IMG/VR virus record: IMGVR_UViG_3300042922_000542
Span: 182,148 to 246,147 of that record
DNA length: 64,000 nucleotides
Reading direction: 5' to 3' (one strand)
Numbering within the stretch: position 1 is the stretch's first letter; every line of letters starts with the position of its first letter. The notes below the pieces were generated by a model. The model did no database searches. It was not told the origin of the DNA and saw only the letters and a list, made by a program, of their open reading frames with translations. The position numbers were made by a program, and so were the translations under genes. Of the stretch, positions 1 to 64,000 are shown piece by piece.

Positions 1-73
1 TTATACCCTCATCCACTATATTATGACCTATAAATTTTTGGTTAACACCTTCCACTGATTTATATATCGACAT
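1..73 (-). CDS. 5' end of a gene running off the window; paralogue of the 25330-26430 beta-propeller protein
   Basis: ATG at 73-71 with AAGGAG SD. Reads MSIYKSVEGVNQKFIGHNIVDEGI, versus MAIYKSIDGINKKIISHHIMDVGV at 26430. Confidence 0.75.
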   Translation of the reverse strand, partial: MSIYKSVEGVNQKFIGHNIVDEGI

Positions 74-139
74 ATTTTACTCTCCTTACGTGTTATAACT
101 TATAAACAGGTTTATTAATCATAAAAATGAATAAAAAAA

Positions 140-169
140 ATAAGTTGCCTGAATGACCAGGCAACTTAT
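140..169 (-). terminator. intrinsic terminator
   Basis: ATAAGTTGCCTG/CAGGCAACTTAT inverted repeat with a U tract on the minus strand, just after the 175 stop. Confidence 0.85.
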
Positions 170-174
170 ATGTG

Positions 175-690
175 TTAATTGAGAAATTCTCTTAAAATTA
201 ATGATTCAAAGAACATTTTAAGTCTTGAGTCATCAATAATATTATTCTTACTTGAAAATACAATTTTTAAGAAACCTGGAAAATTTTGTGTACGCATTTC
301 ATCATTGAATTTATACCAATTATTTGATATGAATTTAACAAAGTCTTCTGAACTACCACGTCTCTCCAATCTCTCGATCCAATCATTCTTTAATGTTCGA
401 TCTGGATATATTAATATTGTTTTGATATTATTTTCAGCAAGCGCCCCTCTAACAATATCATGACTGCTAACAAATATTACATCAACTTCACCAATATTTG
501 ATTTAATATGTTCTATGTAGTTATTTGGAAACTCTGGATTCCTTTCTTTGGTATTATTGCCATCTTTATCTTTAATCCAACTAAACTCGCTGCTGTCACT
601 ATCAATCATCTTAAAGAGATCTCCATATTTTTTACAACAATAACTTTTTCCTACTCCAGGAAATCCAGATATTACAAATGTTCTACGCAT
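175..690 (-). CDS. P-loop nucleotide/nucleoside kinase-like protein
   Basis: N-terminal Walker A GFPGVGKS, DSDSS, R-x-x-R-R lid-like motif. Confidence 0.7.
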   Translation of the reverse strand: MRRTFVISGFPGVGKSYCCKKYGDLFKMIDSDSSEFSWIKDKDGNNTKERNPEFPNNYIEHIKSNIGEVDVIFVSSHDIVRGALAENNIKTILIYPDRTLKNDWIERLERRGSSEDFVKFISNNWYKFNDEMRTQNFPGFLKIVFSSKNNIIDDSRLKMFFESLILREFLN

Positions 691-741
691 GATTTATTAT
701 CCCCCACTAAATTTATTATTTTATGTAATTTATTTTATTGA

Positions 742-1776
742 TTAAATATTGAAAACATTACTTGTTATTTTACCTAAAAATTGATCTTCAAGAGTCATAA
801 TATTTTGTAATAATATATTTGCTACATCATCAGATAAATCTTTTCTGATAAATTTATCCAACCCTACTATCATTGCCAATACTTTTCTCTTAGTAGTTTC
901 ACTCTTGTTATCAACATCATTGAACACTATGAGATTCATAAAATACATGAGCAGCAAATTACTCTGTGTATGATATTTCTCTTCTAAATATAGCTTTTCA
1001 AATTGAGCTATTTCCAAAATGAATTTTTCAGAAATCTTCAGCCTGCTTAATTCATTACGCGTTCTTTCAATTATGTATTGAATTTTGCGCGCATCATTGA
1101 ATGTATTTACGATATGACCCATATTCTTTTCATCGACAGCTTCTTTCAAAAAGTCCAAATATTTGAAATAAAAGTGATCGTACAGCTGCTTTTCCATAGA
1201 TGCTTTCTTTTCTGCATCCGTTTCTTGTTCAATAGCAGCTTTTAATTGTTCTATACTTAATTTTTCTCTATCTTCAATTATTTGAGAATATTGTTTAGAT
1301 AGATTATTGAAATCAAACAATGCACGCATATAATTGTAGAATGCTTGAGCTGCCCATTTAACTCTATCGACAGTCTGAGCCTGATCTACTCCAAATATCT
1401 CAGCGTCTTCACCGAATATTTCAATCAATTTTTCTTCGGATATATTATTAATTCCATTTACGAAATCAAAATCTTCTGGATATGTACTAGGATCATCTAA
1501 GTCTATTCCCTCTGGAACAATTCTGTTAGCTTCATTATAATCAATGATTATTCTCATTTGATTACTATTAACATTAAACTCAGATTGAGTTTGTTGCCAA
1601 ATTGATTCCTGATAAGATAGCATTTCCTTTACAGTATGCATTAAAGATTGTAATTCCTGCATTGATGGCATACTTTGATTTTCAACAGGTTCCGGTGTTT
1701 CTACCTCAGTTACAGCGTCAGCTTCACCTACAACTGTTGGTTGTATTTCCATTACTTCATCGTGATTATTTTCCAT
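742..1776 (-). CDS. hypothetical protein
   Basis: 344-aa ORF, GAGG SD, acidic N-terminus, helical. Confidence 0.8.
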   Translation of the reverse strand: MENNHDEVMEIQPTVVGEADAVTEVETPEPVENQSMPSMQELQSLMHTVKEMLSYQESIWQQTQSEFNVNSNQMRIIIDYNEANRIVPEGIDLDDPSTYPEDFDFVNGINNISEEKLIEIFGEDAEIFGVDQAQTVDRVKWAAQAFYNYMRALFDFNNLSKQYSQIIEDREKLSIEQLKAAIEQETDAEKKASMEKQLYDHFYFKYLDFLKEAVDEKNMGHIVNTFNDARKIQYIIERTRNELSRLKISEKFILEIAQFEKLYLEEKYHTQSNLLLMYFMNLIVFNDVDNKSETTKRKVLAMIVGLDKFIRKDLSDDVANILLQNIMTLEDQFLGKITSNVFNI

Positions 1777-1798
1777 ATTAATATACCTCTCTCTTTTT

Positions 1799-2266
1799 TT
1801 AATTTATAATAGTAATATCTTCAATTGCTCCATCCATTAGTTTATCGATTGTAACAATTGCTATATCACTGATATATTTCATATAATATTTTTCTGTTAA
1901 TAAATTATATCGATCCTTTAAAGGGTCGGTATCTTTAAATGACTCAAATACTTCAGTTGATATTTGACCTATTAATTGTTGTATTACAGTTCGACTTAAT
2001 TTAGTCATATCATTATTCATCTTAAATTTCTGAAACTCAATAACTGTAGTTTCGATTATTAAGAATTTTAGAAATTGATGAAATTCTTTGGTACGAATTG
2101 ATAGTGTTGATATATTACATACATCATCAACATGTTGCGACTGCAAAACACGAATTCTAGATTTTAATAATGATAATATTTTTAATCCAAATATTATCAA
2201 TACTAAATATATACCAAGATTAGATATGATGTTATATATAATATATCTTAGTGTAGGTTCAAACAT
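1799..2266 (-). CDS. hypothetical membrane-anchored protein
   Basis: N-terminal hydrophobic segment; AGGAGG SD. Confidence 0.75.
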   Translation of the reverse strand: MFEPTLRYIIYNIISNLGIYLVLIIFGLKILSLLKSRIRVLQSQHVDDVCNISTLSIRTKEFHQFLKFLIIETTVIEFQKFKMNNDMTKLSRTVIQQLIGQISTEVFESFKDTDPLKDRYNLLTEKYYMKYISDIAIVTIDKLMDGAIEDITIIN

Positions 2267-2788
2267 TTAATGTTCCTCCTTTCTTGATAATTCAGCAACG
2301 AACTCATCATGATATGTAATATCGGCTCTATTTCCATAAACAATAGGATTTTTAATAATATTTACCATTTTATTTAGTGAGTCTGACTCTAATAACATTA
2401 TGCTATTATCGGGATTTTTATATTTCCATTGTGTTGCAAAATCTCTTATTTCTAGAATTGATTGCATATCTTTAGAATCAGTTGCGCTAACAATAAAGAA
2501 CGGTAATTCATACTTCGATGCTAACGCTTCAACTTCAAGACAAAATTGTTTAGCTTTATTTATATCGTGTGCTCGTGCCTTAATTGTTTCGATAGCATTC
2601 GGGATACCTATATTTCTATTCATTAATGGAAATGTCATCGGACCTTCTAATAATATCTTAGGTATTCCTGCATTTTCACATATTTGATCTTGTAATGTTT
2701 CTACAAGTGTTTTTGGATTCGGCGGTGCAGGTATTTCAAGAATTGAATTCTTTAATTCAGGACTTATATCATTTAATTTATTATCCAT
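2267..2788 (-). CDS. hypothetical protein
   Basis: 173-aa ORF with AAGGAGG SD. Confidence 0.75.
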   Translation of the reverse strand: MDNKLNDISPELKNSILEIPAPPNPKTLVETLQDQICENAGIPKILLEGPMTFPLMNRNIGIPNAIETIKARAHDINKAKQFCLEVEALASKYELPFFIVSATDSKDMQSILEIRDFATQWKYKNPDNSIMLLESDSLNKMVNIIKNPIVYGNRADITYHDEFVAELSRKEEH

Positions 2789-2930
2789 ATTAACCTCCTT
2801 TATTATTTTTTAGAATGTAATGGGATATATGTATGTCCTTGATTGTCTGAAAAATAAATTTTATTATCAAACATAATAAGTACTAATGTCTGATTATTTA
2901 TTACTTCAATTTTACATGTCATTGATGGCA

Positions 2931-5249
2931 TTATATTGTTAATACCTCCAAGTTACGTTTAAATATATTGATGATATCATCTGTTAAATGTTTCTTCTTA
3001 AATGGTAAATTCTCCATCACATAATCCCAGACCTCATCAAAGTCATTGATCATATTAGGATTATCTTTAATATACCTCTTATACATTTTTGACAATTTCT
3101 TTACATGATACATTTCATTATTAGTGCAGAATATTACTCTATTCTTGACTGTATATGCAATAATTTCTTTGTCGTCGATTTCATCATCTATATATTCATC
3201 TTCATCATGAATTGATTCAATTTTAACACCTAATGACTTTAAGTACACCTGGAGTATTTCTGCAGATCTTGAAGTAAACTTATCTGGTATATTATATTCA
3301 CCGTCTTCTGATATAATAGCTTCATACATGAATCGTCTACCATCAATAGATGAGCGATACAGTGCAGTTATTAAAGCAAAATCTTCAGGACGTGTAATTA
3401 TCATAAAATTAGGTGTTTCATATTCACCGAATCGAATAGGCGTTTCTGAATGCCATAACTTTCCAATTTTATTTTCATTGCTCTTTTCAGGTAAACTCTC
3501 ATCAGATATGGCTCCTGCTGATCTAACACTGAATCCTTTTTCACCGCTTTGTTTTAGTAATAAAATATATTGATATCCAATATGATATTTTCCGACAAAT
3601 ATGTCCCTGCCCCAATTTGGCTTTGGTATAAATAGATTGTACGGTTTAACTATATCATCAAATTCCTTATAAATTCTAATAACTGCATCTCTTATCATAT
3701 TATCATCATCAAATGGTTCGACTTTTATGTATATACCTTTATTAATTGCAGATTTAATAAACTCCCTCTGCTCTCTTTCACTCATTGAATTATATAATTT
3801 TTCAGTGTCTTTGGCCTCTTTAGTATTAAATATTTTTATAACATCAAACATTATTTTCTTCTTATCATTTATACTATCCAATGTGGCCATATATTCTCTT
3901 ACACGTTCTAATATAAATGTTTTACTAGCCTCGAATAATGCCATAGGTATACCTCTATTTATAAAGGCTAATGGATTTGTTATTAATTCAATACGTTTCT
4001 TTTCTCCTTTTGGATGGACTGCACCATATTCATCGACATATGAATCTACTGTTATGTATGGCATTTCCTCGTCTGGTACAATTTTACTAACAACAGTTTT
4101 ATTACCATAACGCCCAGTAATTTTACGCCCAATTCTAATTGGCTCTTTTCGTCTAATTAGTATTTCAACCATCATATTAGAAAATATATTATCGTTAAAT
4201 GCCCACTTAGCATCCTCATCTAAATAATTCATAGCTTTACGCATCCAGTGGTTTATTTCACGATCAATTGATTTTGATCCGCTATTAATTATTTTTTTGC
4301 ATATACGATAAACTTCAGTATAGAATACCTTGGCATCATTATAGTATTGAAACAATTGCCTATTTAAATTGTTAGGTTTTAGTTTATGATTATTACAGTA
4401 TACATTTATATCTATTACTTCACCATCACCATAAAATATTTGATCCGATGAAAAGTTTATTGTTGTTAGTGATATATCACGAAGATCACTAAACATCCTA
4501 GTTTCTTTTATTGTTCGAGTTGCGGCTAGTATACCATTGGTAACAGTATCGCCGATATTTGGTAAACATTGATAATTATTATCATCACCATATAGATTAA
4601 TAAATACTGTATTATCATTCACTGGAATTGTGGTAGTGCTAATTTTATTACTCATCATTCTTTTAGCAAATGATTCTGATATCTTTATAGCGTCATCCTG
4701 AACATATGGATCTACAGCATATAATATTCTACCATTAACACCTATACTCACATTCATATCGTCATCATATGAAGTAGATGTATATAGTACAGTATTTGTT
4801 GGTATTGTATCGCCAATATTTGAATTATCTAAATAATCATTTTTATAGTCAAATCCAAATTTTTCAGTTAAATCTTCACATTCTTTTCTTTCTATTAATC
4901 TATAAGAATCGTCATCTTTACAATATAGAAAATATAATGCGCTATATGTTTTCCCTTTTAATAATTCATTATATTTTTTAACAATGTTTATAACTTTATA
5001 GGTCTTATTAGTTCTATAATAGAAAGATGAATTTGCACCAATGAGGTTTTCATTACCATTATATATGAATGGAAACTCTGGTTTATCTATTGTCAAATGT
5101 TGATTATGATGTTTAATATTCATGGTGGTACGCATCAATGCAGATTTACCTGGAAAATCCCCTTGTCCTACCATTGATAATTTCTTCTTACCGACTAATT
5201 CTTCATTCTTCTTTCTCAGTTCGTTTATTAAATTAAATTTTTCCTTCAT
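2931..5249 (-). CDS. phage multisubunit RNA polymerase beta subunit, C-terminal half (probably non-virion RNAP)
   Basis: QDDAI, GRKITGRYGNKTVVSKIVPDEEMPY, ITNPLAFINR and RFGEYE match the RpoB motifs EDSI, GDKMAGRHGNKGV, NPLGVPSR and RFGEME. Confidence 0.93.
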   Translation of the reverse strand: MKEKFNLINELRKKNEELVGKKKLSMVGQGDFPGKSALMRTTMNIKHHNQHLTIDKPEFPFIYNGNENLIGANSSFYYRTNKTYKVINIVKKYNELLKGKTYSALYFLYCKDDDSYRLIERKECEDLTEKFGFDYKNDYLDNSNIGDTIPTNTVLYTSTSYDDDMNVSIGVNGRILYAVDPYVQDDAIKISESFAKRMMSNKISTTTIPVNDNTVFINLYGDDNNYQCLPNIGDTVTNGILAATRTIKETRMFSDLRDISLTTINFSSDQIFYGDGEVIDINVYCNNHKLKPNNLNRQLFQYYNDAKVFYTEVYRICKKIINSGSKSIDREINHWMRKAMNYLDEDAKWAFNDNIFSNMMVEILIRRKEPIRIGRKITGRYGNKTVVSKIVPDEEMPYITVDSYVDEYGAVHPKGEKKRIELITNPLAFINRGIPMALFEASKTFILERVREYMATLDSINDKKKIMFDVIKIFNTKEAKDTEKLYNSMSEREQREFIKSAINKGIYIKVEPFDDDNMIRDAVIRIYKEFDDIVKPYNLFIPKPNWGRDIFVGKYHIGYQYILLLKQSGEKGFSVRSAGAISDESLPEKSNENKIGKLWHSETPIRFGEYETPNFMIITRPEDFALITALYRSSIDGRRFMYEAIISEDGEYNIPDKFTSRSAEILQVYLKSLGVKIESIHDEDEYIDDEIDDKEIIAYTVKNRVIFCTNNEMYHVKKLSKMYKRYIKDNPNMINDFDEVWDYVMENLPFKKKHLTDDIINIFKRNLEVLTI

Positions 5250-5614
5250 ATAATTATCCCTCCCACCTGTTTTATTATATTATGTAAATATAGAATATCA
5301 TTCTCATCAAATAATAATCCAAATGGGCATTTCCATTGAAACTCAATAGATATTAAATCTAAACCCGCTAAGAACCTCATCCAATTCTCCCATAATATCA
5401 TATGAAAATCATTATTCTCAATATCTAACCCAAATGATTCATTGATCGATGCTTCATATCTATCATTATAAATAAATAACCCATCAGTATTAAATTTATT
5501 GAATAATTCAATGCTCTTTAATATTTCTTTAGCAATAAGATCTACACTAAAATCAGAAACAAGTAGAACTTCTTTATCACTGTAGGTTTTAACAGCATCA
5601 CTTAAATCGAACAT
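5246..5614 (-). CDS. hypothetical protein
   Basis: 122-aa ORF, GGAGG SD, ATGA overlap with the RNAP gene. Confidence 0.75.
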   Translation of the reverse strand: MFDLSDAVKTYSDKEVLLVSDFSVDLIAKEILKSIELFNKFNTDGLFIYNDRYEASINESFGLDIENNDFHMILWENWMRFLAGLDLISIEFQWKCPFGLLFDENDILYLHNIIKQVGGIII

Positions 5615-5626
5615 ACGAATACCTCC

Positions 5627-6049
5627 TCATATAAATTTGGTGATTTTATTTAAATCTTGATATATGACAAGTGTCGTTAATCCATTTAACTCATCTTTAT
5701 ATGAGCAATCAGGCAACTCATTATAAACAAATATCTTTTTATCCTGTCTAAATGCTTCATACATCTCTAACATGGTTGCTCCACCTATATATCCTTCTTG
5801 TCTAATAGGTAAATCAAGATTGAGAACTAATACAGCATCGCATTCTTGGATTTGTTCTGCACTATGTATGAACATTGTTGCTTTCCATGATCGGTGTGTA
5901 ATAGGATCACTAGTATATTCAAATTCCAAATTTGGATTATCATACGAATTTGGATAAATAACCTCATGATTAAAATTATTGATTAATTCATCTGCTATCG
6001 GTTTGATTTCACCGTAACAATATTTACTGCAGATTAAAAATAGTTTCAT
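5627..6049 (-). CDS. nucleoside 2-deoxyribosyltransferase-like protein
   Basis: IQECDAVLVLN...GYIGGATMLEMYEA...KKIF pattern typical of the NDT-like fold. Confidence 0.65.
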   Translation of the reverse strand: MKLFLICSKYCYGEIKPIADELINNFNHEVIYPNSYDNPNLEFEYTSDPITHRSWKATMFIHSAEQIQECDAVLVLNLDLPIRQEGYIGGATMLEMYEAFRQDKKIFVYNELPDCSYKDELNGLTTLVIYQDLNKITKFI

Positions 6050-6128
6050 TTAAAACGCCCTCCCATTTATAGTCTAGTAACATCATAAGAAGAATATATA
6101 ATTATTATGTTAACACGAAACAATAAAT

Positions 6129-6166
6129 GAATATACAGTGTGGCTAAAATGCCACACTGTATATTC
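6129..6166. terminator. intrinsic terminator after tail tube gene
   Basis: 16-bp perfect stem GAATATACAGTGTGGC/GCCACACTGTATATTC. Confidence 0.8.
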
Positions 6167-6178
6167 TAGTTATTTTTA

Positions 6179-7255
6179 TTATCTACCAGCAAATCCTTGC
6201 CAATCGACAGGTGCTTGTCCAATACTTTCTTGGCCTGCTAGTTTACCATCGTTCATCGTCTTAGGAGTAACAATGGATGTTTTAGCATTAGCTGTTTGAT
6301 CGTATGCAGGTAAGTTACCAACATTCGTACCAGTAGCTGAGTCAGATGGTATTTGACCAAGGCTACGATTAAATAGATTAGCATTGCCTGGTGCATATAT
6401 AGCATCCCCAAGTTCAGGATTGAAGTTGTAGCTATTTGATACAATACGATATTGTTTCAATAAATCATTAGCTATACTTGTGATTATTGGAGAACGATAT
6501 ACAACACAGTTGAAGTTAAGATCATATGTAACGATATCATGAGATGGATTGGCATCCATGTTAAGCACCTGTTGTGAAATACCAGTTGGATAACAGTCAG
6601 CAAGTAACACCGCACGTTCAACTTGAGATCCTGAACGATCATGAAGTACATATATAAATTCACAAGTATGATTTGCTTCATTAAATGGTATACCTTCATC
6701 AGATTCATTTTCTCTTCTGTACAATCTCTTTTCTTTACCATCAGCATCTTTTCCGCCAGATATCCAACCACCGTATGTTGCGAGACCTGAGTTTTCATCA
6801 CCGATAGCATTCATCCATCCATCAATTACTGTATAGAATGGTGAGCCTGTAAATTCATATACACCTATTTGTATTGAGTTTGTAGTTTCTTTCGTTACAG
6901 TTGGTATATTGAATTGTCTTCCTGCAAATCCACCTTGTACAGGTGTACTAGCATTTTCAAGAACTTTATCCTGGAAACCAGTTACAGATCTATTCATATA
7001 TTCAAGCATATGTTTTACCTGAATAAATAATGAATCACTACTGTAAATATTATCACCGCCAGCAAACATTTTTGCAATTGCTTTTGGTGGTCTAACCATG
7101 AATAAACGTCCAAATCCATCCATTAATGGCGAATAGTTTGATAATGCATGATGTGTCGCATTAACTCCGCCAACAAATAAGCTATATTTTAGTATATCCG
7201 GGGAATCAAATTGTCTTCCGCCAGTTTGCGCTGTTATAACATTAGGCATTGCCAT
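6179..7255 (-). CDS. tail tube protein
   Basis: Translationally coupled directly after the sheath gene; beta-rich with a C-terminal DCYPTGI...YDLNFNC tube-like pattern. Confidence 0.75.
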   Translation of the reverse strand: MAMPNVITAQTGGRQFDSPDILKYSLFVGGVNATHHALSNYSPLMDGFGRLFMVRPPKAIAKMFAGGDNIYSSDSLFIQVKHMLEYMNRSVTGFQDKVLENASTPVQGGFAGRQFNIPTVTKETTNSIQIGVYEFTGSPFYTVIDGWMNAIGDENSGLATYGGWISGGKDADGKEKRLYRRENESDEGIPFNEANHTCEFIYVLHDRSGSQVERAVLLADCYPTGISQQVLNMDANPSHDIVTYDLNFNCVVYRSPIITSIANDLLKQYRIVSNSYNFNPELGDAIYAPGNANLFNRSLGQIPSDSATGTNVGNLPAYDQTANAKTSIVTPKTMNDGKLAGQESIGQAPVDWQGFAGR

Positions 7256-9666
7256 TATTTACCACCTCCTTGAGAATAGTCTGGTTGATTGATATCAATT
7301 TCCAGAATAATACGCTTATTGATATTACGGAAAGATACAGCTGCATAGCAATGCATCATCATATGTTTTTCTTCATATTCATTTGCTTCAAAGTAGATAT
7401 TTAAATCCTGAACCCAATTTCCAATCCATGGTCTATAAATATCCATTTGAGAATCTGTGTATCCTTTACGTACAACTGGATCACTCCACTCGTATAAGTA
7501 TCCACGATTAGATTTATCTAATCCTTTTTTAAGGATATTGAGTACACGCACATTAGTTTCTTCAAGCAATGCTGATGCATCATTTTGACATGTATTTTGA
7601 ACTGCACGTTGTACCGTAATTCCCTCGTCTAATGTCAGATAATAATTTACACGATTCTTGTATAATTCTTCTTTTACATCCCAGTCGATTAGATCTAATT
7701 CTGGCATGAATGTGTTTTTAATTATGTTTGGTATTTGTGCGTATGAATTTACAAACGGCTTATTAGGGCCATACTTAAGAATATGAGGAATTAATCTTTC
7801 TGCTAAGAAATATGTTACGGTAACTTTTACCTTTCTACCAGATGTAGGATCTATTATTTCATAATATCCAAGATCCACAGAGGTGTTTCTACCGTCGAAA
7901 GGTGCCATAGCATTTATTATAGAATGTAATTCTGAATTTACTTCGATTGATTTCAATCCAATTAATCCAGTATCAAGTTTTAATTCACAACCAGCTCCAG
8001 GTCCTTTAGCTAAAGGCATACCATTCTTATTACGGAATTGATTAAGGTCATACATTGCCTTTTTAACATTAACCTCGTCTGGAGTTATTTCTATAGAACC
8101 AGATGTTAGTATTGCTAAGGCCCTATAATCATCATCAGTTAATACTGTAGATCCATCATAAAGCATCTTTATAGTAGAATCGATATTTAAATCAACATCG
8201 CCAAGTGTCAAGTTATAATTAGCATCGAATATAAAATCAAGGTTTACTCTTGATGGAGAAAGAATGTATCTATCTTTCTTACCACGGAATGCCTTCACAT
8301 ATTCTTTTGATAATAATATCTTTAATTCAGCATTTGTTGGAGCACGATCTACACCCTCAATACTTATTGATTCAAAGTCACCATCAAATCCACCATCTAA
8401 TAGAACGCCTACATCTGTTGCTAAATTTTTACCATCATATTCAGCAGCATCAATTGCTTCTGGAACCCCATCATCATATGTTATTGCACCGTCTGCAGCT
8501 ATAGCAACAATGATATATGCATAACGACCATTATTGTGATCTGGGTCCGCAGTTAATAGAAGTTTCGCTCCAATAAATGCAGTATCCCAAGCAGATGTAT
8601 TAAGAGGTTTTACAGATGCAGTAGACTTATCTGGAACTACATATCCACGACTTTGAATTGTGTAATTCTGATAATAAGGTATTAATTCATCATTACGAGT
8701 ATTCAATTTATAACCGAATACTGGATCAAATGCATCTAAAGTTATCTTTTTAGCAACATCTAATTCATCTAAATCAGCCGTTGTCGGTGTGATTGTACCA
8801 ATATATGCTGCATTAAGTTCTACAATATCACTGTAAGCTTTAAATAACTTATCCATAGAATCTTCAAATGATTTAATTACAACTGGAGTAGTTCCAAGAG
8901 TATATTTATTAATAACATCATCAATCAAAGTTGATTGGTTATATTGAGATCCATTTGATAACGATCCAACAAAGTAATTCTTAGTTGCAGTTGCAATATC
9001 ATTTTCAATAACTCCGAATCCATACGCTTTAACATTGTAATCATATTCGAAATTATAATCACGAGTCAATCTTAATGAATATTGATTTCCATATTTACCT
9101 CTACCTGTTGATCTTACATAGAATAATGGAAGTACTTTATATCCAGTTAATGGGTCCGCAGTTTCGTTTGCTAATGATCTAGCATATTCCTCAATAGCAC
9201 TTTCGGTAATAGCACCGGCAGCAATTGCAGGTGGTTTTGCATATGCTGTTTCAAATTTAATTTCAAGTCTTTTCTTACCGGTCGGCTGTCCGTTTACATC
9301 TAATACATCTCCTGTACGATATTTAGCTAAAACTATTGTATTAGCATATCTCGCATTATCAGGAAGTACCCTCATAAACCATACGTTTGTATATTGATTA
9401 TTCAATAATACATCCGCCTGAAGAGATGACTGACCGTATTTTGTAAAGTTACTTTTTCCAAATAATTGCACCTTAGTTGCATAATCGGTCAATTTCATTA
9501 ATTTATTATCGATACCTTTATCAGCACCAGTTACAACTAATGTGGAATATGGTTTTTCTTCTACACTAAACGCAGCAACGTCTTCACTATAAAAGGTGTT
9601 ATCGTTGATTACAGTATGGACATGAGGCTGTGAATAATATGGAATTATTTGTGCAGTTTGTGGCAT
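7255..9666 (-). CDS. contractile tail sheath protein
   Basis: PHVHTVINDN start, FGKSNFTKYGQ, RVLPDNA, GRGKYGN and C-terminal sheath-like RVNYY...NVRVL; late promoter upstream. Confidence 0.85.
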   Translation of the reverse strand: MPQTAQIIPYYSQPHVHTVINDNTFYSEDVAAFSVEEKPYSTLVVTGADKGIDNKLMKLTDYATKVQLFGKSNFTKYGQSSLQADVLLNNQYTNVWFMRVLPDNARYANTIVLAKYRTGDVLDVNGQPTGKKRLEIKFETAYAKPPAIAAGAITESAIEEYARSLANETADPLTGYKVLPLFYVRSTGRGKYGNQYSLRLTRDYNFEYDYNVKAYGFGVIENDIATATKNYFVGSLSNGSQYNQSTLIDDVINKYTLGTTPVVIKSFEDSMDKLFKAYSDIVELNAAYIGTITPTTADLDELDVAKKITLDAFDPVFGYKLNTRNDELIPYYQNYTIQSRGYVVPDKSTASVKPLNTSAWDTAFIGAKLLLTADPDHNNGRYAYIIVAIAADGAITYDDGVPEAIDAAEYDGKNLATDVGVLLDGGFDGDFESISIEGVDRAPTNAELKILLSKEYVKAFRGKKDRYILSPSRVNLDFIFDANYNLTLGDVDLNIDSTIKMLYDGSTVLTDDDYRALAILTSGSIEITPDEVNVKKAMYDLNQFRNKNGMPLAKGPGAGCELKLDTGLIGLKSIEVNSELHSIINAMAPFDGRNTSVDLGYYEIIDPTSGRKVKVTVTYFLAERLIPHILKYGPNKPFVNSYAQIPNIIKNTFMPELDLIDWDVKEELYKNRVNYYLTLDEGITVQRAVQNTCQNDASALLEETNVRVLNILKKGLDKSNRGYLYEWSDPVVRKGYTDSQMDIYRPWIGNWVQDLNIYFEANEYEEKHMMMHCYAAVSFRNINKRIILEIDINQPDYSQGGGK

Positions 9667-9726
9667 AATTGTATATCTCCTTTACTTTATATTTTTAACG
9701 AAAAAAGCTACATTATTTACTTGCTT

Positions 9727-9738
9727 TAAGAAATTGTT
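9727..9738 (-). promoter_or_regulatory. late promoter AACA-N6-TA (sheath/tube)
   Basis: Minus strand reads AACAATTTCTTA; matches the AR9 late consensus. Confidence 0.7.
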
Positions 9739-9750
9739 ACTATAACAAGT

Positions 9751-10470
9751 TTAATATCTAATAATTTTCTCAAGAGGGGACACTGGTTCTTCTACTCCTT
9801 CAATTGTATTATTAATACCACTTGTTATCATCCTGTTGATGTCTTCATATACTAATCCTGAAAATGTTGATAAGTTTTCAACAATATCTCTAATATTACC
9901 AGTTTTATATCGATAACCACTAATAAATGGCGATTTACCATAGTATTCGCCAAATCTCTGTTTGACATCATTGGGATTTCGATATATACTTGCTATAATG
10001 GATTCATATATTTTTGATGGTACGTTAAATGAAATATTTGCCAATTCAAGATTTTTCCACCATATATCAGCGATTTTTGCATAATCCAATGTTTTTGGCA
10101 ATTTACCATTCATCATATATCGTAAAAATAATTCTGCAACTTCTCTACCTTGAGTTATATATTCAAAGAACATAAATGAATCCTTTACATAATTACAGGA
10201 TAACACATCAATAGTTAGACCATGTATTGTAATGGCAGTTTCTGAAGTTTCATAAATATTAATAGTTAATATAGTTGGTATATTTAAGAGTTTAATACCT
10301 TGTGGTGCGCCATTTTTAAATTCTTGAATATATAATAAACCTAACGTTTCTATAGTTGATCCATTATTTGTTGCGAATCCAGCAGTATCGAAATATGTCG
10401 TCGGTATATAGATTTCACAATATGAATTATTATAAATACGACCATTTGAGTTATATAATAGATTTGACAT
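9751..10470 (-). CDS. small RNA polymerase beta' extreme C-terminal subunit (probably virion RNAP)
   Basis: ISFNVPSKIYESIIASIYR and STFSGLVYEDINRMITSGI...PLEKII align by eye with RpoC VKINDKHIEVIVRQM and SFISAASFQETTRVLTEAA...LKENVI. Confidence 0.65.
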   Translation of the reverse strand: MSNLLYNSNGRIYNNSYCEIYIPTTYFDTAGFATNNGSTIETLGLLYIQEFKNGAPQGIKLLNIPTILTINIYETSETAITIHGLTIDVLSCNYVKDSFMFFEYITQGREVAELFLRYMMNGKLPKTLDYAKIADIWWKNLELANISFNVPSKIYESIIASIYRNPNDVKQRFGEYYGKSPFISGYRYKTGNIRDIVENLSTFSGLVYEDINRMITSGINNTIEGVEEPVSPLEKIIRY

Positions 10471-10511
10471 AACTTACTTGTACCTCCTTTACATTAGTAG
10501 TCATTACGTAT

Positions 10512-10523
10512 TATTTGAATGGT
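10512..10523 (-). promoter_or_regulatory. late promoter variant ACCA-N6-TA
   Basis: ACCATTCAAATA about 40 nt upstream of the start codon. Confidence 0.45.
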
Positions 10524-10544
10524 TTAGTACAATTAAATGAAAAA

Positions 10545-12698
10545 TTAAAACATATTAATTTGATCAAAAAATGATGGTGGTATATCAACTGAGTCATCAA
10601 ATATATTATTGCTGTTAGGACGATTGGAATAGATAGGATCATAGATATTACTATTAACGGCTACTGCATATTTTTGCATTTGTTCCATTTCAATTGTGGT
10701 ACTTATTACAATCTCCTCAAACGTTACATTATCTGATGAGAAAAATTCTATATTACCACCAGATTTAATTTCTACATTCTGTTCATAATTCGGTTCTAAT
10801 GCCCCATAAATAGGATGGTCGGTTTTTCTAATACCAAAAAATTCTAAATTATCTCCGGTATAATAAACATAAATTGCATGATTATATGACATTACACAGT
10901 CATCATGTTCACCCTTAGCTGCTTGGATTTTACCAGTTGATGTTCTAATCAGTTTACACATATCATCGACTAAATATTCAGTATTAAGAATTTGCTTGCA
11001 TTCCTTAATGTGATTAAATAATAATTCAAACATAGCATCACGAACTTTTTTCGATGTATATGTACCATATTTCTTATATTGTTGCGATAATTTCTTTAAT
11101 TCATAATCACTTTCAGATTCATTTGCCATATCTTCCAATTGCTGTAATGAATCGGACCAGTATAAATTATCTTTAATTGAGCTTTCACAGATGGCGTGGA
11201 TTAAATATATACCCATGCTATTACGCTCAGGTATCAATACACCCTTTGGAATATAGTTAATTATAAGATCTATTAATACACGTAATAACTCAGTCCCACT
11301 TATATATGGTGATTTAAATTCTGCAGCAATTTGTAAGTTGTAAGGATTAACTATAGTTATAGATGTATTATCACCGCCACCACCGCCAGAAGGATCCACA
11401 CCTATTAAATACGGAATATTGGAATCCAATAATAATTTTGTATTTTGTTCATGCGGATATGTCAACATACGCCATTTCTTATTAAGTATGATGTCTGTAG
11501 TTGATTTCTGCATATGTGATATTAGGAATTCAAGATCTTCAGGTTCTATTGGTGAATCTGTAGATCCTCTTAGACGTTGCATTAATATTTCACGTCTAAT
11601 TGCCATTTTATCACCAGACAAATTATATTGCTCTTCAACCCACTTATGTGTTTTTCTAAGTTGCCAATACTGATATTCGATATAGAATATTCTTGTAACT
11701 TCTCTACTCTTATCGGTTGTGTCATCTTGATGATATTCATCGCGATATGCACTGATGTAATCTTCAATTTCTGCATCACTCATATCATATATTCGCTCAG
11801 TCCATGGAACCATTGATTTTATAATTGGTGCAGCAGTAGCACCTTCTCTTGTATCAAGATTACCAGGCGTTGTTGTGAAGATTCTACCATAAGGACGTCC
11901 TGCAATGGCAGCATTCTCAGATGCGGTTTTAAATGCAGGAGCAGAGTTGGATAATAATACATCAAAATATGGAGTATGTTCGATCTCGTCAAAATATACT
12001 ATGGACATAGAGTCACCACGGGCCATACCTTGGGCATGGGACATACTCGTGGGTTTTGGATGCATAACAATACGATTACCTCTGACTTTATTTTCAAGTA
12101 TTTCTGTTGCTTGTCGTGTCTTTTTAGTTTTACCGTCATTATCAATGAATCGTTTAAACTGTAACCATTCAGGAAGAACATCAATATCATTCTTTAAGTC
12201 TCTTAGGTTCTTCTTAGTGTTATCTGTGTCCTTACCAAAGAAATTGATATTAGCATTTTGAGATGCCAACTGAAAACACCATGATACGATAGTCGAAATA
12301 CTACCAGTTGTTTTATATGTCTGACGAGGTTCGCATAAACATGAGTCAAATCTTTTCGCAAAGCACCATATCAATGCGGCTAATCCACGATGTAAACAAA
12401 AGTCGACAGTACCCTTATCTGATTGAATCCTAGCAACGGTTCTTGCATAAAACCAAATATTTGATTGCAATTCACGCATTAGAATTTCTATTTCATGTCG
12501 TGTTATATTCTTTTTAAAAGGATCTATATCGCATACACCGGAATTAGGATATTTCACTTCCAACATAAAATAATAATTTTTTATACCGAGTGCTTTTAAT
12601 TCCATGGCGGTTTGCATAAAACTTTCATTTTTTGGTGAAAAGTCATAATATTTATATTCGCCTGTATGCGGATCCATAATTCTTTTGATATCAGCCAT
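10545..12698 (-). CDS. terminase large subunit
   Basis: Walker A PRQTYKT, Walker B VYFDE, coupling motif FTTTP, RNase H-like nuclease GVDPSGG...HDDCVMS. Confidence 0.92.
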   Translation of the reverse strand: MADIKRIMDPHTGEYKYYDFSPKNESFMQTAMELKALGIKNYYFMLEVKYPNSGVCDIDPFKKNITRHEIEILMRELQSNIWFYARTVARIQSDKGTVDFCLHRGLAALIWCFAKRFDSCLCEPRQTYKTTGSISTIVSWCFQLASQNANINFFGKDTDNTKKNLRDLKNDIDVLPEWLQFKRFIDNDGKTKKTRQATEILENKVRGNRIVMHPKPTSMSHAQGMARGDSMSIVYFDEIEHTPYFDVLLSNSAPAFKTASENAAIAGRPYGRIFTTTPGNLDTREGATAAPIIKSMVPWTERIYDMSDAEIEDYISAYRDEYHQDDTTDKSREVTRIFYIEYQYWQLRKTHKWVEEQYNLSGDKMAIRREILMQRLRGSTDSPIEPEDLEFLISHMQKSTTDIILNKKWRMLTYPHEQNTKLLLDSNIPYLIGVDPSGGGGGDNTSITIVNPYNLQIAAEFKSPYISGTELLRVLIDLIINYIPKGVLIPERNSMGIYLIHAICESSIKDNLYWSDSLQQLEDMANESESDYELKKLSQQYKKYGTYTSKKVRDAMFELLFNHIKECKQILNTEYLVDDMCKLIRTSTGKIQAAKGEHDDCVMSYNHAIYVYYTGDNLEFFGIRKTDHPIYGALEPNYEQNVEIKSGGNIEFFSSDNVTFEEIVISTTIEMEQMQKYAVAVNSNIYDPIYSNRPNSNNIFDDSVDIPPSFFDQINMF

Positions 12699-12868
12699 TT
12701 ATTTAATATTACTCCTTTCTTCAGTCTATTACTTAAAAAGTATTATAAATGAGGTAGTAGTTCTTAATTAGAAAAAAACGCATATAACAATTATTGCATG
12801 ATACATTATAATATTATCATAAGGAATATAAATATTAAAAATTAAAATAAATAGGAGGTAATATTAAT

Positions 12869-13243
12869 ATGACTAAAGGTCGACTTGGAAAAAGAATAAC
12901 TGAAAATTATATTAAATTACTAAACAACGGAGGGTCGATTAATATGAGAATGTGGCAAAAGGAAATTGAAGTACATTGTGCACAAAGATGTACATTAAAT
13001 CTATTAGGTTACGAAAATACATCTGAAGCAGTAATGGTGTATGTACAAATCGTAGGAATTCAAAACAAGGTATTGGTTATTAGACCGCGATCTAGCGGGG
13101 GTGGTTATACAATAGAAGTTCATACCAAGAAACCAAAATTCAATGGTGTAATAAGTGTAGAAATGATATATGTCGATGGACTTAGAGAGGTACATAAAAT
13201 TTTAGATGAAATGTCATCTGATGATTTTTCATATTTCTTATAA
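12869..13243 (+). CDS. hypothetical protein (putative early gene)
   Basis: GGAGG SD; a second in-frame SD+ATG lies near 12941. Confidence 0.7.
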   Translation: MTKGRLGKRITENYIKLLNNGGSINMRMWQKEIEVHCAQRCTLNLLGYENTSEAVMVYVQIVGIQNKVLVIRPRSSGGGYTIEVHTKKPKFNGVISVEMIYVDGLREVHKILDEMSSDDFSYFL

Positions 13244-13252
13244 TTAAAGGCG

Positions 13253-13594
13253 GTGAATAAAATGTTAATGATTTATTTCATAACAGAAACAGGTAGACCT
13301 TTACCGAATGATACAGTTATATCAGTGCTTGATCGAATGGTGGAGACTAAAAAAATAGAAAAACCACCATATGCAAGTAGAAACGGTATCATCATTAATA
13401 ATGCAGAATATTTATTTAAAAATATTGCTGATAACTGCAATAATGATTTTGACATCGTGTATTATAATGATAACAATGGTAGTTGGAAGGTACTAACAGA
13501 TTCAGAGTTAATGGATTTCGTTATAACGTTAAATAATATGACGGATCAATCAATATTGTCCAGTAAAGTATTAAATAATATTAATAATAATTAA
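13253..13594 (+). CDS. hypothetical protein, paralogue of 13621-13950
   Basis: MIYFITETGRPLPNDT shared with the next gene. Confidence 0.75.
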   Translation: MNKMLMIYFITETGRPLPNDTVISVLDRMVETKKIEKPPYASRNGIIINNAEYLFKNIADNCNNDFDIVYYNDNNGSWKVLTDSELMDFVITLNNMTDQSILSSKVLNNINNN

Positions 13595-13620
13595 TAAAAA
13601 AATAAGAGGGGGCTAAAAAA

Positions 13621-13950
13621 ATGATGATGATTTATATTATAACAGAAAATGGAAAACGGTTGCCGAATGATACAATTACATCGGTAATAAAAGAAATGGT
13701 GGATACTAACGCAATATCTGAACCGGGATGTTCATTTAAAAGTATTACACATGCAGATGCGCCTAATGATATACTAGAAAATATCAATAGACAGAAGGAT
13801 GGATTTGTAATAATACGTTATGATAATTGCTGTAGTGAATGGACGAAATTCAATGAAAAAGAAACAAATGAATTAATTACAGCATTATCGAACCCATTAT
13901 ATCAACAATTATCGCTCAACATATTGTTGAGTATATTATTCAACAAATAA
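13621..13950 (+). CDS. hypothetical protein, paralogue of 13253-13594
   Basis: MIYIITENGKRLPNDT. Confidence 0.75.
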   Translation: MMMIYIITENGKRLPNDTITSVIKEMVDTNAISEPGCSFKSITHADAPNDILENINRQKDGFVIIRYDNCCSEWTKFNEKETNELITALSNPLYQQLSLNILLSILFNK

Positions 13951-13958
13951 TAAAATAC

Positions 13959-13983
13959 GAGGAGGGGTCATTGACCCCTCCTC
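13959..13983. terminator. bidirectional terminator
   Basis: GAGGAGGGGTC/GACCCCTCCTC between convergent genes. Confidence 0.85.
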
Positions 13984-13993
13984 ATTTTACATT

Positions 13994-16900
13994 CTATCCT
14001 TCATAATTTTTTGGATACTTTATATCAATTATAGGACGATCTGCACTTGGTACAGGCATATCCATTATATTTTTTATTGCAGCTAATAATTGCGTTCTCA
14101 TATCTACCAGATATTGATAAGTATGAGGTACGATATAATTTTTAGTACCCACATCCAAAAGCTCAATATACCATTCAACAATTTCAAGTTTACCATATGC
14201 GTATGATACTATCATCATTTTATCATTAGCAGTTCTAATTGATTCACCCTCAATTGTTATATATGCTACAAGATCTGCTGGTATTTTCTTCAATCTTTTA
14301 ATTTTAACCTTTTCATTGAATACCATTTTATCTTCTATATATTTTTCACATTGTGCATATTCAAATCTGGATGTATATAATTCAATCTCTGTATCGAAAC
14401 CAGAATTATAGAATCTTTCTACGATTTGTGGTAGACTTTGCAATGATCGCACAGTCTCGGTATATGTGACATTAGTAGTTAATTGTGATATCAATGATTT
14501 TAAATCATGTATTATTTTTTTCTTAGACTTTTCAGGAGTTGGGTATGTCTCAACTATATCTGAAATGAATTTATTTACTTTATCAATTAATTCCATATCA
14601 GGGTTGAAAACCTTATTTACTTCTCCATCAACATCTCTGAATACGAGCAGCATACTTAATGTATATATAACGACACCATCGAGAGGTCCAATCAATAACT
14701 TCTTAGTAGGTGTATCGAATTTCATTAAATTCATTGCTATTTTTTCAGCACCTTTGTCTATATTACTATTATAGTATTTAATTGCATTCTCAAAACAATT
14801 TAAGAGATCGTCAGGTGTTTTAAATGTCTTAAATAATTTTTTAGATACTTTAATATTAATTGATCCGCTTCTTCGTAAAAACGTGGTAAATGTTTCATGG
14901 CCATTTATAAACCTATCAACAAATATATTATCGCCATTTTTCTTGATAGATAAATTAGGAGGTATAAATTCAAAATCAATATCACTTTTATCATTAGTAA
15001 ATCCAATTGATATAGCATCAAATTCACTTGCCCATTCTCGCAATGGACCTTCTGATATTAAATTAGCAATTGTATTTAATGTACTTTCACTAACCTTACC
15101 ACTTTTATCTATGATTGATTTGGCCAATGTTAATATGGTTTGCTTTGCGGTAGCAATCTTGGCTTTGTCAATTTTATTTAAGCCCATGGATTCCCCTCTA
15201 CCACCAGGAGTTTTAGTTAATCTATTATCCGGCTGTAAATACCAGCCACAGTTAACACATCTCGCTTGACCCCCACCATATGAGAATGAATGTTCACAAT
15301 TCTCTGGTGCGACAGAAAATGTAGATTCTATATATGGGGTTCCGTTATTAGCATAATCCCAAAGTTTCTTAGCCGCATCATCATCAAATCTGAGTTCAAA
15401 CATATCGATTCCATCATCGGGATCCCCACCAAGAACAATTGTTATACCAGGATATTTCTGTTGGAAATCAACCCTACCATCTTCAAATTCTCTATCAATT
15501 TCTTGAAGTAATAAATAAAGCTCATAATGTAAAAATCTATACGATTTTTGTTCATCCAGGGTCATCTTCTTATATAATTCATATTCCGCATCTTCAAAAT
15601 TAAAAGTTTGCTGTTGATCAGTTACGTATATAACTGCACTATATGAATTATTCTGTGGACTATGTGTAACACTACCACACCCTGTAATCGATGAATATAT
15701 ATATTTCTCGATCTCATCAATTATATGTTTTTCGGATAGTCTACTATATTCAGATTTTTTCACTTTATCCTTGATCTTGGTTAGAATTTGCTTATTTAGA
15801 TCATCAACAAGTGTTGAAATAATTGGTGGTAAGTTATCCTTTGATATGTTAATAGTCTTAGGTTTATTGCTATTATCATTATTGGTAGTAAATATATTAA
15901 ATTTATTTTTAAAACTAGTATTATCAGATTTATGTTTAAGAAATTGCGCGCGCTTGATGTTATAGTTATTGATATCAACTGCTTCTGTTTTAATATGATT
16001 ATCCACTACATTACCACGATTTTTAAACTTATTCCATAATTGTTCAGCAATTTTATCTGATGGATAAACATCGTATCCTTCTAAATTATGCCCATCATTA
16101 AATTCATATTCCAATCTTAAATCATATTTTTTGGATATAATGGGTTTAACTTTATTAAATACTTCGGTGATTAATGTGTGGAATAAATGTGCTTGCGTAT
16201 CATTTCGATCATTTACAACATGTCCTGTAATCTGTATCATACATTGATACTTCCCACTTTCAGTTGGCCAAATTTGGACAGCTTTATTATCATCAATCTC
16301 TGATAATGGCGTACAAAATTTATCAATATATTCTTTACATTTTTCAGATGTTAAAACTGATTTATATTTATCAGTCCTAATCATATGCTGTAAAGTTTCA
16401 ACTATGAATTTATTAGTTTGATTTAATTTTATTTGAAAGACCATTGGTAAATCTTTACGTTGATTATACAACCTAGGTTCAGTTGCTTCATTATAGATAT
16501 TATTAATATTCATATCTATTATATTCTCCTTCCATTCATAAGATTCTTTTTGGATATCAGATGCACTTTCATTTGTTTGTTTCAATTTATTTATAATGTG
16601 GTCAAACTCAGATCGTCCCATTGTAATATATTCATAAATTTTAATAGTCTCATTTATTAAAAGAACTCTTTCTTCCATCGTAAGGGTTTTATTTAATCTT
16701 TTTTTCATAATAATAATTAATATTTCTTTAGGAATTTTATAAAATGCCAATTTACCATATGGCTCATCTTTCCAGTTTTTAGATGGCATAATATGATGCA
16801 TAATATTAATCATATCCATAAAGTCAATATGCATAATATCATTAGCGAGCTTTTCTGGTTTCAAATGATAGTATGCTGCACTTATATTGGATAATTCCTG

Positions 16901-17512
16901 ATCTCTCGCGTTAGCATTATTATCAATAACTGTATTTAATATTGTACCAAACATTCCATTCTTTATTTCATATTCAACACGATCATATATTGATATATCC
17001 TTAATTGTTAATATATGACCAATTTCATGAGATATTATTATTTTTAAATCATCTATTGTTTTATAATTAAACGCAATCATTTTTTTTATATTTATAATCA
17101 TGGCCGGAATACGATTAGTGTCATCTTTAAATTTATCAATATATTGCGATATATTTGTGGATTGACTTATATTATATTTATTCAAATCTTCAATTTTGAT
17201 AGATTTAATCATTATTTTTGCATCAGGATGCATTAGATTCGAGTCATCCTCAATAAATATAACTAGAATATTATATTTTCTAATAAATTCTTCGAGTATC
17301 ATTTTAATATCAGTTTCCGACAAATCAGGTGTCGTATATTTCGTTTTTTCATCATGTATTGTCTTATTATTTAATTTATTATTTAATTTATTATTTATTT
17401 CAATAATTTTCAATGGAGATTTAATCAAATTTTGCATTAATATATCCATATTTTGTAAATTAATTAATAAATCAATATCATTTTTATTTATATGATTTAA
17501 TGCGTTATTCAT
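13994..17512 (-). CDS. multidomain putative head protein with N-terminal zincin (HExxH) domain
   Basis: IISHEIGH...PEKLAND; repeated xxE-S/A motifs; CEH...CVNC; lies directly downstream of the major capsid gene. Confidence 0.65.
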   Translation of the reverse strand: MNNALNHINKNDIDLLINLQNMDILMQNLIKSPLKIIEINNKLNNKLNNKTIHDEKTKYTTPDLSETDIKMILEEFIRKYNILVIFIEDDSNLMHPDAKIMIKSIKIEDLNKYNISQSTNISQYIDKFKDDTNRIPAMIINIKKMIAFNYKTIDDLKIIISHEIGHILTIKDISIYDRVEYEIKNGMFGTILNTVIDNNANARDQELSNISAAYYHLKPEKLANDIMHIDFMDMINIMHHIMPSKNWKDEPYGKLAFYKIPKEILIIIMKKRLNKTLTMEERVLLINETIKIYEYITMGRSEFDHIINKLKQTNESASDIQKESYEWKENIIDMNINNIYNEATEPRLYNQRKDLPMVFQIKLNQTNKFIVETLQHMIRTDKYKSVLTSEKCKEYIDKFCTPLSEIDDNKAVQIWPTESGKYQCMIQITGHVVNDRNDTQAHLFHTLITEVFNKVKPIISKKYDLRLEYEFNDGHNLEGYDVYPSDKIAEQLWNKFKNRGNVVDNHIKTEAVDINNYNIKRAQFLKHKSDNTSFKNKFNIFTTNNDNSNKPKTINISKDNLPPIISTLVDDLNKQILTKIKDKVKKSEYSRLSEKHIIDEIEKYIYSSITGCGSVTHSPQNNSYSAVIYVTDQQQTFNFEDAEYELYKKMTLDEQKSYRFLHYELYLLLQEIDREFEDGRVDFQQKYPGITIVLGGDPDDGIDMFELRFDDDAAKKLWDYANNGTPYIESTFSVAPENCEHSFSYGGGQARCVNCGWYLQPDNRLTKTPGGRGESMGLNKIDKAKIATAKQTILTLAKSIIDKSGKVSESTLNTIANLISEGPLREWASEFDAISIGFTNDKSDIDFEFIPPNLSIKKNGDNIFVDRFINGHETFTTFLRRSGSINIKVSKKLFKTFKTPDDLLNCFENAIKYYNSNIDKGAEKIAMNLMKFDTPTKKLLIGPLDGVVIYTLSMLLVFRDVDGEVNKVFNPDMELIDKVNKFISDIVETYPTPEKSKKKIIHDLKSLISQLTTNVTYTETVRSLQSLPQIVERFYNSGFDTEIELYTSRFEYAQCEKYIEDKMVFNEKVKIKRLKKIPADLVAYITIEGESIRTANDKMMIVSYAYGKLEIVEWYIELLDVGTKNYIVPHTYQYLVDMRTQLLAAIKNIMDMPVPSADRPIIDIKYPKNYEG

Positions 17513-17566
17513 AATATATGCTCCTATAATAAAAGGTATTATACCTTGGTCTATTATGAAAAAAAG

Positions 17567-17602
17567 AAATATAGAGCGGGAATAAGTCCCCGCTCTATAT
17601 TT
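17567..17602 (-). terminator. intrinsic terminator after major capsid gene
   Basis: AAATATAGAGCGGG/CCCGCTCTATATTT. Confidence 0.85.
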
Positions 17603-17623
17603 TTATATAATTAAAGAGGTGTA

Positions 17624-19411
17624 TTAAACAACTTCACCATATACATCAGCACTGTTAAGCATAACAAGTCTTGCCTGAATACCTTGAACAGAGATATCTT
17701 TGTATCTGCTTGTTGCAGTAACAATTGTATATGCTCCGCCAGGTCTATTAGTTGACTCGTACGCTGTTTGACTTTGTGAAGTCATTAAGTGTGAAGTATA
17801 TTTTAAGTGTTTGAAAGAAATATGTTCGTCATCAGTTGGGTAAGCATAGATTCTAAGAACAAGTTCTTTCTTATTTGTTGGAGCTACAGCTGCATCTGTA
17901 TATGCTTTATATACGTTTGATGCAACAACTCTAACCGGTGCACTCATATCTGTTGCAAAACCATATGAGTTGTTTACAGTGATACCACCAACTGATGCTC
18001 CCTGTTGGTAGTTCCATGTTGTCCATTTAGAAATAAGTTGGCAAGCCATTGGGTTACCAGCGATAACAAAGCTTAAGTTATCCAATTTAGCAGCTTCACA
18101 GAGTTTGTATATCAAACCTTTGATGGCAAATTGAACTGCATTTGCTTTGTATATAAATGGATCTCCAGCAAATCCAACCGGTGCTTTAAGATCAACCACA
18201 TGTTCCTGAACAAGTGATTCCAATTTATAGATGTCAGATTTAGTTCCAGCATATTTCTTATATTCATCATCAAGGAATCTAAGAACATTTTGTCCCTCTA
18301 TCATTTCTTGTGTCTTAACTATTTCATCAACCATTCTGTTGTAATAATTAATATCAAGTAATGCAGCAGCATCTTCGATTTCTTCTATTGAGAAAGGCAT
18401 ATTCCATCTTGCACCGTCTTCAATTGTGAATTTTATCAATTCACGTTTTTCTCTAACAGATACAGTTCTTGTATTTAATTCATTTGATAAATATCCTTCG
18501 AATACAACCCCAGTAACTTGAGCGTTGCAAGCAGATACATTAACAGTACCTTTTTTGAAATCAATTTTACCAGATACGCTATCTTTGATTATGGTTCCAT
18601 CATCTGCAACGAAATCAAGATCGCCATTTACAAATGTACCGCCAGTTGAGAATTCAACAGTAATGCCGTTTCCTTTAAGTTTATAAATTTTAGTAGCAAC
18701 TTCAACAGCAACAATTTTGATATTGTATGATAATCTATCTTGACCAGGTATTCCATCAGTAAGATTGTCAATGATATCATATTGATAAGCTGGTACTGCA
18801 ACTACAGTATCTTTTATTACATGACCTTTAGCAGCATCCCAAATCTTTTCCCATGTTCCATCAAATATACATTTTGGATATTCATACTCGTCACCAGTTG
18901 TATTGTCAACAAGATATGTAGTCTTAATGTGTTTTGCAAGGTTAGGAGTCTTAGTAGTTTCCACTTCAATAACATCTTTTATTATTGATTGGAAGAACTG
19001 TTTAGCAAGAGTTGGAAACTCTAATGTAGCGATCGGTAAGAATGAAAGTGTTGAAGCTGATTCATTGTAACTTCTAACTTTAGCATCCCAAAGTCTTTCA
19101 ACGTTTTCAACAAAGCTTTCAATGTGAGGGTCATTTGCAGATGCATTTCTGAATCCCTCGTATATTGGCTGTAATAGGTCTACCTTGTATGATTCCATAA
19201 ATGCTTTGTCGCCTACCATTGCACCTAAGTCACGTTTAATATCAATACCTACGCGGCTTTTGTAAGATTCATATAACTCATTAAAATTTTCCTGGAATGA
19301 TTTCCCAGATCTTGACACCTCAAATGAACTGCGTGAATTTGCAAGGTTTGGTGTTATTGTACCAGCGGATTCTCCGAACCAAGATCCGTTATTATTTCTT
19401 TGATAACTCAT
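17624..19411 (-). CDS. major capsid protein precursor
   Basis: 595 aa; strongly biased codon usage; own late promoter and terminator; ES-rich N-terminal propeptide; jumbo-phage MCP-like SIEEIEDAAAL and IAGNPMACQLI. Confidence 0.75.
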   Translation of the reverse strand: MSYQRNNNGSWFGESAGTITPNLANSRSSFEVSRSGKSFQENFNELYESYKSRVGIDIKRDLGAMVGDKAFMESYKVDLLQPIYEGFRNASANDPHIESFVENVERLWDAKVRSYNESASTLSFLPIATLEFPTLAKQFFQSIIKDVIEVETTKTPNLAKHIKTTYLVDNTTGDEYEYPKCIFDGTWEKIWDAAKGHVIKDTVVAVPAYQYDIIDNLTDGIPGQDRLSYNIKIVAVEVATKIYKLKGNGITVEFSTGGTFVNGDLDFVADDGTIIKDSVSGKIDFKKGTVNVSACNAQVTGVVFEGYLSNELNTRTVSVREKRELIKFTIEDGARWNMPFSIEEIEDAAALLDINYYNRMVDEIVKTQEMIEGQNVLRFLDDEYKKYAGTKSDIYKLESLVQEHVVDLKAPVGFAGDPFIYKANAVQFAIKGLIYKLCEAAKLDNLSFVIAGNPMACQLISKWTTWNYQQGASVGGITVNNSYGFATDMSAPVRVVASNVYKAYTDAAVAPTNKKELVLRIYAYPTDDEHISFKHLKYTSHLMTSQSQTAYESTNRPGGAYTIVTATSRYKDISVQGIQARLVMLNSADVYGEVV

Positions 19412-19484
19412 AATTGGTTTATCTCCTTTGCTTAATAGTTTTTTGGTTTAATATCATAATAGATTTCAATTACTCATCGAATTT

Positions 19485-19496
19485 TAACTAATTGTT
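19485..19496 (-). promoter_or_regulatory. late promoter AACA-N6-TA (major capsid)
   Basis: AACAATTAGTTA. Confidence 0.7.
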
Positions 19497-19511
19497 ACAT
19501 ATTCATTTTAC

Positions 19512-20051
19512 CTATTGCTTTATATTCTTCTCAAAGTTCTTATCTAATAAATTTAATAAATTAAAGCACTTATTGAAAAATAATAAATTTCTAGAATAAT
19601 TGTTATTAATAAAGTTATATGACAAATAAAGGTTAATATTATCACGCAACTTTTTTAATGAATCAATAATACCTAGTGCATTTGGTGATAATGAGTATAT
19701 GATATCGTTATTATCTTTTATTAATGATATGTGATCCGTTATTACACTGATCAGTGATAAAAATTTTTTATAAAGATTTTCATTCATAACAGCTGATATT
19801 TTCTCATTGATATCTAGATTTTCTGATTCATCTTCTATATTATCTTCAGCACCAGTACCATCACCAATATCAGGAAAATCTTCTAATTCAGGTGGTGGTT
19901 CATCAAGAGGTGTATCGTCAGGTTGGGTATCAACTTCGTCTACTCCGATATCAGGGGGACCTTCATTATTAATATTACCATCATTCGATATGTCATCCCC
20001 TTCGGCTTCGAATAATACCCTCTCAAATAAACTAGGCATATTAAGCATCAC
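19512..20051 (-). CDS. putative head/scaffold-associated protein
   Basis: Very acidic, Pro-rich N-terminal half after LFEAE; helical C-terminus; lies upstream of the major capsid gene. Confidence 0.6.
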   Translation of the reverse strand: MMLNMPSLFERVLFEAEGDDISNDGNINNEGPPDIGVDEVDTQPDDTPLDEPPPELEDFPDIGDGTGAEDNIEDESENLDINEKISAVMNENLYKKFLSLISVITDHISLIKDNNDIIYSLSPNALGIIDSLKKLRDNINLYLSYNFINNNYSRNLLFFNKCFNLLNLLDKNFEKNIKQ

Positions 20052-20074
20052 ACTCCTTTACAAGTAATATATAT

Positions 20075-20086
20075 TAATTGGATGGT
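20075..20086 (-). promoter_or_regulatory. late promoter variant ACCA-N6-TA
   Basis: ACCATCCAATTA. Confidence 0.45.
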
Positions 20087-20104
20087 AATATAAATTATAT
20101 CATT

Positions 20105-22855
20105 TTAGATGATTCTAGCAATTTTCTTACCGCCGTCGACACGAAGTAATTTTTTAGTCACTTCACGTTTAATTCTAATTAATTGATATTTTGCAGTATT
20201 ATCACCATTGTTCGCAGCATCTTTAATCTTCTCATCTATAATTTCGAGTTCGGCTTTTAATTCACCGATCATCTCATTACGAATACGAAATTGATTTTTA
20301 TCATTAGTGATTTTGTTGGTGATAGCTAAAAACATAAATACTGGATTGAATAGTAATTTAGCTTTTAATAAAGAGCCGGTCATGATAGCATTCCTAATGG
20401 CTCTATATAAATTCTGCCTTGAACGAGGATCTGCCATTTTTTCTTTCATTTGATTCTCATTCAAATCTTTCCATTGATTAAGCATACCATTTATCCATCC
20501 AACGGTACGAGTTGTTGGTTTCATAAATGTTTTACCAACATTAATTGCACTCTGCACAGTCTTTTTTATTTCCTGTTGCTTTCCACTTAAATTCCTGTCA
20601 ATATCCATCAATGTATCTCTTATCGGATGATCCGATTCTGGTTTAGCAGGTTCTTCAGTTGATTCGATAATCACATCAAATATACTATCGGAATTTGATT
20701 CATTATCGTTTAATAATGGTTCTATATCATCAGAATTGATGATCGATGATTCATTGAATACTTGATTATTTAAAAATGCTTTAGCACTCATAATCATTTG
20801 TACTTCTATGACAGCATATTTTTGTAAAGCTTCATATGCAGTATCATATATACCATCAACATCATCATCTTCATTCATATCCTCAGGACCTTTAGATACC
20901 AACTTAGCATTTATTATATATCGCCAAATTCCACCATTATCATCTCCGGGCAAATCATCACCAAGGTCAACTATTGCAAATGAAATATCATTGGTTGATA
21001 ATTTTTTAAGTGCATTATTAAGTTTAACGATGTTTGATTTTTGAATAACACCTGTTAACATATCGCCTACAAATATTAATGTATCCTCATTATGCATCTC
21101 TTTTTTATCGCCGGCCCAACCGAAATAAGCTTTAATTGGTTCTTCGATTTCAACGCCACCATCAGTGGATTTATAGAAATATTTTAAAATACTATCTGAA
21201 TCAATATTGTCAAAGTGTGTTTGGAAATATTTGCTGGCTAATTCAATATATGGTTTAAGATTCTTTATTGTAGTACCAATTATTTTTGATACCATTTCAC
21301 ATACATATTTGGCCTCTTTTTTAGTCATTACAGCAGCATATGTTATCACACCAACTATTCCAATACCAAATATTACGATGGGTGCAAACAATGTTATCAT
21401 AATTAATGTGGATAATATTGTCATGATAGCACCTTCACTCATAGGTTTAGGTTGAACATCAATACCATCCATTATATCAATAGAAAACATGTCAGTTGAT
21501 TCAGTCTTTGTTTCATCAGATTTGGTATCAACATTATATGACAATGTCGAATGTGTTGAATGATCATCATTACGATGTTTATTAAATGAATTATTATAAG
21601 TATAATAATAATTATTAACTTGACCATCATGTTTTAACGACGGTTTAGAATCATCGTCAACCTTGTCATTATCTTTAACAATAATTTTAGCTGGCGTAAT
21701 ATCATCAGGCACTGGTTGTTTGATATAATCTGTTGGTTTTAAATCAGCATTAATCTCTGTCTCTGGTGCGATAGTAGATTGTTGATCATTATCATCTTCG
21801 CCATATGATAAAATTTGATGCTGTTTCAGATAATCTGGTAATTTACCATATTTTTTATCCCTAGTAGATTCAATTAATCCAGGAATATCTTGTTTAGATA
21901 ATACTTTTTTACTAACAGTTGTTGGGGGTAGCATATCAACGATATCAGCACATGATTCATTTTCAGGAAGTAAACCATCAAATTCTTCATATATCGATAT
22001 TATGTCATCTTCGATTGCTTTGATATCATCAAAATTCTCCAACGTAGTCATATAATATTCTTTAAATGAAATATAATCATGCATATGATTAATTTCTTCT
22101 TCAGTATACTCAATGAATTTCTCTTCATCCATCAGAACTGATTCTTTATGGAGAATAGCATTTTTTAATTTAATTGATTTGACAATACCCTCTAATGACT
22201 CTTCTGTGAATTTCTTTTTTAAGGTATTTAATTTGTCGGAAGGTGATTTAATATCCTTTGATGCTTCCAGCAGCCATTGATATAAGGTTGGATTACCATC
22301 AGAACTATTAACAGCTTCTGATAAAAATTGAAATACTATATCAGCCTTATTATTTCTTTCAGCTGTAATGATAACATCGGGAATCGCAGCTTCACCAAAT
22401 TGAGATAATACCTTAGGTATATTTGAATTGAAATATTCATTATAGTATAATTTAGTATATTCATCATGAGATGCATCCAGTTCATCTTTATATGCCTCAA
22501 ACATAATAAATGAATTTTTATATTCATTCTTAAATGACTCCAACATTTCTTTAGATTCATTATAAATACTAGAATCAATACCACGGTATTTACACTGTTT
22601 GATAGCATTGTCAAATGATTCCATAATACTATCATATTTAATTAACGGGATACCATATTTTTCAATAAATTCTCTAAATGTTTTTACACCATGATTAGAT
22701 GTAATTATATATTCTAGATTTGATGCATAAAGATATGGATCATTTTGTAGAGAATTATTTACGGCTTCAATGTAATTATTAATATCAGATTGCAAGCCTG
22801 AAGATTTAGCTGATTGATACAATAATTTTATATCTTTCAAATTAATCAACTCCAT
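20105..22855 (-). CDS. large putative internal head protein
   Basis: More than 10 xxE-S/A motifs, an internal hydrophobic segment and a C-terminal coiled coil; CACA-N6-TA at 22887-22898. Confidence 0.6.
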   Translation of the reverse strand: MELINLKDIKLLYQSAKSSGLQSDINNYIEAVNNSLQNDPYLYASNLEYIITSNHGVKTFREFIEKYGIPLIKYDSIMESFDNAIKQCKYRGIDSSIYNESKEMLESFKNEYKNSFIMFEAYKDELDASHDEYTKLYYNEYFNSNIPKVLSQFGEAAIPDVIITAERNNKADIVFQFLSEAVNSSDGNPTLYQWLLEASKDIKSPSDKLNTLKKKFTEESLEGIVKSIKLKNAILHKESVLMDEEKFIEYTEEEINHMHDYISFKEYYMTTLENFDDIKAIEDDIISIYEEFDGLLPENESCADIVDMLPPTTVSKKVLSKQDIPGLIESTRDKKYGKLPDYLKQHQILSYGEDDNDQQSTIAPETEINADLKPTDYIKQPVPDDITPAKIIVKDNDKVDDDSKPSLKHDGQVNNYYYTYNNSFNKHRNDDHSTHSTLSYNVDTKSDETKTESTDMFSIDIMDGIDVQPKPMSEGAIMTILSTLIMITLFAPIVIFGIGIVGVITYAAVMTKKEAKYVCEMVSKIIGTTIKNLKPYIELASKYFQTHFDNIDSDSILKYFYKSTDGGVEIEEPIKAYFGWAGDKKEMHNEDTLIFVGDMLTGVIQKSNIVKLNNALKKLSTNDISFAIVDLGDDLPGDDNGGIWRYIINAKLVSKGPEDMNEDDDVDGIYDTAYEALQKYAVIEVQMIMSAKAFLNNQVFNESSIINSDDIEPLLNDNESNSDSIFDVIIESTEEPAKPESDHPIRDTLMDIDRNLSGKQQEIKKTVQSAINVGKTFMKPTTRTVGWINGMLNQWKDLNENQMKEKMADPRSRQNLYRAIRNAIMTGSLLKAKLLFNPVFMFLAITNKITNDKNQFRIRNEMIGELKAELEIIDEKIKDAANNGDNTAKYQLIRIKREVTKKLLRVDGGKKIARII

Positions 22856-22895
22856 TTCTAAATTATTTTATTATAAGTTAAACTATTAATATTCT

Positions 22896-24644
22896 GTGAG
22901 AGAGGAAATACAAGCAATGGTTAAGACAACTAAAAACAAAAATGAAATCTCTAAGATTAATGAAATTCAAATGCAAAAAATTAAAGTCTTTTATAAGAGA
23001 TCAATTCTTAAATCGATTATGAAGATTCTATTAATGGAGCACTCTGGATATAGAACCGTAAAATCCGTCAAGAATATAAATAGAGTATTTTCAAATCTCG
23101 ATTTAGATTTATACAATAAATCTGCAGAGTTAATTTCTTATATATGGTGTATAAGCAATATAAGTAAAAAATGGTTGGAGGGCATAGTAAATACCGACTT
23201 AATAATTGAATGGTGCAAACGACAAACGGATTTTGATAACATTAAGGAAAATATCATACAGGCATGCATAGATGATCCTCAAATAATATCGGAGCCTGAG
23301 GCAAAGATGATATTTGATCTAATATCAGAGGCGTTACAATTTGGATTTCTGGCTGGAATTAAAAATGAATATTTAGCATTATTAGATGATATTAATTTAG
23401 ATCAACCTGGTGCATTTAAAGAGTTAGCTGAAAGATTATTTTCAATATCCAATTCCGTAATTGATATTAAACATAATACAAATTTCGTATCAAATAAAGT
23501 TACATTTAATACATCTGATATTGATAGTGTTAAACATGCTATATCTCAAACGATTGGTTCTTTATCAGCATCGAATAGTATGCTTAAGACTGGTATACGA
23601 CGTTTAAATACTCTATTATCACCAGCTTATATGAATGGGAGAATTTACATATATTTGGGATTGCCGGCATCATTTAAATCAGGTATTTTATTAAAATCTG
23701 CATTAGATATTCGTAAATATAACCCGGATTTTAAAACAAAGACCCCAGGTCTGAAACCTGCAGTATTATACATAACAATGGAAAATGGATTTACCGAAAC
23801 AATCGAACGTATTTGGAATATGACATTTGATGATGACATTTCAAATTATACGCCAGAAGAAGCTAGTTCTAAAATAATGGAAGAGCTTGGTATCGGCGTA
23901 CCAACTACATATAATCTTGATGACGGTCCAGATAAGATGGCAAAATTAGAAACCGATGGAGCGTCTAATATTGAAATAGTAATAAAATATTTTTCATATA
24001 GAGAAATATGCACTGATGATATATTTACGATTATACAGGATTTGAGAGATAGCGGCCTTGAAGTATGTGCACTTGTATTTGATTATATTAAAAGAATTAG
24101 GCCTAATGTATCTGCAGCAGATAATGTTAAATTGGAACTTGATAGAATATGTAATGAACTAAAAGCAATGTCTGTTATATTAGATATACCTGTTATAACA
24201 GCACACCAGATGAATCGTAGTGCAGCATCGACAGTAGATAATGCAGTCCGAGCTGGAAAAGCCGATGTAACAAAAATGGTTGGCCGTGAAAATGTCGGTA
24301 GTGCATGGGAAGTTATTGAGGTTGCAGACTGGGCATGTGTATTAAATATAGAATATAAACCGGGAACCGATGATAAATATTTAGTATTCAATGTAGTTAA
24401 ACGAAGGAGAATCGATTCTACCGCAGGTGATGTTGCAAAATATACATACTTAGCACATCCATTTGCCAAGGATAACGGATTGCGATTATTAGATGATATT
24501 CACTTGGATAAAGTATTATCATTGCAATCATTAATTAATGACATCGATAATATAGTCGGTAAGGATAAAACAAATGCAGTTCCTAGAGTAAATAAGATAG
24601 AGCAACGAGATTTTATTGAAGATGTTGAATACGATATTGATTAA
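22896..24644 (+). CDS. DnaB-like replicative helicase (start probably ATG 22917)
   Basis: Walker A GLPASFKSG, YITMEN, VFDYI and ITAHQMNR SF4 motifs. Confidence 0.9.
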   Translation: MREEIQAMVKTTKNKNEISKINEIQMQKIKVFYKRSILKSIMKILLMEHSGYRTVKSVKNINRVFSNLDLDLYNKSAELISYIWCISNISKKWLEGIVNTDLIIEWCKRQTDFDNIKENIIQACIDDPQIISEPEAKMIFDLISEALQFGFLAGIKNEYLALLDDINLDQPGAFKELAERLFSISNSVIDIKHNTNFVSNKVTFNTSDIDSVKHAISQTIGSLSASNSMLKTGIRRLNTLLSPAYMNGRIYIYLGLPASFKSGILLKSALDIRKYNPDFKTKTPGLKPAVLYITMENGFTETIERIWNMTFDDDISNYTPEEASSKIMEELGIGVPTTYNLDDGPDKMAKLETDGASNIEIVIKYFSYREICTDDIFTIIQDLRDSGLEVCALVFDYIKRIRPNVSAADNVKLELDRICNELKAMSVILDIPVITAHQMNRSAASTVDNAVRAGKADVTKMVGRENVGSAWEVIEVADWACVLNIEYKPGTDDKYLVFNVVKRRRIDSTAGDVAKYTYLAHPFAKDNGLRLLDDIHLDKVLSLQSLINDIDNIVGKDKTNAVPRVNKIEQRDFIEDVEYDID

Positions 24645-24663
24645 AGATTATAGGAGATGAAAG

Positions 24664-24972
24664 ATGAAGGAAACCATATTAGTACTACTATTCATAGTTA
24701 TAATATTAATGGCATTTAATTCGACAATGACTCTATTTTCAAACGTAAGAATACGGAAACAAATCAATCATATTATTTCAAATCATAATGACCTTATACA
24801 TATAATGGAAGAAGAAAATAGACAACTACAAAATCGATTATTAATAATACCAAATGAAATTATAACATCGATTGAGAAAGTAATTCAAAAACATAACGTG
24901 TCCGATGAGAATATGAAGATATTTACGGATGTAACTTCAGCTCATAAAGATGAAGATATAGAAATAAAATAA
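24664..24972 (+). CDS. small membrane protein with coiled coil
   Basis: N-terminal TM segment ILVLLFIVIILMAF; GGAG SD. Confidence 0.7.
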   Translation: MKETILVLLFIVIILMAFNSTMTLFSNVRIRKQINHIISNHNDLIHIMEEENRQLQNRLLIIPNEIITSIEKVIQKHNVSDENMKIFTDVTSAHKDEDIEIK

Positions 24973-24981
24973 TAGAATAAA

Positions 24982-25013
24982 TTATCATAGGGATACTGAT
25001 ATCCCTATGATAA
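24982..25013. terminator. bidirectional terminator
   Basis: TTATCATAGGGATA/TATCCCTATGATAA between convergent genes. Confidence 0.85.
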
Positions 25014-25024
25014 CTATTTTTTTA

Positions 25025-25315
25025 TTATAATTCAGTATCTAAAAAATTACTTAATTCAGAATTAGAATCTTCATATGGAAATTCATCTAATTCGTCCATA
25101 TCTATATCATCTAATAAATCATCATCACCAACTTTATTCTTATAAATATTGATTAGACGTGCCTCCATAATTGATGCTTGTTCTGCTATAAATTCGAATG
25201 TTTCGCGATTTTCACTATCTTCATTTTTTAATTCACATATATCTTGTATAAATGAATCGATTTTCATTATCGACTGTTTTAATATGCACTCATTCATTAT
25301 ATTATTCCTCCTCAA
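25025..25315 (-). CDS. small acidic hypothetical protein
   Basis: Follows the propeller gene; GAGGAGG SD before the internal ATG (MNECILK). Confidence 0.65.
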   Translation of the reverse strand: MRRNNIMNECILKQSIMKIDSFIQDICELKNEDSENRETFEFIAEQASIMEARLINIYKNKVGDDDLLDDIDMDELDEFPYEDSNSELSNFLDTEL

Positions 25316-25329
25316 TTTATATAAATTGT

Positions 25330-26430
25330 CTATCTAGAATAGCGTATACCAGCAGTCGAAGAACTAGCTACCCACATCCCATTATCATAACAACAATATA
25401 CAAAATTACCAGTTGTTATATTACTTTGTGTCCATGTCATACCATCTATAGAGTAATACAATCCTACAGAACTACCCGCAATCCATATACCATTTGCATA
25501 TGTACAATATGGAAAACTATTAGTGGTAATATTACTTTGTATCCAAGTCATACCATCGGTAGAATAATAAATACCCCTACCAGCATAACCACCTGCAATC
25601 CATATACCATTACTACCATAACAACTCATAAATCCACCGGTGGTTATATTACTCGGAGTCCATGTTATGCCATCTGTAGAATATCTCATACCAGAACCAT
25701 TGACACTAGCAAGCATATATATATTATTGTAATATGATACCGCCGCCCAATTAAGACTTGTGATGTTACCTCGAGCCCAAGTAATCCCATCAGTGGAATA
25801 CCATACACCATTATTAGAAGAAGCTACATTGCTAGCAGCAGCAACCCATTTTCCGTCTCCATAACAACAATCATTAAAATTACCAGTTTTGATATTACTC
25901 TGAGTCCAAGTTATACCATCAGTAGAATAATAAATACCCTTACCGTTAGTATCCATAACACCACTATGACCGATTGTAACCCAAACACCATTTGCATATT
26001 GAGCCCAAATAAACCTACCTGTCGTTACATTACTCTGAGTCCAATTTATACCGTCAGTTGAATAAAAGAGTCCGGTGCTAGCAGCACAAGCAACCCATAT
26101 ATTATTTGCATAATAACAATAAGCCATACTCGCGGTTGCTCCGTTACACATGTACCAGGTCTCTCCATCCGTTGAGTAACGTAAGCCACCAGTGCCCGTA
26201 TAACCACAGGAAACCCACACACCAGTACCATAACGACAATTTCTAAAATATCCAGTAGTTAAATTAGATTGATTCCAAATCATACCCGGTATCATTTGTC
26301 CGTGTACCCTTCTGTTTATACCAGCATCAGCTGTATATATTTCATATACATTCCTATTTACACCAACATCCATAATATGGTGACTTATTATTTTTTTATT
26401 AATTCCATCGATTGATTTATATATAGCCAT
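25330..26430 (-). CDS. Asp-box/BNR-repeat beta-propeller protein, putative receptor-binding or tail adhesin
   Basis: About 8 repeats of WVA...GxYYSTDGITWTQSNIT. Confidence 0.75.
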   Translation of the reverse strand: MAIYKSIDGINKKIISHHIMDVGVNRNVYEIYTADAGINRRVHGQMIPGMIWNQSNLTTGYFRNCRYGTGVWVSCGYTGTGGLRYSTDGETWYMCNGATASMAYCYYANNIWVACAASTGLFYSTDGINWTQSNVTTGRFIWAQYANGVWVTIGHSGVMDTNGKGIYYSTDGITWTQSNIKTGNFNDCCYGDGKWVAAASNVASSNNGVWYSTDGITWARGNITSLNWAAVSYYNNIYMLASVNGSGMRYSTDGITWTPSNITTGGFMSCYGSNGIWIAGGYAGRGIYYSTDGMTWIQSNITTNSFPYCTYANGIWIAGSSVGLYYSIDGMTWTQSNITTGNFVYCCYDNGMWVASSSTAGIRYSR

Positions 26431-26448
26431 ATCATTATGCCCCCCCCA

Positions 26449-27936
26449 TTATAGATCTATTACAGTAAATTTCTTAGATTTTCTTTTTAATAATTCGGCC
26501 CTACTAGAACCCCATGCTCTCAATTGTGGTACAGATGCATCAACTATATCGTACATATATGTATCTTTGCCATCGGATCGTCTTCGTAGCCTACCAGAAA
26601 CCTGTTCAGCCAATATCGGAGATTTAAATTGTTCAGCACATACTAAAACCGATAAATCCTTTACATCAAATCCGGTTCCACTGGATTTAACAGTTGATAT
26701 CAAAATATCAGCTTTACTTTTTACGGCATCATTAACTTCTTTACTATTATGCGAATGTATTGTTCCAACAAAATATTTCGGAAACATCTTTTGAATATGG
26801 TCCGCTAATATTTCAACTGATTCAATTGTAGGGGATAATATCAACATTCTACCGTATGGTATCTTAGATGCAATTTTAACAATTTCTAATATTTTATTAA
26901 CGAATACAGTCTTCCTATTAGGTGGAATGACTAATGCAGTATACTTCGGTATACTAATTCCATATCGCATCCATTTCTTATCTCTTTCATTATATCGCTT
27001 TGATGTAGAAACGCTTTTAATTTCATCATCAGTCAATTCGGATGTAGCCCAATACATAAAACAATTCATATGAGGTTTATGCCCATAAATATTGCCAGGT
27101 TTCCTATTAAATACTGTAGGATCTTTATCTTTAACTCTAAATATTTCTATCGCACTAAACATCTGATGATACAATTTATTTTCTTCTTCTGCAGATCTAC
27201 CGAATGTCGCTGTCAAATACCAGTTATTTTTTATATTTGAGCTTCCATCTATTTTAATTGTATTATGAAAATACATGTGTACTTCATCTATTACCTTAAC
27301 TCCAAATTTATTAGCTTTCATTATTTTTTCTAGATCATATTTTCTATTTAAGCTACTTAGTGTTGCTTGAAGAACTATCGTGAAATCAGTCTTGATATTA
27401 AAGAATTTATTTGGGCTATCGACTTCAGTAATATTACTTTCAGGCACATTAAACATTCTGATCAACGATTCTTTCCACTGTCCCCTGATATTTGTTGTTG
27501 GGACGATTATTAAAGATCTCATACCAATTTCAAGAAGGCATGAAATAGTCATACTTGTTTTACCCGTACCAGGCCCAGCTATAATACCAATATTATTTCC
27601 CTTCTTCGCATTTTCAATTGTAAATCCAATTACATCTTTTTGTAATTGATCCCTTGGCGTAAAGGAGCCACTATCAGGTTTTTTTATAGTTGCATAATCC
27701 CAGTATGTATTAGACTTATCTTCGATTGTAATCTTAAATAAATTTGTCACGATTTTTTCCAATCCGGTTGGTAAATATATAATTTCCTTATCATCATCTC
27801 TATAGATAAAAATGTTATCCATTGTTGAGACTAATTTCTCAATTTCATGGTCTTCAGTTTCAGTATATTCAGTGACTATTAATCTAGATCGCTCTTTAAC
27901 AATTTTCATTTTTAGCACCTTCTTTAATTTATTCAT
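26449..27936 (-). CDS. superfamily 2 DNA helicase (UvsW/ResIII-like; start probably near 27909)
   Basis: PRDQLQ, GPGTGKT, DEVH, LTAT, GTGFD and QVSGRLRR motifs. Confidence 0.9.
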   Translation of the reverse strand: MNKLKKVLKMKIVKERSRLIVTEYTETEDHEIEKLVSTMDNIFIYRDDDKEIIYLPTGLEKIVTNLFKITIEDKSNTYWDYATIKKPDSGSFTPRDQLQKDVIGFTIENAKKGNNIGIIAGPGTGKTSMTISCLLEIGMRSLIIVPTTNIRGQWKESLIRMFNVPESNITEVDSPNKFFNIKTDFTIVLQATLSSLNRKYDLEKIMKANKFGVKVIDEVHMYFHNTIKIDGSSNIKNNWYLTATFGRSAEEENKLYHQMFSAIEIFRVKDKDPTVFNRKPGNIYGHKPHMNCFMYWATSELTDDEIKSVSTSKRYNERDKKWMRYGISIPKYTALVIPPNRKTVFVNKILEIVKIASKIPYGRMLILSPTIESVEILADHIQKMFPKYFVGTIHSHNSKEVNDAVKSKADILISTVKSSGTGFDVKDLSVLVCAEQFKSPILAEQVSGRLRRRSDGKDTYMYDIVDASVPQLRAWGSSRAELLKRKSKKFTVIDL

Positions 27937-28032
27937 TAATAATACGGTAAAAACGCATATTGTTTAATTATTAATATATATTATAAAGGTAATAGATAAG
28001 AATGATAATGATAAATTTATTGGAGGGATATT

Positions 28033-28146
28033 ATGTTATATAATATTATAATGGTTATACTAAAAATTTTAGAAGTCATGGCACTATGGTGCATATATAC
28101 AGTAATGGTGGATAATTTCAATTATAACGGTTGGAGAAAAAATTAA
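28033..28146 (+). CDS. 37-aa hydrophobic micropeptide (not in ORF track)
   Basis: GGAGG SD; MLYNIIMVILKILEVMALWCIYTVMVDNFNYNGWRKN. Confidence 0.6.
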   Translation: MLYNIIMVILKILEVMALWCIYTVMVDNFNYNGWRKN

Positions 28147-28163
28147 ATATCGGAGGGAATAAT

Positions 28164-28277
28164 ATGTTTAATAATATATTTACGATACTTTTAATAGCCG
28201 TAATCGGCTATGAGATTAAAATGATTGTCGATGGAATAAAAGAAGTATATCATGAAGTTATAAATTGGACCGAATAA
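28164..28277 (+). CDS. 37-aa hydrophobic micropeptide (not in ORF track)
   Basis: GGAGG SD; MFNNIFTILLIAVIGYEIKMIVDGIKEVYHEVINWTE. Confidence 0.65.
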   Translation: MFNNIFTILLIAVIGYEIKMIVDGIKEVYHEVINWTE

Positions 28278-28298
28278 AATAATAGGGAGGATAATAAT

Positions 28299-28430
28299 AT
28301 GATGAATTTAGTATTAACATTTTTAGTAGTAGCTGTGATTGGTATATTCGTAGGGACTTTAATTACTGAAGTAATTGATAATCACAAACGAGGAATATAT
28401 AATAAAATAAATAATAGTGAAATACACTAA
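28299..28430 (+). CDS. 43-aa single-TM micropeptide (not in ORF track)
   Basis: GGAGG SD; MMNLVLTFLVVAVIGIFVGTLITEVIDNHKRG... Confidence 0.65.
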   Translation: MMNLVLTFLVVAVIGIFVGTLITEVIDNHKRGIYNKINNSEIH

Positions 28431-28770
28431 ATTAGTTTAGATGATCGGGAATTCTACATACGTTTATAAGTAGAAACCGTTATGGTTATTAAATAACAAT
28501 GTGCGGATAAATTAAATGAAAGGAGGATTCGGACAAAAAATATTTAATAAACCATAAATAAACCCGGTTGCTAATATAGATCGCATTTACAATACATTGT
28601 CATTAATTAATATTTACTTTGGGGACGAGTAAACATTAGGTGAACGGATGAGTTATTTAATAAACCTAATCGACAACTGTATTGAATGTAAATCTCATCT
28701 AGGGGTAGTATGAATTAAAAGAGGGATTCTATTTGGGGAATAAAAGGGGTTTATATAAACCCCTTTTATT
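28431..28770 (+). ncRNA. candidate structured non-coding RNA of unknown family
   Basis: ORF-free 340 nt with two nested multi-stem domains, ending in a terminator. Confidence 0.5.
28739..28770 (+). terminator. intrinsic terminator
   Basis: AATAAAAGGGGTTTA/TAAACCCCTTTTATT followed by a T tract. Confidence 0.85.
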
Positions 28771-28832
28771 TTTTATATATTTTGAATACAATGACTCTTT
28801 TATAAAACACAATTTACGGAAGGTGGAATAAT

Positions 28833-31800
28833 ATGTATATTAATTTAAAAATAAATAATTCAGCTGAAGCATCAATAAAAGACTCTCAATGGAAAAATCC
28901 AGGAGCCAGTTTATATGATAAATTATTAGATTCATTTTACTATCCAAGTGATGATGTTGATGATCCTAAAAATCTATACCCATCACATTATTTAAAGGAA
29001 GCATATTTAATAGCCCCAATTAATAAAATTAAAAATAGTCCATATGGTAGAACCCCTTACTCTAGGAGTGGATGTAAATACCCCCATCACAATATTAGGA
29101 ATAATGAATTAGTTCTTGATATAAATGGTGTGAAGGCTGCATATGTAAGGGCCAGACAAATGGGAATATTCAAAGGTGACGTAAAAGAACATCTAATGGG
29201 ACACATTGAGGAATTAAATCTTATGGAAGTATTACATATCAAAAATGATGATATTATAGAGGAAAATTTTAATTTTATTGAATCTCATTTGTATATATCT
29301 GAATCAGTAAACAACCCTAATACTGGGGATACTAAAAAATTTTATGAAATTTTTAATATGCTAAATGGTGTTCATTATGGAATGTATAATACAAAGCTTA
29401 AAAAAGTTTTGTATTCTGAGATAATTGATGATGAAATAAATTTATTAGATTATTTAGATCAGCATGGTGATTCAGAATTTATTATCATGAAACCAGATGA
29501 TGTAATTAAATATAAGGCTGGAACTTGTTGGGATACATCATTATTCATATATGCTAAATTAATTGAAAACGGATTTAATCCACAAGTGGTATTCTACGTT
29601 ATTAATGATAATAATCACATAATTACACATTCAACTATAGTTGTTGAAGATTCGAATCGAGTAAAGTATAATATTGAATATAGTCATAGTGTTAGACGCG
29701 GTATTCATCAAATTGATAAAATAGAAGATGTATACGGCAATGAAGATGATATCATCTTTGTCAATAATAATGTTGACGTTACTAAATTATTGAAGAAGAA
29801 TGAAATTAAACCAGATGATTTTATCAAGGCTACAGAATGGAATCCAAATAAATCTATAGTTGAGTCTACCACATATTATGATTTCTTTAATGAAACATCT
29901 CACGGATTACTTAAATCATCATTTAGGTATGGTGTTAACATAGAAAATGGGCATAGAATAAAAATTGTATTTGATCTTGATGTTGCTAATATTAAATTCA
30001 CCGGACATGACTTTGGTGGAGATGCAACAAATAAGACATACGACGCTAATAAAAATATTTCTAAAAAAGGAAATAATGATTTTGTATCGATTGGAACTGT
30101 GAAAGCTATTATAGATGAAGATACTAATGAACGTTTACAATCTGTAAAAATAGTAGGTTCATTAAATAAATATATGATGAACATTGGACCTTTTATTGAA
30201 CCAGAGGGTGGACCGGTATGGAATATTGCTAAAGAAGAAAGAGCTAAAGAATCATTTGAATTAAACTCACTGCGTCTAAGAGAAATGATGGTAAAATCTA
30301 AAAATTGGAATCCACCATCAAATATCGTTAATAGCTATAAGGTCGGTCAGAAAGAAGATGATCCGACATATAAGGCTACAAGACCTGCGGCAAATATTTT
30401 CGATCTGGCATCCAATATAAATTCACATGTTAGATCTCCTCGTTTTAATGCCAAAGGGGTTCCAGATGATACCAAGACAATTAAAAGAAAAATCCATAGT
30501 ACCTATAATGAGTTTAAAATTATTTATAATGCAGCGTTTAATATTGCTAAAAAAAATAATGATGTTGAAGCTGGTGAGCAATTGAAGAAGTTATTGGATA
30601 CATTTGGAAGTAATGTTAAAAATGGTGTGAAATACATTTCATCAAATGAAGTTAATTCAGCATTAGATATACAAAATGAATTAATTAATATTAAAAGTGA
30701 AGCTAGAAAAATTCTCGATTCATTAAAATCTAAATATAAAACTGAAAGTGCATCTGAAATTATGATGAAAGATAATTTTGCTTTTATTGAATCATTTGTA
30801 TATTCTGCGCAATCAATACAAGAAGATACATCTATAAATGAGTCATATGTATTTTCACAAGATAATCTAGAAATTGATTTAGATCAGTGGTCGGCAACAC
30901 ACGGTAAAAATTTATTATTTATTACTGGTCAGGCAGGCTCAGGTAAATCAACTCTAGCTAGAAGTATGGCTAAACAGCATCATGCCGTATGGTTCGGACT
31001 TGACTTTTTTGAACAAACTGATCCTACATTAAAAAATATCAGCGAGTGGAATAAAAAATATGATGACGGAGATATTGAATTTCAATGTGTACCATTTATG
31101 TTAGAATACTATAAGGTCAGACCTGAATTGTTAACAAACTGGAATACCATAGTGAAAGATGAAGTTAAATTTCATCACGAATTTCTTCTATTTTTGAGAT
31201 GGTTAATTAATCGATTATATAAAATTAATCAACTATTTATTATTGAGGGCGTGCAATTAGCATTTTATGTTGACTATGCAGAATATGAAAAATATCCATT
31301 AATAATAATGGGGTCATCCATGTTAAAATCAACAGTTAGAAGAATAAAAAGAGCTGAAGAAAAGCATGGTATTAAAAGTGCTATTCGCAATTTGATGTTA
31401 TCATTTAAGAGAAATAAAATGTTTATTGATGATGAAAAAGTGTTAGATGATTTAAGAGATTCGGCTAATGCATCTAAAACTATGACTGCCGATGATAAAT
31501 CTATGCAAAAGATTATAATATCAAAAGGGACATATTTGCAGAGGCTTACTACAAGCAAAAATGAAAGTAATGATGAACGCCACATATATGTATCTCAGAC
31601 GAAAATGGATAATGATAAATATTTAGTTGAATGGGGTAACCGAGGATACAGAGTAACTTTAGAAGTTACAAATGATATCATTATGCCAATATATAAAGAA
31701 CGTTTTTCTGCATTTATGAGAGCTATAGAGGGAGCAGACGTTGATAGGGTAGCAAACGATATTTCAAATTTAAAGTATAGAAATAATGGTGAAAAATTTT

Positions 31801-32648
31801 TAAACGAATGGAAGAATAGAAATACCAAAGAGGTTAGTAAAGAGAGTTATATATCTTTTATATCATCTTTAACAAGTTCTGATTATAACAGACAAATATT
31901 TTTTAAAGAACTTAAATTGCGCGGATATAATGCCACAATAGATGATAATGATGCTGCCGAATGGACGGATAAACCAATAATTATTTTTGAAAGAAATAAA
32001 AATATCAAACAAACTGAGTGCATCAAAATTGATAGCGCGATGATAGATGACGCTAAAGAAAGGTTGTCAAAAGAAAAAAATATGGGTATTATGGAACATG
32101 CTATATATGAAGAAGTAAATATCGAAAGGGATGAAAAGATAGAAGTCGAAAAGGAAGTAACCGATGAACCTAAAGAAGAATCCCTACCCAAACAAACTGA
32201 TGCTAAAGAAGCTAATAAAAACGGCGTTAAACGTAAGGAATTATATATGAAATTTATTGAATATGCAAAATCAATAAATTCAAATAATCTATTTGGTAGC
32301 GTATTCGATAAAGATGCATTCAATATATATTCATTTGTACCACATGAAATGCGATATTTCTATAGGTTATCGAATCCATTATTATGTGTATTAAAAGATT
32401 CATTAGCATTCTTTGCATTATCGGAATTGAAAAAGATAAATAAGGATAATAAAAATATCAATACATTATTAATATTCGCCGCAGATAAGTCTAATAAAGT
32501 TATTGTATTTAATAATAATGATAAAGCAATTTATGAAGGCGCACAAAAGAATAATGAAATAATAGAATTAAATAAAATTGCGAACTCATTTGATAAGTAC
32601 ATAGAGAATTTAATTGGTATAACCATTCTCGAAGAATCCTTTTTATAA
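28833..32648 (+). CDS. polyvalent multidomain protein (transglutaminase/Cys-protease-like, P-loop kinase-like and ART-like domains), putative head cargo
   Basis: GTCWD...THS...IEYS; ITGQAGSGKST...IIEG; LQR...YVS...GYNATIDDND; domains separated by xxES linkers. Confidence 0.65.
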   Translation: MYINLKINNSAEASIKDSQWKNPGASLYDKLLDSFYYPSDDVDDPKNLYPSHYLKEAYLIAPINKIKNSPYGRTPYSRSGCKYPHHNIRNNELVLDINGVKAAYVRARQMGIFKGDVKEHLMGHIEELNLMEVLHIKNDDIIEENFNFIESHLYISESVNNPNTGDTKKFYEIFNMLNGVHYGMYNTKLKKVLYSEIIDDEINLLDYLDQHGDSEFIIMKPDDVIKYKAGTCWDTSLFIYAKLIENGFNPQVVFYVINDNNHIITHSTIVVEDSNRVKYNIEYSHSVRRGIHQIDKIEDVYGNEDDIIFVNNNVDVTKLLKKNEIKPDDFIKATEWNPNKSIVESTTYYDFFNETSHGLLKSSFRYGVNIENGHRIKIVFDLDVANIKFTGHDFGGDATNKTYDANKNISKKGNNDFVSIGTVKAIIDEDTNERLQSVKIVGSLNKYMMNIGPFIEPEGGPVWNIAKEERAKESFELNSLRLREMMVKSKNWNPPSNIVNSYKVGQKEDDPTYKATRPAANIFDLASNINSHVRSPRFNAKGVPDDTKTIKRKIHSTYNEFKIIYNAAFNIAKKNNDVEAGEQLKKLLDTFGSNVKNGVKYISSNEVNSALDIQNELINIKSEARKILDSLKSKYKTESASEIMMKDNFAFIESFVYSAQSIQEDTSINESYVFSQDNLEIDLDQWSATHGKNLLFITGQAGSGKSTLARSMAKQHHAVWFGLDFFEQTDPTLKNISEWNKKYDDGDIEFQCVPFMLEYYKVRPELLTNWNTIVKDEVKFHHEFLLFLRWLINRLYKINQLFIIEGVQLAFYVDYAEYEKYPLIIMGSSMLKSTVRRIKRAEEKHGIKSAIRNLMLSFKRNKMFIDDEKVLDDLRDSANASKTMTADDKSMQKIIISKGTYLQRLTTSKNESNDERHIYVSQTKMDNDKYLVEWGNRGYRVTLEVTNDIIMPIYKERFSAFMRAIEGADVDRVANDISNLKYRNNGEKFLNEWKNRNTKEVSKESYISFISSLTSSDYNRQIFFKELKLRGYNATIDDNDAAEWTDKPIIIFERNKNIKQTECIKIDSAMIDDAKERLSKEKNMGIMEHAIYEEVNIERDEKIEVEKEVTDEPKEESLPKQTDAKEANKNGVKRKELYMKFIEYAKSINSNNLFGSVFDKDAFNIYSFVPHEMRYFYRLSNPLLCVLKDSLAFFALSELKKINKDNKNINTLLIFAADKSNKVIVFNNNDKAIYEGAQKNNEIIELNKIANSFDKYIENLIGITILEESFL

Positions 32649-32690
32649 ACTAATAAATTTGTTAACCTTACTGGAAGGGAGGTAGAATAT

Positions 32691-32885
32691 GTGGAACCGT
32701 ATTCACTATTTACAACATGTTTACAATGGGGCGGAATTATAACGTTATTTGCATTATCGTTTAATACATTAATAAATGTTACTAAAGTAAGACGAATAAC
32801 GTTAAGGATTAATAGAATTAGGAGTATTGGTGTGAGTCCTGAAGTTATAAAGCAGACTGTTAATGGTTATGTAATTTTAAGGTAG
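32691..32885 (+). CDS. small membrane protein
   Basis: GGAGG SD, GTG start, hydrophobic N-terminal half. Confidence 0.6.
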   Translation: MEPYSLFTTCLQWGGIITLFALSFNTLINVTKVRRITLRINRIRSIGVSPEVIKQTVNGYVILR

Positions 32886-32905
32886 GAGGGTTAAACCCTC
32901 CTACC
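32881..32905 (+). terminator. intrinsic terminator
   Basis: GGTAGGAGGGT/ACCCTCCTACC followed by a T tract. Confidence 0.85.
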
Positions 32906-33001
32906 ATTTTTTTATCGTATGTAATTTCGATTTACTTATATATTCTAATATTGTAAGTTGGAAAATGTATATATCGACAGACTAATATTTGGAGGTAAGT
33001 A

Positions 33002-33253
33002 ATGAAAAGAACTAATAGCCGCATTAATAAATATGACGGTGATAGTATGTTAGATCTTATTGATCTAGCATATAGTGATGCAATTGTTGATGATGAATTA
33101 ACACGCGGCAGAATACGGGCTATATACGTTAGAGTTAAATACGGTAAAGAATCTATAGGATCTATAGCCGAGTATTATGGTGTTCCTGAAACATTTATCC
33201 GCGATCTCAGTAAAGGAAAAATATTTGCTGATATAACACAAGCCAATCAATAA
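33002..33253 (+). CDS. small HTH-like protein
   Basis: SIGSIAEYYGVPETFIRDL resembles an HTH; GGAGG SD. Confidence 0.6.
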   Translation: MKRTNSRINKYDGDSMLDLIDLAYSDAIVDDELTRGRIRAIYVRVKYGKESIGSIAEYYGVPETFIRDLSKGKIFADITQANQ

Positions 33254-33287
33254 TCTAAATATTTAACATCATAAGGAGGAATTATCT

Positions 33288-33410
33288 ATGTCTAACAAAA
33301 ATAAAGATGAGAAGGAGCCAAAAAATATTAAGAAACCTATAAATAGCAATTGCGCTCGTGACACATATGACACTGACTTTATCACATACATCGAAAAGGA
33401 GACTAAATAA
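33288..33410 (+). CDS. 40-aa peptide (not in ORF track)
   Basis: AAGGAGG SD; MSNKNKDEKEPKNIKKPINSNCARD... Confidence 0.5.
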   Translation: MSNKNKDEKEPKNIKKPINSNCARDTYDTDFITYIEKETK

Positions 33411-33493
33411 TGGACGACATGAAAGACATATGGTTTGTGGAACAAGATTGCCCAGAACAATCTAATGATGATTCATCATATGATAATGATTAG
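33410..33493 (+). CDS. 27-aa acidic peptide (not in ORF track)
   Basis: AAGGAG SD and TAATG coupling; MDDMKDIWFVEQDCPEQSNDDSSYDND. Confidence 0.45.
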   Translation: MDDMKDIWFVEQDCPEQSNDDSSYDND

Positions 33494-33651
33494 GAGGTAA
33501 TAAAATATCAATTACAAATGATAAAAAACTATTTAAAGTTAAAATGCGTATTATTAATATACGCTTATAATAGAGCATGTTATAAATCGGACGAATTATA
33601 TAAAATAACAACATCTAAATCAAATTGGTTATAGTATAATAAAACATTAGA

Positions 33652-33685
33652 AATAAAACGATGCCGAAATAAGCATCGTTTTATT
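33652..33685 (+). terminator. intrinsic terminator
   Basis: AATAAAACGATGC/GCATCGTTTTATT followed by a T tract. Confidence 0.8.
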
Positions 33686-33784
33686 TTTTTATTTATATTT
33701 CATTATAAACATTCTTTTTTAAGTTGATTATACATTGTAATATTATATATGGTAAAAAATATATTAGGGGGGTAATCAACAAAA

Positions 33785-34066
33785 ATGGAATCATATTATA
33801 AAATGAGAATGTTCATAGAACTTGGTGTCAGTCTATTAGTTATAATTATATTAATCTCGTGGGTTATATTTATAATTATAAAATCCTGGTTCGATAAGAA
33901 ATTTAAAAGAAACTGTTTCAATTGTATACATTACAATCTTTACAATGTTGCATCGGTAGGTGATGGATGTCGATATAAATGTGATAAATTTAATAGAATT
34001 GATGGGTCACATTCTATGAATGTTAAATATAAATATGTGAGATGTAATGGTTTTGAATCTAAATAA
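33785..34066 (+). CDS. membrane protein with Cys-rich domain
   Basis: TM helix followed by CFNC...C...C...C. Confidence 0.7.
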   Translation: MESYYKMRMFIELGVSLLVIIILISWVIFIIIKSWFDKKFKRNCFNCIHYNLYNVASVGDGCRYKCDKFNRIDGSHSMNVKYKYVRCNGFESK

Positions 34067-34087
34067 CTTTTATGGAGGCAACACAAT

Positions 34088-35809
34088 ATGTTGAAATATC
34101 TTAATCAATTACCAAATGATTACGTTGATCAATTAAATACCGGATTAATGAATAAGGAGTATGATAGGGATTTAATTGAATTACTAGTCGATAGCTTTAA
34201 GGGTTTGGAAATTCTGCCAAATATTAAAATTCTCGGATATACGTGGGAGCCTGAAGAAGACAAGTATGATGTAAATGATCACGTTGTCAGAAGAAATGTA
34301 AATAAAAATAAGGCAATTAAAAATATTACTGAAACACGATGTGGTGTTTTATATATTGATATTGAAATATCAGGCCCGGATAAAACAGGTAAGCATAAAG
34401 TCCACTACATCAAAAAGCCAATAATAGTACCGATCCAAGATGAACGCGGTTATTATCGTATTAAAGGAAAAGATTATTTTCTAATATATCAGATGGTCGA
34501 TAAAATGATGTACCCCTCTATAGGAGCTGTAACAATTAAATCATTAATGCCAATTTGTGTTAAAACTGTTAAAGAAGATATATCGGATGTTAATGAAAAT
34601 ACATATACTATTCCGATATACAATATTCAAATATTTAAATCTGCAATAAATATTCTTTTATTATACAGCAATTTGACAATAACTAAATCATTGAATTTTA
34701 TGGAAGTTAATAGATTTATCAAAATATTACAAAAAGATGATTATACACCTAACCATGAAACATCATTATATTTTGAATGCGGTAAGAAATCTGATATCGT
34801 TGTTTCGGTATTAAAAGATCCATTTGAAAAATTTATTTATGTAAAATCAATTGTAGGTTGCCTAATAAAACTATTTGAAGAAACTAAAATCCCATTTAAG
34901 GATATTGATAATTGGGAAGAATGGATGATTATAGTTGGTGGCAAGAATACAATTCGCAGGGGAATGTATCAGCATGTATTTTTCAATAGATTATTGGATG
35001 ATGTTACTCGTAAAGAATTAAAGATAAATGATTACGATAAACAAAATATCTACTATTTATTACGATGGATCGTACAAAATTATCATGTATTATGGGAAAA
35101 AGATAATTTATCGATGGTCAACAAAAGATTGCGCTGTAATGAATATGTTGGAAGTTTAATGACTGCAGAAATAAGTAAGCGAATTAATCGTCTTGTATCA
35201 TTAGGTGATAAAGCCACTATTAAGGAATATTTAGCAGCATTTAAATTTCCAGAGGATATTTTTGTTAGCAAGATGTATGGAAGCGGCATCCTTCGATATA
35301 ATGAAACGAATAATGATATGGATTTCCATAGTAAATGGAAGATAACAAAGAAGGGGCCTAACTCACTTGGAAACTCAAATCAAAAGAGAATTCCTGTAAG
35401 ACAAAGATTATTACATCCATCGATGTTGGGGTATATTGATATTGCAAGTACTAGTTCATCAGAACCAGGTCAAGGTGGGGATTTATCACCATGGAATGAT
35501 ATGAATAGTTTATATTTTGATAGTTCATTAGCCGAAAATGAAATGCATTATAAAATAAAACAATATCTAGATGAAAATCCACTAGATGATGAATGGGAAG
35601 AGTTGATAATTAAATGTGATAACATGGAACAATACAATTCAATTCTAGACTCATTATTGCATTATTCTGATGGAAAAATTCGAATATATGCAACCACTAA
35701 TAATGATACCGAAATCATAGTTATGGAAGACCCAAGAAACAATTACAGGAAATTTGATGAAAAGAATCTTACGGGTAATTCCAATACGGATAATAATGAT
35801 ACCAAATAA
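34088..35809 (+). CDS. phage multisubunit RNA polymerase beta subunit, N-terminal half (probably non-virion RNAP)
   Basis: GYYRIKGKDYFLIYQ, KRLR, KGPNSLG and RLLHPSMLGYID..TS..EPG match RpoB GTFVINGTERVIVSQ and RDVHPTHYGRVCPIETPEG. Confidence 0.9.
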   Translation: MLKYLNQLPNDYVDQLNTGLMNKEYDRDLIELLVDSFKGLEILPNIKILGYTWEPEEDKYDVNDHVVRRNVNKNKAIKNITETRCGVLYIDIEISGPDKTGKHKVHYIKKPIIVPIQDERGYYRIKGKDYFLIYQMVDKMMYPSIGAVTIKSLMPICVKTVKEDISDVNENTYTIPIYNIQIFKSAINILLLYSNLTITKSLNFMEVNRFIKILQKDDYTPNHETSLYFECGKKSDIVVSVLKDPFEKFIYVKSIVGCLIKLFEETKIPFKDIDNWEEWMIIVGGKNTIRRGMYQHVFFNRLLDDVTRKELKINDYDKQNIYYLLRWIVQNYHVLWEKDNLSMVNKRLRCNEYVGSLMTAEISKRINRLVSLGDKATIKEYLAAFKFPEDIFVSKMYGSGILRYNETNNDMDFHSKWKITKKGPNSLGNSNQKRIPVRQRLLHPSMLGYIDIASTSSSEPGQGGDLSPWNDMNSLYFDSSLAENEMHYKIKQYLDENPLDDEWEELIIKCDNMEQYNSILDSLLHYSDGKIRIYATTNNDTEIIVMEDPRNNYRKFDEKNLTGNSNTDNNDTK

Positions 35810-35898
35810 GGAAATAATAAATGGTATATTATTATATTAAATATGATATAGCGATTCAATTTGAAATATACATAACGACTTAACAAGATCTAATAACA

Positions 35899-35910
35899 AA
35901 CAATAATCTA
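35899..35910 (+). promoter_or_regulatory. late-type promoter AACA-N6-TA
   Basis: AACAATAATCTA just before the SD. Confidence 0.5.
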
Positions 35911-35929
35911 TTTAGGAGGCATACATTTA

Positions 35930-36604
35930 ATGAAACAACAAGTAAAATATCAGCTAGTCTCAGTTCCAGGAAAACTAAGATTTGAATTAAAATTATTTAT
36001 GGATGATTCAAATGATAAAACTGAATTTATTTCTAATATAAACGGTGATAAATATACGACCGTATCATTATATCCGATAATGTCATTAACAATAATCCGC
36101 CTGGGAGAATTAAATGAAAGTGGTATTCGAACAAAGGTACCTTATAATCCAAATGACACACTATCGATGGGTCGATATAATTATCCAATATTTGTAAATG
36201 AATTAAATACAATACATAAGGATTTCAAAACTCCTGAGTTATATTCATATACAAATAAACGTTTAGAAATGAATGAAGAACTGGCATCAAAATTTAGAAG
36301 AGTGTTCATGGTTGGTAACACAGTCGTTGAAATGGTTCCTGTAGTAATAATTCAACCTGATGAAAATAAGGTTGAGGGCGTAAAAATTAAATTTAATAAT
36401 GAACAATCATCCGTGTTATTAACATTAAATGACATGGAATCATTATTATTTACAATGGAAAGAGTCAATATAGATTCAATAACAATGGATTTATATAATT
36501 CATATATTAAAACTGGGGTAAAAAATCACACTGTTGATGCATCATCATTTGCAGGTGCTAAAAAGGTTGACATCGATATTATCCCTAAAGATAATACAAT
36601 ATAA
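35930..36604 (+). CDS. hypothetical protein
   Basis: 224-aa ORF, GGAGG SD. Confidence 0.8.
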   Translation: MKQQVKYQLVSVPGKLRFELKLFMDDSNDKTEFISNINGDKYTTVSLYPIMSLTIIRLGELNESGIRTKVPYNPNDTLSMGRYNYPIFVNELNTIHKDFKTPELYSYTNKRLEMNEELASKFRRVFMVGNTVVEMVPVVIIQPDENKVEGVKIKFNNEQSSVLLTLNDMESLLFTMERVNIDSITMDLYNSYIKTGVKNHTVDASSFAGAKKVDIDIIPKDNTI

Positions 36605-36636
36605 AAATATAAATAATTAAATGGAGGAAATATAAT

Positions 36637-37248
36637 ATGATACAACCAATATCGACCGCAAAATCAATGATGGTTATTGCAATTGCTGAAGAACTTACTA
36701 ATATCCGTAAGAGACTTGACGATATATATTGCGCTGATACCAAAGAATTTGATGTAGCAGGAAATTATAGTATAGAAGATATAACTAACATAATTATTAC
36801 ATTGAATTCATTATCTAATATATTTGATATAACAAATAATGTTGTATTCCAATCAAAAGCATTATATGAAACAAAAATTAATCATCCGGTAATATCTGCC
36901 TTATGGGAATTAATAAATAATACATTGATATTGATTGATGATAGCAAAATAAATTTAAATGTATTAGATCATCGATATAGCACGGATGTATTTAAAGTGT
37001 TTGGGAAAGTAATTGCAAATGTTCAACAAAGAGCAGATATCGTATATTATGCAGATAAGCCTCCAAGAGAATGTGAGAATGAAAGATCTGGCGCAATATT
37101 AAATGAATTAATACCCATAATAAGAATATGTGAAAAAATAAATATTAAACAGGCATCATATAATGAAGCATATAAAATATATGATTTCAGTAATAGTGGA
37201 AAAAAAGGTTATGCGCTAGTAGATGGTAAAATAATAAAAGTGGAGTGA
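36637..37248 (+). CDS. hypothetical protein
   Basis: 203-aa ORF, GGAGG SD. Confidence 0.75.
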   Translation: MIQPISTAKSMMVIAIAEELTNIRKRLDDIYCADTKEFDVAGNYSIEDITNIIITLNSLSNIFDITNNVVFQSKALYETKINHPVISALWELINNTLILIDDSKINLNVLDHRYSTDVFKVFGKVIANVQQRADIVYYADKPPRECENERSGAILNELIPIIRICEKINIKQASYNEAYKIYDFSNSGKKGYALVDGKIIKVE

Positions 37249-37255
37249 AAAATAA

Positions 37256-38131
37256 ATGATTGGAATAATCCCAGCAGCTTCAAAAATATTCGAAGTATAT
37301 GGAACATTCGATCATAAAAATTTAGTTGATAATAAATTGTATGTAGGTCCGGATGGTCGGATCTACATATATTCTTTGACTGAAACAAGATCGAATCCAA
37401 ATACAGGTTTCTTCCCAATATGGGATGGAAAAAATATATACATTTCGAAGTTTTCAAATGAAAAATATCTCAATAAAGATGTAATCAAAACAGATATAGC
37501 CAGTATGTCCTCAAAAATAGATAATGAAATCGCAAATAAGATTTTATACATGCAGCGACGTGCAGAAAACGATGCGATACTAAAGCCAATAATACAGGAA
37601 AATGATAATATGTTTACTCAGTGTATTAAAGGAATATTTGATTTAAAAACATTAACTTTGATAGATTTAGTTGATCTGTCTGGATTAAATGAAAAACTAA
37701 TTGCAAGTTATTATTCAGCATTAACTAAAATAGCATTTATGCGTTTAGAGCGATGGTATATATGGATAAATGTAATATTTCATCTTGATTACGATGTAGT
37801 GGTCATGCAAGATGATAGAGTATTATTACGATATACGCATTCAACTAATAATTTCGATGTCGACAATTCGAAATATAATGATATCATTAAATCGAAAGAT
37901 GACTTCCTAAAAAAGATTGTAAAGATTATTATGAAAATGGAAAATATTAATAAAGATGATTTGAGATCAGATCAGGTTGATGATTATACGATCAATAATA
38001 TGATGATAATATTGAATACGGATAAAATGTTATCGGCACAACTATTCAGTAGATTTACATCCATGTCAAATTTATCTTATACGGTAACATTGTATGAGAA
38101 TGGAAATGACATATTTCAGTATACCGAATAA
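37256..38131 (+). CDS. hypothetical protein with a tandem, possibly DNA-binding, domain
   Basis: Internal repeat (DNMFTQCIKGIF.../DDFLKKIVKII...). Confidence 0.7.
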   Translation: MIGIIPAASKIFEVYGTFDHKNLVDNKLYVGPDGRIYIYSLTETRSNPNTGFFPIWDGKNIYISKFSNEKYLNKDVIKTDIASMSSKIDNEIANKILYMQRRAENDAILKPIIQENDNMFTQCIKGIFDLKTLTLIDLVDLSGLNEKLIASYYSALTKIAFMRLERWYIWINVIFHLDYDVVVMQDDRVLLRYTHSTNNFDVDNSKYNDIIKSKDDFLKKIVKIIMKMENINKDDLRSDQVDDYTINNMMIILNTDKMLSAQLFSRFTSMSNLSYTVTLYENGNDIFQYTE

Positions 38132-38151
38132 AAAATAAGGAGTAATTAAAT

Positions 38152-39126
38152 ATGAAAAAAATTTATCAAATGAATACAGAAAATAAAAGCTTCTTAGATT
38201 TTTCATTATTGTTAAAAGAAGAAGGTATAAAAAATCATTTATTCATGTTGGAATTAAAAAATGAAAATCTATTATACATTGATCCATGGGATGGTTATAA
38301 AACAGAACAACAACAGCAACAAATCATTGATGAAGCATGCAATAATTTCTGGTATTTCGCTAGGGAAGTTATTAAATGGCGAGATTTAGATGGTTCATTG
38401 TATCATACTAAATTAGATAGAGGCAATTGCGCAATGTATTTTAATAGCTTAAACAATATTAGTACATGGAGATCGAACATTAGACAAACTTATTCTAGTA
38501 TAAGCGTAATTACATTTCTAATATGGCGTTGGTTATCAGGGTATTATACTGATATGGATGCTATAACAAGAGATATATCAGCATCAAAGCAGTTGAAGAC
38601 GGTGGTATCAAATATCATTAATAGTCTACCAGAATATTTTAATATTAAAAAACATGAATCATATAAATATTTTGGCATCATTGATAATGATAAAAATAAG
38701 ATACACTTTAATAGTTCTCGAGTTATAATTAAAAATGGATCAAATATTGATTCGGATATTGCATTTTTTGACGGTGGTGAATTTATACCAAATTTAAAAT
38801 CACTAATTGAAAATAGGAATCTTAATACACGTGAAATTAATAATACCAAATTCACTATAGTTAACTCTGTAATTGGCGATGACAAAGCACCATCTAGTCT
38901 ATTTGCGGAGGGATATATAGATTCAATGTTAAAATGGAAGGACACATTTTATGATACGGATATATCTATAAATAATGTGATAATCAATAATTATCACAAT
39001 AGGTCTGTATACATATGCCACCCTTACAATCTCCTTGGATTTAGTGAAGAATGGTTTAAAAATTATAGTAACATGATTGACGATGAAAATATAATTAGGC
39101 GTGAATTGTTGGCACAAAGAAGATAA
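38152..39126 (+). CDS. truncated, degenerate terminase-large-subunit paralogue (ATPase domain only)
   Basis: NKSF..GIKNHLFMLE..IDPW..NFWYFARE..RQTY..RRELLAQR is colinear with the TerL at 10545-12698. Confidence 0.8.
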   Translation: MKKIYQMNTENKSFLDFSLLLKEEGIKNHLFMLELKNENLLYIDPWDGYKTEQQQQQIIDEACNNFWYFAREVIKWRDLDGSLYHTKLDRGNCAMYFNSLNNISTWRSNIRQTYSSISVITFLIWRWLSGYYTDMDAITRDISASKQLKTVVSNIINSLPEYFNIKKHESYKYFGIIDNDKNKIHFNSSRVIIKNGSNIDSDIAFFDGGEFIPNLKSLIENRNLNTREINNTKFTIVNSVIGDDKAPSSLFAEGYIDSMLKWKDTFYDTDISINNVIINNYHNRSVYICHPYNLLGFSEEWFKNYSNMIDDENIIRRELLAQRR

Positions 39127-39165
39127 TATAAATAATTTCAGATTAACAGAAAGGGGGACATATTA

Positions 39166-39672
39166 ATGAAATATTTAGATAAAAACGGTAATAGATATGA
39201 TAGTTTATTATCAGCTTATATTGCAGATATTAAAAATATATTTGCTGAGAAAAAATCTAAAACAGAATCAAAGATTAATATATCCAGAAATTACAATACT
39301 ATGGATAAAATCGAATATTCATGCGATGATAATGAGCAAGACAACATTACTGATGATGCGGCTGAACCAGTTATATCAACAGGCATGCTTGATACATCTT
39401 TAGAAACGATCAACATTAATAATGACTTACATGCAGATACTTATGACAAGTTAGATAAACTTGTGAAAGATCTAAATGTCATGGAAATTAAATCAGTATC
39501 CAATAGTATAAATACTGATATTAAGCCAGCTATAAATCCATCAGGATTTGTTATCAAAGTATTAGATAAGATGAATAATTATATAACTGAGAATAAAGAT
39601 GAAATAGAAACTGATCTTAGAACATCTATCACAGATGTATTTACTAAGGCAACTGATAAGTTTAAAAAATAA
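39166..39672 (+). CDS. hypothetical protein
   Basis: 168-aa ORF with SD. Confidence 0.7.
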   Translation: MKYLDKNGNRYDSLLSAYIADIKNIFAEKKSKTESKINISRNYNTMDKIEYSCDDNEQDNITDDAAEPVISTGMLDTSLETININNDLHADTYDKLDKLVKDLNVMEIKSVSNSINTDIKPAINPSGFVIKVLDKMNNYITENKDEIETDLRTSITDVFTKATDKFKK

Positions 39673-39702
39673 TATGTAGGGGATTCATATCCCCTACATA
39701 TT
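39671..39702. terminator. bidirectional terminator
   Basis: AATATGTAGGGGAT/ATCCCCTACATATT. Confidence 0.85.
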
Positions 39703-39714
39703 TATTTATTTTTT

Positions 39715-40530
39715 TTATTTTGTTTCTTCAGCTGCTTCAACTTCTTCTTTAGTAGGCAGCTCAACCTCTTTAACATCTTCTCTCTTAGTATCAACTACGA
39801 GAATATATCCGAAGCCATCTGCACCTTTTGCTTTTTTACCATAAAAATCAGGCAATGTTAATCCACACTTAATTGCATTAAATGTTAAATCCCCAATTTG
39901 ATCTGCAAATTTTTGTTTGTAATGTTCAATTGCTTCAGCTGTTTCATTTTCATGACAGAAGAAAACTCCACACATTTGCCATACGACTGGATTTATTTTA
40001 GAAATTCCTGTCCATTTTCTCTGAATGCCTTTACCGGAGCTACCAACATAAGCTCTAGCATAGATATATGATAAAACTGAAATAGGTTTTAATGAATATT
40101 TATTATCCTTGGCACCATTATCAATAATGTCTTTGATTTTCGCAACAGCATCCTTAATTTTTTCTTTATTTTCTTTAGTTGCAGATTCATAATATGGACC
40201 GCTGCAATATGATTCCATTATTGCAGATTCCGTAAATCTCATCTGTTTGTCTTCAACAGTTTCAGCAACTGGGCGTACTGTCTTTAATGTATCAAAAGCT
40301 TCATTAAAACTTTTCTTAATGTCATCAATAGCCTTATTGTAAACATCTTCTGAAATTTCTGTTTTAGCAGGTACATTGATTGATACATCCAGTCCAAAAT
40401 TTTCCTTTAATTCTGGATTACCGCTTGACAAGTTCTCTTTTGTTTCAGGTATAGTAGATTCTAATATATTAATAGAAAATATATCGTCAGTCATACCATC
40501 TTGGTTTAAATTAACATTATTATTACTCAT
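39715..40530 (-). CDS. putative internal head protein
   Basis: ILEST, FTESAIMESY and YYESAT motifs; CACA-N6-TA at 40594-40605. Confidence 0.6.
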   Translation of the reverse strand: MSNNNVNLNQDGMTDDIFSINILESTIPETKENLSSGNPELKENFGLDVSINVPAKTEISEDVYNKAIDDIKKSFNEAFDTLKTVRPVAETVEDKQMRFTESAIMESYCSGPYYESATKENKEKIKDAVAKIKDIIDNGAKDNKYSLKPISVLSYIYARAYVGSSGKGIQRKWTGISKINPVVWQMCGVFFCHENETAEAIEHYKQKFADQIGDLTFNAIKCGLTLPDFYGKKAKGADGFGYILVVDTKREDVKEVELPTKEEVEAAEETK

Positions 40531-40628
40531 AATTATAGACTCCTTTTTTCACTTTTTTTTGTATAATTTGTATTACTTTTTTTGTTATCACATTAATAGA
40601 ATGTGTGACTCTAAATACTTTAATAAAA

Positions 40629-41948
40629 TCATTCAAAATCATATATCCTTTTAATCATCTCATTTATATAATCATGAGATACCGTAATTAATAGACGGTA
40701 TGTTTTATGTGGATTTGGATTAAGGATATGTAATATTCGTTCGTTCCAATCTATATAGAATGATTCACTATTTACAATGGCACCGTTCTCCCTGAACTGA
40801 AATTGTATGAACCGATCAATCGGTATACCTAATTTTAGGTGATAATCTAATACCGTCCTAAGAGAATTATTTAATATTTCATTTATCGATATTGTGTTTT
40901 CGTTTTGGGCTAATTTAAATATTGGAAATCCCAGTATAGACCATCCTACAGGAAGATGAAAATCATCTAAAGCAATAGTATCTGTAAATATTGGAACTAT
41001 GGCTTTATCTGCCGGACATGTTATATTTACATTCTCTTTAAGTTCTGGAGCATTCAACATGAAATACCCAATTGTATTAAACTCACATCTTACCGTAAAG
41101 GCAATATCAAAGTTACGTCTAATCTGACCGTCTTTGATACCTTGATTTGCTACAGGCTCTTGTACAACTGTATCAATATCAGATAAATAATACATGAAGA
41201 ACTCATCCGAATTGGATCCGCCCTTTAATTTATATGTGATCGGATGATACCATATTGAATTCATATAAGTTAAATATTTATAAACTGAATTTTCATCTTG
41301 GTCATTAACAGGAACACCTGCTAAGTTTGACAATAATGCATTAAATTCATCTGGGATATATAATTCTAATGGTGCTTTAATGAAGAAGTTATGACCAATA
41401 GGGATCATGTTGTGTATAAATGACATCCAATTAGTTTGCTCCATAAATGTATGAAACCCTAATACGACATCAATATACATTACGGCTCTATTATAATGTC
41501 CATGCACATGAATTCTGTTATATTTATCATTTGCCAATGGTATTAAAGAACTTTCACCCCATGTATTAAATGTATTGGTAATTCTTGAATTTATAATTGT
41601 ATTTGCTAAAAATCTATTATCGTCTTGACCAAAACTGATTCTAGGCGCTAATACCATAGATGGCATTTCCATTTTGACAATTTGACTTGGCGTATGTCTC
41701 AGTTGTCGACTAGCCAGCGTGGTAGTTGCAGTAACAGTTTTAAATAAATCTTTAGGGAATAAGTCGAGAATATATTTCTCAACAACTGATAATACATTGC
41801 CGTATGTATGCGCCGCTGATGTATTGCATACCGCGGCAGTATTCTTAATATGATCACCAAATTCAGCTCCTGGATTTCGTTCATACTGCACGCCTGCATA
41901 ATGAATATCTGGGTTTGCTACTGAAGGATTTGTATTATATTCTCGCAT
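40629..41948 (-). CDS. putative virion structural protein (neck/tail-completion-like)
   Basis: 439 aa, beta-rich, in an operon with the baseplate gene; specific function not assignable. Confidence 0.5.
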   Translation of the reverse strand: MREYNTNPSVANPDIHYAGVQYERNPGAEFGDHIKNTAAVCNTSAAHTYGNVLSVVEKYILDLFPKDLFKTVTATTTLASRQLRHTPSQIVKMEMPSMVLAPRISFGQDDNRFLANTIINSRITNTFNTWGESSLIPLANDKYNRIHVHGHYNRAVMYIDVVLGFHTFMEQTNWMSFIHNMIPIGHNFFIKAPLELYIPDEFNALLSNLAGVPVNDQDENSVYKYLTYMNSIWYHPITYKLKGGSNSDEFFMYYLSDIDTVVQEPVANQGIKDGQIRRNFDIAFTVRCEFNTIGYFMLNAPELKENVNITCPADKAIVPIFTDTIALDDFHLPVGWSILGFPIFKLAQNENTISINEILNNSLRTVLDYHLKLGIPIDRFIQFQFRENGAIVNSESFYIDWNERILHILNPNPHKTYRLLITVSHDYINEMIKRIYDFE

Positions 41949-41966
41949 CTGTGTTTACACACCACC

Positions 41967-43151
41967 TTATACCACTTTTTTCCCGGGACTAGGGTCCAAT
42001 ATACCGTGAATTATACTATATATTGTAGTTTTAGCTTTAATTGCCCAAGCTCTATCATCAATATATTGCTTAGTAAATTCAATAACTTCAGCAGACATCG
42101 TTTGAAATACTGTAGTTAACTTTGTAACAGCGGAGATATATCTAGCATATAATTCAGCATTATCATTAATTTTAGCTAAAGCTTCTTCTTCCATATATTC
42201 TTTATCTTCACCAGGTCGAATCTGATAGTAGTCATGTGATAAATAATATTCAATCGTGATATTATTGTGTTTCATATAATCAATCCCGATTGTTCCCTTT
42301 ACTATCTTTTTTCGAGCCGCTTCAATTTCTGTAATTAATGCATTAATATTATTTATAACCTTATTAGCATTATCAGGGTCAATACGAATTATATCTATAA
42401 ATTTATAATCTATATTTATTGGATCGGTCTGACTTCCACCATTCTTACTCCATAATGTTTTTCTGAATTTATCCAGGTAGTTAGAAAAATCATGAACTGT
42501 TTCCGGCGCATCAATGATTACATGATCCTTAATTAATTCATCTAATATAGGTACTAACCTTTGACCAGCAGCATCCATCTTTCCCGTTAAACGTTCAATA
42601 TTTTGTTGTAATTTATCTATCTCCTTATTCTTAGCACTAATATTGTGGAAGTGTTCATCTTTTAGTATTTGTTTAAAACGTTCAGATTCTCTTAATTCTG
42701 AGAGAGCCTTCCTTAACTTTCCATTCACCTCTACCATGTCTTCAAAATGTTCTTCACGCACTTTTTCCAATAATGCTAACAGTGAATCATGTTCTATCTG
42801 CAATGTTTTAATTTGTTCATTTTGTTGATTTGTAAATACATTTATTATATTATGCCAGAATGTTTTTAATGATAATACAATACGTTTCCACATAGCAGCA
42901 ATTTTATCAACAAGATTTTTTTTACGAGTTTCTATTTTACTTTTAAATACTGACATATTGGTTGATTCATTCATATTAGTTAATAATAAATCATCAGTGC
43001 TACATATATTAGCACACCTATGCATATAATCTAAAGACGTAATTTCAAATTCTAGACATTCTCTTTGTAACTGATAATTGCTATCACTATGCTCAAATGC
43101 TAATGACTCTTTAATGTAATCTCCTAGAGATAACATTGATACATTTTCCAT
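41967..43151 (-). CDS. putative internal head protein
   Basis: IKES and MNES motifs, then amphipathic helix VDKIAAMWKRIVLSLKTFW and a coiled coil. Confidence 0.6.
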   Translation of the reverse strand: MENVSMLSLGDYIKESLAFEHSDSNYQLQRECLEFEITSLDYMHRCANICSTDDLLLTNMNESTNMSVFKSKIETRKKNLVDKIAAMWKRIVLSLKTFWHNIINVFTNQQNEQIKTLQIEHDSLLALLEKVREEHFEDMVEVNGKLRKALSELRESERFKQILKDEHFHNISAKNKEIDKLQQNIERLTGKMDAAGQRLVPILDELIKDHVIIDAPETVHDFSNYLDKFRKTLWSKNGGSQTDPINIDYKFIDIIRIDPDNANKVINNINALITEIEAARKKIVKGTIGIDYMKHNNITIEYYLSHDYYQIRPGEDKEYMEEEALAKINDNAELYARYISAVTKLTTVFQTMSAEVIEFTKQYIDDRAWAIKAKTTIYSIIHGILDPSPGKKVV

Positions 43152-43169
43152 GTTGGGGCCTCCATTTTT

Positions 43170-43562
43170 TTAAAATATTTTTTGTTCTCGTTTAAAAAAT
43201 ATTTGAATCAATTCATGAACTTTATCTGGTTGATAAACTTTAATAATATTTCCTTTGAATTCTGTTATGTTTCTCATCTTATTCAATCTCAATAAAGCCA
43301 ACCACAATTCAGTAGTTCCGTATAATTCTAGACTCACTGATTTTGGTTTATACATATATAAATTTGGTAATACATAATATTGCGCAGCATCATCAAATTC
43401 TTTTTGATATTTTAAGAAAATATCATTATATGGTATTCTATAGATACTATCACGACTGTTATTATTTGTAACAAGAATCGTATCATACATTTTTTTGAGA
43501 TTTATCAATGCACTTTGACCATCGCTAATATACATACTTAGATCTGTCTTATTTGGTTCCAT
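43170..43562 (-). CDS. baseplate wedge LysM-like protein (T4 gp53-like)
   Basis: YKPKSVSLELYGTTELWLALLRLN pattern. Confidence 0.7.
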   Translation of the reverse strand: MEPNKTDLSMYISDGQSALINLKKMYDTILVTNNNSRDSIYRIPYNDIFLKYQKEFDDAAQYYVLPNLYMYKPKSVSLELYGTTELWLALLRLNKMRNITEFKGNIIKVYQPDKVHELIQIFFKREQKIF

Positions 43563-43591
43563 TTAAATCATCTCCTTCGTCCAAAAAAATA

Positions 43592-44002
43592 TTATATGTG
43601 TATGGTACCATTTGTAAAATTATCACCGCGTATAACATCATTAGTACCAAAGAATCGATACTGATATGATGGATCGCAATTCACACAAATTAATTGAAAT
43701 TGTCGTCCTATCTTAGTTTTAGGTCCATAATATTCTAATGGGGCACGACCAACAAAATGGGTTGTTAAATAATTTTGGACTTGAATTTGAGAATCAAATG
43801 TTAATTTATTATCTGCGTCATTTATGAATATAGATTTATCTATGCTATTCGGGATGATTTTGGCTTGTTCAAATGGAATGTTTGGCATCAACGAAGTAGA
43901 GTGGATTTTATAATCTCCAACTGATAGCATATAATAATCTTCACTTATTCGACAACAAGATTGTTCAACTACACGTGGAATACTAATTGATCCTATAAAC
44001 AT
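43592..44002 (-). CDS. hypothetical protein (true start probably ATG 44002)
   Basis: AGGAGG SD precedes MFIGSISIPR; the track's longer N-terminus overlaps the opposite-strand gene. Confidence 0.65.
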   Translation of the reverse strand: MFIGSISIPRVVEQSCCRISEDYYMLSVGDYKIHSTSLMPNIPFEQAKIIPNSIDKSIFINDADNKLTFDSQIQVQNYLTTHFVGRAPLEYYGPKTKIGRQFQLICVNCDPSYQYRFFGTNDVIRGDNFTNGTIHI

Positions 44003-44084
44003 ATTATCGTATCCCCTCCTATATGAATGATATATTATTATAATATAAGTAAAACGAAATTTATTTAAAAAGGAGATAAAAATA

Positions 44085-44426
44085 ATGGGTATTAAGAAGA
44101 AACATTCATTATTAGAACGTTTCATCACTAGAATTGAAACTGACACATCAGTAATTTTTCAATTAAAGGGTAAGCCCGAATATCCAATCGGTGTAGTAAA
44201 AGTAGTTAGACCATTAGAATACAGTAAAATGATGGGAGCAAAAGATTCAATAATTGAATCTCAGAAATCTGAAATTGAAAGGTTAAAAATAATTATATCT
44301 GATAAAGAATCGATAATATCAGATAAAGATTGTAACATTAGAACGTTACAAAATCAAATTGAAGATTTAGAAGATGAAATACGTTTAGAATCTATGACGC
44401 AGCCTAAACCTAAAGAACTTACATAA
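44085..44426 (+). CDS. coiled-coil hypothetical protein
   Basis: AAGGAG SD; heptad repeat IISDKES/IISDKDC. Confidence 0.7.
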   Translation: MGIKKKHSLLERFITRIETDTSVIFQLKGKPEYPIGVVKVVRPLEYSKMMGAKDSIIESQKSEIERLKIIISDKESIISDKDCNIRTLQNQIEDLEDEIRLESMTQPKPKELT

Positions 44427-44442
44427 TGAAATATTAATAAAA

Positions 44443-44476
44443 AAATAGCATAGGGACATGATTCCCTATGCTATTT
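44443..44476. terminator. bidirectional terminator
   Basis: AAATAGCATAGGGA/TCCCTATGCTATTT. Confidence 0.85.
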
Positions 44477-44487
44477 ATTTTTTTTAT

Positions 44488-45462
44488 TTATTTCTTTAGT
44501 ATTCCTGCAAGTCCTACTATAACTTGCATTCTGTAGTTATTTACGGCAGTGTATAAAGCTATACAGTGCGCCATAGTTGAACTTGTATCTTCAAAGAATT
44601 TCTGACCTAACTCTGACATTTTACCTTTGTAATCTTTGTCAAGATTTAAGTTTTCAATTTTGAATCTATAAGCTTCAAGCTGTTTAATTAATTCATCAAT
44701 AGTTCCTGAATCAGCACTAACTACGATACCGCGTGTACGGCTTTCATTTATGTATCTTTCAAGAACCTTTTGAAGTGTTTCTACACCTTTTTCATTGTCT
44801 TCGGTTAAATTTTTAGCAACTTTATCGAAGAATTTATTGATATGTCTTTCAGCGATAGCCATGTTATAAGGTCCATCTGATGCTATAGTAGTTTGAATCT
44901 TTCTGTTAACAAGAGCTGCAGCTAATTTGTCTTTAATTGCATTATCATTCCACTTTAATATGTTGCTTGGCAACTTATGGAATCCTTCAACTTGTTTTTC
45001 AGAAATTGGAGCTCCAGATGTTTCAATAGCAGCTTCAACAACTTTCTTTATAGCTTCTTTGTCTGCATCAGTAACTTCATTTAAAGCAGTTAATTTTCTA
45101 ACAACATCTTCTGCCTTAGCTGATACATCTTTCATCTTCTTGCCTAAGTTCTTTAAGAATGAAATGAATCCATTCCATATCTTTAGTATCCATGCTTTCG
45201 CATCACCCATGAACTTTTTAGCTTTATCAGTATATTTAGATTCTAATAATGCAATAGCATCATTTCCTTGTGATTCAAATAAGAATCCTTCAGTTAAATA
45301 TGATGCTGATTCTGTAACTAATGTTGCATTTTCTGCAAGGAACTTCTGACTATCAATGTATCCCTCCATCAATGTTAATTCACTAGCTTCCTTCATGAAC
45401 TTATAATTTTCCTGACTGTGCTTAAATAACTCACACTCAACCATGAAATCTTTAATTGTCAT
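44488..45462 (-). CDS. abundant putative internal head protein
   Basis: VTESASYLTEGFLFESQ..LLES followed by an amphipathic helix; leader nearly identical to the major capsid leader. Confidence 0.65.
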   Translation of the reverse strand: MTIKDFMVECELFKHSQENYKFMKEASELTLMEGYIDSQKFLAENATLVTESASYLTEGFLFESQGNDAIALLESKYTDKAKKFMGDAKAWILKIWNGFISFLKNLGKKMKDVSAKAEDVVRKLTALNEVTDADKEAIKKVVEAAIETSGAPISEKQVEGFHKLPSNILKWNDNAIKDKLAAALVNRKIQTTIASDGPYNMAIAERHINKFFDKVAKNLTEDNEKGVETLQKVLERYINESRTRGIVVSADSGTIDELIKQLEAYRFKIENLNLDKDYKGKMSELGQKFFEDTSSTMAHCIALYTAVNNYRMQVIVGLAGILKK

Positions 45463-45524
45463 AATTTGTTTATCTCCTTTACTTATAATAGTTTTTTTAT
45501 TATTACCGTGTAATTCAATGGAAT

Positions 45525-45536
45525 TAACTTAATGTT
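45525..45536 (-). promoter_or_regulatory. late promoter AACA-N6-TA
   Basis: AACATTAAGTTA. Confidence 0.7.
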
Positions 45537-45550
45537 ACTAGTGAAATTTA

Positions 45551-46171
45551 TTAATTTTCATCGATTAAACTTGATGCTGCATTTCTTGCAATAGATGATA
45601 AGCTAGTTTCTTTTACCTTATCTAAATAGTTTTTAGCAAGTGCTACTGCATCGGTATGCTCATTTTTCTGAATGCGTAATTTCATATCTTTTGATATTTG
45701 AGATGCTTGCTTATATGCTTTATATTCCTCGGTATCTTTTTTTCTGGATAATAATAAAGCACAAACACTAACTAATTGAGCAAATTTAGTGTCGCGGTCA
45801 AATTTAATAATATTTCTTTCTAATAAAACATTATCGCTAGAGCATGCTTCAGTGATTTGATCAGATAAATCACCTTCGAGCTCTTGGGTAACCAAGATTG
45901 GTGTATATATTTTATTTAGCTCTTCTAATAGATCATTATTATTCACATTTCTTGGAGCTAAACTTATAGCATCTATGGAATCATTATCATCTTCTAATGA
46001 ATCGAAACTTTCTATCAGTGTATTGAATGCTGACACAAATTCCTTAAATGTTTTCGGTTTTTGATTCTGCATATCGGATCGATATATTGAAATACCTAGC
46101 TTATTAATATCATCAGCTGATAACTCTTTACCATTTTTTTTGATCACGATATCGTTATTACCTGTATTCAT
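45551..46171 (-). CDS. putative head protein
   Basis: LIES, ITEA and LLER motifs; downstream of portal; late promoter. Confidence 0.6.
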   Translation of the reverse strand: MNTGNNDIVIKKNGKELSADDINKLGISIYRSDMQNQKPKTFKEFVSAFNTLIESFDSLEDDNDSIDAISLAPRNVNNNDLLEELNKIYTPILVTQELEGDLSDQITEACSSDNVLLERNIIKFDRDTKFAQLVSVCALLLSRKKDTEEYKAYKQASQISKDMKLRIQKNEHTDAVALAKNYLDKVKETSLSSIARNAASSLIDEN

Positions 46172-46199
46172 AAACGATTCTCCTTTACTATTAATTTAT

Positions 46200-46211
46200 T
46201 ATTAGCTTGTT
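46200..46211 (-). promoter_or_regulatory. late promoter AACA-N6-TA
   Basis: AACAAGCTAATA. Confidence 0.65.
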
Positions 46212-46231
46212 TCAGTGCATCATAATTAGAT

Positions 46232-48505
46232 TTACTTCTTGGCTATCAATTCAATTTCTTCACTGCTAATAGTTTTATCTTTTGTTTGCTGTTTTAAAGT
46301 CATTTGATTTGCTTCAATTCTGATTGCTTCAGCTATTGTATCCATTTTGCCATAGTCTAGTTGAGGTAAGTATTCTTCAGCTAATTTACGTTTTAATACT
46401 ATTGCTAGATTTGAAGGTTTACCATCTTCAGTTTCCAATTCTTTTTGAGAGAAATAAATATTACTTACCAATTCAGCCAATACATTATAATCACTAATCA
46501 TTTGATTTGTAATATTTAATGTCGGCTGTTTAATAGTATTAAACTTAAATAAGAATGAATTTATTTCAGCATCACCAATATTACTATTGTATTTCATTAG
46601 TATCTTATACATATTCGTCAATGAATGATTAAAATCGATTTTATATGATGATACTGTTGATAAATACCTGGTGTTTGCTAATTCTAATGTCTTTGCAAAA
46701 TCAACATCATCTAATGCATTTATAACCATCAACGCTGGAACTCCAGTACCAGATATGGCCTGACGGCGTTGTTGTTCTAAGAACTCTGTATCTATAGGTT
46801 TGTCAACTGCAGAAATGGTATCAGTTTCAATCGCCTTATAATCACCACGACCTGATGGGAGTACCATTTCTCCCATACCACCGACTTTATTTATTACACC
46901 GCTATATGAATATATATCGTCGATAGTAATTCTTCTAGATTGGAACTTCCTCATTGCACGCTGAACTTGTGAAGCATAATCTTTATTTAATCCTGATGAT
47001 TTTAAATAATGTATACGAGTCGTATTATTATTCAATGTGTATAGCATATTGTATGCTGTTAATAGCATATACATTCTTGCAGGAAATAATGATGGTTCAA
47101 TTATAGAATGACCTTTACCATTTTCATCTTCATTTATTATAAATCTAACAACTTCGTTTTCAGGAATAAATACAAATGACAGACGACTCTCTGCAAATTT
47201 ATGACTCATAACAATATCTGCAATCTCACTCTTTAATTCAATATTATTATCTAACATTTTTTTATCAAAAGATCTTATTATAATTTCAGCAAGTGAATTT
47301 ACAACTTGTTTATCTCTAGTATAATGAGCTATTGATACATCAACGACCCCATTAGGCTGTATAGGATTTGTTTTGGAATTAACTTTCGATGAAGCATAAC
47401 AGTAACCAATTACGCGTCTATCAATTCGAACAGGTATGATTCTAAGAGGATCTAGATATTTAATATAGCATCCTTTGATATGATTATATTTTTTATATGG
47501 GATATCGCCCGGTTCAATATCTTTTTCTAATTTTTCATAATCATCATATCCATTAATAACACTCTCAAAAAATGAGACATCGGTATTAGACTTAAATACG
47601 CCATCTCTTTCTTTTTCTAATAATGTGCTTAAACCCGGTGCACCTAATTCTTGTAATAGCACAGTAGATCCATCTGGATATACAGATATATTTTTTAACA
47701 ATATATCTATATCGGCACTATCAACTTTAGCATCCTTAATTTTACTACTACCATCATCCTTATATTCACTCACAATTTTGATAGTGTCGTTAGAAACACT
47801 TTCCTTGATACATTTTATATTTTCTTCATTGTCTATAGAATACTCTATTGATTTAGTAGTGGATTCAGTTAACGATGTCTTACTTCTATTTGTCGATGAT
47901 TTTGCGTTTAATTTTCTATTATATGCATCCAATTCCGCAAATAGTTTACTGTATGGAACTATGTTTACATAAAATTCTCCACCCATTAGTGTTTGGGGTA
48001 TTATAAAATTTTTTATTGCTTTTTGTAAATCAAATTGTTTTTCAAGCTCTTTGACAATAGTTTGATTATCGGCAGCTTCAGAATTCTGAAATATAAGAGA
48101 TCTGGCAATTTCACCGGTTACAACATCGGACTCTATAATGGAATCTCTAACTGTAAATATTACATCACGCATTTCAGGCATTTGAGTGCAAATATTAAAT
48201 ATGTCTCGCTTAAGTAGTATTTCGTTAGTATTGATGCTATTAATTCCAGCATGATCTGTTTTAATTTCATTGAGGATACGTTTTATCATATCCGAATCAT
48301 TTTTATTTCCTGTCGTAAAATCAGAGAAACGTCTAATAAATCCATCTTTATCAAAATTAGATGAATTAAAATCTTCTATATTATCTTTAAGGATCTTATA
48401 GAAACTTTGATTAAGTTCCTTTAATTCATTACTCTCAAGATTTCCTACATCTGATGCAATATCATCGGATAATCGTTGCATTATATCCTCTTTATTAGTT
48501 GGCAT
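46232..48505 (-). CDS. portal protein
   Basis: T4-gp20-like pattern: PEMRDVIFTVRDSII, GEFYV, GHSIIEPSLFPARMY..TRIHY, AISGTGVP. Confidence 0.8.
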   Translation of the reverse strand: MPTNKEDIMQRLSDDIASDVGNLESNELKELNQSFYKILKDNIEDFNSSNFDKDGFIRRFSDFTTGNKNDSDMIKRILNEIKTDHAGINSINTNEILLKRDIFNICTQMPEMRDVIFTVRDSIIESDVVTGEIARSLIFQNSEAADNQTIVKELEKQFDLQKAIKNFIIPQTLMGGEFYVNIVPYSKLFAELDAYNRKLNAKSSTNRSKTSLTESTTKSIEYSIDNEENIKCIKESVSNDTIKIVSEYKDDGSSKIKDAKVDSADIDILLKNISVYPDGSTVLLQELGAPGLSTLLEKERDGVFKSNTDVSFFESVINGYDDYEKLEKDIEPGDIPYKKYNHIKGCYIKYLDPLRIIPVRIDRRVIGYCYASSKVNSKTNPIQPNGVVDVSIAHYTRDKQVVNSLAEIIIRSFDKKMLDNNIELKSEIADIVMSHKFAESRLSFVFIPENEVVRFIINEDENGKGHSIIEPSLFPARMYMLLTAYNMLYTLNNNTTRIHYLKSSGLNKDYASQVQRAMRKFQSRRITIDDIYSYSGVINKVGGMGEMVLPSGRGDYKAIETDTISAVDKPIDTEFLEQQRRQAISGTGVPALMVINALDDVDFAKTLELANTRYLSTVSSYKIDFNHSLTNMYKILMKYNSNIGDAEINSFLFKFNTIKQPTLNITNQMISDYNVLAELVSNIYFSQKELETEDGKPSNLAIVLKRKLAEEYLPQLDYGKMDTIAEAIRIEANQMTLKQQTKDKTISSEEIELIAKK

Positions 48506-48554
48506 TATATCACTCCTTAAGATAGAACGGTTGTTTATTACTTTAGATTTAATA

Positions 48555-48582
48555 AATAGAGAGGCGTATAATCCTCTCTATT
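48555..48582 (-). terminator. intrinsic terminator
   Basis: AATAGAGAGG/CCTCTCTATT. Confidence 0.7.
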
Positions 48583-48593
48583 ATTTAATTGAG

Positions 48594-49460
48594 CTATATA
48601 TGTTTTTTAATGTTTTCTTTTAGATCTAATATACCTTTATTAAGCTTATCCAATTTATCCATAAGCTTCATTTTCGCATCAGCTGGGTCATCAGCAACTG
48701 GAGTAGATTCAACATCATTTACCTTATCGATGACAGTATTTGTTAAATCATTCGTATCTTCAACTTTGCCATCATCTGTAGCAGCATCTTTATTGATGGA
48801 ATCGTCAGTTTTTGATGTATCAGCCGCATCTATATTAATAGACTCTGTAAAGATATCTGCGGGAAGTTTTTTACCCTTATGATTTTGCAATAAGATATAA
48901 CCGACATTTTCACCTTTACCATTATTTTTATAACTCAAACGAAATATAGCAGCCTCACGAACGGTAAGTTTTTGACCATTTATCAGCTTATTTTGAATAT
49001 CTTTTAAATATGATTTGTCATCATTATAATTAGTACAAAGTAAATTTGCATATTCCTCTTCACTGAGTGCAAGAGTTGATGCTTCAGTGAATCCGTCATC
49101 AATTTCGGCATCCAATATATCATTAGATATTATTACATCTTTGGCATTCACTGGTGGGACTGGCAATACATCTGTTAACGTGTTTGTCTTACTATCAATT
49201 GTTACATTTAACAAATCACAAATGTCAGTTAGATCTTCAGCCGACTTATCCTCAATCGTATCATCTTCCACAGGTTGAGTTTTTACAGGTTCAATAGTTT
49301 CTGGATCTTTAGTATCAGTATCATCTAATACAATATCATCCCCATCTTCATCTTCAGTTATATATTTCTCTATGTCATCCATTACATCTTCATATATAAC
49401 TGCAGCTGATTCTAAAAATTCCTCTTTTTGTTCAATCATGCTTTTAATTGTTTTTAACAT
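48594..49460 (-). CDS. acidic putative head/scaffold protein
   Basis: FLESAA, FTEAS and FTESI motifs; adjacent to portal; late promoter. Confidence 0.6.
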   Translation of the reverse strand: MLKTIKSMIEQKEEFLESAAVIYEDVMDDIEKYITEDEDGDDIVLDDTDTKDPETIEPVKTQPVEDDTIEDKSAEDLTDICDLLNVTIDSKTNTLTDVLPVPPVNAKDVIISNDILDAEIDDGFTEASTLALSEEEYANLLCTNYNDDKSYLKDIQNKLINGQKLTVREAAIFRLSYKNNGKGENVGYILLQNHKGKKLPADIFTESINIDAADTSKTDDSINKDAATDDGKVEDTNDLTNTVIDKVNDVESTPVADDPADAKMKLMDKLDKLNKGILDLKENIKKHI

Positions 49461-49483
49461 AATACGCTCCTTTATTTAAATAA

Positions 49484-49495
49484 TATTTTTTTGTT
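49484..49495 (-). promoter_or_regulatory. late promoter AACA-N6-TA
   Basis: AACAAAAAAATA. Confidence 0.5.
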
Positions 49496-49585
49496 ATTAG
49501 TATATATTGATTTGATTCTAATCATTATTAAAAAGTAGTGTTGATTTATTCTAACTACTAATATTATATAAGTTGGTTTAACTCA

Positions 49586-49597
49586 AACAAATTCTTA
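49586..49597 (+). promoter_or_regulatory. late promoter AACA-N6-TA (endolysin)
   Basis: AACAAATTCTTA. Confidence 0.7.
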
Positions 49598-49619
49598 AAA
49601 TTATAAATAGGAGGTACTT

Positions 49620-50660
49620 ATGTCAATAGTAAAGAATTTAGGATTCAGAGAAAGCCCTAATCATTTAAAAGGTCGTGGAAAATGGGATAATAAAGCCGAT
49701 GTTATTGTTATGCATGTTACTGAAGGTGCATTCATTGGCGCATGTGATTGGTTATGCAATCCTGCATCACAAGCTTCTGCAACTTTTGTTACATCACAAA
49801 AGGGTGAATTTCGTCAATTAGTCGATTTAAAAAATATGGCATGGTGTAATGGGAATAGTCCAGAAACAATTCATGAAGCAACTAATAGTATTGTTAAGGC
49901 GCGTCCAAATGACAATGCGAATCTATATAGTTTCTCAATTGAAAATGAAGGATGGTCATATAAAGGTAATTATGGTATACCTACAGAAGCACAAATGGAA
50001 GCAATATATACAGTTTGTAAAATAATTGTTGATTATATTTTAACATATAACCCTACATGGAGAGCTTCTAGAGAAAATATAATAGGACATTGTCATATAC
50101 GTAAGATTGAAAAACCATCTTGCCCTACAGCAAATTATGGAGAAAAATTTCCATTTGATAAAATAATCAATGAAATCAATCTATATATTGATAAAAAGCT
50201 TGGAGTTACAACACCACCAATAGAAGTGATTATTCCATCTACACCTAAACCTATAGATACAGTGGCTGCTGCAGGTATGAAGGTGGGAACATTTGTTAGA
50301 GTTCGTAATGGTGCTAAAACATACAGTGGTGGTAGGGTAGCATCATTTATTTATCAAAATAAATATCCAATATCAGTATATAGTGGTGATAGAGTTGTAT
50401 TGGACAAAGATGGAATATGTACACCATTCAATGTAAAAGATTTATATATTGATACAATTATCGAGAAAAAAGAATTTAAAATAGGCAGCTACGTTAGGAT
50501 TAAAAAAGGTGCAATGTGGAATACTAATCCACCAAGAGCTGTACCAGAATGGGTTCGAAACAGTGTCCATATAATCGATGAACTAAAAGGTACCAGGGCT
50601 TTAATAGATAAGAAAGGTATTTGTAGTCCAATTGATATAAAATATTTGACGTTGGAATAG
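49620..50660 (+). CDS. N-acetylmuramoyl-L-alanine amidase (Amidase_2) endolysin with two C-terminal cell-wall-binding repeats
   Basis: IVMHVTEG, AWCNG, SIENEG, IGHC, CP; repeats KVGTFVRV.../KIGSYVRI... Confidence 0.88.
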   Translation: MSIVKNLGFRESPNHLKGRGKWDNKADVIVMHVTEGAFIGACDWLCNPASQASATFVTSQKGEFRQLVDLKNMAWCNGNSPETIHEATNSIVKARPNDNANLYSFSIENEGWSYKGNYGIPTEAQMEAIYTVCKIIVDYILTYNPTWRASRENIIGHCHIRKIEKPSCPTANYGEKFPFDKIINEINLYIDKKLGVTTPPIEVIIPSTPKPIDTVAAAGMKVGTFVRVRNGAKTYSGGRVASFIYQNKYPISVYSGDRVVLDKDGICTPFNVKDLYIDTIIEKKEFKIGSYVRIKKGAMWNTNPPRAVPEWVRNSVHIIDELKGTRALIDKKGICSPIDIKYLTLE

Positions 50661-50661
50661 A

Positions 50662-50697
50662 AAAATAAAGGGAGTCCTAAGAGACTCCCTTTATTTT
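50662..50697. terminator. bidirectional terminator
   Basis: AAAATAAAGGGAGTC/GACTCCCTTTATTTT. Confidence 0.85.
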
Positions 50698-50699
50698 AT

Positions 50700-50900
50700 T
50701 TAAAATTTATAAGGAATGCCAGTCATGCGTTCAAATTCATCATCACTTATTTTGCCACTACTGCGATACTCTTGTAGATGATCAGCTCGCTCTAATGGTA
50801 AATATGTATTTTGAATTATCTGCAGAGCTGCTTTTTCAGCATCGGTTAGATCAGATCTAGTGCTGAAATCCACATAGTAATCTGCTGGGTTGTATTTCAT
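50700..50900 (-). CDS. small hypothetical protein
   Basis: GGAG SD; C-terminal GKISDDEFERMTG resembles XkdX-like small tail proteins. Confidence 0.6.
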   Translation of the reverse strand: MKYNPADYYVDFSTRSDLTDAEKAALQIIQNTYLPLERADHLQEYRSSGKISDDEFERMTGIPYKF

Positions 50901-50904
50901 AATG

Positions 50905-51630
50905 TTATTCTCCCTGTATTATTTTTTTAAATTCGGTATAATCTTTATTTACTATTTTTAGATATTTGACAAATGTTGTATTACTCTTCATCAGTTCTTC
51001 CTTGATCTTATCCTTCTCTCTACTATCTTTATTAATGTTTAATGCTGACCCATCATCCTTAATTTCAATCTCCATATTTAATGATGGTATGAAAAAATCA
51101 GGTATATAAAAACGATCCTTATCCCCATATTTATAAGTGTATATATGCGGCGATGGGGCTAGAATATCAGATGATGTCCAGTTTAATATTGTATCTAAAT
51201 ATTTTAAGAAATCTAGTTCATATGATCCAGTATAATTAAAATAGCCAGAACCATCACTCCACTTATAACTTCCACTTATTTTACGATTAGCCAACATTTC
51301 TTTTTGTTTTTCTGGATCATCCAATAAATGAATTTTTCCATATCTAGATATCATTCGATTTTTAAATTGTTCTCTGTATTGTTGTTTACATGCCGGATTA
51401 TTGCAAAATCTCGAATACTTCATTGTCTGTTCATTGAAGTCGGTGGTACTTTTACACATTACACATGAACCATGATCTTTACCCGTTAATAAAAAATAAA
51501 ACCATTGATAGCCCGTCAGATCAGGTCGTATTAAATTTTTATGTTTTAATTCATAATGTTGACCCATCTTTCGTTTATCAGAATTAGTATATTTACAGAA
51601 TTGACATCTGTACACTTTCACTTTTACCAA
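50905..51630 (-). CDS. Zn-finger PD-(D/E)xK nuclease (TnsA/T4 gp4 head-completion-like)
   Basis: C2H2 (CQFC..HYELKH), CVMC..FC..C, SYE, YIPDFFIPSLNMEIEIK. Confidence 0.75.
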   Translation of the reverse strand: MVKVKVYRCQFCKYTNSDKRKMGQHYELKHKNLIRPDLTGYQWFYFLLTGKDHGSCVMCKSTTDFNEQTMKYSRFCNNPACKQQYREQFKNRMISRYGKIHLLDDPEKQKEMLANRKISGSYKWSDGSGYFNYTGSYELDFLKYLDTILNWTSSDILAPSPHIYTYKYGDKDRFYIPDFFIPSLNMEIEIKDDGSALNINKDSREKDKIKEELMKSNTTFVKYLKIVNKDYTEFKKIIQGE

Positions 51631-51756
51631 CCACCTTTTTAATAAAATAAAAATAACGATATAATTATGATCGTATCAAATACATTTTATAATAAATGTA
51701 TATTATACCGAAGAGTAATTAATAATGTAAAAAATCAATGAAGGAGATATGAAAAT

Positions 51757-54351
51757 ATGAAAACATTTAATATGTGCAATTTGAATCAATCAATATTGCC
51801 ATTAATCCAAAAAGGTAACACACTAAAATATGAAATTATTAAAAATAAAGTATTTTCGAAACCTATTAACAAATCAGAAATATCACTGTTTAAAAATTCA
51901 CTAGATGCTTTTCTTAATGAATGGACAGGATACACTGTTGAAATTAAGAATGCATTGATCGATGCAAAAAATATTGAAGCAACTGCTGGTAATCGAGTAT
52001 TAGAATATGATTATGCCAAAAAATTTATATTTAGTAAATGCGACTATGAATCAGTTTATGATTTACTGGATGGTATAATGCAAGGGATTAATGACAATAA
52101 TATGCAGAAGCCATCCCATGTGAAGTTATATTTTCAACACATGCTCGATATGGCATTCAAAACAGAATCAACTTCAATTAGTGAATTGATTGATTCACGC
52201 TCTTATAAGATCTTTAATTTATATTATTCAAATATAAATTTATATGAGATAAAAATGTTTAACAGTATCCGTACATATGATGATATGTTTAATAGAGAAG
52301 ATCGAATTGACATATATAAGTCAGCATGTGATGTATTGGATATTATACTTAAATCCGATTTACAAAAGCCTCTCCATAGTGCTATGGGTAAATTTGCGGA
52401 TCAGTATAATTCATCAAAAATGTGGACTGCAATAATATCTCATGTTATAGATTATATCATCTATACTGCTGCTGAATATGCATCTAGAATATATGTTATT
52501 GGTACATATATAAATACGTTTAAAGGTCCATCAGTGGTTACTGAATCTACGAATAATACTATGATTGGATTAGATTCAATGGAAGTATCTGAAGATGTCA
52601 GTGCAGGTGATCTTTCTAGTATATGTAAAACTACTGATGAATTATTAGTTCGTGATATTAATGAAAATTTAACAGTGTTTGGCCGCTATAATGAATTCTT
52701 AACGTTAATCGGAGTTCAAAACATATCACCAGACAATATACATCAAATAACACCAAATGAGAATAATAAAATAATAGATAGCATTAAGTATAATGATGTT
52801 ATTAAATTAATACAATCTGCATATTTTAATGGTGAGGACTATTATGGTCAAAATAATAAATTAAATGAGTTTCATCATAATTTAAAGTATTTATTGACAA
52901 ATCCATTACATGGATTGGCTAGTAGTGAAAATCCAAAAAATGAAATATTACATTTAATTCGTAAAAATGATTATTATGGTCAGCCTAAGACTATTGCTAC
53001 ATACACAAAATTGGCTGAAGATTTATATTATGCAAGTATATATTTATCCAGAATAATTATTCAAGCAATGAATGAACTCAGGACGGTATCAAATGTAGTA
53101 TCAAATACAAATGATATAAACCCTCGTTTGCCAAGAAGAAATGGAGGAATTAATCTAATCGGAGAGAAAAAACATATCGACGAATGTTCATCTTTACTTT
53201 TAGGGCTATATAAAGAATTAATGGTGGCAGTGCATCAGAAATTTATGTATATCGAGTCATGTATAAATAATATTCATAATATCAATAATAAAGATTTGGA
53301 AACTAAATTTGATTTAAATGATCCAATTATATCTAATCGAGAATTAGCCGGTATAACGTCAATAGCTGTACCAGAAACATTAAGAATTCCAATGAGCTCA
53401 CAGGATCTATTTGTATTGACTACATTTGAAGAAGCTTGTTTAGAAAATGAAATTCTTAGATTAACACCTGGATTCGAAAATAGTTTATATTTAAGCGAAG
53501 CTGGTGGTTCAAAAATTATTGAAATGGTGATCAGTTTAGTGCAAGGATTGACTAACTCAGCATCAATATTTTTCTTTAAGAATTTTAAACCTGCTTCACA
53601 ATGGGTTATCAAAAATAAAGATACCCTATTGAAAATGAATTTTTCTAAAGATGATACGATATCAAATGTATACAAATATAATTTAGATATTAAATCTGAT
53701 GATACAATAAATGGAATAAGTATTAAACAATTACGTGATACATTAAAGAATTTTAATGAAGAAGAAGTTGCTAAAGATCCAGGTAAATGGATATCATCAT
53801 TATATCCAAGTGAAGAAATATACGAGTGGTTTAAAGCTGATGAGAAAACTGCAGCAATAAAATATCAGAATAAAATATTATTTGGTACAGATTCGGATAA
53901 GCCAACTGCACGAATAGAATTATCTGGAGCTGAATTGAAAACTGAATTTGATTCATGGGTAAATGATATGACGCATGCTGATACAATTGCAAAATTATTG
54001 GTTGACTATGCTAAAGCTATCGATATAGCTATCAAAGATATTAAAAAGAAAGCAATAGTTGAATCTGCTATAATTGAAGCAACCGGTGATGAACCACCAA
54101 TAATGGATACAAATGATAAAAAGGATCCGAATAATAAAGTAGATGATCCTAAAGTACAGATAAATGGAAATGCATCAACCGTTCCATTGAACGAAATAAC
54201 ATCTGTCATTTCAAGAACATGGAAACCATTATTCAGTGGAATTATACAAATCTTTACTGATGAATATAAAAATATAAAGGCTATATATCAACAAAGCATA
54301 ATAAGTAATACTGATAAACAAGATGATGCTAAACAAAATACTCCTAAATAA
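51757..54351 (+). CDS. large putative virion (internal head) protein
   Basis: VTEST, YLSEAG followed by an amphipathic helix, IVESAIIEAT. Confidence 0.6.
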   Translation: MKTFNMCNLNQSILPLIQKGNTLKYEIIKNKVFSKPINKSEISLFKNSLDAFLNEWTGYTVEIKNALIDAKNIEATAGNRVLEYDYAKKFIFSKCDYESVYDLLDGIMQGINDNNMQKPSHVKLYFQHMLDMAFKTESTSISELIDSRSYKIFNLYYSNINLYEIKMFNSIRTYDDMFNREDRIDIYKSACDVLDIILKSDLQKPLHSAMGKFADQYNSSKMWTAIISHVIDYIIYTAAEYASRIYVIGTYINTFKGPSVVTESTNNTMIGLDSMEVSEDVSAGDLSSICKTTDELLVRDINENLTVFGRYNEFLTLIGVQNISPDNIHQITPNENNKIIDSIKYNDVIKLIQSAYFNGEDYYGQNNKLNEFHHNLKYLLTNPLHGLASSENPKNEILHLIRKNDYYGQPKTIATYTKLAEDLYYASIYLSRIIIQAMNELRTVSNVVSNTNDINPRLPRRNGGINLIGEKKHIDECSSLLLGLYKELMVAVHQKFMYIESCINNIHNINNKDLETKFDLNDPIISNRELAGITSIAVPETLRIPMSSQDLFVLTTFEEACLENEILRLTPGFENSLYLSEAGGSKIIEMVISLVQGLTNSASIFFFKNFKPASQWVIKNKDTLLKMNFSKDDTISNVYKYNLDIKSDDTINGISIKQLRDTLKNFNEEEVAKDPGKWISSLYPSEEIYEWFKADEKTAAIKYQNKILFGTDSDKPTARIELSGAELKTEFDSWVNDMTHADTIAKLLVDYAKAIDIAIKDIKKKAIVESAIIEATGDEPPIMDTNDKKDPNNKVDDPKVQINGNASTVPLNEITSVISRTWKPLFSGIIQIFTDEYKNIKAIYQQSIISNTDKQDDAKQNTPK

Positions 54352-54360
54352 TAATTGAGT

Positions 54361-54390
54361 AAATGGAGGGGTATTAATACCCCTCCATTT
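54361..54390 (+). terminator. intrinsic terminator
   Basis: AAATGGAGGGGTA/TACCCCTCCATTT. Confidence 0.85.
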
Positions 54391-54462
54391 TATTCTTTAA
54401 ATTAAATTATATATTCTTTATATATGAATAACATTTATCTATAGAAGAGAGGCTGATAGATT

Positions 54463-55869
54463 ATGGCAAAAGACGATATACTCGGAATGTATAATGAATT
54501 AATGAATGAAATTAATAATAGTAATATGATGAATTTTAATTCTAATAAAAAGCAGTATAATAATAATAAAAAATTTAATGACAATGATGAAGATACTGAA
54601 GTATTTATGACCAGTGAAGAAAAAGTAAAAGAGGAGCAAAAGGCTGATGAAATACTAGCAGATAAAAGGGGTTATGTACCAGGTGAAATAGAAGAGTCTG
54701 CAGTATTTAAAAGATACACCCAAAAGCGACAACATAAATACACTGCACAAGAAATGGAATTAATTGAAGACTCTTGTAGGAGGGTAATCGTTCACGACTA
54801 TGCGGAAAATGATTTCTATCATATCTCAGATGAAGAACGTTCGAAGCACGATCAATTGGCGGAGGTCGCAATAAAATTAGGTAGTGTTAAGCGTATATAC
54901 CGTCGTATAGACCAGTACATCGAGGCAATGCGAATAGTATATAAAGCATGGGATATTTTGGCAACAAGTAATTATCTACACACACGTGAAGAATTCTTTG
55001 GTTCAGTGGCATCTGGGAATATAGTATCCAATAGAATAATCCAACCTAAAATGAAACGAATCGATGATTATAATAAGGATAAAATAATTCAATATATTAG
55101 TGATGAAACTCTTGATCCGAAAGATCTATTACCTAATGAAGTGGATCCTTATGATCAGTTCTACACTGATGAAGAATATGAAGAGGAGCAAGCCAGATTA
55201 TTATCTTCTGATGAAATTGAATATATGATTAATTATGATGAAAACCATGCTGATGGAATGTCGATTAAAGACATTGATTGGAAATATATCAAGCAAAATG
55301 AATCTAGCTCATTCAATATTAAAAAGAAGAAGAAAAAATCGAAAAAGAAGATTAAAAAATCTGAAAAGAAATTGAGAGAGTCCGTATCAGCATTAGTATC
55401 AAAAATATCAAATGGTAATCATTATAAAACTTATGGTCATTCATTTGGATTAACTGAAGATATATTTAAAGAAATTAAAGAGAAATCTATATATGATGCA
55501 GTTAAGTTTAATGGTAGTTGGCAAGACAAAGACGCAGTTAAGATATATGATTTAGTTTTAACTGAGGCGATGTTAAGTGACCATCCAGATAATGAAAGGC
55601 ATATGACCTATGGTGATAAAGAACTTCAGACATTCTACAATACTATGGAAAGACATGGTATGAATACGGTTGAATTAAGACGTAGAATTAGTGGCGAGGC
55701 TCATACATATGATGTCGCAAAGCAGAAGGCTAATAGAAAAGAAAATAAAAGAATTGAATCTGCATTGATAAATCGTATTAATGGTTTATCTAAAGATCCT
55801 AAGTTTAAGAAACTTGTAACAAAAGCTGAAAAGAAATTGGATGAATACCGTAAGAATGAAAATGATTAA
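54463..55869 (+). CDS. hypothetical protein with acidic and poly-Lys tracts
   Basis: 468-aa ORF; KKKKKKSKKKIKK. Confidence 0.8.
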   Translation: MAKDDILGMYNELMNEINNSNMMNFNSNKKQYNNNKKFNDNDEDTEVFMTSEEKVKEEQKADEILADKRGYVPGEIEESAVFKRYTQKRQHKYTAQEMELIEDSCRRVIVHDYAENDFYHISDEERSKHDQLAEVAIKLGSVKRIYRRIDQYIEAMRIVYKAWDILATSNYLHTREEFFGSVASGNIVSNRIIQPKMKRIDDYNKDKIIQYISDETLDPKDLLPNEVDPYDQFYTDEEYEEEQARLLSSDEIEYMINYDENHADGMSIKDIDWKYIKQNESSSFNIKKKKKKSKKKIKKSEKKLRESVSALVSKISNGNHYKTYGHSFGLTEDIFKEIKEKSIYDAVKFNGSWQDKDAVKIYDLVLTEAMLSDHPDNERHMTYGDKELQTFYNTMERHGMNTVELRRRISGEAHTYDVAKQKANRKENKRIESALINRINGLSKDPKFKKLVTKAEKKLDEYRKNEND

Positions 55870-55872
55870 TAA

Positions 55873-55899
55873 AAATAGCGGTATAAAGTGCCGCTATTT
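55873..55899 (+). terminator. intrinsic terminator
   Basis: AAATAGCGGTA/TGCCGCTATTT. Confidence 0.65.
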
Positions 55900-55928
55900 A
55901 TAATTTAAATTTAAAGAGGGGTATAATA

Positions 55929-56450
55929 ATGAAAAATAATCAACTATTAATATTGATGCCGGATGGTATTAATAATGTTAAAGAAATATTTGAATCTACT
56001 AATACTGTAGGTCTTCATACTCTGTCAGAACATTATTGGGTAGTTAAAAGTGATCATGTTTCAAATTGTCATCTGTGTACTATTCCCGATATTATGATAA
56101 CTGAATTACAAGATCTGGACGACAATGATACATATTGTAATTTATTAGATACATATGGAAATGTAATGGTGAATAAATTTATACATCACGATATCGATGT
56201 AATAAAAGATAAGCTTGAAAAACTTATAAACTATTATTTGAAAACCATTTGTGAAACTGATACAACCGATATAATTATATTCAATGATATGAGTGGTTCT
56301 AAAGACTACATATATGACATCATCAATGAATGCTTCGGTCCCGCAGGAAGTAATTTAATAACTGATGTTGAAGAATGCGGCCTCAAAAAATGTTTTAAAT
56401 TTGCAAATTTTCATAATATACATAAGGTGAGTGCATATGAGAGAATTTGA
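55929..56450 (+). CDS. hypothetical protein
   Basis: 173-aa ORF with SD. Confidence 0.7.
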   Translation: MKNNQLLILMPDGINNVKEIFESTNTVGLHTLSEHYWVVKSDHVSNCHLCTIPDIMITELQDLDDNDTYCNLLDTYGNVMVNKFIHHDIDVIKDKLEKLINYYLKTICETDTTDIIIFNDMSGSKDYIYDIINECFGPAGSNLITDVEECGLKKCFKFANFHNIHKVSAYERI

Positions 56451-56892
56451 TTCATGCATAATCGATAGCGGGGATAATCATATATTAGTACTTAGAGATA
56501 CTTTTTCAACAGCAGTAATTACATTTAATAGAACTCAATGTGTTGAAACTCTTGGTGATGTACTAGTAAAAACTCATCTTACATATGAGAAAAACTTTGT
56601 TGTATACAATCAAACAATTGGCATGATTTCATCTATAGTTGAACATCCAGAGCATGAAGTATACAAAACATATTTTGATCCATTAAATGCATCTGAACAA
56701 TGGCTTGTCGAAGTAGAAGATGATCTTAAAATCTATAATATTGATAATGGCACTGAGCATATATACGTCACCTGGGATGAATATAACAGTATCGATGGTT
56801 CTCGTAAAGGTCATGTAAATACCTGTAAAAATAATATCAAATCGTTAATACAATTATTCACATATCGTAGACGCACCTGTAATACTATTTAA
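56437..56892 (+). CDS. hypothetical protein
   Basis: AAGGTG SD before ATG 56437. Confidence 0.7.
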   Translation: MREFDSCIIDSGDNHILVLRDTFSTAVITFNRTQCVETLGDVLVKTHLTYEKNFVVYNQTIGMISSIVEHPEHEVYKTYFDPLNASEQWLVEVEDDLKIYNIDNGTEHIYVTWDEYNSIDGSRKGHVNTCKNNIKSLIQLFTYRRRTCNTI

Positions 56893-56939
56893 TCTGTATA
56901 TTACCTTAATATAAAAATATTACAATATAGGAGGGTGTT

Positions 56940-57056
56940 ATGGATGAAAAAGGTATTGTGGTAATAACTGATCCGAATCCAATCGAGCAACCTGTTATCT
57001 ATGATCCTGAAAAGGAAATGGAATGGAATCCAGAAGAAGTTGATAAAGACGTTTAG
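56940..57056 (+). CDS. 38-aa acidic peptide (not in ORF track)
   Basis: AGGAGG SD; MDEKGIVVITDPNPIEQPVIYDPEKEMEWNPEEVDKDV. Confidence 0.6.
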   Translation: MDEKGIVVITDPNPIEQPVIYDPEKEMEWNPEEVDKDV

Positions 57057-57071
57057 AAGGAGGCCAATAAA

Positions 57072-57218
57072 ATGAATTACAATGATTTATTGATGCTGCC
57101 AAAACTTAACGGATGTACCATTATAGGAGATCGAACATTTGCTGACTATGGCATTGTGCCACTATCATCAAGTGACATAACCGAGATGCAATTGGAAATT
57201 TTTGGATATGTACTTTAA
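57072..57218 (+). CDS. 48-aa peptide resembling a tail-fibre repeat unit (not in ORF track)
   Basis: AAGGAGG SD; MNYNDLLMLPKLNGCTIIGDRTFADYGIVPLS. Confidence 0.6.
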   Translation: MNYNDLLMLPKLNGCTIIGDRTFADYGIVPLSSSDITEMQLEIFGYVL

Positions 57219-57223
57219 TGAAG

Positions 57224-57254
57224 TATTAGTGTGTGGGAGTCCCACACACTAATA
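57224..57254 (+). terminator. intrinsic terminator
   Basis: TATTAGTGTGTGGG/CCCACACACTAATA. Confidence 0.8.
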
Positions 57255-57285
57255 TTAATTTTTATAAATTATAGGGGTAAATTGT

Positions 57286-57588
57286 ATGACAAAGTTAAAG
57301 TTATTGAGAGATGAAACAAATGAAATTATGACGGAATCGGATTTAATAAAATACTTAGAAATCGGGCCTGCACCATCAAACCTCATTAATGCAATACGTA
57401 CATTAAATGATGTTATTACATTAACTAATGAGCTAATCGATGTGGTCAATAAATCAATTATAATTATCGATAAACAAAATCAGAATATAAAAGAATTAGA
57501 AGGCGAAATTAAAAAGTTAAGAGATGATTATGAAAGTAGAATTAATAAATTAGAAATTGATCATGTAACGAGGGATCTAAAATTTTAA
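57286..57588 (+). CDS. coiled-coil hypothetical protein
   Basis: 100-aa ORF with SD. Confidence 0.7.
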   Translation: MTKLKLLRDETNEIMTESDLIKYLEIGPAPSNLINAIRTLNDVITLTNELIDVVNKSIIIIDKQNQNIKELEGEIKKLRDDYESRINKLEIDHVTRDLKF

Positions 57589-57612
57589 AAAAAATAAACG
57601 GGAGACGTTAAA

Positions 57613-58230
57613 ATGGAAAATAAAATTATTGAATTATATACAGATGGGTCATCATTAGGAAATCCGGGACCATCTGGTTTAGGTTATGTAATTAGATATT
57701 GGGAATCTAAAAAAGAAGGGGAACCTCCAGTTGCAAATAATATCGAGGGAAGTCAGGGTTTCAAATTAAGTACTAATAATCGTATGGAAATTATGGCCGG
57801 CATATATGGAATTGAATATATATTGGAACTCATCTCTGTTAAAATGCTTAACGGTGTTGAAAAAATCCAGTTGTCTACGGATTCTAAATATTTTTGTGAT
57901 GCTGTAGTACGCGGTTGGTTAGATAAATGGCAACAAAATAATTGGATTACATCATCTCAAACACCTGTTAAAAATAAGGATCTATGGGAGAAAGTAGTAG
58001 CCGTTTTAAATAAACTTAAACAGCAAAATATATCTCTTAACATTAGTTATATTCCAGGTCACCAAGGTTACGAATTCAATGAGCTTGCTGACAAATTATG
58101 TACTGCGGCATCAAATGATAGTCAAAATCATATGATTGATGAAGTATATGAATCAACAATGAGTAAACCTGCATTCGGTGGTTATAAAAAATATAATAAC
58201 TATAATAATTATAAGAGCTATAATAAATAA
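57613..58230 (+). CDS. rnhA: ribonuclease HI
   Basis: YTDGSSLGNPGP, TNNRME, TDSKY, KNKDLW, GHQG..NELAD. Confidence 0.95.
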   Translation: MENKIIELYTDGSSLGNPGPSGLGYVIRYWESKKEGEPPVANNIEGSQGFKLSTNNRMEIMAGIYGIEYILELISVKMLNGVEKIQLSTDSKYFCDAVVRGWLDKWQQNNWITSSQTPVKNKDLWEKVVAVLNKLKQQNISLNISYIPGHQGYEFNELADKLCTAASNDSQNHMIDEVYESTMSKPAFGGYKKYNNYNNYKSYNK

Positions 58231-58293
58231 ATCAAGAATGATCTGGAATCTAAATATAATATAAAATATGATTTAATCAAGGGAGCCGAAAAT

Positions 58294-58770
58294 ATGAGTA
58301 TGATTAAAAGAAAAATATCTAAAGGAAATATCGAAGATTACGTCGGTGTAGTGAAAGAATTCATAGAAACATATGGCGGTGCAAATCAAAAGGAATCAGG
58401 ATTATATGGTGGCCTTGCAAAACCTGAATTAATATTAGCATCAAGAAAAGCTGAAAATCCTATTCGCATAATTGATAGAACTAATGATCGTGTATATTAT
58501 ATTACTATAAATGAAGTATCGAATACATATTTTGATACTGATGATGTAGTTTATACCATGTCCGATCTTGCCGCAAAACAATCTAAAGAAGTATGCCAAC
58601 GCCCCAGTGGTATCATAGAAGGTGATGGTGCTACAATGAATGTACATGTTAAATTATATAATGATGAAGATAAAATGAAGATGTCGAATATAATAACATA
58701 TGCCTTTAAGGGTGATGAAGATAATATTTTCATACAGTTATTATCAGGGATATTTATAGTACATGATTAA
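58294..58770 (+). CDS. hypothetical protein
   Basis: 158-aa ORF with SD. Confidence 0.75.
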   Translation: MSMIKRKISKGNIEDYVGVVKEFIETYGGANQKESGLYGGLAKPELILASRKAENPIRIIDRTNDRVYYITINEVSNTYFDTDDVVYTMSDLAAKQSKEVCQRPSGIIEGDGATMNVHVKLYNDEDKMKMSNIITYAFKGDEDNIFIQLLSGIFIVHD

Positions 58771-58777
58771 TATAAAA

Positions 58778-58808
58778 AAATAGATGGGGTTTTATACCCC
58801 ATCTATTT
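58778..58808. terminator. bidirectional terminator
   Basis: AAATAGATGGGGT/ACCCCATCTATTT. Confidence 0.85.
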
Positions 58809-58821
58809 ATTTTTTTTATAA

Positions 58822-59631
58822 TTAATATGCATAGAAATCCTGTTGGTCATCCAATCTAAGAGCGCATAAGTTAAACGGATTTATACGATTACCGTTCTTA
58901 TCAAACTTTAAACCTGCGCATCCAATATCAATGTTTATAAATTTTATATTCATAGATTGCCACGTTATAACTTCTGCACTATAATCTGATTTAATCGGTA
59001 ATTTACCATTCATAACTGGTGTATGCCCATGCACTATTATTTTACCGGCATAATTATCTCTCAATTTATTTAAATCAATATTGGCATCATATATAGGTTC
59101 CTTATTTTTATTAATACCTATTGTGCGGGCCCATGTAGATTGGTATAATAATAGATCTGGTCGGCAATTACTTGAAACAGTATTCGTTGGCATCGAATGA
59201 CATAACGTATATTCCACCCCATTAAGTTCAACTGACGCCTCAGCAATAAGGTCATTGAAAAATTCCCCAACTATCTTTTGTTCAAATATATCTATATGAT
59301 CTAATTCTTGAATTGTTTTATCCCCGCCATTATTTAACCATATTGATAGATGCGATGTTTTATTTTTAGGCATAGGCTTTTTATTAACGGCTGTTTCTAT
59401 TAATTCAAGTGAATCCATCATTAATAATTCATGATTACCGATTAACGTTGTGACATTACATTTAGATTTTAATTCAGTTATGTATTTAATGACACCCATA
59501 GAATCAGGTCCACGGTCGATATAATCCCCTAGAAATATTATATGATCTTCACTCTTTATGTCTAATTTATTAATCAATCTGATTAGTGTACTCAATTGAC
59601 CATGGATATCTCCTATTGCATATATCGCCAT
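58822..59631 (-). CDS. PPP-family Ser/Thr protein phosphatase (lambda NinI-like metallophosphoesterase)
   Basis: GDIHG, GDYIDRG, GNHE, HGHTP, NIDIGC. Confidence 0.92.
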   Translation of the reverse strand: MAIYAIGDIHGQLSTLIRLINKLDIKSEDHIIFLGDYIDRGPDSMGVIKYITELKSKCNVTTLIGNHELLMMDSLELIETAVNKKPMPKNKTSHLSIWLNNGGDKTIQELDHIDIFEQKIVGEFFNDLIAEASVELNGVEYTLCHSMPTNTVSSNCRPDLLLYQSTWARTIGINKNKEPIYDANIDLNKLRDNYAGKIIVHGHTPVMNGKLPIKSDYSAEVITWQSMNIKFINIDIGCAGLKFDKNGNRINPFNLCALRLDDQQDFYAY

Positions 59632-59659
59632 AAAATGACCCCCTTCTTTATTTTTTTAT

Positions 59660-60157
59660 TTAGTCTGCAAAATATTCAAATGTATGATTGATAAACTTCA
59701 TCCATGCACTACCATTATGCAATATTTGCATAGATCCTATAATTGGATCTATCATGAAATTATAATCAACACCGGTCGGTATTACAGTGCCTTCTTGAAT
59801 TTGAATATTGGATCGGTCTGAGAATATTTCAATAAATTTTAATATACATGCAGCTGCATCATTATTAAAAATATCTTTTATATTATTATCACCCATACCA
59901 ATACGTCTACATTTCTGAATAAGACCTTTAGCACCACCAAAGAAATGATTTCCCTGAATGATTGCACCATTTGCATCAAGACCACCAATTTGAAAGAAAT
60001 AACCTCTAAGCGGATATATATAACAACAGCTTGTTTCATTAGTCGATACATCAGTCATTGTAATTGCGATCTGAGGAAAATCTTTACCGGCATCGCTAAC
60101 TCTAGAAAGTTCTTCTCCTGTTAAATCTCTTACTGATAATTTAATAGTTTTTTGCAT
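59660..60157 (-). CDS. hypothetical protein (putative early)
   Basis: GGAGG SD. Confidence 0.75.
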   Translation of the reverse strand: MQKTIKLSVRDLTGEELSRVSDAGKDFPQIAITMTDVSTNETSCCYIYPLRGYFFQIGGLDANGAIIQGNHFFGGAKGLIQKCRRIGMGDNNIKDIFNNDAAACILKFIEIFSDRSNIQIQEGTVIPTGVDYNFMIDPIIGSMQILHNGSAWMKFINHTFEYFAD

Positions 60158-60199
60158 AATTTTATTTCCTCCATTTTATTTTTTATAATTATTTTTTTA

Positions 60200-60532
60200 T
60201 TAATAAGCCATAGTAATAACTTTATCAGTCATATTTAATAGATTCTGAAACCTGCGTTTTAATGCGCCTTCCAATTCATTCTGACAATACGGTTGAGTAT
60301 AACCTATTTTTTCTACCCTAGCATAATTAGTACGTCTACGTTTACCAAGGAATCCTATAGGTCTTATAACAAAATATGTACCATTTCTATCAGCTTCATA
60401 TGGATCTACAATATTACCCTCAGCATCAACTAGCTGTGGGATTCGACAATCGTCATCATAACCATTTCTGGCCCATTCTCGCTCCTCTCTACGCTCTAAT
60501 GCAATGAATTGTTCAATTGTGAATTTTCTCAT
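60200..60532 (-). CDS. hypothetical protein (putative early)
   Basis: GGAGG SD; TACATTAT upstream. Confidence 0.75.
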   Translation of the reverse strand: MRKFTIEQFIALERREEREWARNGYDDDCRIPQLVDAEGNIVDPYEADRNGTYFVIRPIGFLGKRRRTNYARVEKIGYTQPYCQNELEGALKRRFQNLLNMTDKVITMAY

Positions 60533-60620
60533 AATGTTTTAGCCTCCAAAAATATTTATTATTTATCTATATTTATAATGTATAAGATAATATCATTAAT
60601 ATACTATTTATATAAAAAAT

Positions 60621-60650
60621 AAATATGATGGGAATTAACCCATCATATTT
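60621..60650 (-). terminator. intrinsic terminator overlapping the sbcD stop
   Basis: AAATATGATGGG/CCCATCATATTT. Confidence 0.75.
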
Positions 60651-61782
60651 TTAATTCTTCATTAATTAAACTACTCAATTCTTCTATGGATATATCAACA
60701 TCGTAATTTTTATTTATGTATCTATGTATTTTATCTTCCAAACATAATGATGCATCCAATATAAAATCAAATTCAGTTTCAATTTCATCTTCTTTTATTA
60801 TAGCATTCAACGACGGTTCATTAAATATGCATGTTATTGATTTATCTTCAATTAATAGTGATTTTATATTTTCCTTAAATGAAGCGTCAATATTATTTGG
60901 GAATTTAAATTTCAATCGAATCTTACCAATTTTATTACCATTGAATATATCTTCATGCATCGATTTGATTTTATTTACTTCGCTAACAAGTTTATTCATA
61001 TCACTATATAATTCGGAATCTTCATCAAATGTATATGTTTTGTATAAATACGCTTCATTATTTTCAACAAAAGTAAATTTATTATCTTCAATTATACCAT
61101 AACCCTTGGCTTCCTCTTCACCAAATGAATTCCTAAATAAAGATCCGACATAATAACATTCATCATTCATATCACAATATGTATGATAATGACCAAATAA
61201 ACATATGTCTGATATTGATGATAATTCATTCGACTTAAATATCGGAACTTTTTTCTCCTTAGATGTTGAAGCATATTCAACGGGATTCACCATGGTCATA
61301 CCTTCGGCTATCACACCATGCCCAAATATATAATTATATCTTTTATCGGAATAAAGATAATCTTTATAATATTCAAATTTATCATCAACATATTCCTCAG
61401 GTAAATATAATACATTGATATTTGGATATATTTCTTCTTCAGTAACAGTAGTTATTAATTTAATATCAATTGATTTATTGGTAAAATGATAATTGAATAA
61501 ACGATATTGTTGCATTTCATGGCTTTCAGTCCCATATACAATTCTTATTTTTGTTTTTGATTTTTTACATAACCTGATAAGGTATGACATAACGTTTATA
61601 GCTAATGATGTGCAATCATCATTAACCTTAAACAACTTATCAAAATAATCACCTAATATTACAACTACATCTGTATGATTAAATACTAATTCTTTATCTA
61701 ATATATCTGTAATTATATTATACACATAATTCGTATCTTTTATGGATCCGATATGAATATCTGCAAAGTTCAAAATTCTCAT
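60643..61782 (-). CDS. sbcD: SbcD/Mre11-like nuclease (T4 gp47-like)
   Basis: ADIHIG, LGDYFD, GTESHE, FGHG, FGHYH, YVGS..FGE. Confidence 0.88.
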   Translation of the reverse strand: MRILNFADIHIGSIKDTNYVYNIITDILDKELVFNHTDVVVILGDYFDKLFKVNDDCTSLAINVMSYLIRLCKKSKTKIRIVYGTESHEMQQYRLFNYHFTNKSIDIKLITTVTEEEIYPNINVLYLPEEYVDDKFEYYKDYLYSDKRYNYIFGHGVIAEGMTMVNPVEYASTSKEKKVPIFKSNELSSISDICLFGHYHTYCDMNDECYYVGSLFRNSFGEEEAKGYGIIEDNKFTFVENNEAYLYKTYTFDEDSELYSDMNKLVSEVNKIKSMHEDIFNGNKIGKIRLKFKFPNNIDASFKENIKSLLIEDKSITCIFNEPSLNAIIKEDEIETEFDFILDASLCLEDKIHRYINKNYDVDISIEELSSLINEELKI

Positions 61783-61844
61783 TTATATAACACTCTCCCC
61801 TTCACATTTATAATATATCGTTAATTTATTAAAGGGAATAAAAA

Positions 61845-61879
61845 AAATAAATGAGGGGATTAAAACCCCTCATTTATTT
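61845..61879 (-). terminator. intrinsic terminator
   Basis: AAATAAATGAGGGG/CCCCTCATTTATTT. Confidence 0.8.
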
Positions 61880-62057
61880 CTCTTGGTATATCATTAATAT
61901 TTTTTACTACTCGTTTTATACGGGGTGCAGTCCAGCTATGTGATAATCCATGTTCTTTATCACATATGATCTCACGATCAGTTACGAATTTGGTATCATA
62001 TTGATCAAGATCATCAGATGTTATGGTATCCGGTTTATCATCATTAATCATTTCCAT
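61860..62057 (-). CDS. small hypothetical protein
   Basis: GGAGG SD. Confidence 0.65.
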   Translation of the reverse strand: MEMINDDKPDTITSDDLDQYDTKFVTDREIICDKEHGLSHSWTAPRIKRVVKNINDIPREINEGF

Positions 62058-62106
62058 AATTAATTACCTCCCTATTTATATTAATATAATATATAATTTG
62101 GGGATG

Positions 62107-63543
62107 TTAATATACCTTAAAATTACCATAGTCGACAACTACCATTTTACCATTAATAAAACCAACATTGTCTTCATGCATATCAGCAGTTTGTAATCTT
62201 ATATTTTTATTCTTAAGTGATTTTTCTAATTGCTGTTCAAATTTTCTCATATCATCAAAATCAATATTACGTCGAATTGAAGCTTTTGGAACAATTACAT
62301 ATATACCGCTTTCTGAACTTTCATCTGTCGGTAATGCAAATTTATCAGCAACATCAATATCCTTAGATACAATATTTTTTATCTTTAGATCAAGTTTATT
62401 GTCAAATATACCTTTTCTGTTCCAAGCATATTTATAAACAAATTTATCCCGATCATTAGTTAAAACTGCAATACGGGTTGCTCCACTTGGTGCATCTGAA
62501 ACATCTCTGATCCATTTCTTCGTTTTACATGTTATTATGATAAAAGGTTTAACGATGCTATATGCTCGCATGGTATTTTTAATATCAGAATGTAATATGA
62601 TATGTTCTATTATATCACCGAGCATCTTTCGATCCCGTATTGCAGCTAATTCGAAGTTATCAAATGGATTTTGATATTTAAATGCTATGCATAAATCTAT
62701 ATCTCTTAATACAATATTAATCATATTAAGTGCTGTAGCTAATCCATTTAATATATCAGAAAAATATGGATCGATATTTGGATCATTTTCCATTTCTTTT
62801 ACTTCGGGCATATTTAAGATATTTACAATATGTTCAGTTAACTCATTAGCTTCAGGAAAAAATTCGGCAGTATCTATAGTAAAGTCATAAGAACCTTTAC
62901 GGAATATAGGTATTGTCCTACCAGTGTCACCTAATCTCAATCTTGCTGCTTGAATTAATCCAACATTATCAAATTTAGATTTGATTAATGGTACAACATA
63001 TCGATCAACGATCTTTTTATATTCAGCGATATTGATAATTAGACTACGATCTAATTCAATTATAGCCTCTCCGTTCGACATTTTTATAATGGTTCCAGGT
63101 CCACTGCTATTTACAGTATCTTTGATATCAAAACCATCTTTCGCCTTATTTGCAAAATCTTCAGCTTTCATATTTTTGTATTCAACAGGAATAGCACGTT
63201 TTCTAAAAGGCTTGCGTTCATGTTTAATACCAACTGAATCTAATGCACTTATGACTGTATTTTCGGTTTCTTCCATTTCCTTAATCTGTTTTTCTGCCTT
63301 AGGTTTAAATATATTTTTAATAGAATCACGGATTCGTTTAGCCAATTCAATGATCTTTTTAATTAACCATTTGATTCCTTTAGCTATACTATCGACTCCT
63401 TTACTTATATTTTTACCAATAGTTGATTCCTCAAGTAACATGAGTTCGGCGTCAATATAAGAGAAGTGCTCAGTTATTAAAGAATCATATTCTGTAGATA
63501 GGGATGACTCCTCTGCATCCCTTAAATAAAATTTGTAGCACAC
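62107..63543 (-). CDS. head-protein-type ORF with C-terminal protein-kinase-like domain; probably made as a -1 frameshift extension of the upstream gene
   Basis: SGATRIAV, VYKY, DMHEDN, DYG; no good SD or start codon; overlaps the upstream stop in the -1 frame. Confidence 0.75.
   Translation of the reverse strand: MCYKFYLRDAEESSLSTEYDSLITEHFSYIDAELMLLEESTIGKNISKGVDSIAKGIKWLIKKIIELAKRIRDSIKNIFKPKAEKQIKEMEETENTVISALDSVGIKHERKPFRKRAIPVEYKNMKAEDFANKAKDGFDIKDTVNSSGPGTIIKMSNGEAIIELDRSLIINIAEYKKIVDRYVVPLIKSKFDNVGLIQAARLRLGDTGRTIPIFRKGSYDFTIDTAEFFPEANELTEHIVNILNMPEVKEMENDPNIDPYFSDILNGLATALNMINIVLRDIDLCIAFKYQNPFDNFELAAIRDRKMLGDIIEHIILHSDIKNTMRAYSIVKPFIIITCKTKKWIRDVSDAPSGATRIAVLTNDRDKFVYKYAWNRKGIFDNKLDLKIKNIVSKDIDVADKFALPTDESSESGIYVIVPKASIRRNIDFDDMRKFEQQLEKSLKNKNIRLQTADMHEDNVGFINGKMVVVDYGNFKVY
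63460..63534 (-). promoter_or_regulatory. programmed -1 ribosomal frameshift signal (slippery heptamer plus H-type pseudoknot)
   Basis: A_AAU_UUU (63534-63528), 5-nt spacer, S1 AGGGAUG/CAUCCCU, S2 AGAGGAGU/ACUUCUCU. Confidence 0.75.
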
Positions 63544-64000
63544 TCTGTCAATGTTGATTCATTAATAACAATGCCTTTCCCTAAACGAAGTCTTGTTGTA
63601 TATTCATTCAGTGATGCACCTTTTTGTCTAAACATATCATCAAACTGATTCAATGTAGATTCTCTTATTGCTAATCCAATAGTTTCATCTTGGGATCCAA
63701 CATCTTGTGAATTTTTCATAGACCATTCTGATATATAATCCATTGCAACTTTAAAACTGGAGGATTCAGTTTTAATATTAAAGGACATATCACTCTCATC
63801 CTTCTTATCTTTTAACAACTCAGAAATATCAGCAACAATTTTATTTACAGTTTTCTTCTTTAATTTTTCAATAAAATCTTCATATTCAACGTCTTTCTTA
63901 ACATCAATAAGCTGATTTTCCATATCATCATCTTGATCAGAAATCGGTTCAGGTGGGACATCTAAACCATCATCAGCATCTTCTTTTAATTTTTCCATAG
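63522..64000 (-). CDS. 3' part of a putative head protein (probably begins beyond the window)
   Basis: Acidic, with KTESS, IREST and INEST motifs. Confidence 0.7.
   Translation of the reverse strand, partial: MEKLKEDADDGLDVPPEPISDQDDDMENQLIDVKKDVEYEDFIEKLKKKTVNKIVADISELLKDKKDESDMSFNIKTESSSFKVAMDYISEWSMKNSQDVGSQDETIGLAIRESTLNQFDDMFRQKGASLNEYTTRLRLGKGIVINESTLTECATNFI

What the first reader, a model, noticed from the sequence alone, without database searches (positions are those of the whole stretch)
62107..62520. Minimal protein-kinase-like domain as virion cargo
Seen: the last ~130 aa have a Gly-loop-like SGATRIAV, a beta-3 Lys (VYKY), a catalytic loop DMHEDN and the metal-binding DYG. They sit behind an xxES + amphipathic-helix head-protein module. 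Established: T7 gp0.7 is a phage Ser/Thr kinase that reprograms the host, but it is expressed early rather than packaged. Inference: an injected kinase could act before phage gene expression, for host takeover or anti-defence.
Basis: partly seen in the sequence, partly recalled or inferred. Interest (0 to 1): 0.72.

Follow-up and report, generated by a model that had tools for sequence, protein, structure and literature searches.

The report
Frameshift-fused minimal kinase in jumbo phage
The end of this gene, from an uncultured soil jumbo phage, does encode a stripped-down protein-kinase-like enzyme, and it seems to be made only when ribosomes slip back one base at the end of the preceding late gene, which would tie the enzyme to a probable virus-particle protein; packaging into the particle has not been shown.

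Summary
Window 62110-62580 (minus strand) encodes a 157-aa domain that folds confidently (pLDDT 92). It matches only protein-kinase-like (PKL) structures: APH(2''), Rio, Bud32, Lpg2603 and DYRK. Gly-loop G/R, beta-3 Lys, catalytic Asp and DYG are invariant in 24 homologues (Mg-binding Asn in 23), and the chain ends just after DYG, so the kinase C-lobe is missing.

It does not reach Pfam's cut-off for Kinase-PolyVal and matches neither Pkinase nor T7 kinase. It belongs to a small, unnamed family from uncultured relatives of AR9/PBS1/phiR1-37-type jumbo phages.

- It overlaps the upstream late gene ORF1 (288 aa) in the -1 frame at the heptamer A_AAT_TTT.
- A stop codon and a hairpin follow the heptamer.
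- The same signal sits at the same place in three divergent homologues.
- Two further homologues are in-frame fusions of 757 aa.

ORF1/ORF2 end a terminator-bounded unit that begins with homologues of genes annotated as virion structural. A conserved hydrophobic-x-Glu|Ser site, a motif most enriched in the major capsid protein's N-terminus, precedes a basic 50-kDa mature part.

Virion delivery is therefore plausible but unproven, and the substrate is unknown.

The parts
63522..64000 (-). 3' part of ORF1. The full ORF is 288 aa, acidic (pI 4.8). Its start lies beyond the window end, across the record's 127-bp terminal repeat, at G000:C1 position 515, behind an AAGGAG ribosome-binding site. It is a conserved late gene of this phage clade.
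63528..63534 (-). Slippery heptamer A_AAT_TTT in ORF1's frame, 6 nt before ORF1's stop codon TAA (63522-63524). This is the proposed -1 frameshift site. The shifted product is 287 + 473 = 760 aa.
63500..63522 (-). Stem-loop starting 5 nt after the heptamer (-10.5 kcal/mol, z -2.0). Equivalent hairpins in L002, L005 and L003 have z -3.5, -3.1 and -4.6.
63427..63528 (-). Acidic 34-aa leader (pI 4.05) in the -1 frame, YLRDAEES...AELMLLEE. It is conserved at protein level (20/37 identical to L002). No plausible start codon precedes it, and neither the ATG at 63441 nor the GTG at 63543 has an SD motif.
63424..63435 (-). L-E-E|S, the candidate prohead-protease site. The Glu is invariant in the close family and mostly conserved as x-x-E-[A/S] in the distant family.
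63310..63396 (-). Basic amphipathic helix of the N-terminal module (model helix at residues 16-44 of the 444-aa form).
62581..63309 (-). Second helix, disordered linker and alpha/beta-plus-helical middle region. It is conserved across the family and has no clear fold match.
62110..62580 (-). C-lobe-less PKL (kinase-like) domain. Key codons: beta-3 Lys 62431-62433, catalytic Asp 62182-62184, DYG Asp 62131-62133. Stop codon at 62107-62109.
61860..62057 (-). 65-aa acidic ORF directly downstream. A 53-77-aa ORF follows the kinase gene in all five loci where the downstream DNA is visible.
61840..61884 (-). Strong intrinsic terminator (19-pair stem plus T-run). It closes the unit 637-aa gene, 954-aa gene, ORF1/ORF2, 65-aa ORF.

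Best explanation
ORF2 encodes a phosphotransferase of the protein-kinase-like fold that keeps the ATP-binding N-lobe, the catalytic loop (D-x-H-x-x-N) and the metal-binding DYG, but lacks the whole C-lobe. That much is shown by fold and conservation.

In this phage it is not an independent gene. Ribosomes translating the conserved late gene ORF1 slip -1 on A_AAU_UUU, just before ORF1's stop, helped by a downstream hairpin. A minority of ORF1 chains would thus continue into ORF2 and give a 760-aa fusion. This is strongly inferred from comparative sequence evidence.

The remaining steps are inferred only:
- Because ORF1/ORF2 close an operon of virion-structural gene homologues, the fusion would be built into the particle through its ORF1 part.
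- The phage maturation protease would then cut at L-E-E|S and release a basic 50-kDa protein made of the amphipathic helix, the middle domain and the kinase.
- That protein would enter the cell with the DNA and phosphorylate host, or phage, targets before phage genes are expressed.

Related phages encode the same protein as a stand-alone gene with its own short acidic leader. This fits a cargo module that can be attached to different delivery devices.
For: Kinase fold:
- pLDDT 92.3.
- Only PKL matches among the best hits, with Foldseek E about 2e-4 and probability 1.00, and VIA Z up to 9.7.
- Invariant G, R, K, D and DYG, with N138 in at least 90%.
- Alignment to the KSR catalytic loop and DFG.

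Frameshift:
- Identical heptamer, -1 overlap and hairpin in four loci whose proteins are 38-43% identical.
- In L002 and L005 the -1 frame opens with a TGA right before AAA TTT, so the conserved leader has no start codon.
- The leader is 54% identical between the window and L002.
- No SD motif precedes ATG 63441 or GTG 63543, although 77% of this genome's ORFs have one.
- P0006 and P0007 are in-frame fusions of 757 aa, against 760 aa predicted here.
- Only 1 of 31 in-frame A_AAT_TTT sites in the genome opens a long -1 ORF.
- AAAUUUU just upstream of a stop is called a conventional slippery site in umbraviruses (PMC4737148).

Late or virion context:
- The upstream same-strand genes match phrog_21400 'virion structural protein', and AR9 gp212 and phiR1-37 g208.
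- There is no convincing terminator until 61884-61840; only two weak, chance-level matches lie inside the upstream genes.

Processing:
- The [LIVMFY]-x-E-S count in the first 130 aa is highest in the major capsid protein (4, against 0.29 expected). The next highest are the 916-aa gene beside the capsid gene and three proteins carrying the same N-terminal module.
- Giant-phage head proteins are cut after Glu and carry propeptides that target them into the head (PMC5694885).
- The leader is acidic and the mature part basic.
Against: - There are no virion proteomics for this phage or for any family member.
- ORF1 shows no significant similarity to AR9 gp210 or phiR1-37 g206 (hhalign probability 1%), nor to anything in four isolated relatives.
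- The upstream genes may be baseplate genes (JD-Fnp1 annotation), whereas the xxES logic concerns the head.
- No T4-type prohead protease was detected by Pfam.
- ORF2 itself carries only one conserved site.
- AAAUUUU has not been tested in bacteria, as far as I found.
- An ATG at 63441 exists in all split loci, so some independent initiation cannot be excluded.
- The substrate is unknown, because the best structural matches include small-molecule and RNA kinases.
- With the C-lobe gone, activity may need a partner or may be lost.
Confidence: 0.5

Rival explanations
1. ORF2 is an ordinary separate gene translated from ATG 63441, as the gene caller assumed. It would give a 444-aa late cytoplasmic kinase that is not joined to ORF1 and not packaged, and that acts on phage or host proteins during assembly.
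For: An ATG shortly before the LxE site is present in all four split loci, and all were called that way. Distant relatives are stand-alone genes.
Against: No SD motif precedes the ATG. The 34 codons upstream of the ATG are open and conserved at protein level in every locus, and in two loci they begin exactly at the heptamer. Conserved hairpins follow the heptamer. In-frame fused orthologues exist.
Confidence: 0.15
2. The domain is not a protein kinase. It would be a small-molecule or nucleic-acid phosphotransferase (APH-like, or like the archaeal RNA kinase Ark1), for example modifying a nucleotide signal, an antibiotic-like compound or RNA/DNA ends. This holds whether or not it is packaged.
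For: The highest VIA scores are to APH(2'') enzymes (Z 9.7, 9.0). The 173-aa RNA kinase Ark1 aligns with the lowest rmsd (2.8 A, Z 8.4). The protein-substrate-binding C-lobe is absent. The gene lies next to DNA-metabolism genes (SbcD-like here, and SbcD-like plus helicase near JD-Fnp1 gp15).
Against: Protein kinases (Rio, TTK, DYRK, ULK4, Lpg2603) score equally well. The only sequence-level similarities are to protein kinases, namely KSR and Kinase-PolyVal. A PPP-type protein phosphatase is linked to the family in two phages.
Confidence: 0.2
3. The frameshift is a tail-assembly-chaperone-type (lambda G/GT, P2 E/E+E') device. The long form would be an assembly factor that is absent from the finished particle.
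For: There is a conserved -1 frameshift inside a tail/baseplate-like gene block.
Against: No tape-measure gene follows. In AR9 the tape measure lies on the other strand (gp203, 167311-173088), about 4 kb from gp210, ORF1's positional equivalent. The extension is 473 aa with an enzyme fold, against about 140 aa for T domains. Most ORF1 homologues have no extension and end at a terminator.
Confidence: 0.03
4. The split is decay. A formerly fused gene would have acquired a frameshift mutation, and ORF2 would be a dying remnant.
For: Fused versions exist.
Against: Four lineages 38-43% identical keep the same heptamer, hairpin, open -1 frame and all catalytic residues. Four independent assemblies exclude a sequencing error.
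Confidence: 0.02

Closest known systems
Kinase-PolyVal (Pfam PF18762), the C-lobe-less Ser/Thr/Tyr-type kinase domains of phage and conjugative-element 'polyvalent proteins' (Iyer et al. 2017, PMC5512222)
   Same: The entire C-terminal kinase subdomain is lost while the ATP-binding and phosphotransfer residues are kept. Both are phage-borne, and both are predicted to travel with the DNA and act on host proteins. The weak Pfam match is collinear to the end of the model (positions 116-153 of 160).
   Different: The score is 14 bits against a 27-bit cut-off, and only 1 of 24 family members hits at all. [quoted passage not shown] Delivery here would be by a frameshift fusion to a conserved late protein. 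I did not examine the family's other two signature features.
Phage T7 gp0.7 protein kinase (T7K)
   Same: It is a phage PKL-fold kinase. T7K phosphorylates host and phage proteins very broadly and disarms defences (PMC13645617), which gives a functional precedent.
   Different: T7K is an early-expressed protein with a DPV motif in place of DFG, followed by a C-terminal shut-off/DNA-binding domain. Here the motif is DYG and the chain stops there. No Pfam hit to any T7-kinase model at E <= 0.1 in any family member. The Atlas feature similarity is only a lead (0.93, 157 shared features).
Small atypical PKL enzymes: Rio1/Rio2, Bud32, APH(2''), Legionella Lpg2603, archaeal Ark1
   Same: These are the best structural matches. 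They cover the N-lobe, the catalytic loop and the DFG-equivalent, with Z 8-10 and TM 0.5-0.6.
   Different: Sequence identity is 8-19%. All of them except Ark1 keep C-terminal helices after the DFG. None is a member of this family by sequence.
T4 Alt and internal proteins (capsid-targeting sequence cut by gp21), and the propeptide-bearing ejection proteins of phiKZ, 201phi2-1 and SPN3US
   Same: The resemblance is in the proposed logic: an N-terminal targeting segment removed after a Glu, leaving an enzyme or basic protein that is co-packaged with the DNA and injected (PMC5694885).
   Different: Neither packaging nor cleavage has been shown here. The targeting part would be a whole 288-aa protein joined by frameshifting, not a short peptide. 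There is no sequence homology.
-1 programmed frameshifts that make a minor extended form of a structural protein: T7 capsid 10A/10B, lambda G/GT, retroviral Gag-Pol
   Same: An X_XXY_YYZ heptamer next to the upstream stop, a 5-6-nt spacer and a downstream stem-loop, giving a fixed ratio of short to long product.
   Different: It is in a jumbo phage. The extension is an enzyme, as in Gag-Pol, rather than a structural or chaperone domain. I did not find this case described.

Membership tests
Protein-kinase-like (PKL) fold superfamily | Five-stranded N-lobe sheet plus alpha-C helix, followed by a catalytic loop and a metal-binding loop | tested here: met
   AF2 pLDDT 92.3. The best-ranked PDB matches are PKL enzymes by Foldseek and by VIA.
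Protein-kinase-like (PKL) fold superfamily | Catalytic residue set: beta-3 Lys, alpha-C acidic residue, catalytic Asp, Asn, and the Asp of DFG | tested here: met
   K50, D133 and D150 are invariant, and N138 is at least 90% conserved. D/E sits three residues after the nearly invariant N61, inside model helix 55-71, in nearly all of 24 sequences. The profile aligns with KSR HKDLKxxN...DFG.
Canonical Ser/Thr/Tyr protein kinase (Pfam Pkinase PF00069) | Complete C-lobe with activation segment/APE and helices F-I, and a score above the Pfam cut-off | tested here: not met
   The chain ends 7 residues after DYG. No PF00069 match anywhere in the genome at E <= 10.
Kinase-PolyVal (PF18762) | Score above the Pfam gathering cut-off (27 bits) | tested here: not met
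   14 bits, E 0.051, last 38 residues only. 1 of 24 family members hits.
Kinase-PolyVal (PF18762) | Loss of the whole C-terminal subdomain with active-site residues retained | tested here: met
   definition taken from PMC5512222
Kinase-PolyVal (PF18762) | Insert between the conserved His and Asp; Glu before strand 2; Gln in the last N-lobe strand | not tested
   The definition comes from PMC5512222. I did not map these three features onto alignment A2 or onto the model. No family alignment was available for a profile-profile test.
T7 gp0.7-type kinase | Sequence match to a Pfam T7-kinase model; DPV motif in place of DFG | tested here: not met
   No Pfam hit at E <= 0.1 in any of 24 members. 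The motif is DYG. The DPV motif of T7K is from PMC13645617.
-1 programmed ribosomal frameshift site | X_XXY_YYZ heptamer in the upstream frame, inside the overlap with a -1 ORF | tested here: met
   A_AAT_TTT in the window, L002, L003 and L005. It is unique among 31 such heptamers in the genome in opening a long -1 ORF.
-1 programmed ribosomal frameshift site | Stimulatory RNA structure 5-9 nt downstream | tested here: met
   Stem-loops start 3-6 nt after the heptamer (5 in the window and L002, 6 in L003, 3 in L005's minimum-energy fold). Their z-scores are -2.0, -3.5, -3.1 and -4.6.
-1 programmed ribosomal frameshift site | Trans-frame protein actually made | not testable with these tools
   Only one public run holds the region, a soil metagenome that may be the source sample. 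There are no proteomic data.
Head proteins processed by a prohead protease (T4 CTS / phiKZ-type propeptides) | N-terminal propeptide ending in the phage's x-x-Glu cleavage motif | tested here: inconclusive
   A conserved L-x-E|S/A precedes the helix. The motif is enriched in the MCP N-terminus. The protease and its specificity in this phage have not been identified.
Head proteins processed by a prohead protease (T4 CTS / phiKZ-type propeptides) | Presence in purified virions | not testable with these tools
   The phage is uncultured. The family has no match in AR9, phiR1-37 or LPJP1, and only a divergent member in JD-Fnp1, whose role is unknown.

The most novel reading that the evidence does not exclude
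This would be a Gag-Pol-like packaging device in a tailed phage. A -1 ribosomal frameshift would append an enzyme cargo (a C-lobe-less kinase) to a fixed fraction of an abundant, conserved virion-assembly protein. A set number of kinase molecules would thus be built into each particle, cut free by the maturation protease, and injected to phosphorylate host targets before any phage gene is read. The same cargo module occurs in sister phages with its own leader or as an in-frame fusion, which would show modular exchange of delivery devices.
Probability: 0.3. Interest if true: 0.8.

Novelty: new variant of a known kind. Interest (0 to 1): 0.62.

Why it matters
Phage kinases have recently been shown to act as broad anti-defence weapons (T7K; PMC13645617). 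C-lobe-less kinases predicted to be injected with phage DNA have been known only from computational work (PMC5512222).

This locus offers a compact, testable case. It has a 157-aa catalytic core with all active-site residues. It shows three natural expression formats of the same cargo: frameshift fusion, in-frame fusion and stand-alone with its own leader. It also has a linked PPP-type phosphatase.

If the frameshift product is packaged, that would be a new way for tailed phages to dose an enzyme into the particle, and a natural template for loading foreign proteins into jumbo-phage virions. It also corrects the annotation: the 444-aa gene call hides a probable 760-aa trans-frame protein.

Tried and rejected
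- tblastn and megablast of the protein and region, and tblastn of two homologues, against 50,697 phage records found nothing.
- An IMG/VR scan with the close-family alignment found no relative. The domain alignment was too diverse for that tool.
- A word-index search with the domain alignment gave nothing.
- The kinase gene has no paralogue in the genome.
- The ORF1 profile compared with AR9 gp210 / phiR1-37 g206, its positional equivalents, gave hhalign probability 1%.
- The ORF1 profile found nothing in AR9, phiR1-37, LPJP1 or JD-Fnp1.
- The Atlas look-up for an ORF1 homologue returned a poorly folded model (pLDDT 0.44) and no meaningful neighbour.
- AR9 gp209, annotated 'kinase' and lying next to the syntenic block, has a P-loop-type GVGKT motif and showed no similarity to ORF1 or ORF2 in the phmmer comparison.
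- The full-length model's N-terminal and middle parts gave only generic helical matches.
- Pfam Peptidase_S77 (T4 prohead protease) was not found in the genome.
- Complex prediction of the kinase part with the downstream 65-aa protein gave no answer, so it counts neither for nor against binding.
- The annotated mature N-terminus of phiR1-37 g199 (residue 56) follows A-L-T-E in my translation, but the residue there reads Glu, not Asp. I therefore use it only as a weak hint about protease specificity.
Full report
**What the window is.** The window is the last 64 kb of a 246,147-bp virus record with a 127-bp terminal repeat. GC content is 30%. The only public run that holds the region is a soil metagenome.
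- The window carries a major head protein (17624-19411), a large terminase, a tail sheath, a multisubunit-RNAP beta subunit, a DnaB-like helicase and a polymerase.
- Its structural proteins find their nearest isolated relatives among the AR9/PBS1, phiR1-37, Staphylococcus S6/MarsHill, Listeria LPJP1 and Fusobacterium JD-Fnp jumbo phages, at 23-30% identity.

**The observation.**
- Pfam gives only a sub-threshold, collinear hit of the last 38 residues to Kinase-PolyVal (E 0.051, 14 bits against a cut-off of 27). PHROGs gives phrog_4301, of unknown function (E 6e-9).
- An exhaustive HMMER scan of 1.84 billion representatives found 24 proteins. Four are close (41-54% identity in the domain). About twenty are distant (21-27% identity), mostly 420-520 aa long with the domain at the C-terminus, plus a few small stand-alone versions.
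- In the 24-sequence domain alignment G33, R36, K50, D133, G140 and D150-Y-G are invariant, and A52, G57, N61 and N138 are nearly so.
- AlphaFold2 on this alignment gives pLDDT 92.3 and pTM 0.85.
- Foldseek against the PDB returns Lpg2603, Rio2, TTK, DYRK1A, Bud32 and CK2 (E from 2e-4, probability 1.00).
- The Foldseek-independent VIA scan returns APH(2'') at Z 9.7 and 9.0, then ULK4, Rio2, Bud32, RIOK3 and the 173-aa RNA kinase Ark1, with 24 chains at Z >= 8.
- A profile search of PDB sequences aligns aDlhegNvGlingklViiDYG with KSR's kDLKskNVfydnGKvVItDFG.
- The fold, and the placement of the catalytic Asp, Asn and DFG-equivalent, are therefore established. The chain stops 7 residues after DYG, so the C-lobe is absent.
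- BFVD shows many small uncharacterised phage proteins with the same truncated fold, for example in RaK2, CBB, Lacusarx and PaMx11. The ESM Atlas shows 130-190-aa relatives carrying APH, Kdo or RIO1 Pfam labels.

**The gene is not what the gene caller thought.**
- Two homologues (P0006 and P0007, 757 aa) align over their first ~300 residues with the ORF upstream of the target (63522..63998) and over the rest with the target.
- That upstream ORF1 runs past the window end. Joined across the terminal repeat it is 288 aa, starting MNNKLIESYD behind AAGGAG.
- ORF1 ends ACA AAT TTT ATT TAA, and the target's frame is the -1 frame, open from just upstream.
- The heptamer A_AAT_TTT therefore lies in the overlap, 6 nt before the stop.
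- The contigs of the three other split homologues (L002, L003, L005; proteins 38-43% identical to the window's) carry the same heptamer at the same place. In L002 and L005 the -1 frame has a TGA immediately before AAA TTT.
- The 34-36 codons between the heptamer and the first ATG are open in all four. They are 54% identical between the window and L002, higher than the proteins overall.
- Each locus has a stem-loop starting 3-6 nt after the heptamer, with z-scores of -2.0, -3.5, -3.1 and -4.6 against shuffles.
- Neither ATG 63441 nor GTG 63543 has an SD-like motif, although 77% of ORFs of at least 100 aa in this genome do.
- Of 31 in-frame A_AAT_TTT sites in the genome's ORFs, only this one opens a long -1 ORF: 475 codons, with 31 as the next longest.
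- The predicted trans-frame product is 287 + 473 = 760 aa, against 757 aa in the natural fusions.
- AAAUUUU just upstream of a stop codon is described as a conventional slippery site in two umbraviruses (PMC4737148).
- I rate a programmed -1 frameshift at about 0.85. Four independent assemblies exclude a sequencing error.

**What ORF1 is.**
- ORF1 belongs to a family of at least 65 proteins, mostly about 300 aa, on metagenomic contigs of up to 264 kb.
- In three loci examined it stands alone and is followed by a terminator. The kinase extension is therefore an addition in one subclade.
- ORF1 always follows homologues of the window genome's 637-aa and 954-aa genes (L007:3380-5290 and L007:544-3405, minus strand).
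- The 637-aa protein matches phrog_21400 'virion structural protein', and AR9 gp212 and phiR1-37 g208. Its apparent positional counterpart in JD-Fnp1 is annotated baseplate wedge protein.
- On the minus strand there is no convincing terminator from the 637-aa gene to a 19-pair terminator at 61884-61840, just after the 65-aa ORF that follows the kinase. ORF1/ORF2 are thus the tail end of a structural-gene unit.
- ORF1 itself is acidic (pI 4.8), and a homologue models poorly (Atlas pLDDT 0.44).
- ORF1 shows no significant similarity to its positional equivalents AR9 gp210 and phiR1-37 g206, nor to anything in four isolated relatives. Its place in the particle, if any, is unknown.

**Evidence bearing on packaging.**
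- The N-terminus of the kinase protein has an acidic leader ending in L-E-E|S. The Glu is invariant in the close family and recurs as x-x-E-[A/S] in most distant members.
- A basic amphipathic helix follows. The part after the site is a basic 50-kDa protein with pI 9.0.
- Counting [LIVMFY]-x-E-S in the first 130 residues of all 246 ORFs gives a background of 0.29 per protein.
- The top scorers are the major head protein (4 sites, all within its first 115 residues), the 271-aa protein at 39715-40530 (4), the 916-aa protein beside the capsid gene (3), and the 324-aa and 394-aa proteins at 44488-45462 and 41967-43151 (3 and 2).
- The 324-aa and 394-aa proteins are also among the best non-self hits of an HMM of the family's N-terminal module, and the 271-aa protein is a weaker one. 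All these hits are weak, with per-domain E-values of 0.005-0.35.
- Giant-phage and T4 prohead proteases cut after Glu and remove propeptides that target proteins into the head (PMC5694885).
- This makes hydrophobic-x-E|S a credible maturation site and the module a credible head-protein signature. It remains an inference. No protease was identified, and the ORF2 leader carries just one conserved site of this kind.

**Relatives with another layout.**
- In contigs L013 (284 kb) and L015, whose genes are strongly homologous to the window's, family members are stand-alone genes with their own leader. They lie between the homologues of window genes 40629-41948 and 39715-40530.
- L013 has two tandem paralogues, both with intact catalytic motifs. 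They flank a Metallophos phosphatase homologous to the window's PPP/NinI-like phosphatase at 58822-59631 (phmmer E 3e-18).
- Fusobacterium phage JD-Fnp1 gp15 (326 aa, 'hypothetical') is a divergent member with a different architecture. AR9, phiR1-37 and LPJP1 have none.

**Comparison with what is known.**
- Iyer et al. (PMC5512222) described kinase domains of phage 'polyvalent proteins' that have lost the whole C-terminal subdomain but keep the active site. They proposed that these travel with the DNA and modify host proteins, with the T7 kinase as precedent. The present domain is the same kind of object.
[quoted passage not shown] I did not examine that family's other signature features.
- It is not a T7K relative by any test I could run. 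T7K has a DPV motif and is followed by a C-terminal domain.
- I did not find a -1 frameshift that appends an enzyme to a late phage protein described in the literature searches. The closest analogies are T7 10A/10B, lambda G/GT and retroviral Gag-Pol.

**Verdict.**
- Kinase-like fold: about 0.95.
- Catalytically competent: about 0.7.
- Made by -1 frameshifting from ORF1: about 0.85.
- Virion-packaged: about 0.5.
- Acts on host proteins at entry: about 0.35.

This is a new variant of a known kind, with a testable and unusual mode of expression.

Noticed in passing
window 58822-59631 (-): PPP/NinI-like Ser/Thr phosphatase (Pfam Metallophos 4.5e-18, phrog_246 5.6e-34) on the same strand, about 2.5 kb downstream of the kinase gene. 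In the related contig L013 its homologue lies between two tandem kinase-family paralogues. This may be a kinase-phosphatase pairing.
   Followed up: partly
window 44488-45462 (-), 41967-43151 (-), 39715-40530 (-); genome G000:C1:34372-35394 (-): Proteins with acidic leaders carrying repeated hydrophobic-x-E-S sites, followed by a Trp-rich amphipathic helix like the kinase protein's N-terminus but with other C-terminal parts. They may be a set of cargo proteins sharing one targeting module. HMM support is weak.
   Followed up: partly
window 17624-19411 (-) and 20105-22855 (-): The major head protein has four hydrophobic-x-E-S sites, all in its first 115 residues. The adjacent 916-aa protein has three between about residues 75 and 110. 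This looks like propeptides cut at several sites, as in phiKZ-type heads.
   Followed up: partly
window 63522-64000 and G000:C1:1-515: ORF1 is split by the ends of the record. The 127-bp 'direct terminal repeat' falls inside a gene, so it is more likely an assembly overlap of a circular or permuted map than a physical genome end.
   Followed up: yes
window 61860-62057 (-); L003 3419-3652, L004 12328-12534, L005 2208-2369, L006 12329-12535: A 53-77-aa ORF follows the kinase gene wherever the downstream DNA is visible. These ORFs fall into two sequence groups that are weakly linked. Their function is unknown.
   Followed up: partly
window 60643-61782 (-), 57613-58230 (+): An SbcD/Mre11-like metallophosphoesterase lies right after the terminator. 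Further along, on the other strand, is an ORF whose sequence (DGSSLGNPGPSG...) looks like RNase H, though I ran no family scan on it. In JD-Fnp1 a gene annotated 'putative DNA double strand break repair' and a helicase also lie next to the divergent kinase-family gene gp15.
   Followed up: no
L007 5361-9104 (+), i.e. G000:C1:5361-9104: A 1248-aa tail-fibre-like protein, divergently transcribed from the structural unit, with more than 15 'YYS-DG-x-W' repeats that suggest a large beta-propeller receptor-binding part.
   Followed up: no
L007 14919-16727 (-): A 603-aa radical-SAM protein (phrog_1802, 7e-56) near the structural genes.
   Followed up: no
L020 5776-6756 (-) = Fusobacterium phage JD-Fnp1 gp15: This 'hypothetical protein' of an isolated phage is a divergent member of the kinase-like family (N-lobe E 3e-11). 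It has DIG in place of DYG and four extra residues within the catalytic-loop motif (between its His and Asn). It is a culturable system in which the family could be studied.
   Followed up: partly
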